From the NCBI GenBank assembly GCA_047495785.1, contig JBLDXI010000042.1, positions 2,666,001 through 2,730,000 of the forward strand: DNA of 64,000 bases, read 5' to 3'. Positions 1-64,000 of this stretch are shown in pieces (the first letter of the stretch is position 1; each line of letters opens with the position of its first letter). A model generated the notes under the pieces. That model did no database searches, was not told the DNA's origin, and worked only from the letters and a program-made list of their open reading frames with translations. This DNA comes from Lepidodermella squamata (taxonomy: Eukaryota > Animalia > Gastrotricha). The translations under genes and the position numbers were made by a program.

Positions 1-519
1 ATTAAAATGCGCGACCAGAAGCACCCGAGAAAAATCTAACATATCCGATTCAGTGAAAGACCATTGATGCCTCTGTCCTAAGCTAGATTCTCCGCGCTTC
101 CTCCCGGCTTGGTTTCTTTGAAAATAGCCAAAAGGTCCCTCGAGGAACAGCGAACAATTCCGAGAGTATTCTGATTCGAAAGAAGAGCATTCCGCATGAT
201 TCGGAGATTTCGAGGAGAATTCCTGGAACAGTGACTTCGATAAAGCATCACTTTGAAGATGGCTGCTGATTCGATAATCAGGCTCATCAGTGCATTTCAT
301 CAAGCTGAAACCATGAAATTCATCAGAAAACGCTGGCAAAACTTCTCCATTCGAGCCTTGAAGCAATAGCAAAACCATTCCATCAGACAGGGTTAGTAAA
401 TTCGCAGCGTAAATGAAAGTGGAAGCTATTAAGGAGGCTAGAAAGAGCCCGAGAATTGTCACAATTTTCCGCCGTTGAAAGGACTGATATATATTTCGCC
501 ACGAGAAGTACGTTAACAT
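1..519 (-). CDS. Partial gene running off the window edge: type II membrane protein, possibly STELLO/DUF288-like glycosyltransferase
   Basis: Manual translation gives an uninterrupted frame from ATG 519 to base 1 (MLTYFSWRNIYQSFQRRKIVTILGLFLASLIASTFIYAANLL...DFSRVLLVAHFN). It has a basic N-tail, a TM helix and a stem. Absent from the ORF track because it has no stop in the window. The family guess rests only on the terminal FSRVLLVAHFN-like motif. Confidence 0.5.
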   Translation of the reverse strand, partial: MLTYFSWRNIYQSFQRRKIVTILGLFLASLIASTFIYAANLLTLSDGMVLLLLQGSNGEVLPAFSDEFHGFSLMKCTDEPDYRISSHLQSDALSKSLFQEFSSKSPNHAECSSFESEYSRNCSLFLEGPFGYFQRNQAGRKRGESSLGQRHQWSFTESDMLDFSRVLLVAHFN

Positions 520-1463
520 TTCTAAAGCAAATATTAAAGATTAGACATGATCACAGGAAAGAAAGTCAGTGAATAAAGATTATGGATCTTTAATCGATAC
601 AAGAACGGGTGTGCATTAGCAGTCACGGGAGTCCTAATAATCCAATTAAACTACTCCTGAGAACAACATTTTTTGCAATATTGATCTGGTCCTAAAAACG
701 GCGGGGACAGAATTATTAAATAAATTTTACGCATCAATGTATTTTTCGCTAAAAATGGCGATTTTGGGAGTTTGTTTACTCAACAGCGGGGCGTTTGCTG
801 AAAATAAGATTATTTATCAGGATTTGAGGCGATTAGCGCGCTTAATTATTGATAAGCGCGGCACACTTCAGCAGCAATTTACCTTCGTGAATATTTCACG
901 AATTATTGTTCAGTTTGGAGTAAAAACAGAATTTAGACACACGCTTTATTACTACATCAGGGAAACGCTGGTGATGATGATCATCACGCGCGCTCGGCTT
1001 TTTGCCACGCGTGTAATTTTATTAGTCGCACACGCACAACGAGAGCTGGGCGCGCGCGCGATTATTTGTCTTTTATTTGCGCGCGCACAAGGCGAGGCGT
1101 CTATACATATAATAACGCAAAATGGGCGGCGCACACCTCACCTGCCGCGCGACTTCATCATCATCATCGCGGTCGTACAGCTAGCTCATAAAACCGCAGA
1201 AATACGCCGATAATGTGTTAGTTTTGCCGACATGAAATTTTCATTTGCTCCGGTAATTTATTAGCTCAACGTGTTTAAGCTGGTTGCCGGGTGCGTCGTT
1301 GTCGCTCCTCTATGTTTGCTGGGCCCGCAGTATGAGAGCCACAGGGCGCATTTATACTCGCATTGGGAAACACTTGTGCACTTGTTATTTATTCACTTTA
1401 AAACATATCCAACTCTGCTACTGTATGATTGCATAATAACGAGCATGGCTACAATTTTCTCAG

Positions 1464-2204
1464 ATCACCGGAAATTTCGAACTGCGGTGCGATATGATGC
1501 TCTATTATTTTCCATTCGACGTCAGCAAATGCCAATTTGAGCTACGACTTGCGGAGGACCCACTGCTGCTAAACGTTGGCAAGTTATCAATCACCAAGTC
1601 CCCGTCTTATGAAGCGATTTCAAGTAAGAGCCGATTCAACATTGTGGGTTAGCGAATTAAATTAAATTAATTTGCACCTAATTAATTCTTGAAAAACTAT
1701 TAAGATCTGACTTGGAAGCTGAGTAATGGGTTGACATTAGAGATACTTGTCGGCCGGAAAACTGGTTATTACGCATCAGCATTATGCGCTCTATGCGTTT
1801 TATTGGCAGCGTGCCAACTTGCTACCTTTCTATTACCGATTCACGGAACGGAAAGAACTGTTTTTGCTATGCTTTTGTTAGTAATATTTTCGGTTGTGGT
1901 TCATGTAAACATCGACGATGAATTGCCGAGATCAAGCCAAATCACCCTTGCTGAAATTTATTTAGTTCATCAGACAGGATTTGCAGCATTTTACGTTCTG
2001 TATTCAGCGCTTATGGCGTTTCTGTCCGAGCCAGGAGACTTGGAGGTATCCTCTGAAGAGACAATAGTTAGAAGCTACCGCCAAATCAAACGAAATAAGG
2101 TGGAAAAATTTCGTAAGATTGACAATGCCATGTTTCTATTGTCTTTTCTGGGAAATCTAGCTCTGCATTCTGTACTATTTCACAGGATTTTCAATCGCTC
2201 GTGA
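1464..2204 (+). CDS. L1: Cys-loop LGIC subunit, 3' part only (Cys-loop, TM1-4); 5' exons not found in window
   Basis: Exon from 1464 encodes CDMMLYYFPFDVSKC. After a GT-AG intron (~1624-1703) come RKTGYY, M1-M3 (LPIHGTERTVF; ELPRSS) and M4 (KIDNAMF). AATAAA at ~2238. Confidence 0.75.
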
Positions 2205-2292
2205 TTACCAGATGAAAACAAGATTTATTTAACTTAAAATAAAAATGAATGTTCAGGTTACAACAGAATGACTTGGCTACTAGTTGCTTGAA

Positions 2293-3801
2293 TCAGAAGG
2301 ATACTAATTTAAACATGGCGACGCCAAACAAGAGAAAGTGAGCGCCAAGAGTGGCGATGATCACGAAAATGAACATGAGCCAGTCGATGAAGAAAGGATT
2401 AACTCGGTTTTTAGCCTTAGCTTTAGCCATCAAAATCCTTGGATCTGAAAATTATGAAATAAAAGATAAATTGAAGTTTTAAAGCACAAATGTACCCATC
2501 TGCCATGGACCTCCATCGTAAGACCTGTACAGGAGAACAGAATGGAACGTTGACAGTGCTCCTATTCCAAGGAGACTTAAAATGTACATGACCAGGTATA
2601 CTGTTTGGGTAGATTTTGGAATCAGGCTCTTCACGCTGAGCTGTAACACAACGAAATTCAGAGTAATGACGACTGAATAGTTATGTCTCTCGGGCCGATA
2701 GAATGGGATTAGAAACGTTGTCAGCTGCAACAGAGCTGTTAGTATTGCTGGAGCCACGATCTAAAAATTGAACCAGATGATTGATGAAAACTGACTTTCT
2801 CTGTTTCATTTTACCGTTATCAGGTAGTACAAATAACGACGCTTGACGACGAGAGAGTATCGGTAGATTTTCTTGCCAGCCGTTTCCGAGTCAATCAGGG
2901 CCGGGGCGCTGCTAACGTACTCCCAGACGTTGGAAAACGACTCTGGAACTTCGAGAATGTTGACGCAGATGAGAAATTTTACCAAATCTTCCCTGTCTGA
3001 CAGCTGAAAGTCAAAAGTGCAGCTCTGGGTGTCAAACGGCCACAATCTGATAAATTTGGCAATTAAGGATTAATTTTTTATTTAAAAAAATGAATACTTA
3101 AGATTCAAGGGACATCTGGATTGGTAGACTCCAATCAAAGTGATTTGAGTTGATCCACCGTTCTCGGCTGTGTCCGCTATAATTTCAGTGTTATGCGCCA
3201 GATCGTTGACAATATGAATGTTTTCGGCATTGTTGAGATGCAGAACATTGGGAATCCACACCTTGCTCTTCTCTGGGCTCACAGAGATCTGTTGAATCTT
3301 AGCAAACTGGCGGCTTGATGATGTGTTGACCCATGACAGCAGCTTGTTCTGCCAGCCCAGCAGAAGTTTAGCTCGTACCGAAATGGTTTGCTGTACATCA
3401 TCGACGTTGAGAATTTCGAAAATTTTGAAGGTCGGCTTGACGATGACTTGCTGGGAGTAATTCAAAACTGGACGAAATGACAATCGGTTGTAGTTGAACC
3501 GATTACGCAAGCAGCATAGCAGCAGCGCATCTGGGTCAATGAGCTGGGCTTTGCATCTCTTTTTCAAATCTTCGTCGCTAAGTTGATCAAGATACTGTTT
3601 TGTTGGGAAACCGCAAGTTTCATTGTAAGTAGGTTTCCAACCTGGAGGCATTGGCGGCTCGAGAACTCGTTCTGATGCACATTCTGGATCTGTTGATAGC
3701 CCGAGATCTGCCAGAAGCGATGTGTCACCGCCCAATGCATCCAGTAGACTGGCTGAAAAGGCTGATCCGAAAAAGAAAATAACAAATGCAAGCCGGATCA
3801 T
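2293..3801 (-). CDS. L2: divergent Cys-loop LGIC subunit with Cys-rich N-terminal extension (4 exons)
   Basis: Signal peptide MIRLAFVIFFF, RPV motif, WIPNVLHLNNAE, Cys-loop CPLNL..WPFDTQSC, KRRYLYY pre-M1, IPKS M2-M3 loop, M4 FIDWLMF. Joins ORFs 3082-3819, 2806-3045, 2479-2757 and a final exon ending TGA at 2293. Confidence 0.88.
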
Positions 3802-3974
3802 CTTGCGATCTTCTTTCAACGAGTATTACTAAATTTTTCAATCAAATCACTCCTTCCCTCGATTCGACAAACGACTTGTTTATTTAAAATTAAAGTTTTT
3901 AATAAGATCCAAATGAAAATCAAACAAAGTTAACGATGTACGCAGAAAAAAAAGAAAATGCAAACAAAAATTCC

Positions 3975-5231
3975 TTAAGGGCTTATCATCAAATAATAAA
4001 AAGCCGCATGTATGCCGACGGTAAGAAGTATCGCCACAATGAACATGGCTGTATCGGCGCGATGAATTTTTCGGACTTGGTCGGGAGCCATTTCAACAGC
4101 AGATTTGCCATAGCATTCACTCGGCGTTGCTGCCAAGCAAATGACGCCGGAATAGAGGGCAGCTCCGACGTTCATTGCGAGCATTGATGACATGTAAAAG
4201 TTGAAATAAATCGACTGGCTTGTTTTAGGCAGCTGCTTCGTGGCTGAAACCAAGAAGAATGCGTACGTCAAAAGACAACTGACTGAGTGAACAATTCGAA
4301 GTGTCTCCTCCGGTGGTAGCAGATAGACAGTTAGCTGAAGAATACCGGCAAGCATTGTCGGAATCAGTGTCGTCCAAAGGTAGTAGTTGCTACGACGACT
4401 TAGCTTCATTGTCACCTTGAAACATGCCTTCGGTTGCGTAACAGTATCAAAGAACTGTACTGTCTGAAAGTCAAGGACCTGCCAGATCGCCGTTGGATCA
4501 TCCAGATCGCTTGCGTCGTAGGGCAATTCAACTTTCGTGAAGTTTGCGCCAACATTTAGCAGGCTGAAGGTCATGCTGCATGTTTGAGTATCGAACGGGA
4601 ACCTAGATTTCATAACATTTGATAAGCCAAATTGAATAAAGGATTGACAAGTTATTTCTTACTTTGCAAGGTCCAGCTGACAGCGTGAGTTGAAGATAGT
4701 GGTTATATTCCATTGAACGGCTAGGTTGCTACTCAAGATCAGCTGCCAGTCCTGACCAACCGCCGAAACCACATCGACATCCTGGCCTAAATATGTTTTT
4801 TTATACCAGCTCATCAATTAAAGTTGAGAGCTTACTGTTTTCTTCGTGAATTATAACGGGCACCCATATCATATCCGAATCGACGCTTAGTACCTCGACG
4901 CTTTTATTAGACCATTCCAAGAAAGGATCGACCCAGCTCAAGTAAAGCATTCCATCCGCTTTGATGATTGACTGAAACAGAGTTTTTGAAATTTCAGATT
5001 CAAATTTCAAATTCAGCCTACCCCTAAATCGTCGATATCGGGGATGTTGTTAAGAGTGAAATTAACTTGAATGTTAAGGACATCATTCTGATTTTTGATC
5101 GGTACGCCTGCAACTAGAAGGGACTTTGGATAATTTGCCACAATATTCTTAACCACAGCCGCTTCCGGGGCCACTAAATTGTCCGCCATTGCCATGCCGA
5201 AATACGAAAGTGCACCAATCAAAGAAATCAT
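3975..5231 (-). CDS. L3: divergent Cys-loop LGIC subunit
   Basis: Signal peptide, WVDPFLEW, IWVPVII, CQLDLAK|FPFDTQTC, SRRSNYY, LPKTS, M4 RADTAMF; GT-AG introns. Confidence 0.88.
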
Positions 5232-5365
5232 TTTGAAATAAGCAGAATGTTCTAACAAAATTAAAACAAAATTAAGGCCACGACATTTTAATAAATAAAG
5301 CAAAATTCAGCATCAGCAAAAAGGGGACAGCAGATAAAGAATGTTCAGAATAAATATGTAGTTCT

Positions 5366-6797
5366 TCAAATAGTAATGATAACAAAGATAACAATGTGTG
5401 AAGCAAGCGTCGCTAGAAGCAGCAAGCAAAACGCGATTTGATCACATCGGCGAACGCGAATTACGGTTGTCGTGATTTCAGCTGCAGCCTTGACTGAATC
5501 GACTTGCTCGACTTGGTACTCAATTTTACGTGGTTTCTCAATTACCTCGCCATTTTCATCCAGTTCGGCTGGAGCGTTATCGTAATAATAAGGCTCGACC
5601 TTATTATTCATACCGTCATCTGACAGCTTAGCAGATCCAATGCTTACGCCATACAGCGAAACTTTGAGGGCAATGACGTAGCAGAAAATCGCAGAGATAA
5701 TCGTGCAGATTGTTCCAATACCGAACTGAATGATGATGTATAGCAGGAGCCAGATGAGCTCTGATGTCTTTGGGATTTGATCTTGAATCATGATCTAATA
5801 TCGGTTCATTCCAAATTGACGAATGACGATCAAGTAAAATCGCTTTACCTGAAAAATACCGAAAGCGACCAGTACTGATACGGAGTAGGCTGGTCGATCC
5901 GGTGATTCTGGGTTCAGGCAGAAGGTAGCTAGTTGCAAGATGCTCAGCAAAATGCAAGGAATTATTCTGGAATTGACAATTTATGGCAAAGTCAAAAGTT
6001 CATTTTCGCTTACATGTTGTAGAGAAAGTATTGGACATTCCGCTTCATGGTTATTTTAAATATCCCAGTTCTAAAGCGATTTGAACCCGGGTCAATAATT
6101 GCATCAGTCGCCACCAAGGACCAAATGGAGCCTCGACCAAATTCATCACCGCGAAATTCTTGAAAATTGATATTTCTATCATAATCCACCAGAAGATAGA
6201 AGAGCCACGAATCAAAGGTGAAGTTGCAAGTTTGCTTATCGAACGGAAATTTCTCCAGTCTGTAAGAAAGTTTTTACATAAAACCAGAACACGTAAGTAA
6301 TTAAATTACGTCAATTTGCAGTTGGCGGTGAAAATTCCAGTCGGCTCCCACTTGGCACTGCCGTTTTTGGCAACAATTACCTGAGAGCGCTCGCCAAATC
6401 TCATGACAACCTGCTGGTCTTCGACGTTGTTGGCATGCAGGATGCGAGGCGTCCAAACCGACGACGGCTTGACAGATATCTTCGGGATTTTTAGCCAATC
6501 GTTGAAGTCAGGCGACGCCCATGATAGAAACGGATCTTTCCATTCGATTCGGAGTGTAGCAAGCACCGATATCGTCTGGTCGACATCATTGATTTCGTTC
6601 ATGTGAAGTAGAACGAAAGTCAGCTTGACAATCACCGGCTCGAGGGTTGTCACGGGCCGACCACCCTCTGCTGGTGGGTAATTTTCAAGGAGCTTGGAAA
6701 CCAAAGTAGACTCAGTTTTGACGTCACCCATGTCTTGTCGCGAGGTCACAGGAGCGACCATCAGCGACACGCTGATTATCGCGCACAGGGAATTCAT
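5366..6797 (-). CDS. L4: Cys-loop LGIC subunit (nAChR/5-HT3-like fold)
   Basis: RPV, WKDPFLSW, WTPRILHANN, CKLTLEKFPFDKQTC, loop B FDSWLF, KRNVQYF, PDRPAYS, IPKTS, M4 RRCDQIAF. Confidence 0.9.
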
Positions 6798-8707
6798 CTT
6801 TCAGCTTTCTTCCCTGATTTGAGGATTTTTGTCGGATTTCACCTTCAAAGAGAAGTTTGTTTACCTTTAATCAACTCTTCAACACTTGTGGCTCCTTGTC
6901 GTCGGTATTTGCTATTCATTAAATTGAAAACAAATTCGGCCATTTCAACTTTCTGGAAGTTTGATTTTAATTGGAGATGAATCATGCAGCCAAATTATTC
7001 TGCGCATTTTCAACCGCATGTCAGGATACTTCTGCCAATATTTCAGACAAGAGCGCGCTCAAAATCACTGTTGTTTGTTTCATGAGATAATACTGTAGCA
7101 AACGCAGGTTTTACATAAGCGCCACATGCAAGCCCACCTGCTCACGCGAATTGATGTTACGAAAGGTAACAACTGATAAGGATTAACGATCCACACTGTA
7201 AATCGACGAAAACACAACGCTGTTTACTTCTTAACAAGAACAGGTTTTGAAGTATAAGCCTGCGGATGATTAACATGAAGGATTTCAACGCAGTAGTTAT
7301 TAACAAGTCATGTGAGTATATTGGAGTATTTGGGTCAAATTCGTACACGTTTAGGCGGTAAAAACCACATAGCTCCCCTTTAAAATAAGAGTTACCTCGG
7401 AGGTTGAATTAAAGGAGAGGTGTGAATCATTACCTTTTTGCCGCCAAATAAATCCGGAATTATCACAATTTATTCCGCGATCTTCATAATTTGAGCAACA
7501 GCATACAGAAAATACTTTCCTATACAAGTTGCTGCGTGGATATAATTTTACCGTATCGTTTTATAAGGGATAGATACAATCTATTTGCCCCAGGCGAGGT
7601 TCACCCGACGAATTAAGCCAACACTTTTATATTCTTACCATTCGTACCTTGCAAAGAACTCTTCAAGCCTTCAAAAACGCCGTGGTCCGTTTTCCGAATT
7701 TTGATTCCAGCGGCGAGAAAAAATAATATAGAACATGCGCTTTTGAATGAAATCGAGCTAGTCAAAATCTTATAGCTTCACTAAAATTGAATTAATTAAA
7801 AGAAATGGTCACCGAACAGTCGCTGCCGAGGTCGCGGTCGGCCTGATGGCATACCTGGCAGGCAATTGCGCGCTAGTGCGACATCTTCTCCATAACTTCA
7901 ACCTCGATTTTAAAGGTGGCGCCCATGGTTTCATTAATCAAGTCTTGATACCACCGGATAATATTTGTTTGTTTTTTTCCAAAATTCACATTTCTTTTTT
8001 TAAATCGAAGCAGAATAATATTATAGGCGAGGCAATATGCTTTTCCCTGAATCGTGGTCCCGAAAGTTAATTTTAGATGCTAAAACTAACTAGATTTAAA
8101 TTTAGTTTCTCAGCTCGATTTTCGAATTGATGCATTTCTTTGAAGTAGAGCGACTAGCGTGGAATATTATTTTTGGCGGAGGTTGATTTATCTTAGCTGC
8201 CCATCCCACGAGCTCGGGCAGCTCGAAGCTAATTAGTTGGATGTCATTTCTTTGTTGCGGACATGCCCAAAACATTGACCACAGAGTCGGCCAATAGCTG
8301 CCCGCGCACCATAAAAACGCAACTCCAGTGTACAATTGACGATTAGCTCGCTGCTATGACGAAACGTGGAGAAAATTCGAGTTAGAGTATCGCCTTAATT
8401 TATGGCGCATATATTTTATTACACTTTATATTTGCGCTCTCGTGTAAAAGCGGCTGATAGATAATTAAATGAGCATCGATTGCGTTAGCTCCATCAGCGT
8501 TTTTGTCATCACTTTCAAATGAACCCCACACAGCCGCTATTTATCGCCTTAAGGCATTAAGACGAAAATTAGTCCCAATTCAATCGATACTGGCACTTTT
8601 TTTATCGAAGCTTTCATTATTCTCTGCCAATTTAGGGCATCATTGTCAAGTAAATAGGGCAAGTCCCGCGATTCAACTGCGCACTCGGCTATCGCCAGTC
8701 TAATACA

Positions 8708-10043
8708 ATGCTTGTCACGATTACTGTCATGTTCCAAGCTCTTCTTCACGTGACAAACACCCTCAAAATGCCTTACATTATTGAGGAAGACGTTTTAACT
8801 TCTTGGCTAGTGAAAAATTGCGCTCTCCATAGCAAATCGAGGCCAGTCGCGGACTACTCAGAGCCGTTTGATGCTAAAATATTCCTGCTTGCTTCAAGCC
8901 TGATGGCCGTGCAAGAACTGAGCGACGAAACAACAACTTTTACGCTTGCAGGGTTCGTTACCCAGACCTATAGGCATCCCTGCATTGCAAATATCAGCGA
9001 AAGTGAGAAGCGGCTAATCTGGAAAAATGTACCGGAAATATTTCAATACGGAGCTCTCAATGTCTACACAATTCCTCTGTGGCTACCAAACGCTGTTAAA
9101 AAGACCATGCTTCATGACGAGTAAGGCCTTTGAAGTTCTGAAATCTTTATAAGTTATTAGGCTGTCATCCAGGGATTCCGCAAAATCTTCCTTCGTAACC
9201 ATCGCTAGAGATGGGAAAATCAAAATCGACATCGCAATACGACACGAAACGAAATGCGAGTTACAGTATCGGCAGTTTCCCTTCGATAGAAGTGTAAGTT
9301 ATGATGCAGACATTTTTCATTCTTTAAATGACCTTTTACAGATCTGTCAAGTTAGAATAGAAAATTTAGCGAACACCGATCTTGTTAAAATGGTTCTTGA
9401 TGATCCTCCGCTTCTTATCGAGGATGAAAAATCGTTCGCCGAGGGAACCGAAACATGGAATATCCGACCGATCTCTTCCTCTCTTTTCCAGAGAAGTTAC
9501 CCGGATGTCCCAAATATTTTTTACACAAATTTCGTATTCAATTTCGAGCTGAAACGTAAACCAAGCCACCATTTGTTAACTACAATATGCCCGTGCATGG
9601 TTTTGATGATTTTACAACTTGCTACTGGCCTAATGCCGCCGCGGTTTTCTGATCGGAGTGGCTACTCAATGGCTTGTATGGTCTCATTGGCGGTTCTCCA
9701 AACAACCGTCGCAGAGGAAATTCCGAAAACATCGCAAACGATCGCATTTCTGCTCAACTTGACGTTCCAAATTTTGATGGCTATGTGCTGTACAGTTTAC
9801 GCCCTGCTATCTTGCGCTCTCGCACAGGAGAAGTGGTTCAGACGCAAGATTATTATCGAAGTCACAATAATATGTTGCTCGACGCAGATCAAAATTTCAC
9901 GAATACGACTTGTCGATTTGACCTTTTTCACTTTAGTGGCGATAGCTGCGATAATAGCCAATGCCATGGCTTTCTCTGTTATGTTAGACAACAGTCCTGT
10001 TGAAGCTCAGGAGAATAATACCACAACTCCGCATGGAAGTTGA
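8708..10043 (+). CDS. L5: divergent Cys-loop LGIC subunit
   Basis: RPV, YRHPC, WLPNAV, CELQYRQFPFDRS|IC, LKRKPSHH, ICPC, SDRSGYS, IPKTS, IRLVD; AATAAA at 10069. Confidence 0.88.
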
Positions 10044-10258
10044 AATGTTCAATTATATTGCTACTGGTAATAAAAAAAATCGAATGCCGAATGTGAAAAG
10101 CTTTTTCGCACGTGCGCTGTAGTCGAGATTATCCATTGTTTGCTTTTCATTAAAATCTAAAAATGTCTCGTAGTTCGGGATTTCAATACGTCAGAATTTT
10201 AACGAAGCAAAAACTTGCAGACAGCTTTAGTATCGAAAACAAAGTTAAGCTTTAAATC

Positions 10259-11643
10259 ATGTTGAGAAAGGCCGAATTTTTCACGTTGATCGTGTGTTTG
10301 CTGCAAAAGCAATCAGTTCAGCAATCATCGAGTAATAGCGACGTGATCAAGCCGGCTTTCCGATCGCAAGCTGCGGAGCTATGGGATTATTTGGTAGCTC
10401 GTTGCTCCCTGAAAGATATGTTTCGGCCAGCGGCTGGAAACGAAACAGTTAACATAGACATAGCCCTGCATTTCTACCGGTTTTACGAGGTGACAAACCG
10501 AGAACAAAGTTTTAGCCTTCTAGGCGATCTGGCTGTCATGTGGAATCACCCTTGTGTTGGTTGGGGTGAAGACCCTCAGACTGCGAAATGGGCCGATATT
10601 CCGTCGATAACTGTGAGCCCCACAATTATATGGTTACCGATTATTCAAGTGAGTTGCAGCTAAATAAGCCTTCTCCTTGCTCAATTATTCATAATTTAGC
10701 ACATGAACGCAGTTGAACAGATTTACGACCTTATCAAGTGAGTTTTTCAGCTTGAATCTGATTGTAAATTGTAAATTTTTCGTTTCAGCGTTGGGATGCT
10801 GAATACCGTCTACATATATCAAAGTGGTGGCTTCATGTGGACCCCAATGGGAAAGTTCGAGTCAACTTGTGTTCTCAGTAAGCATTCGATCTAGAATTGT
10901 TTCATCATCTGATCGGCTAATTTTAGAACTGCGCAATTTTCCATTCGATACTCAAATATGCACAATGGAATATGAAGCGTGGGAGAATAATAACTTCGTA
11001 AATATTTCATCCGCCATCATGCAAGTCATAGACCCGGAGCAGTTTCTCGACTCAGGGGCCTTATGGACTCTTATTGGCAATGAAACTGTCATCTTTGATA
11101 AGATTTATTTCGGCGATGAAGCCAACAAATACAGCCACGTTTCTTTCCGGATATTTCTGAAGAGAAACCCGGCCTTCTACGTCGGATCTATGCTACTCCC
11201 AATGGCAGCTTTATCTGTGCTTCAAATTTCTGGGCTGTTCATGGAGCCTAAGTTAGCTGATAGACCTGTATATAGCATCACAGTGTTGCTAGCATTTTCT
11301 ATTCTTCAGGTAAGTGCATTCATGCCTTATTCGCTGTTTTTCACGAACCAAATTTTCTTTGCAGACAGTAATTTCGGATCAAATGCCCCAAACTTCTGAG
11401 ATTGTTCTCATGTCAGTTAATATATCGATTCAGTTCGTATTCGGAATGCTGCTGACACTGTACACGCTAATCATGTGCGTGATTGCACGGGATGAAGAGT
11501 TCAACAAAATGAGGAAACTTCCATGTTGCAAGGTCCCTATCCGGCTGCTACGCCTGATCGATCTCATCGCTGGTGTTACAGCTTCGTTTATAACCCTATT
11601 CGCCAACACAATTATATATGTTCTTCTTGTTGGGAACAGCTAA
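10259..11643 (+). CDS. L6: Cys-loop LGIC subunit
   Basis: RCSLKD, WNHPC, WLPIIQ|HMNAV, LRNFPFDTQIC, YEAWE, LKRNPAFY, ADRPVYS, MPQTS, LRLID. Confidence 0.9.
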
Positions 11644-11806
11644 AAAATCAGAGTTCATTCTTATATTCGTTAGACAAATAAACACTGGAGATTCTTGCGT
11701 CATTGTAAACAGGAATATTTTCCAATAATTGGCAAACAATTTAATGCGTAGAACCTACATTTCAATTTGCAAACATTATGTGCGCAGTAGTTTCACATTT
11801 TTTGCC

Positions 11807-13243
11807 ATGAGATACATTTCTCAACTTATTTTTGGATTTTACGTGTGCCTCGTTAACGCTAAATTTCGGAATCCAGAGGCTGAATTGTGGGAATATCTCA
11901 ACGACAAATGTTCCCTTTCAGACATCATGTTCCGTCCGACAGCAGCAAATAACGAGACCGTAAATTTAGCGCTTGAATTAAGCCTTTATCGATTTCTGGA
12001 GGTCAACAGCCTTGCTGAAACGTAGATTAATGTTTTCGCTATACTTACAAGATCCATCCAGTTTTCTTACAGTTTTGCTGTTCTGGCAGATTTCAAGCTA
12101 AAATGGCGACATCCTTGTATTGCTTGGGGAGATGATCCCTCCAGTGAACAATGGGCTGCGATATCGGTAATAGCAGTAGATCCACGTAATATTTGGAGAC
12201 CCATATTACAGGTGAGGCTGGCGAAAATTGCATACATTTTTGGTAAAGAAAGCATTTTACAGCACATTAATGCTGTCTCAGACATTTTCGACCTCCAAAC
12301 GTATATTTTTCCAAAATGTCAATGCCAAAATGCTATGTTCATATTTTTTACAAAGCTTTGGATTGATGAACACCGTGTACATCGACTCAGATGGTTTGAT
12401 ATTATGGACTCCAATGGGTCGCTTTGAATCGACGTGTGCATTGAGTAAGTCGCCAAGTTTTGCTAATTTCATCTTACTTGAGCAACTATCTTTCAGGTTT
12501 GCGCAACTTTCCAGCGGACTCTCAGGTAACTTGCTTCATTATGGTGACAAATATGATTTGCTACACCAATGTGTAGACATGTACTGTGGAGTATGAAAGC
12601 TGGGAGAATGTGAAATCTATTAACATCTCATCTGTAGAGATTGTGATAAACGATCCTAAAAATTTCCTCGATGATGGCCATTTATGGTCATTGATCTCAA
12701 CTGGTGCAACTGTTTTCGAAAAATCCTATGTTGGAGAGGCGGAAAACTACAGCCGAGCAGTTTTCATTATCAAACTGCAAAGGAACTATTGGTTTTACAT
12801 TGGTTCCGTGCTGTTGCCTTTGGTAGTACTCTGTGTTCTCCAAACGTCAGCTTTGATTCTGGAACCGAAGTTGCCCGATCGACCAACTTACTCTATAACT
12901 GTCTTGCTAGCTTTCGCTTTCCTACAGGTAAGATAATTCTTGAGAATCTGTGCCCAGTCAAAAAATTTCTTTGATTCAGTCGATGATAGCTGAACAAATG
13001 CCTCAGACATCGGAGCTCGTGTTGATGTCTGTCAATATTTCAATTCAATTTTTCTTCGGCATGCTTTTGACGTGTTACACGCTCATTTCCTGCACCCTGT
13101 CGAGATATGAGCGATTCACCAAGGCTTGCAGATTTACATCGATAAGAACAATCCGACTGATTGATATCGCGGTTGGATTCATTATTTCATTGCTAACAAT
13201 AGCTGTGAATTCGTTCGTTTATTTTTCAATATTTTACGCCTAA
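11807..13243 (+). CDS. L7: Cys-loop LGIC subunit (6 introns), paralog of L6
   Basis: KCSLSD, WRHPC, CALSLRNFPADSQTC, YESWE, LQRNYWFY, PDRPTYS, MPQTS, IRLID. Confidence 0.9.
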
Positions 13244-13881
13244 GACTCGGCTATTTACAGTGTGTCTGAAAAAGGCACGAGGCGAAGTTGAGATAAAGGA
13301 ATTTTCAAGAATGGCGGAATCGATTTTTTTAAATAAAAAGCAAGTATTTAGATTCAATTTCTTGAAACTCCTCATTAAAACGGTGCAACGAGTATTGGCG
13401 CAATACACCAGGAGCTCTAAAATCGTTTCAACACGCTTGGTGTGATATTTTTGCACAAATTATGAATCATCACCATGCAAAAAATGCAGCGATGATTTAT
13501 AATTATTACCAGTTGTTCGCACTAAGCGAGACAGTTCAAACGTGAAATTCAACCTCGCTATCTTTCGTTTATAAAGAAATGGTAACAATTATTTTTGTTA
13601 GAGTTCATTACTATATGAATACCGCCCCTACAGCTACTCACCTTTTCACCTGCAGTGAATGCTCACATTTACTCGTAAATGTAGAAATTATAAAATTGCT
13701 AAGGCTTGCCAGCGAAATTATTTATTTAACAATGAAATTACTGTTTACAAAAATAGATGGATTTTTATTTTTCTGCTTAAATACAGAACTTTTGAAAAAA
13801 ACAACAAGGAAAATTTGCCAAAAATAAATTTTCGTAAATTACAACCAAAAAAATTGAAAAAAATGACGAGAAAAATTGCTG

Positions 13882-15793
13882 CTAAGAAATAACTCCTAGA
13901 TTTCTGTTGATTTCCTCCCAATACTGGTTACACTGGACTGAATTCGGAAAGAAATCGGCCAACCAACGCATTTCGCGCTTCAAGGCTTGTAGCACAGAAA
14001 CATTGAAGAATGTAATGCCTTTTTCCAATTTTAAATCCGCGAGGGCATGGTCTGCTGCAGGGTATCGTTTTTGGAAAGCCATCGATAGGGCGCTCTTAAA
14101 AGCACAAAAATATTCCATCGCAGTGGTATCGTGCCAGCCTTGAAGGAAAAATATAGCGCCGCAAAGTAAGGACAATTCTGATTGAGTCGAGATTAATCCA
14201 TCCAAGTGATATCTTCCTTTCAGAATCATCTCACTCGCTGTATTATCGAAATAGTTGAAATGTAGCCGAAAGTTTTGCAAAGAATCCGCGTCTTTCAAGA
14301 AGAAGAAGTTGCATTGAAGTGCCCCTGTGTTAGGTTGAAAGCTACAGTATGCCGAAGTAGCCGCCATTATTGGAATAACAGACTTGGCGAACATGTTACT
14401 CCTTTTCTCTTTATCCAACTGCTTGAATCCCGGTAAGTTACGTATAAAAGCTGCAATACATGAAACGCGCTTTTCGAAGCTTTGATTTATGACGGTGCTC
14501 CATATTTCCAGAGCAGTCATAGCGCTCGTCAAAGTCACCGACTGGCAGTTAGGTGTAATCTGGAGCAAGTATCTTCCAACTTTTGAGACGGAATTGCAGA
14601 AATTGTCCAGCGGGGCCAAAGGTTCGGTCTTGATAAAGCATGCGGGGCTTGAATCGGCAGAATACTCGATGAGTGGGATGACCTTAGACTCTTGCAAAGC
14701 ATAATTTTCTCCGCCACAGCTCATTAGAGAATAATTTTGCGCTGAATTCAGTGCTATTGAGCTGCCATGAGAGAATTCGTCCGTCTGAGTGACAGTATCT
14801 CTTGAAGATATGGCAAACTGCTTCCTTCTCAAGACAGGACTTGCCAATAACTGGTCGTAATTATGTAGATGCTTCACGTAATTTGCCGTGTAACGTCGCA
14901 GGCTTAAAGACCGAGGGCCTCGTTTGGACCCAGTTAAACTCATGCCAGCGGCGACGCACGCTTCCAGTCGGCAATGTTTACATCGTTCTATTCGCTCTTT
15001 CTTAGCAAGCGACCCACCACGTTCGTCGTGAGCTAAGCCGCAAGGAAGAAGCCGGCCAATATTTCTCCGATAAAATCCCTTACAACCTTCGCAGGTCATC
15101 GCACCAAAATGATAACTATGCCATTGTAAACTTTTGTAAGTTATGAATGAGAAATGCTTAGAATCGTACCCGCTGCTCGATGTTCCGCAAATTATGCAAG
15201 GGATCAGTCGAATACTGACACGGGGACCTGGTTTCTGGTCTGATGAACCATATGTAACATCACTAGAGGATGCCGTATTCGGAAGTTGTACAACCGAGAT
15301 TTCGCTTGAAAGCAGTTTTCGGTATCTTCTTGCCCGGCATGGCCTGCATAAATCAGTTTTCGGAGAATTATTCGGACAGGTGCAGGGCTTGTTGAATAAT
15401 TTTCCACCGTTTAGCACAGCCCGACGGTAGAATTTCTGCGGAAGGTGACATATTTTAAGTGCCACAACTTCGGCTTGTACTCACCTTGCAAGCTGTGCAA
15501 ATCGATTCGCTGATCTTCGCCTGGTTTGTTCTTATTTTGTGGCTCTTTGCGCCAATTTCATGCATTCCACTGCTTGAATGCCTTCCCCGCACGCCCTCGA
15601 TTTTGATCCATGCATCCTGTTGTTTCATGGACGAGGCAGGTAACAGTCGAGAGCAAACAGTACAGGTTCGTGTTGCGGGACACATTTTTCTGAAGCATTG
15701 AAAATTTAATCAGAGTGATCCGAAATTCCAAATAAAGTAAACTGACTTCAAGTTACTGAATTTTGCTGTATCTTGGAAAGACGACCCGGCCAT
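13882..15793 (-). CDS. Nuclear receptor with two tandem DNA-binding domains (2DBD-NR type) plus ligand-binding domain
   Basis: DBD1: CTVC...ICTACK|KFYRR...CTC...CRPCR, joined across the GT-AG intron 15484-15436. DBD2: CIICGTSSSG|YHFGAMTCEGCKGFYRR...CKHCRLEACVAAGM after removing a 54-nt in-frame intron. LBD signature FIRNLPGFKQLDKEKR. Putative first exon starts at ATG 15793. Confidence 0.85.
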
Positions 15794-15907
15794 GCAACCT
15801 TTCGGCTCTGCTAGTCTGAAACTGCTCAACGTAATTCTTTTGAACACTTCGCGCAACTATTTCACTTCGAGGCCAGCCATGCCGTTAACATTTTTGGTAG
15901 CAATCTA

Positions 15908-17765
15908 GGTTTACAGGCTAAATTTCAACAATAGAGTGCGCAACAGTCATGCAGCACTCATGACTTTTTTTGCTCGTGACTCTAAACCTGTCTGTAACAA
16001 TGCCGTGCTAAACGTGCTGAGGCTATAATTAAGCGTGGGCACTCTGAACACCTCGTAGCCTTTCGCCTAATTTCCTCGAGTTGGTTTGGCTGAAACCACG
16101 TGATGTCTGAATTGCCGTTAACTATGAAACATCTTTGGTGACCAATTTTCTGGGGATTTTTTTCATTATACACGCCCACGCATTTAACTTCTAATGCATG
16201 GCAGAGGCTCAGTACGCAGAAATACTCAATCCTCGGAAGAGTGTTTATACTGATTTGGTATTTGAAATGAATTTAATGGAAATTCCGGTTGGTTATTGAC
16301 ACAAGCTTGAGGTAAAAAATAAGGTGAATGATCAAATCCAGAATCTGTATATTAGACAAAAATGCAACCTTTGTTTATTCTGCTGGCTGCTATTGACGTC
16401 GTCGCCTGTTGTTCAACAAATCTTTCGACAAGCGTTGTTTACAAGCCGTTGGAATCGCAGCTGTTCGAAATCCTCTCAAACCGCTGCTCACTGAAAGACG
16501 GCTTCGCACCTAGACAAGGAAATGGCACGGTCAAAGTCCAATTTTCCTTTAATCTATATCAAATTTTCGAGCTTTCCAGCGTCAAAGAAACGTTCGATTT
16601 TGAAAAATCTACAGTAATTTACATGACAAGGATAATTTTCAACTAGGTTTTCAACTTTAGCTGATTTGAGATTCACCTGGTCTCATCCATGCATATCATG
16701 GGATCTTCCTGAATTCGCAGAGTGGTCACATTTTAACGAAATTTATGTTGAGTCTGCAATGATATGGCGCCCGCATATACAGGTAAATTCGAAAAGCCCT
16801 CAAATTGCATTAAATTGCTTTTTTGCAGCTCATGAATGCAGTTCAAGACAGTTTTATAGTGGAGAAGTAATCGCAAGAATTTCGGGATTTCAAGTTTTTA
16901 TTTTTATTTCAAGGGTTGGGCTTCAGGCGACACTTTACATCTTGAAAGACGGCCGTGTGAGGTGGCAGCCGATGGGAAGGTTTGAGTCGATATGCTCTCA
17001 AGGCAAGCTCTAAATTATTCAACCTCCTTAAAATTCAAAAGCCTGATATATAGATTTATGGAATTTTCCGTTTGACTTGCAACATTGTTCCCTGCGATTT
17101 GAATCCTGGGAAAGCGCAGAGTCTGTCTCTATAGTATCGACTGCGCTTACTATCTATGAGAAAGATAGCTTCATTGATGAAAATCACGTCTGGAAACTAA
17201 TAGCATGCGAACATCAGCTAAAAATTCGAACTTATAACGATGATAATTCGACGTTTTTCTGATTCTGATTCTGATTTTATTATGCATTTTGTTTCACAAC
17301 AGTTAGCAATAGGTTAGTTCTCGGCGCCTCACCTCAGAGGTCGTAAAATCCACTAGTTCATCTGACTTAGATTTAAGATATCGCAGAAACACAGTATGAG
17401 AATTATAGCGCTGCAATTGTTACCTTCCATCTTCAGCGGAGTTACTTCTACTTCCTAGGATCTATTCTTGTCCCGAACGGAGCCTTGATGGTTCTTCAAC
17501 TTGGCACATTCATCATGCCACCTGAGAACACAAATCGGCCATATTTTGGCGTTAGTGTTGTACTGGCGCTGGCAGTTTTTATGACTTCCGTCGCTAATGC
17601 CACGCCTCAAACATCCCAGGTCGTGCTGACTGCAGTTTGCCTGACGGCTCATTTTACTTTAGGAGTCATCATCACATTGTACGCAATCATCACCTGCCCG
17701 CTGGCGAAGTTACAGCGTCACGTAACCAAACGGCGTCAAAGCTTGAGCCACACAGCTAGCGCCCA
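15908..17765 (+). repeat. Segmental duplication copy A (upstream region plus L8); direct repeat of 32726-35538
   Basis: Alignable by eye from GGTTTACAGGCTAAATT through ...CACACAGC(T/G)AGCGCCCA in both copies. Confidence 0.92.
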
Positions 17766-17799
17766 GCTTTTACACTACTACTATGCGAATGGTAAATGA
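16362..17799 (+). pseudogene. L8: disrupted copy of L9 (150-bp retroelement tail in loop-C exon; M4 lost)
   Basis: Near-identical to L9 protein, but an insertion at ~17254-17403 introduces TGA stops. Homology to L9 ends at 17765 (HTASAQ) and the ORF stops at 17799 without M4. Confidence 0.85.
17254..17403 (-). mobile_element. 5'-truncated LINE/SINE 3' tail ending AATAAA-(ATCAGA)n
   Basis: Identical to 20790-20946 apart from the microsatellite unit number. The empty site is visible in L9 (TCAACGTATAGC at ~35171). Confidence 0.8.
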
Positions 17800-18943
17800 T
17801 GGTAATTACTTTATTGTTGAATAACAAGGATTAGCTTGTTTTTGCTCATTTTCACGCTTTTATCGTGATTTTTAGAGAACTAAAATGAATGAAAACCAGC
17901 TGATGTAGGTATTTTTGCGAGTCATTTACAACCTGATCAATTTTCCGTCAACCGGATAGGATGCCTGAACTTTATTCAGTGCCTGGCCAATTTAATCGCC
18001 ATTAAAAAAATTATCGTCAAAATTCCGCAAATTTTTCGTGATTCCGCAAAGCGTGTATCTGAATTTTTTCTATCAAATTGCATCACCTTGAACTTGGCTT
18101 CTCGCGTTGGGAATATGTCGAGATGCCAATTTTGGGGTATTTTTTTTAGTTATTTTTCATGGTATTTCTGGACTTCTACACAAAATTGCTGCAAAATGAT
18201 TTATTGACCGATTAAAAATCGCCGGGGTTCACCAATTCGTTTTAAGAAGTTCTTTTTCAAGAAATAATTCCTAACTTCGAATTATCGAAGGCGAAAGCAC
18301 GCCTTAAAACAACACCGACGCCTAGTTCTAGAATAAAATTGTTTTTAATTATTGTTATCGATAATTATTATCTCGTCACTTGTTAAAGCGATGGCAATGT
18401 CTTTTACTGAAAACCACTTTCGCGACCAATTTTTATTGGAATTTATTGGAATTTTATTGGAATTTATATTTTATTGGAAATTAATCGTGAATTTTTTAAA
18501 AAGTAATTTTTATGAATACGTTTACCAGAAATTTGGCTCCGCAACAGGCGACTAAACGTATTACTCTCTTGAGAATTTTAAGGCAAATTTTACTGCAATA
18601 AACACCTTGAAAAATATTCAAAAGTGACAATTTTCCGACGCGAAATTCCTCGAGATCACGGCCAATGAAGCTGGGCCAACGAAGCAAGGGTTATACAAAT
18701 AATTTTACCAAAATAATTTCGCAAAAACAATTTAAAAACAAAACTTAGCGGCTTTTGTTCGATGTGTTTAATTATGCAAAGGCGAGAAATTGTTGTTTGG
18801 GTGCTGAATATTAAGCCCAGGAATCATATACAGTTTCACGGGAAAATGGGCATGCTGTAATACCTTTTGAAATTAGTCACAAAAAAATCAAAATGTTTTT
18901 ATTCCTATTTAGTTCTCTCATAGCAGCGATAAAAAAACGTTAA

Positions 18944-19954
18944 CCCTCTAAGGCCGGGAGCGTGTATACTCAAACTACGACTTCTCACCTTGAATTCTCA
19001 TACTTCCGGATTTTTGCCGGCCAAATGGTTTGGCATACGTTTAGGTGACCATCTAAATACCCCGATTCCGAAAACCGCAGACTCGCCGCGTTGATTACGT
19101 AACACAGGTGAGCGCGCAAATCACGGGCACTCATGCCTATTGTGTAAACTCAGGCAAATTTCGACCAAATGACACGGGGGTCGCGCGGGCGGCCTGTTTT
19201 GTGTGCATCGATTTACTAACTGCGTGTTAGCTCAACTGGCCACTTGAGTTTACTCATGCACCTATGGTTATTTCGATATCTTTTTCTTCATTTATGGTCG
19301 ATAAAATAATAATCAAAGACATGGTGCGCACCCAGGGTGTGGCAGATGTTGTGCAACACAACATTGCGTAACAGTGATGAGTATTGTATTGTTACTCAAT
19401 AATAAATGCTCATTCACAATGCATACATTCGGACATATAAACCACGCAGGGAGAGCGTATAGAATCACACATCTTTAGCTTATAGTTTAAGTTTTATTTC
19501 GAATTTTGCAAGTCAACTAATTTTTGATCCCGTGGTTAGCGGTAGTTGGCCTACAGCGATCCGAAGCGCGCTCGCGAACAACTAGCTGCGATATCTACCT
19601 GTGCTGCTGTTTTGCCGCCGTACGCCGACATTCCAGATGCCGCTGAATGCTGTTTAATCGCGATTTTTTCATCAAATTTATCAATTTTTTAAATTTTTGA
19701 ATAAAATACATGTGATTTTTGCGCTCTTCCTGTGTTAACTCAAGTGCGAGTTTTTACAAATAATAAGTGTGAGTAAAGTCAAGTGGGTACTTGTGTATAA
19801 TCGGTATTGAGTGTCGTAAAAATCGCCAATCCAAAATATAACCCCCAAAACTGAGTTCACACAAGTTGCAGCTTAGTTAACTCAAAATGAGTGGTTTTTC
19901 CCCAATGAGTATACTCAAATTGTCAAAACTCAAGACGCTGCCGGCCTTAGAGGG
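18944..19954. mobile_element. piggyBac-like MITE
   Basis: TTAA|CCCTCTAAGGCCGG ... CCGGCCTTAGAGGG|TTAA: 14-bp TIR, TTAA target duplication, no transposase ORF. Confidence 0.85.
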
Positions 19955-20052
19955 TTAAAATAAAATGAAATCAAGCTGATCACTGTTATTTAACAATGGA
20001 GTAATTACCATCATTTATTAACAAGTTTAGATTATACAAGTTGCGGATCAAA

Positions 20053-21440
20053 TCAACGTTTCGCTCCGCCCTGAGCTTCTCGACCTCCGGTTCCGGATGG
20101 ACCGGCGCCGTCGCGTCTTGCCGCCGGTTGGCCGGGTGTCGCCGGAGTGCGAGGGGTGTAGGCTGGCGATGTTATATTAGATGGGCTGTATTCAGGCGAG
20201 CCAGGTGTGTAGCGTGGCGAAGTTGGCGAGTACGTCGGTGAATACGCTGCAGGTGAAGATGGAGAATAGACCGCGGGAGATGTTGGCGAATAAACCGGAC
20301 TGGAAAATCAGAAGAAAACAATGAAAAAACCTATATTTCTATTATAAGGCGAATTTTATCAGTTATATGAGGACTAATAATCAAATGATTCATATAGGGC
20401 AAGTCTTGAAAAATCATCATAAAAGAGGATTAATCTGTTACAGAAAAGTAATCAAATACAAACCTGGTTGGGCTGTAAGTCGGAGAAGTAGGGCTGCAAT
20501 TCGGGCTCGACGGTGAATAAGACGGCGATGTTGGGCTGTACGTCGGGCTAAAATCGGAAAATAAGTTCTGAATATGAACATAAAAATCGTTGAAATACTC
20601 ACCTTGTTGGACTGTAGGTCGGACTGGTCGGGCTGAATTTCGGACTCGATGGCGAGTAAGAAGGCGAAGTCGGACTGTACGACGGGCTGAAATTTTCAAA
20701 ACATCGCATTAAACCATGTAAAATTACACGCATAAACAATTTAGTATAAAGCTTGAATCAGTAAGGACTTAATAATCATCGGTAAACTAATTTCTGATTC
20801 TGATTCTGATTCTGATTTTATTATGCATTTTGTTTCACAACAGTTAGCAATAGGTTAGTTCTCGGCGCCTCACCTCAGAGGTCGTAAAATCCACTAGTTC
20901 ATCTGACTTAGATTTAAGATATCGCAGAAACACAGTATGAGAATTATTGACAATACTTGAGGGCAGCCGGTTCCACGCCGCGCGCACACGCCTTGTAGAG
21001 GGCAAGTCGAAAATCTCATCACGAAAAAGTTACTCGGGGAACTCGGGGAGAATAATGAACTCAAATTACCTGGTCGGGCTGTAGGTAGGAATAGTCGGAC
21101 TGAACTTCGGACTAGAAGGCGAGTAGGACGGCGAAGTTGGGCTGTAGCTCGGACTAGTTGGACTGTAGGTCGGACTGGTCGGGCTGAATTTAGGACTCGA
21201 TGGCGAGTAGGAAGGCGACGTCGGTCTGTATGATGGTGAAGTTGGGCTGTAACTCGGGCTGGTCGGGCTGTAGTGAGGGCTAGCCGGTGGGTAGGCCGGC
21301 GTAGATGGCGAGTAGCTCGGGCTGTAAGTCGGCGAAGCGAGCCCACCCGGTAGACCAGGGCTAGCCGGTGATTGCGGCATGTATAGAGGCGAAGTCGGCG
21401 AAGAAGATGGCGAATGTTGCCCCGGGCTGGGTACATAGGG
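20053..21440 (-). repeat. RPB1 CTD heptad repeats (YSPTSPS-like), split over four exons
   Basis: Translations [35 protein letters not shown] etc.; last exon ends ...GGAKR-stop at 20053. Confidence 0.9.
20790..20946 (-). mobile_element. Second copy of the LINE/SINE 3' tail, inside an RPB1 CTD intron (may extend to ~21040)
   Basis: (TCTGAT)n TTTATT ... CACAGTATGAGAATTAT, identical to 17254-17406. Confidence 0.8.
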
Positions 21441-24400
21441 GCTCATCGGGCTCGCAGAGGGTGACATGCCACCGGATGGTGACCAACCAGGGCTGTAGCC
21501 GGGCGAGAGACCGACTTCAGACGGAGCGCTGGGCGAGAAGGCGCCCACTCCAAAACCACCTTGGGTAGCACCACCGGGGAACATATCGCCGACGTAGGCA
21601 GGGGTTTGAGCGGACAAATCGTGCCAGGGGGTGATTTGGCTCGGACCTGCCTCCAACATGCCAGTCATGCCCATTGTTCCCAAACCAAATCCCATCGGAA
21701 TTTCCATGGCTTGCCTACACTTCTCAGCGTCGTCGGGTTTCTCAGTCGTCGAGTAACTCGAACGACCCGGTGCCTAACCGACCAAGTTGGCCCATCATAA
21801 TGTTTTCAGAGACACCACGCAACGGGTCACTTTCACCATGACTCGCCGCGTCCAACAAAATGTCGACAGTTTCTTCGAACGAGCACCTCGCCAGCGCGCC
21901 AGTGTCTTGCCGGTTGATACCGTGACGGGTAATAGCCATCAAATGGCCCTTAGCAGTCATAACCTCGCAAAGCAGGGCTAAATGACGGTAGTTGACGTAG
22001 GAGCCGTCGAAAGAAATGACGTTATTCACCTCGTTTTCGATGGATTTACGCACAGCTTCGATACCGAGTACCGAAAAAATTTCAACAACGTCGTTGGTGA
22101 ATGTTCTCGAGCTGTTCACGTCACCGTCACTCAAGACCTGCAGCAACGCAGTACCGTCAGTTTCAAGAATCCACTCGGCAATGCCCTTGAATTCACCAGT
22201 GTCAGTAATAACGATGCGCTTCTTGTCTTCAGTTTTCGGAAGATGCATGTAGACCTTCGAAATAGCTTCGATGCCTTGGACGGTGAAATCACTGAGCAGA
22301 TTAGCCTCGATGCACCGCAAGAACATGTAGTCGTCCATGCGATTCGCAGATTCGACCACGACCTGCCCGCCGTCGTTATCCATTTGCTCGGCGACCTTCT
22401 CTTCAGGGTTCGAGGTGATGCGAATACGCAAGATGAGCTTCTCAGCGTTATCGTCGTTGAACATGCAGTTAAGATCTTCGCCGAAAGCGAGGGAAATTTT
22501 CTCCGAAATCTGTTCCATCGTCAGCTTTTTGTCGGTCATACGCTTGCGATCGAGCTCGATACGTAGCAACCATGGCGACAACCGAGACGGATCGACTTCA
22601 GACATCTCGTAGTAAATCGACACGAAGTCTTGATCCTCCGCAATCAGCTGAAATTAAAACGGAAAAACGGTTATTTTCGCAAAAAATATGAAAAAATTGG
22701 TTTAAAATTTCAATTTTAAATCAGGTTAATTAGACTTAATAATCAAGTTTGATCAGATAGAGGGCATTGTCACACATTTCATCACAGAAATGTCTAATGC
22801 GAAATTTCCACTTCAAGCTGAAAATTTCACGTTGCAACCCTGTTAAATTTTTTTTTTTAAATTCCTCCTTAAAAAATGTGAAGTTGCGTGGTGAAATGTT
22901 GAGCTTAAATACAGTGGAAATTACTACACATATAAGCTATATGCGCATACCGTGTTCTTAGGATCTGGATCGTAGTAAATCGCCGTATTTGCTGTGACTT
23001 GTCGAAGAGTTGTATGCTCAAGTCGACAGAGAACATCCTTGGCTCGTTCCGCCTCTTTCGCAGCCTGGCCAGTCAAGAAAACAGTGAGTGAGGGGGTCTT
23101 CGGTTTCTTCGACACGTTGATGATTTCCTTCAATCGCGGCACACCGAGTGTTACGTTCTCAGCCGACACCCCGGCGTAGTAGAAAGCGTTCAGTGTCATC
23201 TGTGTAGCCGGCTCACTGAAAGACTGGGCAGCGAGGGGACCAACCATTTCACCCGGGTGGGCCATGGCCTGGTTGAAGCGCGACTCGATTTCACCGACCA
23301 GCCATTCGAAGGCAGCAGTGCTCAACCGATAGTCGACACAGGCTCGTTTCGTGCACAGTGACGACCGAAGGTGAGTATCAATCAGCAACGTTGCGTTTCG
23401 GTTAGCTTCTTTACTCAAGCGGTCCTCGCCCTTCACGATGACTAATCGGGCGCAGAGGTCTCGGACGCTTTGCACGACTTGAAGTGGGTTGAGATCTGTG
23501 GGACGGCGTGTGTCGATTTTGAAAATTTTCTGCGCGTTCCAAACTAAACGTTCGATGTTACACGGCAGGACAACTCGAGCGTTTCCATTTTTGAACAACA
23601 TTCGCAGCTCGCGACGATCCTTTGACAACTGCTCGAATTCGAGGTCGATTTCAAGAGGGAGTTTTGTGTCACCTGAAATCTCTCGCACAAGATCGTCGTT
23701 GAACACGTCATTCAACTGCTTTTGATTATTCAGGTCGAGCCTGAACGATTTTTCGAACGCTTTGTCGCTAGGCTTGTACGATAGCAAGTTCTGGAACTCG
23801 ACTCGAGTCGCATCGAGACCATCTTCACCGTAACGGAATTGAACCATCTGCTCGAGCTGGTTACGAATAGTTCCATCGTATTTGACCATGACAGACTCCA
23901 TGGACTTGATGAGACGACGTTGGATGTAACCGGTTTCGGCAGTTTTGACGGCGGTATCGATAAGACTTTCACGACCTCCCATGGCGTGGAAGAAGAATTC
24001 AGGCGGGGTCAGACCGGCGAGGTAAGAGTTCTCGACGAAACCCTTCGACTCGGGACCGAAGTCGTCCTTGATGAAATGAGGCAGGGTACGCCGCGAGAAG
24101 CCGAACGGAATACGTTTACCTTCGACGTTTTGCTGACCGACACAGGCGATGACCTGAGAAATGTTAATTTTCGAACCTTTCGCACCGGAAACGACCATCG
24201 CCTTGAAGTTGTTGAACTCTGACAACGAACGCTGGGCAGAACCACCAGTTATGTGACGGGCGAAGTTCAAGATGTGATTCACAGTGCTCTCGAAAGTTTG
24301 ACGCAACGTTTTACCAGGGGTGGGCTCCAAGTCGTCGTGGTGCGCTTTTTCAATGACTTCATACACACGATTTTTGGCGGATTTAATCGTTTCCTGGATC

Positions 24401-26523
24401 TCCTCGTAGGTCTGAGGGTCGGCGATTGTGTCACCAATACCGATCGTGTGACCATCGATAAGCAGCCAGTTGTTGATGAGGGTCTGAATGTGGCCGTAAA
24501 ACTCGCCGGCTTCAACGTGGGTCAACTCCAAAGCGACAATGTGCATGAGAGAACCGCTTGACGGACCGAGTGTGCGTTTGTCCAACATTCCACAAATTAG
24601 CTCGCCGTTTTCGATTAGGACCTTCGTATCACCGGGGGATAGCCACTTGTAAGGACCTGCATCTTCATCGTTAGGGTGGGCGTTGTGGGTTCTGACGCAG
24701 TTAACCTTGCCAGGAATTGTCAGTGAGAACAGCTGTTTACCGGTCCACAGTGGTTTTGGCTTCAAAATAGCCGGCTGAGGGATAATTCCGTTCCAATGAG
24801 GGATTTGAAGTAGCAGGTTCATCACGTTTTCTTTTTCGATGAAGACGTCACGTTTTGTCATTTTGTTGGAAGCTGTCAGCGTATCTTGCACAATACCCAT
24901 GACAGGTCGATTGGCTTGGGGTGTGATGATGAGACGAGGTACCAAAGCCAACTCAAGAATTTCAGCTCTCGCCTCATATGATTGAGGCAAATGAAGATTC
25001 ATTTCGTCACCGTCGAAATCGGCGTTGTACGAGGTTGTTACTGAAAGATTGAGACGGAAGGTAGACCATGGGAGCACCTTGACTCTGTGACACATCATAG
25101 ACATCTTGTGAAGAGTGGGCTGTCGATTGAAAACGACAGCATCGCCATCTCGCATATGTCGTTCCACCTTGTAACCGGGTTGAAGGTCGAGATCAGCAGG
25201 GCGAGGATTTAATCGCAAATCGATTCGAGTACCATCATGTCGAATGATGTCTCGAGCACCAGGATATTGGTTCGGACCACGTTCCACGAGCTCTCGCAGG
25301 TAGTCCATGTTGAGCGATGACACAATCTCAGGAAAAGTCAAATTCTGAGCAATTGTTCGAGGAACGCCGACTTGATCAATCCGTAGATTCGGATCAGGCG
25401 TAATGACAGTACGACCGGAGAAATCGACACGTTTACCCATCAAATTGCCTCGAATACGACCTTCTTTCCCCTGTAATCTTTGTTTGATTGATTTGAGGGG
25501 ACGACCGGATTTTCGAGTAGCCTTAGGAAGACCGGGAATTTCATTGTCGAAAAGCGTGGCTACGTGATATTGAAGCATCTTTACATCCTCAGCAATGATA
25601 TGTGCAGCCGCACCATTTTGCTCATTCCTCTTCAACTGATTGTTCCACTTGACTATATCAGCCAATTTGTGAGTCAAATCGTCTTGATTTCGAGTCGTGC
25701 CGAACATGACAACTGAAGGTCGAACGCACAATGGAGCAACGGGAAGAACCGATATTATCATCCAATCGGGACGAGCCCAACGCGGGTCCATACCCAATGC
25801 AAAGCAGTCAATGTCAGACACACGCCGGAATACTTCGAGAACGCGCTCGGCAGTTAAAATTATTTTACGCTCTTGGGTGTCATCGTTTTGATGTTTCCAT
25901 TCTGCTGTCAACTCGAGGCCTTGACGGCGGTACTGAGGTTGATAGCGCCCGCAGCCACCTTTCACAAAGCCCTTCTTCTTTTTCTTTAGACCAAAATCGT
26001 CTTCCTCCTCCTTCACCGGCTGACCACCTGGTACGTCTTCTTCTGCGCCTTCGCAGATATTTCTGGATTTGCACAGCTCGTACACGAGGGCGAGTCGACG
26101 ACGCGGACTTAATCGGGTTTTGGCGATAGCTTCTTTAATGGCAGGGCCATCCTGACAACAAAAAACCCCGATATAATTGTTGGCAGGATACATGAAACGC
26201 TTACTGAATCGACGAGCATTTTTGCGCAGTAAAAGCATACGCAGCGAAGAATTTTTATGGTTTTTGTAAGCCAGCCAATGTGGTATACCGGTCGGGCAAG
26301 TTCAACGTGGCCAAAATGACCAGGACATGTGTTCATATCACACGAGCATGTCAAACACTTTCCGGTTCGCTCAATAACACCCTGCCGGGGATCCATCAAA
26401 CTGCAAAGCTTCGGCTTGCCAGCCTCCATGGTGCCAGGAAAGGTGATACCACCCTCTGTGACTGACATCCGCCGCTGGAAAAATGATCAATTAGTAATAA
26501 GTTTGCCATTTTAATTATGAGTA

Positions 26524-27892
26524 CACAGGGAAAAAAAACTCGGTGTTTACCGCGCCAAATAAGCTACTCAGTAACAACCAGTTTACACGTTAATCAAAAA
26601 CAGAAAAAAAAACTTGTGCACATAAAGTTATTACCGGGTTTTGGTGTTTTACCGGGTTTCATCAAGACGGTTAAAATCGGGCTGGAACTAACCGTGCTTC
26701 GAATAAAACGGTATAAACCCATTCAGCTTACGAATTGGGTATTTACCGATATAGCTGTGAGCTCGTTATTTACCGAGTATCCACACTTCGATTATTAAAA
26801 ATCATCGATAATAGAAGTTGGCATCTGTAACCCAGATTACGCCTAATATCGATTAGAAACAATATTTGAAAGAATATTAATGTAGGAAATACGGCTGTTA
26901 ACACTTTAAATGCCAAAAATAGACTGCGAGGTCCGATATTTCGGTCTAATTCCTGGGTCTGTCAAAAAGTCTTTTATTTCGGGTCAACGATGCGTCGAAG
27001 GGCAAAATGCCTGACGGCAAAGTGTAGGCCATGACCTGGCGGTTCTTTTGACACCGAATTCGGGGCCACAAGGTCTGAGCAGGTCATTGAAAATGACAGT
27101 GAAATAACGTCGAAAATTTTGGATTGGAGCCAAATATCAGACCCAAGAATTGGACCTAATTATTAGACCCAGATTATGGCGCAACAATCGAAATTTCACT
27201 GTTTTTCAAGTTTGATTTCTGTGCGTTCCTTGAAGTCTTTGGCCCCAAATTCGGTGTCAAAAGAACCGCCAGGTCATGGCCTACACTTTGCCGTCAGGCA
27301 TTTTGCCCTTCGACGCATCGTTGACCCGAAATAAAAGACTTTTTGACAGACCCAGGAATTAGACCCAAATATCGGACCTCGCAGTCTATTTTTGGCATTT
27401 AAAGTGTTAAATGTGATATAAACGAGCTACAGCGAGTTTATAAGGTCGCCAGCGAAGCTGGCGCGTATCAGAAGTGGCGAGCCCTGGCTCCTACTTCTAC
27501 ACATGACCTTAATAACGACTCTTAAGTTTTTCATGAATTTTTCCAATTTTTTGAAATTAGCGTTTGCGAACTGTATGCCAGCTGTATGAAGTTGCCCACT
27601 GCCTACCCTAACTAATTTTCGATGAGGAGTAAAAGTCATCATGCGATCCAATGGGGAAAGGGACTTAGAAATAATTTCTGTAAAAATGTGGCAAAGTCGG
27701 TACAAAGTCGGTACAAACCAGGTTCATAACCGTTATTTCTTAGATGCATGGTTCTTACTGGGTTGTACTATGTTGGTAACTGCGAAAAGTAGCAAAAACT
27801 CGGTTGTCATCTGGTTTTTACCGGGTTCCGTAAACGCTGCACGGTAAATTCCGTTTTACGAACTGGGTGAAAACCGAGTTTTTTTTACTGTG
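26524..27892. mobile_element. TA-flanked MITE in RPB1 intron 1
   Basis: TA|CACAGGGAAAAAAAACTCGGTGTTTACC ... GGTGAAAACCGAGTTTTTTTTACTGTG|TA imperfect TIRs; many ACCG/CGGT subterminal motifs. Confidence 0.75.
26902..27406. mobile_element. Nested fold-back MITE with ~170-bp near-perfect inverted arms, TTAA target site
   Basis: TTAA|CACTTTAAATGCCAAAAATAGACTGCG ... CGCAGTCTATTTTTGGCATTTAAAGTG|TTAA; arms ~26902-27070 and ~27238-27406. Confidence 0.88.
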
Positions 27893-28769
27893 TAGTCAAC
27901 TTACAATTTCTTCGGGTGATAAAATGCCGAACTGCACTCTCTTAGCATTTCTGAGCAGACAGCTTGAGTCAATCCAAGCCATCAATATAAAATATCTAAA
28001 TACATCAGAAATAACATGTTTAATTGCCTACGCATTGAGCTTAAGATAGGGCTGATTTCAAAATAATGATTGGAACTCCAGGCTGCGCAATAACAAAGTT
28101 GGTCAGTAACAAGAAGCAGTAAGAGTTAAGATAATTCGAAGAAGGAATGTTTCAGTAAAAACATTTGCACTTGATACTGATAATCTCACCAGATGGATAC
28201 AACTTCATAAGAATACTTCATAAGAATACATAAGGAACAGCCACAGAGCGAGCAGCCTATTGCCTTCATCACTAAGCCACCAATTCAATGATGTTGATGT
28301 TACTTGGACTGTGAAAATGATCATTTCATGCTTTATAGTTTGAAATTGGAGATGCTTGGCATCTTTACACTCGGGCATCTGTCACGATGAGCCCCAAAAT
28401 GCATTTCTGCGCGGTTCAACTTGAGTTCGAGAAGTAAAACACTAGTGATTCGTCGCGGTCAGCTGTTCCGGCCGAAACACAAACAATATCAAACAGCCAG
28501 TTCTCATGCAGCTACTAATATGAAGATGAAACCCTGACCGGCCTTAATTTTTCATTTGTTTCGGTGTTTCAGTCTCCGAGCTCCGAGTAAAGAAGAATCC
28601 ATTGAAAATCAAACCTGACAGGTATATATCGCATCACCCCGATATATTGAGTCCCGATTGAGCCAAAGTGTTGATGGCAGATTATGATCGATGATCGATC
28701 GTTGATGGCTGCTTTCTTTTGTCAGGACTAACGACAGCAGGCTTCGAACGTTTTCGGTCTGCGCCGCGG

Positions 28770-31320
28770 GGTTTCAGGATCAGGATCAGGAATTACGATT
28801 TCTCCTCGCCCTGACGGACTCAAGCTTTCGCCATAAGGCGGAGCTTGTGAGAAAATCGCGAGCTTACGCTCTAGAAAAGTTTGAACTGGTTTACTATCTA
28901 CTTAATGAAATCCCTACCCCTGGTACTCCAATTATTGCTGACTGTTTCTCCAGGGCCCAGGCATTAGTGCCCAGGTGGCTTTTCCACTCACTCAGCGAAG
29001 CCTACACACGCCGTCGTAGCAAGAAAGCTACTAAAAGACTAGGTTGGAGAATTATTTACAAGAGTAGAGATAATTTACAAGAGGTAATTCCACGGAGCCA
29101 AAATATATGATAATTTAATGACGGAGCTATAAAAGAAAATAAAGTATATTACATTTTGGTTGAATATAGGGTTTGTAAAAATAGAAATAGAAATTTGGGA
29201 AACTCATTTAGTTCGGCACGTAGTTGTAGACGAAGGCGGCTTTGGAGTACGGATTGAACGCGACCTGTGGCTGCAGAGAGGCGTTGAGTTCCTTCTTCTT
29301 TCGCTCGCTCTTCGCCTTGATGATGGCGTCGTGTTTGGCCTGTTCGCGTAGGAATTCGAGCGTGGCTTGCCGGCACGCCTTTATGGAAGCGGACAGCCTG
29401 ATCTTCGCTGGCAGCTGGTTCCACCACTGGATGGCCTTGGTTGGGAACGAGCGCTGGCCTGTGGCGAGCTTTCACGATGGCTTGACGTACTTCCCGGTGG
29501 CGGCGCCTCAAGTGTTGTGGTCATGCTGTTGGTTGGCTGTTAGTCATCGGCTTGACTAGCGACGAGAGTGCCTCGGGGGTCTCAGGATCCCTGCTGCACT
29601 TCCAATGGGTTGTAGCCAGGTGGACCAGTCGTTTGCCTTGCAGATTCACCCATCGCAATCGCACGAGAACTTCATCGGCGGGCACGTCAGGACTGACGTC
29701 GAGAACGGCACGAACGGCTTTGTTTTGCGCGTGTTGAAGTCGATCCAACTGGGTCTTGCAGCCTTGATCGATGACGGCGTCGCAGTAGTTGAACTTCGAC
29801 CCAATGATGCCGTCGTACATCATTGTTCGAGTCTTCAGGTCGGTGTGCCGAGCCGCTTTACGCAGTGCGTAAGTACCACTTCTTGCGGCTTTGATCAGAT
29901 GATCGACGTGCTTTTCCATGGTGAGCTTTGAGTCCAGATAGACTCCCAGGATCTTCACCTGGTCAAGTGGCGGCAGATCGACTTCACCAAATCGAATCGT
30001 TGGAGCAGAAGCCTGTTGGTCAGACAAAAACATATAATTAGATTTGTCCCGATTCACTTTAAGACACTTGGCGTGTAACCAATTGCCGATACTGCGAAGG
30101 TCCGCCTCTAGCTTCGCCTTTACTTCTTCAGGCGCCTTCCCACTGGCCACGATCGTTGTGTCGTCGGCGAACAGCGATGCGATGCTGTTTTTGCATTGAA
30201 CTGGCAATTCGTTGATGAAAATGATGAAAAGCGCAGTGAGCCGAGGATCGAGCCTTGAGGGACGCCGTACGAGATAGGCGCGATGTATACCATTCCGACG
30301 CATTCACTGTTGTCCAGTGCCATTCGGCAATCGTCGATAATTTAAAGTAAGCATGACTCGCAGCTGTGGCCAGCTCGAAACCCGAACTGATTCGCTTTGA
30401 GAAAACCTATTCGTTTGAGGTAGGTTTTCAATTGACCGCTGAGACAGCGCTCCAGCAACTTCAGCAGACACGATGAGATGGAAATCGGTCGATAGTTTGA
30501 AGGAATCGTGTGATCACCAGATTTGTAGATGGGGGTGACCGTCGACTCAAGCCAAGTGGTAGGTAGTTTTCCAGTCTTGATGGTTAGGTTAAACAGAGTC
30601 GCTAGACATTCGCTTATTGCAGGGATCACTAGCTTCAAGACGTTGTTTGGTATACCATCGGGACCGGTAGTTGACTTGTTGTTCATTCGATCAACTTGTT
30701 CTTCAATTTTCTTCTTTGTTATGCAAGTGAAAGAGAAACGCCACTCTGGCCGTGGTTGTGGTCGGCTGAAATCAGGTGACTTTGTTTCGGCAGCGATTTT
30801 CTGTCCAACAGCGGCGAATGCTTCGTTGAGAACATTTGCGGCTATCGGAATGGTGTTTTCGCCTGGTGGTGACTTGTCGGTTAGGAACTCTCGTAGAACC
30901 TCCCATATTTTGCGGCTGTTTCCACGATGAGCCTTGGCCATCCGATTTTGATAATGGCCATAGATGAATTGCCTAGATTCCCGGCGATGATCTTTATTCA
31001 AAGCCTTCAGTTTGGCTTCGTCTTCTTCCGAGAACGGACCAACACTTTTCAGACTCAGGAGCCTGTTTCGCTGAATTGACATATTTATGAGGACTCTTGA
31101 TGGCTTTGGCAGACCACCTTCACGCTTTTCTGTTGTTTTGACCTGTACCTCAGGGGCGTGACGATCGAGCAACTGAATGAAGGAGTCGTTGATGCGGTCT
31201 GCGTAGCTGTCAACATCTTCATCTGCCTTTTGAATCGGCCAACTGATTGTCGAGGCGTCCTTTAAGAACGCTTCCGTGTTGATCTCGTTTAGCTTCCTGA
31301 GCTTGGTTTTCCTGGACAGT
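28770..31320 (-). mobile_element. Decayed, 5'-truncated non-LTR retrotransposon (CR1/L2/Jockey-group RT)
   Basis: GPDGI, TPIYKSGD, NYRPIS, QFGFRAGHS, GVPQGSILG, FADDT, KILGVYLD, WNQLP. Stop, deletion and frameshifts at ~30340, ~30240 and ~29520. (ATCCTG)n tail at ~28775-28790. Confidence 0.88.
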
Positions 31321-31374
31321 CAGGCAGACCAAGCTTGAGCCTCGCACCCTCAAAAACAGCTTCGAGAGCAAGCT

Positions 31375-32419
31375 TTACTGGGCTTTGGCGCGGGTCGTAG
31401 TTAAAATCGCCCCCAATAATGATTCGATCTCCATTGGCCTTTTCGGTGAGCTTGTCGGTGAAAAGTCCCGATGTCCCGAGCTGTGGTGACGCGGCCCAGT
31501 TGGCATGGGCTGTTCGTCCGGCACGCAGTAAGAGCTGAGGCGGGCGAGGCGTTTTACTGAAGGCGCCCGGCGTTGCACGTCCTTAAGCGTGTCCTTGAAG
31601 CAGATTGCGGCGAGGATTGCACCTCCGAGTGGGCCCAGCCAGTACACCCAGTGGGACTCCCAGCAGTCACCTTGTAGAATGATAGCTGGACCCAAGCTCC
31701 TAGCAGGGTTCATGCTGGCCCCGGTCAAAGGTCCCTGAAGTAAATCAAGAATTATTTTCAAACTGTTAAAATAGAGCAATACATACTTTGATGCAAATTA
31801 ATAAGGTGGCTAGGAACATAATTCCGATAGCGGATGCTCCTGGGTTACTGCCTGATTGTTCCAACTTCGTGACAATAGCCAAAGCGCCGAAAACCAAAAC
31901 CGCAGTGGTCGTAAGCTCGACGCCAAAGCCTTCAAGCGGCCGAATGCTTTTATCAAGCCTCGTGCACATGAAATGATTTTCGCGGGTGAATGGAATTATT
32001 CCGTACAGCACAGCCGAACCAGCTATGGCACCGACGATTTGCACAACGACGAGAAAACCAGCCCGAACAAGGCTAATTTTGCCGAGGAGGAAGGTTGCCA
32101 ATGTAAATGCTGGCTTAATGTGGGCGCTGATATGGCCCAAACTGAAAATGATACCACCTATAACGGCGCGAAAGCCAAGCGCTACTCTTATGTGAGCATA
32201 AACATCGGCCTGTTCGGTCACGTGAGCTTTGTGCGAAAAATTAACAACAATTCCGCCGACTCCTAAAATTAATAGGAGCATAGTTCCTAAATTAGAAACA
32301 CATTTTTGTAAAAATAAAATTTTAGGATTGAATAATTTACCGGCAAATTCTGCAAAAACTGCTCGCCAAAAATCTTTCGATTTATGATTTTCGAAAAGGA
32401 TGACCCCAATTCCGCCCAT
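31375..32419 (-). CDS. Aquaporin (MIP family), aberrant; possibly pseudogene
   Basis: [11 protein letters not shown]|[12 protein letters not shown] (first NPA is KPA), [31 protein letters not shown]; two short GT-AG introns. Confidence 0.8.
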
Positions 32420-32725
32420 CTTGACAGCGACGTTGCTCTTCGAATCCCTCCTCAGTTGGCAACAGCTGGTCGAATTATTAGGATTAGAGTGTTGTTGTCT
32501 ATAAAAAGGGCTACTAATAGAAGGACGTCCTCCTGGGCTGGTGACAACGAGAAGTGGCGGTGCGCCCGCAAGGTCGACTGAACCACCGAGGCGCCAATTT
32601 TCATTAGCGCGCGTAAATTACGTCACAGGTGAAATGCGAGCGGATAATAAAACGCAATAGTGCGCGAAATATACGAAAATTTGATTTAGGCAGGCTTTAG
32701 GCTCATTGGTAGCCTACGTCTCATG

Positions 32726-35538
32726 GGTTTACAGGCTAAATTTTAACAATACACAATAGAGTGCGCAACAGTCATGCAACACTCATGACTTTTTTTTGCT
32801 CGTGATTCTAAACCTGTCTGTAACGATGCCGTGCTAAACGTGCTAAGGCTATAATTAAGCATGGGCATTTTTAACGGCACGTAGCATGGAGGAATAGAAA
32901 TGGAGTTGGAACTGCGCGCAGCGAAAAAGAGTTATCTGATGGTGCGCGCGCGCTGCCGCTCGCGTACTTACAATAGAGCGTGTTGCGTAACCGCTCGGGT
33001 GCTTGTCTCACTATGTAAAACCAAAATATTTTCTAGCGCACTCATTTTTTATCGGTTTTTCTTATATTTTATGTCAACGAAACCGCTGAATCATGAGCAG
33101 TCGGTACGTCTAAATTGCGTCTTTATGCCATTTATAGTCTTGGGGATAATCGCAAATAACTGTTGAAAAGTACCAATTTTCTGAATTTTCCAGAGCCTAA
33201 ACGGTAATAGCTGTTATCAAGCAGTAAAATTGTACCGATAGAGCTCGTTTTCATCTATCGGTACGTCGTTGTTATAATGTTATACGTTGTACAGGTGCGC
33301 GCCCACCAGTTAACAAAGAAAGGGTGATGGCGAAAATTGCGTGCGCGCTCGTCGTTGTGCGTTCGAACATGCATCACGCACACATTTTGGCCGCCGCGAA
33401 ATTGTTGCGCCGCCTGTTCGCGAAACGAATCACCAGTGTGTTTTTTAAGAAATGGCCTGGTGTTTAAAAACCTATTTTAGGAGTTTAAAAATGTGCTATT
33501 TTTGCAGTATTTTTGCTGTAATTTTCCGAAAACAAATAGTCTGGTGTTTAAATTGCATCGGTCTGGTGTTTAAATTTAAACCCTTTAAACCCCTTAAAAA
33601 CCACACTGGAATCACGATGTTGGACGTCGAACAGCAGAAAACTACGTCAAGCTCTTTACGGCCGGGCCTTAATAACGATTTTTGATTATTTTTCAATCGT
33701 TGTGATTTTGTGAAACCGAGTCGAATTTAAAATCAGAGAATAAATGAAGAATTAACACAAAAAACGATTAAAACAGAGATAGTTGCGAGTGGTTTAGCTG
33801 GTTTTAATGGGTTACAAAACGACGCGTTACTATGGTGTGCGCGCGGGTTTTTTGTGCTCGGTGTGTGCGCGCGCGCGTGATCGCTCGTAAATTAGTCTAT
33901 TGTTCAGCGTCTAGATACGGTGCGAGATATGGCCTTTGTGCTCGCTATTTCAGCGAGTTCCAGCTCCATTACTATTACTCCATGGCACGTAGCCTTCTGC
34001 CTAATTCCCGCGAGTTAGTTTGGCTGAAACCACGTGGTGTCTGAATTGCCGTTAACTATAAAACATCTTTGGTTACCGTTTTTTTCATTCTCCACGCCAA
34101 CGCATTCACTTCTAATGCATGGCAGAGGCCCAGTACACAGAAAATCACTGCATCCTCGGAAGAGCATCTATACTATTTGGTATTCGAAATTAATTTAATG
34201 GAAAATCCGGTTGGTTGTTGACACAAGCCAGAGGTAGAAAATAAGGCGGACGATAAAATCTAGAATCTGCATATTTGAAAAAAATGCAAGCTTTACTTAT
34301 TTTTCTAGCTGTTGTTGAAGTCGCTTGTTGTTCGACTAATCTTTCGACAAGTGTTGTTTACAAGCCATTGGAATCACAGCTGTTCGAAATTCTCTCAAAT
34401 CGCTGCTCGCTGAGTGACGGTTTCGCACCTAGACAAGGAAATGGCACGGTCAAAGTCGAATTTTCGTTTAATCTATATCAAATTTTCGAGCTTTCTAGCG
34501 TCAAAGAAACGTTCGATTTTTAAATAATCAGCAGTGATTTTTGGGTCATGGACAATTTTCATCTAGGTTTTCGACGTTGGCTGAATTGAGATTTATCTGG
34601 TCTCATCCATGCGTATCATGGGATCTCCCGGAATTCGCGCAATGGTCACATTTTAGCGAAATTTCTGTTGAGCCTTCAATGATATGGCGCCCACATATCC
34701 AGGTAGATTGAGAAAGGTGTAAAAATGCGTTAAATTGTTCTTATGCAGCTCATGAATGCGGTTCAAGACAGTTTTATTATCGAGAAGTAAGAAACAAGCA
34801 GTTTCCATACTTCCAGCATTCATGTTTGCTTTAAGGGTTGGGCTTCAGGCGACACTTTACATCTTGAAAGACGGCCGTGTGAGGTGGCAGCCGATGGGAA
34901 GGTTTGAGTCGATATGCTCTCAAAGCAAGCTCTAAATTATTCACACCTCCTTAAAATTCAAAAGCCTGATATATAGATTTATGGAATTTTCCGTTCGACT
35001 TGCAACATTGTTCCCTGCGATTTGAATCCTGGGAAAGCGCGGAGTCTGTCGCTATAGTATCGACTGCGCTTACAATGTACGAGAAAGATAGCTTCATCGA
35101 CGAAAATCACGTCTGGAAACTAATAGCATACGATCATCAGCTAACAAATCGAACTTATAATGATGATAATTCAACGTATAGCGCAGCCATTGTTACCTTC
35201 CATCTTCAGCGGAGTTACTTCTACTTCCTAGGATCTATCCTTGTCCCGAACGGAGCCTTGATGGTTCTTCAATTGGGCACATTCATCATGCCACCTGAGA
35301 ACACAAATCGGCCATATTTTGGCGTTAGTGTTGTACTGGCGCTGGCAGTTTTTATGACTTCCGTCGCCAATGCTACTCCTCAAACATCCCAGGTCGTGCT
35401 GATTGCAGTTTGCCTGACGGCTCATTTTACTTTAGGAGTCATAATCACGCTGTATGCAATCATCACCTGCCCGCTTGCGAAGTTGGAGCGTCACGTAACA
35501 AAGCGGCGTCAAAGCTTGAGCCACACAGCGAGCGCCCA
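32726..35538 (+). repeat. Segmental duplication copy B (contains hAT MITE insertion and most of L9)
   Basis: Matches 15908-17765 once the MITE here and the LINE tail in copy A are removed. Confidence 0.92.
32885..33984. mobile_element. hAT-like MITE
   Basis: TIR CATGGAG(G/T)AATAG(A/T)AATGGAG(T/C)TGGAACT; 8-bp TSD GCACGTAG on both sides; empty site in copy A at ~16051. Confidence 0.92.
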
Positions 35539-35734
35539 AATGTATCTGGCTGGTAATTTTACGGCTGATAATAAGGCTTATTGTAGATGTGGGCTCAGTG
35601 TATCGCGGCGTTTTGACCTTGGCGTTGGCTTATTCCTAACAGCGGTCACTATTGCGCTTGACGCCACGATCTACATCAAAATCACAACACCTGTTCCATT
35701 CGACAGAAATTCCTCGAGTAAAATCATGAATTAA
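34283..35734 (+). CDS. L9: Cys-loop LGIC subunit (intact partner of L8)
   Basis: RCSLSD, WSHPC, WRPHIQ, CSQN|LWNFPFDLQHC across a GC-AG intron, FESWE, LQRSYFY, TNRPYF, TPQTS, RRFD M4. Confidence 0.88.
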
Positions 35735-36014
35735 AAATCAACGCAGAAACATATGCGAATGTAAATTCACGTATTGTTTGATAGAATGGAAAATATCTTG
35801 TATATGTCTAAGGAGTCATTTCCGAAAACTGAAGATCTTTGTGCAAACAACGGGTACATTAATTTCTGCACCGCAGCTCTCGACTTTCTCTGTAAACATA
35901 GGATGTAAATACTTGAAGCAATAAACGTGACACCTCTAAATGAGCGACGAAACGAGCTATATTCACCTTTCATATAATAAAATATAACTATTCTTTGAAG
36001 CCTTGTATCAAGCG

Positions 36015-37374
36015 ATGCACCAGTTTTTACCAAATGCTGCAAGACAATTTCTGCTCATATCGTTCATCTCAGCGAGTACATTTGGCTTGGAAAAAACTGT
36101 GGCCTTTCGGCCACTTGAGGCTGAACTTTTTGAGTGGGTTAGCAATCGTTGCTCGCTCAAGGACATGGTGACGCCTGTGGTTGGAGAAACTGCAATAAAT
36201 ATAAACCTGAAATTCAACCTTTACCGATTCTTCGAGTTAATAAGTGTTCAACAAAAGTAAGGTTGAATCATCAACACGAAGGCTCCCCAATCTTTAATTA
36301 TTTAGGCTGTCAATCCTTGCTGAGCTCAAGCTCGAGTGGAACCATCCGTGCGTCCAATGGAACTCAAATTCATCCGACGATAAGGATCTAAAGGAAGCTT
36401 CAATTAAGTTTGCTGATATAAGTGAAATATCCATTGACCCATCTCTTGTTTGGCGACCCAGAATCCAGGTATATTGCATAATTCTTATAAGGAATTCTAA
36501 TTTGAGTTGATAGTTTAGCACCTTACAGCAGTTGACGATCCCTTTATCGTAAGCCGCATCGGTTTGGATACGACGATATACATTGCAAATAACGGTGGCT
36601 TTTCATGGCAACCAATGGGGCGCATTGATTCTACTTGCGACCAACGTAATTTCTGTGGGTAAAATGGCTTACCAAGCTTACAGGCTTTATTTAATAATAG
36701 ATCTATGGAACTTCCCGTTCGATACTCAGCATTGCCAGCTTTTATTTGAATCTTGGGAAAGTACGGCGCGGGTGAATTTTTCTTCAGTTGAATTTATTCT
36801 GTTCGAGAAGAAGCGATTGATTGATGAAAATCAAATCTGGCGATTGATTGGCGTCGATCAAGAACTAGTCGAGGCAACTTACACCGACGACGAAGCTAAA
36901 TACAGCCGCGCAATTTTCACGTTGCACGTCCGGCGGAACTATTTCTACTTCTTCGGGTACATCGCTCTCCCTTGCATCGCTATCTCTGTAGTCCAGTTGA
37001 GCACGTTCATCATGCGACCCGAGATTCCAGACCGACCTTATTTTGCAATCACCTGTGTTTTAGCGCTGGCTGTTTTGATGTCAGCTTTCTCTACTGCGGT
37101 GCCTCAGACGTCTGAAGTGGTCCTATTGTCTATAAATATGGGCATTCAATTTTTCACCGGTGTTATGATAACTCTTTACACTATGATAACTTGCATTTTG
37201 GCAAGATATCCTAGATTCATTTCAATCGATTCTAAGCATTCATTTATCATCTCGGCGAAGCTATGGCCGGAATCTTTGAGCCTTATCAGGCAAATAGATG
37301 TCATTGTAGGCTGTGTGACGGCGATTGTGACTATTCTTGCTAACATGGTCATATATGCCCGAATAGCCTACTAA
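36015..37374 (+). CDS. L10: Cys-loop LGIC subunit
   Basis: RCSLKD, WNHPC, LWNFPFDTQHC, FESWE, VRRNYFY, PDRPYF, VPQTS, IRQID; AATAAA at 37389. Confidence 0.9.
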
Positions 37375-37694
37375 TTTTTCACATAAAGAATAAAGAGAAA
37401 AGGTGGTACCCAGTTATCAATCGATAAAACGGAACCAATTATATCTCTCGCGTGGTGCTTTAGGTTTATCAAAAGGTTGCATGTCTTGTTCGAGATATCT
37501 CTCACCTCATTACGTGTCATCGATCGGCGTTATCTTTTCCTCGACATGGATACGATCAACATTGATAGCATTAGTTATTAATGCAGCTATGAATTTTAAG
37601 TGAGATGAGAGCTGGGCATTGTAGTTTTTCGATACCATGCAGGGGAGGAGTTTATGCAAGAAAATACGATCGAGATTTATGCTTTGATTTTCTA

Positions 37695-39280
37695 ATGTCA
37701 AAGCCTTATGTCAAAGTCTTATTTTTTGTGATTATCGCGCTAAAAAATAGCAGATGCCTTGACTTCAATATCAGCTCAGTAAATGCGACTCTGATGACAG
37801 AAGAGCATCATGCCACAGGAAATTCGTCACTAAGCGAAACCACAGATACCTCGCCATCAACCACATCCGAATCAACTACTGCTTCCGCATCTAAGGTCAA
37901 TTCTACCGTGTCTGTCAATGGAAGTGCTCCAGCTGAATCGAACTATCGACCCCTCCAGTCTCAGCTTATCGATTGGCTTGATACCCGTTGCGCCATCAAA
38001 GATCTTTCGACTCCAGTGGTAGGAGGCGGGGGTTTGAATATGGACCTGAATTTCCGGTTGTATAGATTCTTCAGCTTAAATAGTGTTCAAGAACAGTTGG
38101 TTAAAAGCATTCAATAATGATCCGTTCACTGAGCCGATTCCGTGATTTAACAGGTTCACGATCATTGGAGAGCTCGATCTCAGTTGGGCGCACCCTTGCA
38201 TAGCCTGGGTGGTTAAAGATAATTCGTCGGCAGACCCTGAATTGATAGCAGCGTCTGAGAAATACGCCGATCTGAGTCAGATTATTATCGAACCCTCATT
38301 AGTTTGGAGACCTCGAGTTCAAGTAAGAGTTCAAAAATCGAAATATAACTGAAATCTAATTGTGATTTTATTCCGCACGAAGCATATCAACTCAGTTAGC
38401 GAACCATTCATTTTAAACAGGTTTTAGATTGACAGATGAATGCTGAATTTGTCTATAATATGCTTTCCTTTACAGAATAGGCCTCGACGTTACGATGTAC
38501 ATAGGAAATGATGGAACGTTCACTTGGATGCCTATGGGCCGTTTTGACTCAACATGTGATCAGAGTAAGTACATCCCAACTCGGAAATAAATCCAATATA
38601 TGTTATTATCTCTAGATTTGTGGAATTTCCCCTTCGATACTCAAAAATGCGAACTGATTTTTGAATCATGGGAATCAACGACAGTTGTCAACTTCACATC
38701 GGTTCACTTCGTTTTGTTCGAACGGAAGCGATTGATTGATGAAAACATGGTATGGAGACTAGTGGACGTTGAAGAAGAGCTTATTAATGTTACTTACAAC
38801 GGCGACCCCGCGGAATACAGCAGAGCAGTGTTCATCATTCATCTGCGGCGAAATTTCTATTCATTCCTCGGCTCTATTTTGCTGCCCTGCGCCGCATTGT
38901 CTTTGGTTCAACTCAGCACATTTATCATGTCGCCAGAGTTGCCGGATCGTCCCTATTTTGCCATCACCTGCGTTCTCGCCTTGGCAGTATTTATGTCATT
39001 TGTGGGTGGCTCAATACCCCAGACGTCACAAGTTGTCTATCTTTCGGTGAATATGTCGATTCAGTTCGTCATTGGCGTCATGATTTGCCTGTACGCTATG
39101 GTAACTTGCGCGTTAGCAAATAATCCCCGTTTAACGAAGGGGAGATTCGAAAGTGCATTCTTCGCCAACTTGGAGCCAACAAGTGTTGTTCGAAGAGCGG
39201 ATTTCTTCGCAGCCTGGCTTACCGGAGCTCTCACCTTAGTGACAAACATTATAATTTACGCTAAAATAGCGTCAAGCTAA
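37695..39280 (+). CDS. L11: Cys-loop LGIC subunit with Ser/Thr-rich N-terminal extension
   Basis: Signal peptide, S/T-rich tract, RCAIKD, WAHPC, LWNFPFDTQKC, PDRPYF, IPQTS, VRRAD. Confidence 0.9.
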
Positions 39281-39883
39281 TGTTGAAATTCAAGGCCATT
39301 GAATAAACACTGCAATAATACTCTCAATTCCGATGGGAGCCGTTTAGTCTTCCACAGTTGTAGGTGCATAATTTATGATTTTAGCCTGGTTATTATAACA
39401 GTAAATGCATTTGCACGCAATTTAATCAACTATTCGTTTTTTTATTTCCCTGCGCACTTTCAAAGCTGACCTCAAATCTTCAGAGAGAGGATAAGATTAT
39501 CTGATAGAACCTGTAATTTTTTGCTTTCTCCATTTCATGCTGCGATCTGTAAGGCCTCGGCTCCCAGATTTGCGGTCAGATGATTTGATATGGCCGTGAT
39601 TAGCCCAGAGTTGATCACATGCCTTTAGAGTCGCACAGTTTTCTGAATTAATTGCAAGCGGCAGAAGGTCAACAAAAATTATTATAAGCCATCCTAATCT
39701 TTATTACAAATTAAAAACGAATGTTCCCATGGCGATCAGCATTATTGATTTCCGTTTTCAATTTCCTGTTTGTTATAGATCGCTGCTAATGCTGCTATTC
39801 CGCCTGAGGTCAAGTCTGATCGAACGCAGTTCTCTTTGATGGTGGCACTAGCGGTAAAATAATTGTCCTCAGACACAAAACAA

Positions 39884-41240
39884 ATGATAATTCTACTTCT
39901 CTGCGGTGCATTTTCGGCCTTCGTCGGAGCGGCCATAGGCTTGAACTCTAGCAGTTCGATGCCAGCTTACAAGCCTCTACAAGCTACCTTAGTGGAATGG
40001 TTAACGACTAGATGCTCTTTGACCGATCAGTACACACCTGTTGAAGATGGAGACGCGTTAAATGTTGCATTCAAGTTCCATTTATACCGTTTTTACGAAC
40101 TAAACAGCGTACAAGAGCAGTAAGTTCGGCTTTGCGACAACATTTTGTGGGGCATAACAATATTTTTCTCAGGTTTTCAATCTCAGGTGAGGTTGTGTTA
40201 CGCTGGGTTCATCCCTGCGCAGCTTGGAACTACAGCGCCACTGACACTGACGATCCAGAGCTACTTTGGGCATCGAACAAGTTCTCTTCAATTAGTACTC
40301 TGATATTGGACCCCGCCTTAATATGGCGACCGAAAGTACAGGTAACGTTTGCTCCGCTGCATCCTCTTTCATCTTACAGCTATTTTGTTAAGCATTTGAA
40401 CGCTGTTAATGATCCGTTCATCATCAGCCGCCTGGGGTTGGATGTCACGATATATCTTGATAGCGATGGTACAATAACATGGCAACCAATGGGTCGCTAT
40501 GAATCAAACTGTGACCAGAGTGAGTTGCAATCTTTTGGTCCATTAGCTCTTTTAATTGGAAGTTAAATTTAGATCTATGGAATTTCCCTTTCGATACTCA
40601 GCGATGTCAACTTCTTTTCGAGTCGTGGGAGAGCACAAAAACGGTGAATTTCACGTCCGCTGAATTCGTCCTGTTCGAGAAGAAGCGTCTTATTGACGAG
40701 AATATGGTATGGCGCCTCCTTAAAGTCGATTCAGAGCTAACCAACGGAACGTATAATGAAGACGATGCGACATACAGCCGAGTTATCTTCACATTGAACC
40801 TTCGGAGGAACTACTTTTTCTACCTGGGATCAATTTTGCTACCATGTGCTGCGTTATCTATCGTTCAATTGAGCACATTCATAATGTCCCCAGAACTACC
40901 AGATAGACCTTATTTTGCTATTACCTGCGTCCTGGCCCTAGCTGTTTTCATGTCATTTGTTAGTAATGTCGTTCCACAGACTTCTCAGGTAATCCTGCTT
41001 TCAATTAACATGTCTGTTCAATTCGTCGTTGGCGTCCTGATTTGCCTCTATTGCATGATTGCTTGCTGCCTAGCGAATGACGAGCGCATCAAGTCGACAA
41101 GCAAAGTTCATCCGATGTGCTGGGGCAGGCTAGACTCTCCAAACCCGTTACGCAAAGCTGATGTAATTGCGGGAATAATGGCGACTGGCGTTACGATTAT
41201 ATCTAACGCTGTAATATACGGCAAAATCGTCTATTCATGA
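39884..41240 (+). CDS. L12: Cys-loop LGIC subunit
   Basis: RCSLTD, WVHPC, HLNAV, LWNFPFDTQRC, LRRNYFFY, PDRPYF, VPQTS, LRKAD. Confidence 0.9.
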
Positions 41241-42299
41241 GCTTATACTATGTTCTTACGCCCCTAAAACTGTCTGAATAAACAGAAGATGTAAAGTCAT
41301 TTTTTTGCGGCCAACTACATAACTGTTAGACGCTCAAGAGCAGCCGGATATTTGCTCAAGTGGTGTTGCTTCGTCATGCTTCGTTCGCCTTTCCATTGTT
41401 TCCTAGTCCGCTTAGTTTTCTCGAACGCTCGACCACAAACCATACATTAAAGGCGTGCACTCAGCCTTGATGATAGACATACGTGGTTGGTACCAAAAGA
41501 CGCTTGATAGCCCCATTTAAATAAAGATTTTCATATTTACCTGCTGTGTAGAAAGTAGAGCAATGTAGGAGTTAATCGATTGCTGGCGTGGAATCTTATT
41601 TGCTCATCTTATAGGACATACTATCATTATCACGTATTGCAAACATAGCTAATATTTGCTAAGATAGCCATTTTGTCATCATTCCCATTGACAACTTTTA
41701 CACTAATTTGAAGATGGCATCGGCATTTTTCTAACCACAACATTGCGCATGGCAAACATGCACAGCTTATACGACCGTATTTTTCGGGATAAAGGCCGCG
41801 GCGATTTATTATTTGAGAAGCGGGTGACAAGTTCGGTGATTTTTCAGGGGCCTACGGTTTGGACGGTTTCGATTTTTTCTAGGTTACAAGAAATTTTCTT
41901 ATGTTCATCACTTTAGTTCCATTTGCAGGGACGGCTTCAAATATCTAATTTCTGATCAGTATATAACACTCATGTTTGACATTTTTTGACATTTTGGCAC
42001 TAAAGTTTAGCTTAGTTATCTATACCAAAGAAATTCTGGTCGCAGTTTCCTAAAACTCGCGATTTAGGGGCCCAAGTCCTGTTTCGTTGACAGCGGACTT
42101 TTCTGGTTCCTGAGAAAGGGCCGAATCGCTCGCCAAGTCTAAAATATATAATGTATATACATTTTTACTTAGTAATAGCTAGCCAAAGAACCTCAAGGGA
42201 AATAGTCGATACGTTTTTTGCATTTTCGAGCTAGATTAAAGCTATCTCTATGGATGGCTGATATTTATATATTTCTGCTCTGCTTCCTGGTACACAATA

Positions 42300-43556
42300 A
42301 TGAAAGTGTTTGCCGTGATAACGATCCTGAGGTTACTAGAGTTCACCTCGGCGTCAAATGAAACCCAAACAGTGTATCGGCCATTAGCAGCAGACTTGAT
42401 GGAATGGCTTACAAAACGCTGCTCGCTGACTGATCAATACACACCAGTAATTGGTAATGAAGGTCTCAACATCGACTTGGTTTTCAACTTGTATCGTTTC
42501 TACGAACTTGACAGCGTGGAAGAGAGTCTTTCTGTGATGGCTGAGTTGAAAATGTCATGGCAGCATCCATGCGTTACATGGGTCGCCGCCATAAATCAAA
42601 CTGAAGACCAGGAACTGCTGAATGCTTCGTTAACTTACGCCAACATCAGTGAAGTGTCAATAGATCCATCTCTTTACTGGCGGCCAAAAATACAGCATTT
42701 GAACGCTGTTGATGATGTCTTTGCTGTAAACAAACTTGGCCTGGACACGTGCATTTACGTAACTAATACTGGCTTGTTTACATGGGAGCCGATGGGGCGA
42801 TTCAATTCCATGTGCGATCAAGGTTTATTTTTTCAATTTGCGCTCGACTATTTTAGTTTTGTTGTTTTATTAGATTTATGGAATTTCCCGTTTGACACCC
42901 AGAAATGCGACATTTTATTTGAGTCTTGGGAAAATACACATACCATAAATTTCACTTCGGCGATATTCGTGCAATACGAAAAGCATAGGCTGATAGATGA
43001 AAATCAAGTATGGAAGCTGGTTCGCATATTTTCAAACATCAGCAACACCTCATACAACGACGATAAGGAGCAGTACAGCCGAGCGACATTCACGATTCAC
43101 CTCCGTCGAAACTTCTACTATTACTTCATTAATATTTTGTTGCCTTGCGGGGTTTTATCAATGGTCCAACTATGCACATTTATTATGCCACCGGAGATGC
43201 CCGATCGACCTTACTTCGCCATCACCTGCGTTCTCGCTGTAGCGGTACTGATGTCCATGTTTTCAAACATCATACCCCAGACATCTCAAGTCGTGTTATT
43301 TTCGATCGATCTCTCTTGTCTATTTGTCATCGGTGTTCTAATCAACGTTTACTGCATTATCACATGCACTATAGCGGTGAACCATGAACGGGCGTCGGAA
43401 AATGAGGATGAAAAACCGTATTCGAAGTCACATTTCTGCTGCATCTCTTCGGGGCCTTATGAAATGATAAGGCGAGCTGATGTCATCGTTGGTACTCTAG
43501 CTACTATAGCAACCATACTGATCAATGTTGTGATTTTTGCCGTAATAGCTTATTAA
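42300..43556 (+). CDS. L13: Cys-loop LGIC subunit with a single 51-nt in-frame intron
   Basis: The 418-aa ORF contains the whole subunit. Removing the GT-AG segment ~42823-42873 restores CDQDLWNFPFDTQKC. Confidence 0.93.
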   Translation: MKVFAVITILRLLEFTSASNETQTVYRPLAADLMEWLTKRCSLTDQYTPVIGNEGLNIDLVFNLYRFYELDSVEESLSVMAELKMSWQHPCVTWVAAINQTEDQELLNASLTYANISEVSIDPSLYWRPKIQHLNAVDDVFAVNKLGLDTCIYVTNTGLFTWEPMGRFNSMCDQGLFFQFALDYFSFVVLLDLWNFPFDTQKCDILFESWENTHTINFTSAIFVQYEKHRLIDENQVWKLVRIFSNISNTSYNDDKEQYSRATFTIHLRRNFYYYFINILLPCGVLSMVQLCTFIMPPEMPDRPYFAITCVLAVAVLMSMFSNIIPQTSQVVLFSIDLSCLFVIGVLINVYCIITCTIAVNHERASENEDEKPYSKSHFCCISSGPYEMIRRADVIVGTLATIATILINVVIFAVIAY

Positions 43557-43979
43557 GGTTTCTAAATAAAAAGCTGGATGCAGTACGCTTTCAAGCTACA
43601 ATTTCCGCCTAAAAATCTTAGTAATCAAGAGCATGAGTTATTACCAAGCGATATCTTCGAGACTTCAGCTCTTTAGTTGATTCAAAGTCCTGTTTACAAC
43701 TAGCCGTGAAAATTGCTTATTCAGCGAATCAGTGTGAAGTGTCATTTTGCTATTTAACGAAAATTTTTGGTAGTTCGCTGTGGCTATTTGAGTGAAACGA
43801 TCCCATCAGGCATTCTCAATTATCGAGTCGCAATCAGTGAATGAAATCGCGCGTTTTTAATATAAAGCAGACTTTTACCCATGGGCATAATTGGCTATGG
43901 TAACATGGTTGACATGTGCAGAGAACATCCCCCACTTATATTGAGTTTGGCGAATGCTCAATTATTCCATTCGTGGAAT

Positions 43980-45414
43980 ATGATTTCGAATTTGACAGAT
44001 CTCCTATTTTTTTATTTCTGTATTTCATGGCGATTGAGGCAATCGTGGCAGATTTCAAGAGAATTCAGGCCGATGGAAGCTGGAATGTACGAGCTGTTGA
44101 AGGAGCGATGCAGTCTTGGTGATCTGGTCGTCCCGACGGCTGGAAATGAGACATTAAACATGGAAGTGACATTCAACCTTTATCGATTCTACGAACTTTC
44201 AACCGTGGCTGAACGGTAATACTGCAGCTTCGAGAAGTAGCCATTCATGAGGCTTCAATAATTGAATAGGTTATCTTTGATGTCTGAGTTACACATGTCT
44301 TGGCTGCACCCTTGCGCCGGATGGGCGGAATGGGACGTCAGCGGATGGCCACAAGAAGATCAGGCCGAATATGAGAGATTATCTAGCATTACAAGTCTAG
44401 CAATGGATCCTACAATGATATGGAAACCGAGAGTTCAAGTTAGTGATTCACATTAATACCACTTCCTATTATTTTAGCCTCTGGCTTTTCAGCTTATAAA
44501 TGCTGAGTCAGATCCGTTCTCAATAAATAGGTAAGGATTCCTAATTATTACTACTGCTGCTTCATGTATCCCCCATTAGATTCGGAGATGATACAACAAT
44601 TTACGTAGACGATACTGGGCAATTTATTTGGGAACCCATGGGGCGCTTTGAATCAGTTTGTGAGCAAGGTAAGAATTTCACGTTTTTCACAATTGCGGAG
44701 GAGTACAAATCCGATTCTAGATCTATGGAACTTTCCTTTTGACACTCAATGCTGCGAGCTGAGTTGGTTAACAAACTCTCTAAATGCATAGATTTGTCAT
44801 TTTTCCATCATTTAGTAATAGAATCGTGGGAATCGACAAGCAGAATCAACTTCACATCCGCAGATTTCATAATTTTCGAGCGAAAAAGTTTCATGGACAA
44901 AAACCACTTATGGCGCTTGGTCAACACAAGCGCAACGCTTCGAAATCACAGCTACAACAATGACCCAGAGATTTACAGTAGAGCCATTTTCACGATCTGC
45001 CTTAAAAGGAATCCCTACTATTATGTTGGCACGATCCTGTTACCCTGTGCTGCTTTGTCCCTTGTGCAACTGAGTACTTTGATCATGAAACCCGAGTATA
45101 GCGACAGGCCTTACTTCGCGATCAGTGTGGTGCTAGCCATCGCTGTACTTACCACATTTATCACGACGATAATTCCTACAACAAGTCAAATGGTTTTGCT
45201 ATCGTTCAATCTGCTTTGCCAGTTTGTAATAGGAACCCTGATTACAATATACGCAATGGTTTCTTGCACGCTGAGTGGAAGCAGTACGTTCGCTCGTGTT
45301 GGTAAAAAGACCAGGCTGACGCTCATTAGAAAAATGGATATTTGCGCGGGAATTGTGGCGTCCACATTGACATTAAGCATTAATATTTACGTTTACAGCC
45401 AAATTATATCATAA
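43980..45414 (+). CDS. L14: Cys-loop LGIC subunit (5 introns)
   Basis: RCSLGD, WLHPC, LWNFPFDTQCC, IESWE, ICLKRNPYYY, SDRPYF, IPTTS, IRKMD. Confidence 0.9.
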
Positions 45415-45647
45415 TTGATCAATAAATCATACCGCCGGAGATGTGGGAGATAGGTGAACCCAAAAGGGTGACGCTGACGTCGGCGGGTACTACGCATAGC
45501 CTACAGCAGCAAAATACGGTGGGGAAACGATTAATTTCACCTGAGTATACGTTTTGATCCCTGGCGCAAGGTATTGCGCGATTATCGATTGAACAATTAG
45601 CGAAATTGCTAAGCGATATAACCAAATAACAATTGGGTCAGAATCGG

Positions 45648-47103
45648 ATGGATGAAATGCTGGCGAAAATATTAATTTTTGGTTTCTCTGTAGCGAACTC
45701 AGGCTCCGTGATCAATCAGCGGACGCCTAACTATCGACCCGCTGAGTCTTATCTGTTAGACTGGCTTGACGAGACGTGTTCCTTGAGGGATACCTCTATG
45801 CCATTGATTGACAACGAGCCTATTTCAGTTGATGTCCAATTAAGTCTGTATCGACTACATGAGCTATCCGATCGAGATGAGAGGTGAGCAAAATCCAATT
45901 GTGATTTTTCTACAATGAATTCCCCTGTAAAGGTTAACAGTGCTGGCTTATTTAAAGCTAGTCTGGAAGCATCCATGTGTTAGTTGGGAGGTCTTCTCGG
46001 AAAGGAATGGCACGCCAATTTGGAGCGGTCTACAATCTGTTTCGCTTAATTCAAAGCTTATATGGACACCAATAATTCAGGTTGGTTGCCAAAAAATGAA
46101 ACAGGCAAAGCAGGAACTCTATTTATTTTTTTATATATTCTAGGTTATGAATTCCTACGACGACATTTTCACGCTTAGCAAGTAAGTAAATGCCAATGTA
46201 AGTCTAGTTTCGCCTAGTTTCACTCGCTGTCACAGGATGGGTAAACAAGGCACTGTTTATGTCTTCCCAAATGGTACGATCGACTGGGAGCCAATGGGTG
46301 AATTCCATACCAACTGCATTCTGGGTAATCTTGAAAAAACGTTTGATGAAGATCATGACCAAGCTCATTTTTATCAGATCTCAGAAAATTCCCATTTGAT
46401 ACACAACGCTGTCAGCTAAGTTCGCGACTTGAAATCCTTTTAGCTTATACATCTCAAATTATAATTTGCAACAGTATTCGAGCCTTGGGACGGCACAAGC
46501 AAAATCTTGATTTCATCTGCAGAGGTGGTTCAATCGATGAATGAAACGGTCGAGAACGGTCAAATATGGCTGATCAGACTCATCGAGAGCCAATTGGTAA
46601 ATGCAAGTTACGAAGGGGATGACAACCAATACTCTCGAGCCGTTTACACCTTGACCCTCGAGAGACGCTATCATTACTACATTTACTCCATCATTGTACC
46701 GAGCCTCGCGCTATCTTTTCTGCAGCTGACTACATTCATCATGAATCCGGAATTCAGTGACCGTCCTTATTTTGCTGTTAGCGTAGTCCTTTCCTTAGCT
46801 GTCCTGGCAACATTTGTCTCAAACGCGGTGCCGGTGACCTCCAAAATTATACTATTGTCGCTTGATATGTCTATCAGCTTTATCATTGGTGTTACGGTAA
46901 CATTTTACGCCATGATATCGCTTACATTGTCAAGAACAAAGCATTTTTCGCAAGTTGTCAAACCGTCAAAATTCATGTCGCTATTTCTTGGTGATGTTTC
47001 CCTTTCTTTGACTAGGTGGATTGACATTTATCTTGGGATTTTTGCGTCATTGACAACCCTAATTTTGCATATTGTTATCTACTCAATCTTGCTAACTGAA
47101 TGA
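45648..47103 (+). CDS. L15: Cys-loop LGIC subunit
   Basis: TCSLRD, WKHPC, CILDLRKFPFDTQRC, FEPWD, LERRYHYY, SDRPYF, VPVTS, TRWID. Confidence 0.9.
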
Positions 47104-47329
47104 GCCGTGCCAACGTTTTTTTATTAATAAACGATTCAAATCCCAATTAAATTAGTCAGCAGTCTAATCGCGTGCAAAGTCAACATCCGATAATGGAGTG
47201 GAAGGTAATCACACGGGAATAGCATCCATTCAAACTGGAGATATTGAGTTGAATGACAGATCTCATGGCGACAGCCACTTTCACATGAAAATATAATAGG
47301 TATTATTTTTATATAAATTTTCATGTGGG

Positions 47330-48761
47330 ATGTGGCAGTCAATGACTATCACAGTACTGTTGATTGCGGGAAGTTGCACTTCAGAAAATCCTCGTTACAG
47401 ACCAACGGAAGCCTATTTATGGGAGAGGATTACAAACCGATGCTCTTTGGTCGACCAATTCGCTCCATTGTTAGATGATACACCTATTGCTGTTAACGTA
47501 GTCATGGATCTATATCGGCTTGAGTCCTTATCAGACAAAGATGAAAAGTTGGTAAAGATTCCGATGTTCAGCCTAATTCACTTATGTGACTTCATAGGAT
47601 GAGTGTTTTGGCTGGGGTCAAGTTTCGATGGCTCCATCCCTGTGCAGCGTGGCAAGAAGATGCTGAGATCCTGAATATTTCAAGGTTCAAGAATTTGGAA
47701 TGGCTATCTGTAGACACAAGGTCTATTTGGAAACCCAATATTCAAGTGTGTGAAGGCAAATTAATTGCTGCAATCACATAATGTTTTTACATCTTATATA
47801 GCTCCTTAATGCTTACCAAAATGTTTTTTGCGTAAATGAGTATGTTTTATTTAGCTCTTGAAATTCATTCTTTTACTGATTTACACCTCAGCCTTGGAAT
47901 ACAGGCATCAAGTTACATATACCCTGATGGCTATATCGAGTGGGAGCCGACAGGAATGTTTGAAGTACATTGCAATCTGGGCAAGTTCGAAATTTTAAAA
48001 GACATCAGTTTTAATGATACATATATCACGGTTGGACAGATATGCGCAAATTTCCGTTCGACATGCAGCGATGCGAGCTATGTATGCAAATTTATTAATT
48101 TTTGTTGTTGATTGAATATTTTCGCTCAGGGTTCGAATCGTGGGATGGAACAAATAGAATCAATTTTACCTCCGTCACTCTGATTCAGTCGACAAATGCG
48201 AGCGTACCATCAACTCATCTATGGAAAATATTGCAAGTGGACTCTTTCCTAATAGGAGCGGCCTACAATGAAGACCCATACACGTATTCTAGAGCTGTCT
48301 TCTCGCTAACCCTTAAACGCAACAGCTACTACTACGTCAGCTCATTGATTTTGCCAAGCATATCGTTATCGGTTCTGCAGCTTTCGGTTTTCATCATGAG
48401 TCCTCAAAAAAGCGACAGACCTTATTTTGCTATCAACGTAGTACTGTCTTTAGCTGTTTTGATGACTTTCATCTCCAGTGTAATTCCTGTCACTTCTCAA
48501 GTGGTTCTCCTTACAGTTAACATCACCGGATTATTCCTTATCGGAGTGGCTATAACATTTTACGCCATGCTTACCTGTACAATGGCTGAAAATGAGTACT
48601 TCAACAAGCAAATTATGCTATCTGGGCCGATCTCCAGGTTTTTGTTCTGTGGGAAGTTGAAAATCACTCGAGTACGGTTTCTGGACATAATTCTGGCTTC
48701 TATTGCGACTGTTGGAACATTCACGCTTCATCTGAGCATTTACGCTGTTATAACAGCATGA
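47330..48761 (+). CDS. L16: Cys-loop LGIC subunit
   Basis: RCSLVD, WLHPC, CNLDMRKFPFDMQRC (GC-AG intron), FESWD, LKRNSYYY, SDRPYF, IPVTS, VRFLD. Confidence 0.9.
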
Positions 48762-48878
48762 TTCAATAAACGGTTGAGATATAAAACCCTTAGCTGTGTT
48801 TCAAATGGTCGCTAAAATATGCGGTTGAGAGAATAAATAGCCGCATTTCGCCGTCTATTCCTGCTGAGAGATTTTTCA

Positions 48879-50193
48879 ATGAGATTCTCAGATTTAGCTT
48901 TATTCTCGTTTACATTAGTTTCTGTAGTGCAAGGTGGTTACGTCAATGACGATATGGCTTTAAGGTCATGGCTGTTATCAAAATGCCCAGGTGATCGAAA
49001 TATCAGACCTGTTTTGCAATACGATAGCCCACTGGCCTTAAAGCTGTCACTAATCATGTACAGATTTGTTGGTATAGATAGTCAAGATCAAATGTAAGTG
49101 GCCCACTTAAGTTTTTTACTCAAATGAATCCGAAAACAGGTTCACTCTGATTGCTGAGTTGGATCACATTTGGAATGTTCCATGTTCAGCCTGGAACATG
49201 AGTGATTATCTCAGCTGGCGCCAAATCGATATGATAGCTGTGAATAAGGATCGAGTTTACGTTCCAACTTTGATTCAGCTGGACAACGCTGAAAATATTA
49301 TGATTCTCGAGAAATTGGGTCGACATCTTCACTTGGATCTCTACAGCGATGGAACCTTCAAATGGTGCCCGATGGGAGTTTTTGTTACAAATTGTAACGT
49401 AAAATTTAAGCGGTTTCCTTTCGATTCGCAACGATGTGAGCTAACTTTCGAGCCGTGGAAATCTTCCCGACTTATCAACATCTCATCCGTGGATATATCA
49501 ATCGCAAAACCTGACTACTTCCTGGACGACAATGACGTTTGGTCACTAGAGTACGTCAACGCTAGTGTTTCGTCAGTTTTGTACGATGACCATACGAATG
49601 AGTATTATTCCCATGCTGTTTTCACGCTGAAATTGACCAGAAGGCCGAACAGCTACATTTTGAACATCTTCTTGCCATCCATCGCTTTGATGATCCTTCA
49701 AGTGGTCATGTTCTTCATCCCGCCGCATCTCCCCGATAGAACCAATTATTCGATAACTGTTTTACTCGCATCTGCGGTTCTGCAAACAATGATCAGTCAG
49801 ATCCTCCCAACCACCGCGGAAGTGACTCTTGTTATGGTTTATTTGTCCGGGCAAATATTAATCGGCTTGGGGTGTACAGTTTATGCGAATCTGATTAGTA
49901 CTTTCGCGTGCAGTCCGGAAGAGCTTTTGCCTAGTAACATAACTCGAATAAGAATGCTGAATCCAGAAAATTCGCGCCGATGCAGCAGATTGGAGAGCTA
50001 TGACAGCCGGCTAAATTCAGAGGTCCGGGAACGGTTGAAAGAGATCGATGAATACTACCGAGCACTCCGCCGATTGAAGTTAATCCGAAAATTGGATGCG
50101 ATAGCATTCCTCATCTCACTGACATTAGTCATCGTGTTGCATGCTTCTTTGTTTTATTTAATGGTTGCGCAGAAAAACGATGACGATTTATAG
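48879..50193 (+). CDS. L17: Cys-loop LGIC subunit (one intron; longer M3-M4 loop)
   Basis: KCPGDRNIRPV, WNVPC, CNVKFKRFPFDSQRC, FEPWK, LTRRPNSY, PDRTNYS, LPTTA, IRKLD. Confidence 0.92.
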
Positions 50194-51133
50194 GCATTTG
50201 CAATTAAAATGTGCTGGAAGCTGAGCCGATTTCGTCGGAATGTTCGACTTTTATTAATCTGAGTAATGATAAGCAAACAACTTGTAACCCAGTTTTCAGT
50301 GCCTAACTGATAAAGCATCGATGGCAATCCATGGAAATTGATTATTATGTCGAATTCGAAGTCTCTCTAGCGTTATAGGATGATAGAGCACGACACGATG
50401 CCACTGTCATCCATACAGTTTCCCGTTGGAAAATGGCCTGCAGGAGCAAACCTTGCCCGTAAACGATCTATCGCACATAAAACATGAAAGACTATAGGTT
50501 ACGTTCGTGCTATGCGAAGGGGTGAAAATGTCATTTAATTAAAAAGCGGGTGACTTTTTTCTGGTGTATTGAGAAATTGTCGCAGAAATTACATCGCAGA
50601 AATCTAACAGAAGTCAATTCAGCAGATAGCAGCAGATATATTATGTCTCTTCGCCCTGTCATATAAATCATCTGAGCCATGAAGCTTTTGCAAAAAAAAA
50701 AGAAAAATTACATGAATGGTGTTTACGTAGCAGTTAGAAACGCCTGTTAGATACGCCCGTCATTAAAATGATAAAAGGAACGATGAGTGTATAATTGGCA
50801 GGCAGCAAATCTGGAATTTCCCATATGCCTCAAGACAAATACTAAAATAATCAAATTCTACAAAGCTCCTCCTAGAAATTAGCCCCTCGCGAACGAAGCG
50901 TGCAATCAGCGTGCAAATGTTTTCAACTTTTCAATCGATTGTGATGAAATTTTAATTGGGCGCGATGATTTATTGGAACAGAGATCATGGATGGCTGTGG
51001 CGCGGGCCATGTGAACGAACTGTAAAGGTAACAAATCTATAATTAATGCTTTCCGCCAAAACTAACGATGGCAACGCTCATTCTGCAACAGTAATACATT
51101 TCAAAATTTGCCGACATTCAAAGGCTAGATACA

Positions 51134-53701
51134 ATGTTTTATGTTTATGTGGCAATTATCCTTTTAATACGCCTGAACATCTTCATGGAAATAGTGAACG
51201 CTAATGAGGAGAAGATTTATGAACCGGCAGAAGCAAGCTTATTCAATTGGCTATACAGACGATGCTCTTTAGGTGCCCTAGCTACTCCTGTCGTCGGGAA
51301 TGAAACACTCAACATGCAAGTCAAATTTGACATGTACAGATTTTACGAGCTTTCCACGTTGGAACAACGGTAAGACTGCTTATCTCTAAGCTTTTAATTA
51401 GGCTGATCGCATGACCTAGGATATCATTAGTTGGGGAGCTTCAGTTCACTTGGACTCATCCCTGTGCCCGATGGAACGAAATTGAAACTATGCCAGATGT
51501 TTCAAAAGAAGATACAGAAGCTTGGTCTGCGCTGGAGAGTATTTCAGTAGACCCGAAAGGCTCGCTTTGGATGCCGAGAATTCAAGTAAAGCTTACTTAA
51601 GAGCAGAGCTGTGTCCTTCAAAGGCAAAAGGCAAAAGACCAATACCGAGACCAATACAAATACAAGATCAAGGACAGCGGCTCCTGTCTTAAGACTTGTA
51701 TTGGTCTTGGCCTTTATTTTTGGGTGGTCTTCCCATAGCCTTGAAGACCTGCGTGAAAATGGACACGCACGTGCTGAGCGGTATTAAGGCGCGTTGTGTA
51801 CGCTATCGCGAACATCGCCATTGAACCAATAGCATTTCGTTACACGTTATAGTTACATGTCAGGGGTGGTTTTAGGCACGCGAAGTTATCAGCCAATAGA
51901 AAAGCGACTACAATTTTAGACGCTCGCATCAGATTTGTGCAACCAATAGCGCTAGGACAATATTCATAAACATTGTAAACATTAATTATTAGCCAATGTT
52001 CACAGCTATTACAATTATAGAGAAGAACTGTTCAGATGCGCAACCAATAGCAATGCGTTTACCATTATAAGCTCAAATAAGGGCGAGCGCATTAAAGCTG
52101 CTTTCCAAATTGCCAACTACATATTAGGCGGAGACAAGACACAACTACACTACGCTCCTAAAATGAGAGCAATACACTTAAAAAATGGGAAGTTAAGGTA
52201 ATACTGAAATTGAAAAATCTGTTAAAATAAATAGGAATTGTCATTTTTGACATTTAAAATGGGTTCAATCGTCAGATGACCTGGAACTAGCAGCTAGAAC
52301 AAACATTCATTTTAACCATTCTTTAGTCATATGCATATGCAAATGATTTACGCGGTTTAGATCAACCTCACGTTTTGGGGTGGTTTTCTGTTTTTTTGTC
52401 TAATAATCAATATTTATGAGCCCAACATGTTTTACCAACTATATACGCGAGCGTATTCAGTAAAATCTTTCAAAGTATTCAGGTATCCGCACTTAATTGT
52501 AAAGGTAATTAAAGTTTTATGTGTTTAAGTGATGAAATTGTTTCTATGACGTGAAGGTCTGGTCTTTGGTATTGGCCTTGGTCTTTCAAAATTCGGTATG
52601 CCTTGAAATGGCCTTGGTATTTGCATCAAAATAATTGTCCTGTCCTTGGTCTTGGTCTTTCGCAAATATAATTTGAAGGACACACCTCTGCTTAAGAGTC
52701 TTATAAGAATGGAAACTATTCAAACACCAATTACATTGTTTTGTAGCTAATAAATGCGATAGAGGACGCATTCGTCATTAACAGGTAGGTACAGGAATGA
52801 ATGGCTCCTGCGAATGTTTTACAGCGCATTTCAGATTTGGTTACGACATCACGCTGTCTCTCACCAAAACTGGGCACTTCGCATGGGAACCCATGGGACG
52901 CTTCGATGCCATTTGCGCTCAAGGTTCGTCTTTTTGCTGTATTGTAATATCCGGCACGGTACGGATCCGTTATTTCTCTGTTAAAACTATAGATCTATGG
53001 AACTTTCCCTTCGATACTCAATGCTGTGAGCTATGTGCGTATGACTTTTGACTGATTCGAAGTTAAATGTGCATTTATTACTTTTCTATGCCTTTCAAGG
53101 GATTGAATCGTGGGAAGACACAACTAAGATAAATTTCACAGAAGCGAGCTTCAATATATACGAAAGAAAGACCTTCATCGATAAGAACAGTCTGTGGAGC
53201 CTTTTGAGCATTGGCGGATCCCTAAGGAACATTACTTATAACGGCGCAGAAGCATTCAATTACAGTCGAGCCACAATGTCTATTTGCTTGCAACGAAATG
53301 ACATCTATTACGTGATATCGTTTCTCATTCCTAGCGGAGCCCTGTGTCTTCTGCAAATGTGCACGCTAATAATGAGCCCGAAAGCTAACGACAGGCCATA
53401 TTTTGCCGTCAGCGTGGTGCTAGCTGTAGTCTTCTTGACCACCTACACGTCGACTTTGATCCCAATGACGTCACAATTAGTTCTCATTTCATTTAACTTA
53501 GCATTTCAATTCACCGTTGGAGTTCTCGTGGTCATTTACACCATGATCACTGTTATCCTAAGCCGAAGTGAGCGGTATACGAGAATCAACGTGAAGAATG
53601 GACTCTCTTTATTGCGGAAAATGGATCTTGCCGTAGGCATGATAAACGCAGGAACGTTGATAATTGTAAACTGCTATGTATACGGCAGAATTTTATCCTA
53701 G
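51134..53701 (+). CDS. L18: Cys-loop LGIC subunit; intron 2 carries a hAT MITE
   Basis: RCSLGA, WTHPC, LWNFPFDTQCC, IESWE, ICLQRN, NDRPYF, IPMTS, LRKMD. Confidence 0.88.
51604..52690. mobile_element. hAT-like MITE (second family)
   Basis: TIR CAGAG(C/G)TGTGTCCTTCAAA; 8-bp TSD CTTAAGAG on both sides; AAGACCAA-type subterminal repeats; absent from the matching intron of paralog L19. Confidence 0.92.
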
Positions 53702-54289
53702 GACTGAACTAAGCGCCTATAGTATACTCCATGATGTTTCCTGAATCGTCCATCTTATACCACGAGATTAAACTTAAAAGGCGGATTTTCATGTGAATAT
53801 TATATGCGCCTAGAACCACCTGGAAGTTCCTACTTTTTTGTCTGATTTGACTGAATGAGGATTCAAATAAAAAATGTATCACCTCACTGACAGGGGAATC
53901 GGCCAGCCTCACATATCGTAAATATTCAAATATATTTTAACGCAAATTGAATGAACACGATTTGCATGGCTATCCCTGGAGATAAACTTTCCATGGCGAT
54001 GACGTGGCTTCAACCAGAGGAGGTTATAACAAAAAAATGTATTATATCTTAAATTGTAAATGTACCTCATGGTTTAGTTACATTTCACCTTTTTGCGTCT
54101 TCAAGAACAAAGGCCCTGTAAATTAATATCGGCGTAGCAAAGGTCTTGTCCATCGTAAATCAGAATTGTCAATTTTCATTGTGAATCGCATGTACTATAT
54201 ACAGCTTTGCCATTTATTCGGTATACTTCCGATATTGATGAAAGTTGAAAGCCATTCAAATTACTTTCTGCTCAAGTCCCTATATTAAA

Positions 54290-55880
54290 TAAGGCTCTGT
54301 GTGTTGCGCCCGCGGAATTCTTAAAATCGCCGCGGTGGTGCGCTGCGGAATAATGCGCGAGTGCGCGCGATTGTTTACCTTTCTGCTTAATAGTGTGCAG
54401 AGGTGCGGTGTTAAGACTTTTGACGCGGAAACCACTATTCGCGCCGCGGAAAAATTTAAAAATAGACGCGGAAAGTAGCGATGAATCCGCGGAATTAAAT
54501 CCATTAATCAGAATAACTTGGCGGCTGGTTTTTTTTTGCAAAAATCATCCACTGGCCACAGAACCACTTCGTCACGTTAGCTAAACGCGGCTGATAGCAA
54601 ACCGCTAGCACCTAGCGACTGGTATTAAAGCTCTATAATGGGCTAACTTTTTCGCGCAATGTCGGCCAGATATGCCGTAAAAGGGATGTTCGCTATCGGT
54701 GCGCATGAACTGGGTGTTCGGCGGCTGCGTACCTATGGGACTCGAAATGAGTTTATACCGGACTGCGCACGAGGGTGGCTATAGTAACACCGAAACAACC
54801 GCCCATTGCTAGCTCCTAGCACCTAATCGGGGTGGTTCGATAACCACTGAGACTGAGCCGAGCCATTTTACGACCCGTGTTACTCAGCTCTTTCCAAACG
54901 CTGGACGCTATTCCCCCGCCGACCCATTACAACATGTAGCAGTCAATTTCTTGAAAAACCGCGTTCGAATGAACCCTCTCCGTGCGCAGTTGTCACATTT
55001 TTATTGCCCTTATTGCAGGTCTGCAAGGCGCTCGCTCTCAAAAGCGGTGTTAATCCGCTAATCCCTAATCCGCGTCTCAAGAGTTCCGCCCCTCTTCGCC
55101 GCCCTAGCCCTCTGTATTGCGCTGTTGACGTGACTCGCTACCTCAGGACACCGGGCTGTGTAAACAGCTTTGGTCAATTTTGCCGATTGTTGTCGATTTC
55201 GTTGAAGTTTTTCGAAAGTTCTTCGAAAGTTTTCACACGGCGCGCAACTTGGCGCAACTTGCAAAAACTTGTCAATATCATCCCACTGGCTGAATTCGCT
55301 CATTTTTACGGTACCAAGAGCAACGGATATCGCTAGCGGCGCTTTGGTGGTGAAGATGTTTTACCGCCTTCTTTACCTGCGTATTACCTGACTCAGCGGC
55401 AACGGGTCAAGTCGACCCGCCGGTCACCAGTCACCTGTTGGGTCAGGTCACCGGTCTGGTACTAGTCGTGAGACCATGAGACGTACCAGGACGCCGAGGC
55501 TTGATAAAAGGGGCAAAAAACATCAGCTCGTGCCTCAAATCAATGCGACGAGCTCATGAATATGTAATCCGTTTCGCTTTACACATATTTTATTATAGGA
55601 GATTCGAAGCCTCGGCGTCCTGGCACGTCTCATGTTCGCGGCCGATCAGCCGCTGCCGATTGACCGGTTTTCAACCGAAATATGTCACAAAACTCAGAAA
55701 TTTTATAAATCGCGTCTTTTGTTTACTATTAGCGTCTTTTGACCGCGCGCATTCACCGATTTCAGCGGGAAGCGATTAAATAAGCGCGGCGGATTAACAT
55801 TTTGACCGCGCCTTCACAAATTCGCGGCGCGCGCACAAATTCCGCGTCATTTTACACATTTCAGCGTCGTGTTTACTTTG
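54290..55880. mobile_element. Probable degenerate non-autonomous DNA transposon
   Basis: CGCGGAA-rich left end and TTCCGCG/ACCGCG-rich right end in opposite orientation, with a GC-richer interior. No clean TIR or TSD identified. Confidence 0.35.
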
Positions 55881-56078
55881 GGCGTATTAAATAACTCTGC
55901 ATTTCGAACCAGAATTTACAATCATTGGGAAAAATACATAAAATAGGGAAAATAGATTGGCGCGCAACTATTTTAATGGAATGACTATAAAGACCTCTCA
56001 GTTCAACCACCAAGAAAAGTTTAGAGTAGAAAAAATGAGCATGACCTTTCTTTGAAATAATCAATCAAAAGGTCGTTA

Positions 56079-56668
56079 GCGTTTCGGTATAACTCTCCAT
56101 TTGACGGTAACTCCATCTCGCCATTGTTCTCTAGTTGCGGTAAACCATTTACCGTTAACGGCACTACCTCGACTCTGAAGCATACAAATACTCTCGCGCG
56201 GTAAAATTAATTTTTCTGCGGTAAATTCAGCTCATATTGTGGAGAAATAGAAATAATGGAGTCGGAACTGCGCGCTGCGACAAAGGTAGTGCACGCGCGC
56301 AGCCGCCAGCCGCTCGCGTCTTGGCTCGCGTTCTTACAATAGAGCGTGTTACGCAACCACTGTAGAGCATGAGTATAACAGAAAAGTTGCCTGTTGGTTT
56401 AGGGTGTTATAAAATGTCGCGTTGCCATGGTGTGCGCGGGGGATTCATCCATGCTTCTTGCGCTCGCTGTGTCAGTCTTACAGTAAGTGTAAAGACAAAA
56501 GCTTGCGTTAAATAGTAACTGCCACAAGTGCTTCTACGGTAAAACTAACGCCGCGTGCGGTAAAATTTACAAAGTGGCGGCGTTCGTTTTACCGCACATA
56601 CATTGAGGTGACCTTGTTTGCGCTGCGGTAAAATAATTACCGTCAAATGGAGAGTTATACCGAAACGC
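56079..56668. mobile_element. TA-flanked MITE with ~32-bp perfect TIR, containing a fragment related to the 32885 hAT MITE
   Basis: TA|GCGTTTCGGTATAACTCTCCATTTGACGGTAA ... TTACCGTCAAATGGAGAGTTATACCGAAACGC|TA; 56240-56360 resembles 32885-32995. Confidence 0.8.
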
Positions 56669-57307
56669 TAGCGAGGTGAAAGTTTAGATAAAAAAATGCA
56701 GGCCATTATCTGCCACTTACGGACGTCAAAATTGCGCCTAAACAAAAATCTAACGAAATGACCTGTATTTTTAGCCTGACCCACCTGTCGTTCCTGGCCT
56801 CACAGACCAAAATTCAGCAATACCTATTTTTCCAGGCTGATCTATGTTATGCAACTCTTACTAATATGTTTACAGCCTTCATTTCCGTTTCGCCTTCATG
56901 TAAGCATAAGGCATAACCTACTGCGTTTGCTACTGCCACTGCGGGTTCGGGTGACAAGATTTTCGATTATGCAGCCCTGCGACCTAGTGAAATTTACCCA
57001 GGTATAAATCCGGAACTTGCTCATGACCTTAACATTTGTCTAATTATTTTATAGGTATAATTAGCAGACTATACCTACTAATTTTTACTCATCATTTTGA
57101 GACCGTTGACTTTGCTCGATACTTTACGCGGCCTTGAATTTACTTTCGAGACTTCAGATATATCAGAGACAATATATCGAGCGCAAAATTTCGAAAGTCA
57201 AAAATATTACATCCGCTGTCACCGGAAATCAGCGCCAGCAGAAATCGCGTTCTCAACAGAAATGTCATTTCGTGTTTCCCGGAGATCAACATTCACACCG
57301 AAATATC

Positions 57308-58750
57308 ATGATTGCGGCAGCTACTGTTCTATTTTACCTGCAAGGAATTTTCGCGGCCCTTACATGCGATGATGTGGAAAAGATTTATGAACCAGCAGAG
57401 GTAAGCCTATTCCATTGGCTGAACAAACGATGCTCACTGAATGCCCTTGCTACTCCTGTTGTCGGCAATGAAACGCTAAACATGAAAGTCAACTTCGAAA
57501 TGTACAGATTTTACGAGCTGTCTACGCTCGAACAGAGGTACGAACACTGAGCACGAAAGTTATTTTTAATTTAACTAGTTTGACCTAGAATATCTTTAGT
57601 TGGCGAGCTCCAGTTTTTATGGACACATCCCTGTGCTCGATGGGATGAGATAGAAACTGAGCTTAAGGTCTCGGTGGAGGATGCTGAAGCTTGGGCTGCT
57701 ATGGACAGCATCGCGATTGACCCCAAAACCTCCATTTGGGTGCCTAGAGTTCAGGTAAACCAATTTTAAAAGACGTTAAATGTATCATATATTCATGTCA
57801 TATACGTCCCTACCAGCTAGTTAATGCGATAGAAGACACATTTGCGGTAAGCAGGTATCGTCAAAAAGCAACTTGAATTTTGAGGAGGCGTTTATTTTCT
57901 GAAAATTCCTGCAGATTCGGTAATGACATCACGCTAACTGCCACAAGGGAAGGCCAGTTTTTCTGGGAGCCTATGGGGCGCTTCGACGCTATTTGCGCAC
58001 AAGGTTTCATGCACCTTTTCGAACACACCTCATTTTCCTCTATTTTGATTACAGATCTATGGAACTTTCCTTTCGACACTCAGTGCTGCGAGCTCTGTAA
58101 GCCAATATATCTTTTACTCATGAAATGTTATTGCCCTATAATTTAATGCAGGGATTGAATCGTGGGAGGCAACCACTAAATTGAATTTTACAGAAGCTGA
58201 CTTCAGAATTTTTGAAAGGAAGACGTTCATGGATAAGAACAGTCTGTGGAAACTTTTGAGCATCGGTGGATCCCTAAGAAACATCAGCTACAACGGGGAG
58301 CCAGCGAATTACAGTCGGGCGACAATGGCAATCTGCTTGCAACGAAATGCCGTCTATTACGTAACATCGATCCTCATACCTAGCGGAGCCCTCTGCGTTC
58401 TCCAAATGTGCACGCTGATAATGAGCCCAAAAGCCAACGACAGGCCATATTTTGCTGTTAGTGTGGTATTGGCTGTAGTCTTCTTGACCACATACACGTC
58501 GAGTTTGATCCCAGTAACATCGCAATTAGTTCTCATCTCTTTCAACTTATCGTTTCAATTCAGTGCTGGAGTTTTTGTGGTCATTTACTGCATGATCACA
58601 GTTATTCTGAGTCATGACGATCGATTCACGCGAACAGATGACAAGAACAAGCTATCGCTGATACGCAAAATGGATGTTGCAGTTGGAATTACAACCGCCG
58701 GAACCTTTTTAATAGTGAATGGTTATGTTTACTGCAGTATTTTATCTTGA
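57308..58750 (+). CDS. L19: Cys-loop LGIC subunit, close paralog of L18
   Basis: EKIYEPAE, RCSLNA, WTHPC, LWNFPFDTQCC, ICLQRN, NDRPYF, IPVTS, IRKMD. Confidence 0.9.
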
Positions 58751-59225
58751 GAATGTAGTCCGATAGTGACGAGTCAAACTCTTACTTTTACTATATTCAT
58801 ACAGCTTTGCTTTGTTTCTCATGCAATCTAGCATATTCCATGCATTCGAATATCTCTTCATGATGTGATTCTTTATACCCGACACTAAAAGCCAAATGTT
58901 GATTCTCTGTGTCATTGAATGCTTCGCTGTGCAGATTCCGGTTGATGAGTAAACGATTTTTAGAATGTGGTTTTAATAATTTATCTCCAGGTATATCTCG
59001 TGTTGACAGTGATCAGACTGCTTCTTCCGATTGCTGCGCAATAAAACAGTCAGAGCAAATAAAATCTTAATTTGAACGGCTGATTAGAAATGAAGAGCTC
59101 TTGCGGTGATTAATATTAAATGGCTCTGTCCGTTCAATTTACGACGGCAAGTTTTGACCGCCCGATTTCAGTGTTCTATGGTTCTGGAATAATAATTCCC
59201 ATCTTTTTAATCATTAAAATTTAAA

Positions 59226-60566
59226 ATGATAAATCTGGTGATTATTGGATTGTTTCTTGGATGCGGCGAAGGGACATTTGTGAGCGAGGAAAAAGAGCTT
59301 TTCAGGTGGATCAAGGACAAATGTTCCTTGGAGGATGAACAAATCAGGCCAGTGGTTAAGTTCGAAGACCCTCTCGAAGTAAGAGCTGGTCTTGTACTTC
59401 TCAACTTTATCGAAATAGATGAAGGCCAGTCGACGTATGTGTTCAATATTTTCAAACATTTTGCCAAGAATATTTGGTAAAATTATATAGAGTCTCTTTA
59501 GTCATCGAGTTCCAAGCTGTTTATACGTTTCCATGCATTGCGTGGGGGAACGACTCATCAACAAAACAGTGGTCGCATATTCCGCAGATAATCACGAGCG
59601 ATGCCAGGGTGTACAAACCGACTATGTGGCTGCCAACTGCGCTAAATGGGATCAAGCTTCACGACGAGTATGACTATCAATGGCCATAAATCAATTCTAT
59701 AATTGCTGCTTCCATTTTACAGGCAGATATCTACTTTCTCAACATTCTACAGCCGAGATGGAACGGTAATGATTGATAACATGCGACCTCTTCTATTCAA
59801 GTGCAAAATCAATTATCGCAACTTCCCATTCGACAAAAGTGTATGTTTCTAGTCCCTGAAGAATTGTTTCTTCATTTAAATCCCACCCATGAAGCTTTGT
59901 TCCATTCGAATCGAGTCGGGCCTAGCAACTTACCTGGTGAATTACTCCCTCAGAGCGGTACCTTTCCAATTCCTGCACGAATTTCAGCTGGAAATATGGA
60001 ATTTAAGGAAGGTTGGTGCATCCTTAGAGCAGCAATATTACACTACGACGCCAGCTGGGTACTTCAACATATTGTTATTCGAGTTTGAAATCAGTAGGCG
60101 ACCCAATTTCCACGTTATCACCTTGATATGCCCGTGTCTAGTGCTGCAAATCCTGCAATTATCCGCAGTCCTCATGCCACCAAGAATGCCAGACCGTCCT
60201 ACTTACTCTGTGACTGTGATGCTTGCGTTTTCAGTGCTACAAACTGCAGTAACTGACGAAGTCCCTCGAACATCCCAGACAATCCTTTTCATTGTCAATC
60301 TTTGCGTTCAAGTTATCATTGGGATGTGCTGCATCGTGTACTCATTGTTATCTTGTGCATTAGCTCGTGAAGATTACTATTGCGAAAATGTCCACATCTC
60401 GCGAATCAAATTCTTTGCAAGAAAATCTGAAGCTTCTCACGCGGTTGAAACCCCATTCGCCATTTCGCGGATAAGGCTGATTGATTGTGTGTTTTTCAGT
60501 GTTTTAATTGTTATCGCTCTCATTGTTAACATTGTGACATTTTCTGAGATGAGCGGCTCACAGTAA
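59226..60566 (+). CDS. L20: Cys-loop LGIC subunit, related to L5
   Basis: KCSLEDEQIRPV, YTFPC, WLPTAL, CKINYRNFPFDKS|LC, ISRRPNFH, ICPC, PDRPTYS, VPRTS, IRLID. Confidence 0.9.
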
Positions 60567-60674
60567 TTAGCAATTAAAAATCCGCCAGCAATGCAAGCTG
60601 TAATGATTTTTAAACAGAGACTCGCTCTTAAGGCTTGCTTACAATCAGCTTCAACCCGTGAAATTGCAAGTAAA

Positions 60675-61936
60675 ATGAAGAAATCCGGAATTGTCGCCTT
60701 GATCGCTTTCATTTGCCCATACCTCGTTTGCCGAGCAGCCGATGATGTATTTCTCCCAGAAGAGCAAGAGCTAAAGGATTGGCTGTATGCTAAATGCGAT
60801 TTGCTGACAAACTCACGTCCAATCGAGAACTTCTCTGAGCCCCTGTTCGTAAAAGCTCGGACTGTTCCTTATGGGTTCCGTTCCCTCGAGGACAAAAGCC
60901 AGAGTTTTTCAATGCTAGTCGAGCTAGATTTCTCGTGGAAGCATCCGTGCATCTCATGGGGCCAGCCAAATACTAACTCCTCGCGATACGCGCACATTCT
61001 TCGCATCCAGGACAATGCAGACAAGTTTTGGCGAGTCCAACTCATGCATGTTAACGCCGTCTCAGATGCGAATTTCCTAGCGACGTATGAATTTAGTAAT
61101 GCACAAGAATTACTGGCCTAAAGTTACTTTTTCAGCATTGCTGAATTAACTCCGATGTACATTTTCAAAGATGGAACCATGACCTGGCAAGTGGTCGCAA
61201 GTGTTGACTCTCATTGCGAACTGATGTAAGACCTTAAAACCCCTTCTTGATTCACGTTCTAAATCAATTTCAATTCAGGCTGAAGAAATTTCCCTTTGAC
61301 ATACAGACATGCTCGATAATTTTTGAAAATTACGTCGAGTCCTTCTACATCAGGATGGTGCTGGATGGCAACGGAATCGATATGATGGAGGCTTTGGGAG
61401 ACTTCGTCGATCCTGGAGAAATTTGGGAGTTGATCAAAATCAACGCAACAGCTGGAAAGCAAAAATACGCTGGTTGGGATGGCGACTACGACAGGGTTTA
61501 CTACACGTTCACGTTCCGAAGGAAACGGGAGATGTACATAACCGGACTATTCTTACCCACGACTTGCCTCATGGTCCTCCAACTAAGTTCTGTTTGGATC
61601 CCACCGAAATACCCAGAACGACCGTCGTATGGAATTACGGTTCTACTGGCGTTCGTTATTTACCAATCAGTTATAGGAGAATCGATACCGAGTTCGTCGG
61701 AAACTCCGTACGTTTCCAGCAACATTGCTGGCCAAGTCGCCATCGGCATGATTTGCACGATCTACTCTTTGATGACATGCGAACTAGTAAGATGGGACTA
61801 TTTCAAGGCTGAAACTACTGCTTTCTGTGGTTCGGAAATGACTCGCCTACGAGTCTTGGACTTTATTTTCTTCGGACTTATGTGCCTAGTTTCAATTCTT
61901 TTGAATCTGATCGTTCTTTTACTCATGATGTCTTAA
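60675..61936 (+). CDS. L21: Cys-loop LGIC subunit
   Basis: KCDLL..RPI, WKHPC, HVNAV, LKKFPFDIQTC, FENYV, KYAGWDGDYDR, PERPSYG, IPSSS, LRVLD. Confidence 0.9.
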
Positions 61937-62015
61937 ACATATCAACCTTCTGCTTTTGATCTCGGCCAGTTTTTCAAAATAATGGTCCTGAATAAAATTC
62001 ATCGTTTAATTTGTT

Positions 62016-63303
62016 TTACAAAGGAGCCATCAATGCAAATATTACAATATTTACCAGTATGGTTAGTCCAGTCATCACTAAAAAGAATATCAAGTCTGCT
62101 AGCCTAATTCGAGAAATCCGCCACTTGGCATAGCCAAATAGGCAGAGTGATTCGTTGAAACTTTCGATATGAGCTAGATTACAAGAGACTGTTGTGTAGA
62201 CAGTGCAGATCATTCCTATGACAATTTGTGCGTCAACATACATAGTTATAAAGGGAGTGACGGATGACTTGGGTATCGTTCCATCGATGACACTCTGTAG
62301 GATGAAAAATGCCAGAAGAACTGTTATGCTGTAGCAAGCTCGGTCAACCGCTTCTGGAGGTAGAAATCCGGTTGAGAGCTGAAGTGCCATTAGACAGAAG
62401 CAAGGTAAGAAAAGGCTGGATATGTAGAGATGAAACTTTCGCTTGAAGGTGAAATTGAAGAAAATCCTATCATATTCGCCGTCCCATCCACTGTATTTTT
62501 GCTGTTTGATTGATGTGTTAACCGCAATCAACTCCCAAATTTCACCCTCATCAACAAAGTCGCCAAGTGCTACTTGGACCTGGATACCGGGGCCATCCGG
62601 TTGTAATTGAATCATAAATGTTTCGAAGTAACTCTCAAGAACAATCGAGCATGTTTGAGTATCGAAAGGAAACATCAAGAATCTGATTTTAGCAAGGTTA
62701 TCTAGAAAGTGGGAAATAATGTAAACAAATCTACCTTAAATCACAAGTTGAATCAATTGTCGCAACAATTTGCCACGTCATTTTTCCATTACTGAAGATA
62801 TACATGGGCGTGTACTCTGATATCCTAGCAACATAGATCTTCAATATTGAAAACTGGCACAAGTTCACTCTTGCTTACTGTGATAGAAAATTGGCATCAG
62901 AAGCTGCATTGTTGTGAGTCAACTGAGCTCGCCAGAATTTACTAGCAGTGTCCTGAAATCCTGTAATCGCCGCGTATTCGGCTGTTTCCTCTGTATGCCC
63001 CCATTTCACACAAGGATGATACCATGACAGATCTAACTCGGCAAGAATCGAGAAAATCTGATCGCGGTCGTTGATCTGACGGAAGTCGTATGGCAGCACC
63101 TGGGCTTTGATCACTAACGACTCAGTGTAGTTTATGACAGGGCGAGTTTGATCTAGTAAATTGCATTTCTCGTACAGCCAGTCTTTCAAAATCCTCTCCT
63201 GTGTCAGAAACGATCCATTCTTTGGTGGTCCTATTCGTTCACTTAGGGCTGAGAGGCAAATTAGGACGGAAAAAGTTAAAAATGCTGGTAATACATGCGT
63301 CAT
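62016..63303 (-). CDS. L22: Cys-loop LGIC subunit, inverted paralog of L21 (alternative upstream ATG at 63324)
   Basis: KCNLL..RPV, WYHPC, HNNAA, FLMFPFDTQTC, LESYF, KYSGWDGEYDR, VDRACYS, IPKSS, IRLAD. Confidence 0.9.
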
Positions 63304-64000
63304 GTCACATGACTGCAGATCCATAACGCCGAAAAGTGATCACATACACGTAGCGCGTGTGGGCAGAAATCACTCCCGTTCCAATTTGTACCATATACAC
63401 CTGCTAATTTATGAACGATGATTCCGGTGTTTGATTAGAGATTTCAGCATGCATGAGTAAACATGCCGCTTCAGTATTGCTCAATGCGGCACGTGTGAAG
63501 CGTTCGATTTCGGGCAAACAACTTGTGTCGCGAAGAGCATGCATTGTACCTCGCCAAATTGTTCATTATTCTCTAAGCAATTTTACAAGTTTTTTGAAGA
63601 CAGGCATCAGAACGCGGCTTTCATCAAGAGCATGGGAATTGCATGGCAAGCACAATTTTAGACTTTAGACTTTACAAGAAAGTGAGCGATTGATAAATTT
63701 ATACACAGGGAACTAGCCACGCTCCATATGGTTAATTTTTAGTTTCTGCCTAGTTATTTCGACCTGTGCATATAGACTTCAGTGAAACTAAATCATTCTT
63801 AGTTGTGAAAAGAGAAAAAGACATAATCGGATATCGACCGGTTGTAGGTTGTAGATATGTTGTAGCATAGCTGGAAGTTGAATTTGTTGGTAGCAAATGA
63901 CGCATTGTGAATCAAAATAAATTTAATACGTTTAAAATGTTTCACAGCGATAATAATTTTTTACACGACTTATGTTTTATTCATATGATATGAAGCCGTG

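What the first reader, a model, noticed from the sequence alone, without database searches (positions are those of the whole stretch)
21742..26240. RPB1 copy with substitutions clustered in the trigger loop, bridge helix and funnel, including His->Tyr
Seen: [24 protein letters not shown] versus the typical animal [24 protein letters not shown] (5 changes). Also GGRESLID versus [18 protein letters not shown] versus [17 protein letters not shown] versus RLKGKEG and [10 protein letters not shown] versus ILNDARDKTG. The catalytic Asp triad and a 3.2-kb exon stay intact. Known: the equivalent yeast H1085Y slows elongation and reduces alpha-amanitin sensitivity, and plant Pol IV/V largest subunits diverged in these elements. 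Inference: either a specialised Pol II paralog or a young decaying duplicate; the clustering is what merits testing.
Basis: partly seen in the sequence, partly recalled or inferred. Interest (0 to 1): 0.8.

Follow-up and report, generated by a model that had tools for sequence, protein, structure and literature searches.

The report
Frameshifted RPB1 copy with altered trigger loop
[quoted passage not shown] However, this copy is broken by a frameshift just before its tail domain and looks like a decaying duplicate or null allele beside intact, expressed sister copies. Whether those sister copies share the odd changes is still open.

Summary
None of 376 RPB1-type sequences fetched here has that Tyr.

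New here: this allele has a net 16-nt insertion at about 21733-21751. It shifts the frame and gives a TGA at 21744-21742, before an otherwise intact CTD of about 25 heptads.

A DNA run of the same organism also holds a more abundant form without the insertion. Spliced RNA contigs of a related organism match that form.

Of 39 codons that differ from that form, 30 are silent. Of the 9 replacements, the 7 I could polarise are all derived in the window copy. Two more break the heptad pattern.

The closest relative (88% identical, silent sites saturated) has the same gene layout and is canonical at all five motifs.

At sites invariant in 24 animals, the window has 20 private changes and the relative 7. 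Linear clustering is not significant. Enrichment in trigger loop, bridge helix and funnel is marginal (11 seen, 5.6 expected, P=0.02).

Best reading (0.55): a decaying duplicate or null allele of a fast-evolving lineage's RPB1.

I could not see whether the intact copies share the trigger-loop changes.

The parts
27905..27982 (-). Exon 1 (ATG at 27982; MAWIDSSCLLRNAKRVQFGILSPEEI; donor GTAAGT).
   Evidence: The loose end of an RNA contig at 26474 continues into this exon.
26205..26474 (-). Exon 2 (clamp N-terminus with the zinc-site Cys/His).
   Evidence: Pfam RNA_pol_Rpb1_1. An RNA contig covers 26204-26474. Splice sites.
26152..26204 (-). 53-nt GT..AG intron. The relative L001 has an intron at the same position.
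   Evidence: Joint in an RNA contig of X2. L001 has an intron after KMLVDA.
22951..26151 (-). Exon 3, 3201 nt.
   Evidence: It is 88% identical to P0001 and 70-73% identical to canonical animal RPB1.
23155..23226 (-). Trigger-loop segment [24 protein letters not shown]. Five residues are derived: L>F, G>S, T>A, H>Y, K>E.
22648..22950 (-). 303-nt GT..AG intron, absent from L001.
   Evidence: Joint in an RNA contig of X2; DNA contigs of X1 cover it. The L001 ORF runs through this position.
21745..22647 (-). Exon 4, the last part of the core. In this allele it ends at a premature TGA (21744-21742).
21733..21751 (-). Net 16-nt insertion (imperfect duplication CGACGAC..TGAGAA) that shifts the frame. 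The sister form reads FELLLDAEKC in frame.
   Evidence: Sequence. In one search, X2 lacks 11+5 nt here. X1 holds both forms: the window form at depth 31.9, and a second form whose loose end reads AGTAGTAACTCGAAC.
21069..21731 (-). CTD linker and first heptads. They are out of frame with the core in this allele and continuous with exon 4 in the sister form.
   Evidence: 16 of 22 differing codons are silent, so this frame is under selection in the sister form.
20603..20686 (-). CTD exon of 84 nt.
   Evidence: The loose end of an RNA contig at 21073 continues into it.
20464..20547 (-). CTD exon of 84 nt.
20053..20299 (-). Last CTD exon with the natural stop.
   Evidence: It is homologous to the last CTD exon of L001.
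20798..20947 (.). 150-nt mobile insertion in the first CTD intron, interrupting a box C/D-like element.

Best explanation
The window holds one disabled member of the RPB1 genes of an unidentified, fast-evolving, short-intron protostome.

This lineage's RPB1 is unusual but functional. It has few introns, about 25 CTD heptads and a long branch in the animal RPB1 tree.

In this organism the gene exists in several near-identical versions. They may be tandem duplicates, divergent alleles, or both. The version in the window acquired three kinds of damage:
- a net 16-nt insertion that stops translation before the CTD;
- replacements of conserved CTD residues;
- probably most of the radical changes in the catalytic core (trigger-loop His>Tyr, Gly>Ser, Lys>Glu; bridge-helix Gly>Ser; funnel Asp>His, Lys>Ile; Pro>Ser next to the Asp triad; Lys>Gln in RLKGKEG).

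On this reading it makes no working subunit. The intact sister version supplies Pol II.

Shown: the gene model, the frameshift, the existence, splicing and expression of the intact form, the direction of the polarisable replacements, and the excess of changes at invariant sites.

Inferred: that the catalytic-core changes belong to the decay phase and are absent from the intact copies.
For: Frameshift:
- The net 16-nt insertion and premature TGA are in the sequence.
- They are also in independent contigs of DNA run X1 at depth about 32.
- A second X1 form (depth about 54) and the RNA contigs of X2 lack the insertion and read FELLLDAEKC in frame.

Expression:
- X2 contigs are spliced at the 53-nt and 303-nt introns, at the exon 1/2 junction and at the first CTD intron.
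- They differ from the window by 3-6%, so they report the sister form.

Direction of change:
- 30 of 39 differing codons are silent.
- Of the 9 replacements, 8 could be compared with the relative L001. In 7 of these the sister form has the L001 residue.
- These include the heptad changes Tyr>Ser and Ser>Arg. A further Ser>Ile in FSPTIPT has no L001 counterpart but departs from the heptad pattern.

Comparison with the relative:
- L001/P0001 is 88% identical and has the same layout, yet is canonical at all five flagged motifs.
- At 551 columns invariant in 24 animals, the window alone is changed at 20 and L001 alone at 7. At columns at least 90% conserved, the counts are 31 and 11.
- By conservation class, the window's excess lies only in conserved columns.

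External knowledge:
- No Tyr at the trigger-loop His in 376 sequences.
- Yeast H1085Y is a loss-of-function allele with slow elongation and a severe growth defect (PMC3325174, PMC5127505).

A mobile element also sits in the first CTD intron.
Against: - The directly measured private replacement load is low: 3 of 301 codons in exon 4 and 6 of 221 in the CTD-linker exon. At that rate, five changes in 24 trigger-loop codons and 11 in the trigger loop, bridge helix and funnel (5.6 expected even under uniform decay, P=0.02) are more than plain decay predicts.
- In exon 4, five of six window-derived changes at conserved columns are shared with the intact, expressed form. The lineage's working gene therefore also carries unusual residues.
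- In DNA run X1, no variant is listed between 23015 and 23556 although summed depth there is 125-148. This could mean that all copies share the trigger-loop stretch. However, only contigs shorter than about 233 nt cover it, and variants within 30 nt of a contig end are not listed. The table was also cut at 40 of 213 rows.
- Apart from the insertion, every exon, splice site and the start codon are intact.
Confidence: 0.55

Rival explanations
1. The core substitutions are a working, species-level (or paralog-level) retuning of the Pol II active centre. Intact, expressed copies in this organism carry the Tyr trigger loop together with the bridge-helix and funnel changes that line the trigger-loop docking surface and the alpha-amanitin pocket. 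That would give a slower and probably amatoxin-insensitive enzyme. The window merely holds a recently frameshifted allele of such a gene.
For: - Changes are enriched in trigger loop + bridge helix + funnel beyond a uniform expectation (11 seen, 5.6 expected, P=0.02). The relative L001 has 2.
- The measured private replacement rate of the window copy is too low to give five trigger-loop changes by uniform decay.
- The branch leading to the window copy shows dN/dS of about 0.2, not 1.
- Possibly all copies in DNA run X1 are identical to the window over 23054-23501, judging from full summed depth and no listed variant.
- In yeast, K1092 at the trigger-loop tip pairs with funnel residues D716 and E712. 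Gain-of-function changes in the bridge helix and trigger loop suppress H1085Y (PMC5127505, PMC12391331). The window changes K1115 and N739, the animal counterparts of yeast K1092 and D716.
- Known amanitin-resistance sites lie in the same funnel helices (PMC3276164).
Against: - No natural RPB1 among 376 has Tyr at this His.
- H1085Y is severely defective in yeast.
- The only copy actually seen with these residues is frameshifted and carries other damaging private changes.
- The RNA contig of organism B differs from the window at about 23 unlisted places in exactly this stretch, so the expressed form there may be canonical.
- The module boundaries used for the enrichment test were set from memory, after seeing the data.
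Confidence: 0.27
2. The window copy is a functional, specialised CTD-less RPB1 paralog. The frameshift is a feature that yields a core-only, slow polymerase subunit for a special task, by analogy with plant Pol IV/V.
For: - The core reading frame of about 1480 codons is open up to the premature stop, with all Pfam RPB1 domains present.
- The substitutions fall in the elements that also diverged in Pol IV/V. That comparison comes from my own knowledge and was not tested here.
Against: - The CTD exons downstream are still open, with intact splice sites. They differ from the sister form mostly at silent sites, so the frameshift is recent.
- No RNA of the window form was seen.
- The insertion is absent from the more abundant DNA form.
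Confidence: 0.05
3. The window sequence is an assembly artefact. The insertion and substitutions would be errors, or the 'copy' would be a mis-placed second haplotype.
For: - All X1 contigs lack one base at 22767 relative to the window, so the assembly and this run are not identical.
- Divergent haplotypes are easily assembled as false tandem duplicates.
Against: - X1 holds 26 contigs at least 99% identical to the window, including one across the insertion at depth about 32.
- Some 200 differences that follow a codon-position pattern cannot be sequencing errors.
- A mis-placed haplotype would still be a real, frameshifted allele.
Confidence: 0.08

Closest known systems
Canonical animal RPB1 (POLR2A, RpII215, AMA-1)
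   Same: - All seven Pfam RPB1 domains are present in order.
- The NADFDGD triad and the zinc-site residues are intact.
- CTD heptads of the YSPTSPS type are present.
- Identity is 70-73% over 1368 aligned residues.
   Different: - The branch is long (stem 0.57 in the tree).
- There are few introns and only about 25 heptads.
- 20 private changes fall at sites invariant in 24 animals, including the trigger-loop His.
- In this allele the CTD is out of frame.
P0001 on contig L001 (ENA metagenome assembly), the nearest relative
   Same: - 88% identical.
- Same 53-nt-type intron.
- Same CTD built from four exons.
- 13 of 14 shared departures from invariant animal residues involve the same residue.
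   Different: - Canonical at all five flagged motifs.
- No frameshift and no 303-nt intron.
- Silent sites are saturated against the window, so it belongs to a distant species.
Yeast rpb1-H1085Y (laboratory allele)
   Same: The same residue change at the trigger-loop His that contacts the NTP.
   Different: - It is a single engineered change. It is viable but very sick, with slow elongation (PMC3325174, PMC5127505).
- Here the change comes with four more trigger-loop changes and with changes in the bridge helix and funnel, in a copy that is also frameshifted.
- Its reduced amanitin sensitivity is from my own memory of Kaplan et al. 2008, which was not held in the paper library.
Unprocessed (duplicated) pseudogenes and null alleles of essential genes
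   Same: - Introns are retained.
- A disabling indel is present.
- Replacements at conserved sites are in excess on one copy only, while an intact, expressed sister copy exists.
   Different: - Decay is slight: one lesion, with dN/dS of about 0.2 on its branch.
- Changes are somewhat concentrated in one functional module.
Plant NRPD1/NRPE1 (Pol IV/V largest subunits)
   Same: They are RPB1-derived paralogs whose trigger loop and bridge helix diverged. This is from my own knowledge.
   Different: - They are ancient, strongly diverged and expressed, with new C-terminal domains.
- Here the divergence from the sister copy is a few percent, and no separate function is shown.

Membership tests
[quoted passage not shown] | RPB1 domains 1-7 in order | tested here: met
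   Pfam PF04997, PF00623, PF04983, PF05000, PF04998, PF04992 and PF04990 are found on exons 2-4. The best solved-structure matches are Pol II RPB1, not Pol I or Pol III.
[quoted passage not shown] | Catalytic NADFDGD Asp triad | tested here: met
   The sequence reads [13 protein letters not shown] at 25006-25035. The triad is intact; the preceding Pro is changed to Ser.
[quoted passage not shown] | C-terminal heptad repeat domain in frame with the core | tested here: not met
   About 25 heptads are encoded at 21731-20053 (PF05001 hit). In this allele they lie behind a frameshift and a TGA. The sister form is in frame.
[quoted passage not shown] | Invariant trigger-loop His (yeast H1085) and canonical trigger loop | tested here: not met
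   The codon is Tyr (TAC at 23179-23181). Five of 24 residues are changed. 373 of 376 compared sequences have His and none has Tyr.
Functional (expressed, selected) gene copy | Transcripts of this very copy | tested here: inconclusive
   The only RNA-like run is from another organism label. Its contigs are 94-97% identical to the window and match the sister form. No RNA run of the same organism was offered.
Functional (expressed, selected) gene copy | Purifying selection on this copy's own branch | tested here: inconclusive
   Window versus sister form gives 30 silent and 9 replacement codons. All polarisable replacements are derived in the window copy, giving dN/dS of roughly 0.2 on its branch. 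That is neither neutral nor as tight as the sister form.
Unprocessed pseudogene / null allele | Disabling lesion supported by independent reads, with an intact counterpart | tested here: met
   The net 16-nt insertion appears in X1 contigs at depth about 32. The intact form is in X1 at depth about 54 and in X2 RNA.
Specialised polymerase paralog (Pol IV/V-like) | An old, separately conserved paralog lineage with orthologs that keep the special residues | tested here: not met
   The only close relative (P0001) keeps the canonical residues. No other sequence above 72-76% identity turned up in two word searches, one exhaustive search and a metagenome scan.

The most novel reading that the evidence does not exclude
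The intact, expressed RPB1 copies of this animal also carry Tyr in place of the universally conserved trigger-loop His. They would carry it together with matching changes in the trigger-loop tip, the funnel helices and the bridge helix. That would be a natural Pol II whose active centre and alpha-amanitin pocket have been rebuilt. The enzyme would be slow, and possibly toxin-insensitive. The duplicated genes would be the raw material for the change.
Probability: 0.25. Interest if true: 0.85.

Novelty: new member of a known kind. Interest (0 to 1): 0.42.

Why it matters
If the best reading holds, this is an ordinary, slightly decayed duplicate or null allele of an essential gene. Its main use is as an annotation warning: the copy in the reference is not the working gene. 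It also marks a poorly sampled animal lineage whose RPB1 has a short CTD and few introns.

If the intact copies share the substitutions, it would be the first natural Pol II known to me that lacks the trigger-loop His. That would give a natural test of how epistasis in the active centre, mapped so far only in yeast, lets an 'invariant' catalytic residue be replaced. It would also be a candidate case of target-site resistance to amatoxin-like compounds.

Reading three codons in the sister copy decides between the two.

Tried and rejected
Searches that gave nothing useful:
- The JGI metagenome scan with exon 3 found nothing above 56% identity.
- The exhaustive representative search with the 147-residue trigger-loop piece found nothing above 83% identity, and no fragment of the sister form.
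- The word search with the neighbouring orphan nuclear receptor, meant to identify the organism, gave one weak hit.
- Rfam on the gene and its flanks gave no hit at either threshold.
- Searches of earlier findings by sequence and by words gave only the snoRNA note.

Analyses that did not settle the question:
- The RPB1 tree (quick search only, the careful one did not finish) places window + L001 as an unresolved long branch, so the phylum stays unknown.
- I tried to infer from difference counts whether organism B's transcripts have a canonical trigger loop. Both models fit.
- I considered reading the read-laying table as proof that all copies in X1 share the trigger-loop stretch. I rejected it as proof. 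Only short contigs cover the stretch, variants near contig ends are not listed, and 173 of 213 rows were cut.
- The 150-nt exact repeat turned out to be a mobile insertion with an empty site, not a snoRNA.
- The retrocopy idea is rejected: several introns are kept, and two of them are shared in position with L001.
Full report
WHAT IS THERE

[quoted passage not shown] Six-frame translation, Pfam, alignment to solved structures and spliced RNA contigs agree on the model.

- Exon 1: 27982-27905.
- Exon 2: 26474-26205.
- Intron of 53 nt.
- Exon 3: 26151-22951 (3201 nt).
- Intron of 303 nt.
- Exon 4: from 22647.
- CTD: continues to 21069, then two 84-nt exons (20686-20603 and 20547-20464) and a last exon (20299-20053).

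All splice sites are GT..AG. The CTD has only about 25 heptads.

The Phe and Glu of this trigger loop are also unseen.

The window reads ...TTCGAGTTACTCGACGACTGAGAAACCCGACGACGCTGAGAAG.... A net 16-nt insertion, an imperfect duplication of CGACGAC..TGAGAA, shifts the frame. The CTD linker ([11 protein letters not shown]...) and the heptads follow in another frame.

Public runs give the following.
- DNA run X1 (organism A) holds the window form across the insertion at depth about 32.
- X1 also holds a second form at depth about 54 that lacks the 16 nt and reads FELLLDAEKC.
- X2 (organism B) holds contigs that skip exactly the 53-nt and 303-nt introns, join exon 1 to exon 2 and join the CTD exons. 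They are therefore cDNA. They also lack the 16 nt.
- The X2 contigs are 94-97% identical to the window, so they report a sister form, not this copy.

DIRECTION OF CHANGE

The 40 variant places printed by the reads tool fall in 39 codons. Thirty are silent and nine are replacements.

Eight of the nine replacements could be compared with the relative L001. In seven of them the sister form carries the L001 residue, so the window copy is the derived one. These include Tyr>Ser and Ser>Arg in heptads. A further Ser>Ile in FSPTIPT has no L001 counterpart but departs from the heptad pattern.

The sister form is thus under purifying selection, CTD frame included. The window copy's own branch has dN/dS of roughly 0.2 if silent changes are split evenly between the two branches.

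RELATIVES

The only close relative in 5.8 billion proteins is P0001 (88% identical). It lies on a 13.4-kb metagenome contig, L001.

- It has the same short intron after KMLVD, the same four-exon short CTD, and no 303-nt intron.
- It shares 13 of 14 joint departures from invariant animal residues.
- Silent sites between the two are saturated (pS 0.78-0.86) while dN is 0.095.
- This gene type is therefore old and tightly constrained.
- P0001 is canonical at all five flagged motifs.

Canonical animal RPB1s are 78-83% identical to each other, 71-75% to P0001 and 70-73% to the window. In a quick tree the pair forms a long, unplaced branch. The neighbouring nuclear-receptor gene has no relatives at all.

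I take this to be the ordinary RPB1 of a poorly sampled, fast-evolving protostome rather than an ancient extra paralog. I could not prove that.

EXCESS AND CLUSTERING

At 551 columns invariant in 24 animals, the window alone is changed at 20 and P0001 alone at 7. At columns at least 90% conserved, the counts are 31 and 11. By conservation class, the window's excess is confined to conserved columns.

- A linear scan test finds the trigger-loop cluster unremarkable (p=0.2-0.7).
- A module test over trigger loop + bridge helix + funnel helices gives 11 changes against 5.6 expected (P=0.02). P0001 has 2 (Fisher p=0.034).
- I set the module boundaries from memory after seeing the data, so this is only suggestive.

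THE OPEN POINT

Are the core substitutions private to the broken copy?

In exon 4, where the variant table is complete, only 1-3 of 16 window-derived changes are private. Five of six at conserved columns are shared with the intact form. So the lineage's working gene also carries unusual, though conservative, residues.

Scaling the private rate (about 1-1.7% of codons) to exon 3 predicts about 11-18 private changes. About half of them should fall at conserved sites. That is roughly the number of radical core changes seen, so decay can account for them. However, five in one 24-codon stretch is more than a uniform process gives (about p=0.002-0.02).

The reads table lists no X1 variant between 23015 and 23556, although summed depth there is 125-148. 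This might mean that all copies share the trigger-loop stretch. Three things weaken that reading.
- Only contigs under about 233 nt cover the stretch.
- Variants within 30 nt of a contig end are not listed.
- The table was cut at 40 of 213 rows.

The X2 RNA contig has about 23 unlisted differences in just this stretch. Count-based models could not decide whether organism B's trigger loop is canonical.

I could not read it. The window itself holds only one RPB1 gene. The summed depths in X1 fit about four haplotype-equivalents of this gene structure, which agrees with two loci, but depth from contigs is a poor measure.

MECHANISM AND COMPARISON

Yeast H1085Y is a loss-of-function allele with slow elongation and a severe growth defect (PMC3325174; PMC5127505). 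[quoted passage not shown]

The trigger-loop tip Lys (yeast K1092) pairs with funnel residues. Amanitin-resistance sites lie in the same funnel helices (PMC3276164).

The window changes the tip Lys, two funnel helices and the residue next to the bridge-helix Glu that, from my own knowledge, contacts amanitin. A compensated, slow, toxin-insensitive enzyme is therefore conceivable.

It remains a minority reading. The only copy seen with these residues is broken, and no natural RPB1 with Tyr is known.

VERDICT

- Best reading (0.55): a decaying duplicate or null allele of the lineage's RPB1, next to intact, expressed sister copies.
- Rival (about 0.27): the substitutions belong to working copies as well.

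Both are settled by reading a few codons in the sister copy.

Noticed in passing
window 17257-17406 and 20798-20947; empty site at 35123-35233: A 150-nt element is present twice at 100% identity. The flanks of the first copy match an uninterrupted site elsewhere in the window. It therefore looks like a recently mobile MITE/SINE-like insertion. The depth in DNA run X1 over it is about 790.
   Followed up: partly
window 20396-20418 (third CTD intron) and about 21020-20990 plus 20780-20750 (first CTD intron): Box C/D snoRNA-like elements with the same guide (GATGA..TTTTC.AGACTTGCCCT ... CTGA) sit in two CTD introns. The one in the first intron is split by the 150-nt insertion. Rfam finds nothing. 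They resemble the intronic snoRNA array that note s1-422657 reports in an RPB1 gene before the window.
   Followed up: partly
window 13882-15465 (-): A 527-codon open frame has a C4 nuclear-receptor zinc finger and no detectable relatives in 5.8 billion proteins (one hit at E=2.6e-4).
   Followed up: partly
window 29521-31172 (-): Non-LTR reverse-transcriptase ORFs lie about 1.5 kb upstream of RPB1 exon 1.
   Followed up: no
window 22648-22950 versus L001 about 6750: The 303-nt intron of the window gene is absent from the 88% relative, whose ORF runs straight through. The 53-nt intron position is shared. This is an intron gain or loss within this RPB1 lineage.
   Followed up: partly
window 21731-20053; L001 7700-9198: The RPB1 of this lineage has only about 25 heptads. 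Many follow an alternating YSPTSPS / YSPSSPK(N)F(C)SPTSPT pattern, partly encoded by 84-nt exons.
   Followed up: partly
window 22767: All contigs of DNA run X1 lack one base here relative to the window (GGG versus GG). Either the run is from another individual or the assembly has a small error in this intron.
   Followed up: no
window 23015-23392: The RNA contig of organism B is about 6% different from the window here. It is about 3.4% different elsewhere and has almost no private differences in 23588-26474. This suggests a recombination or gene-conversion tract around the trigger loop.
   Followed up: partly
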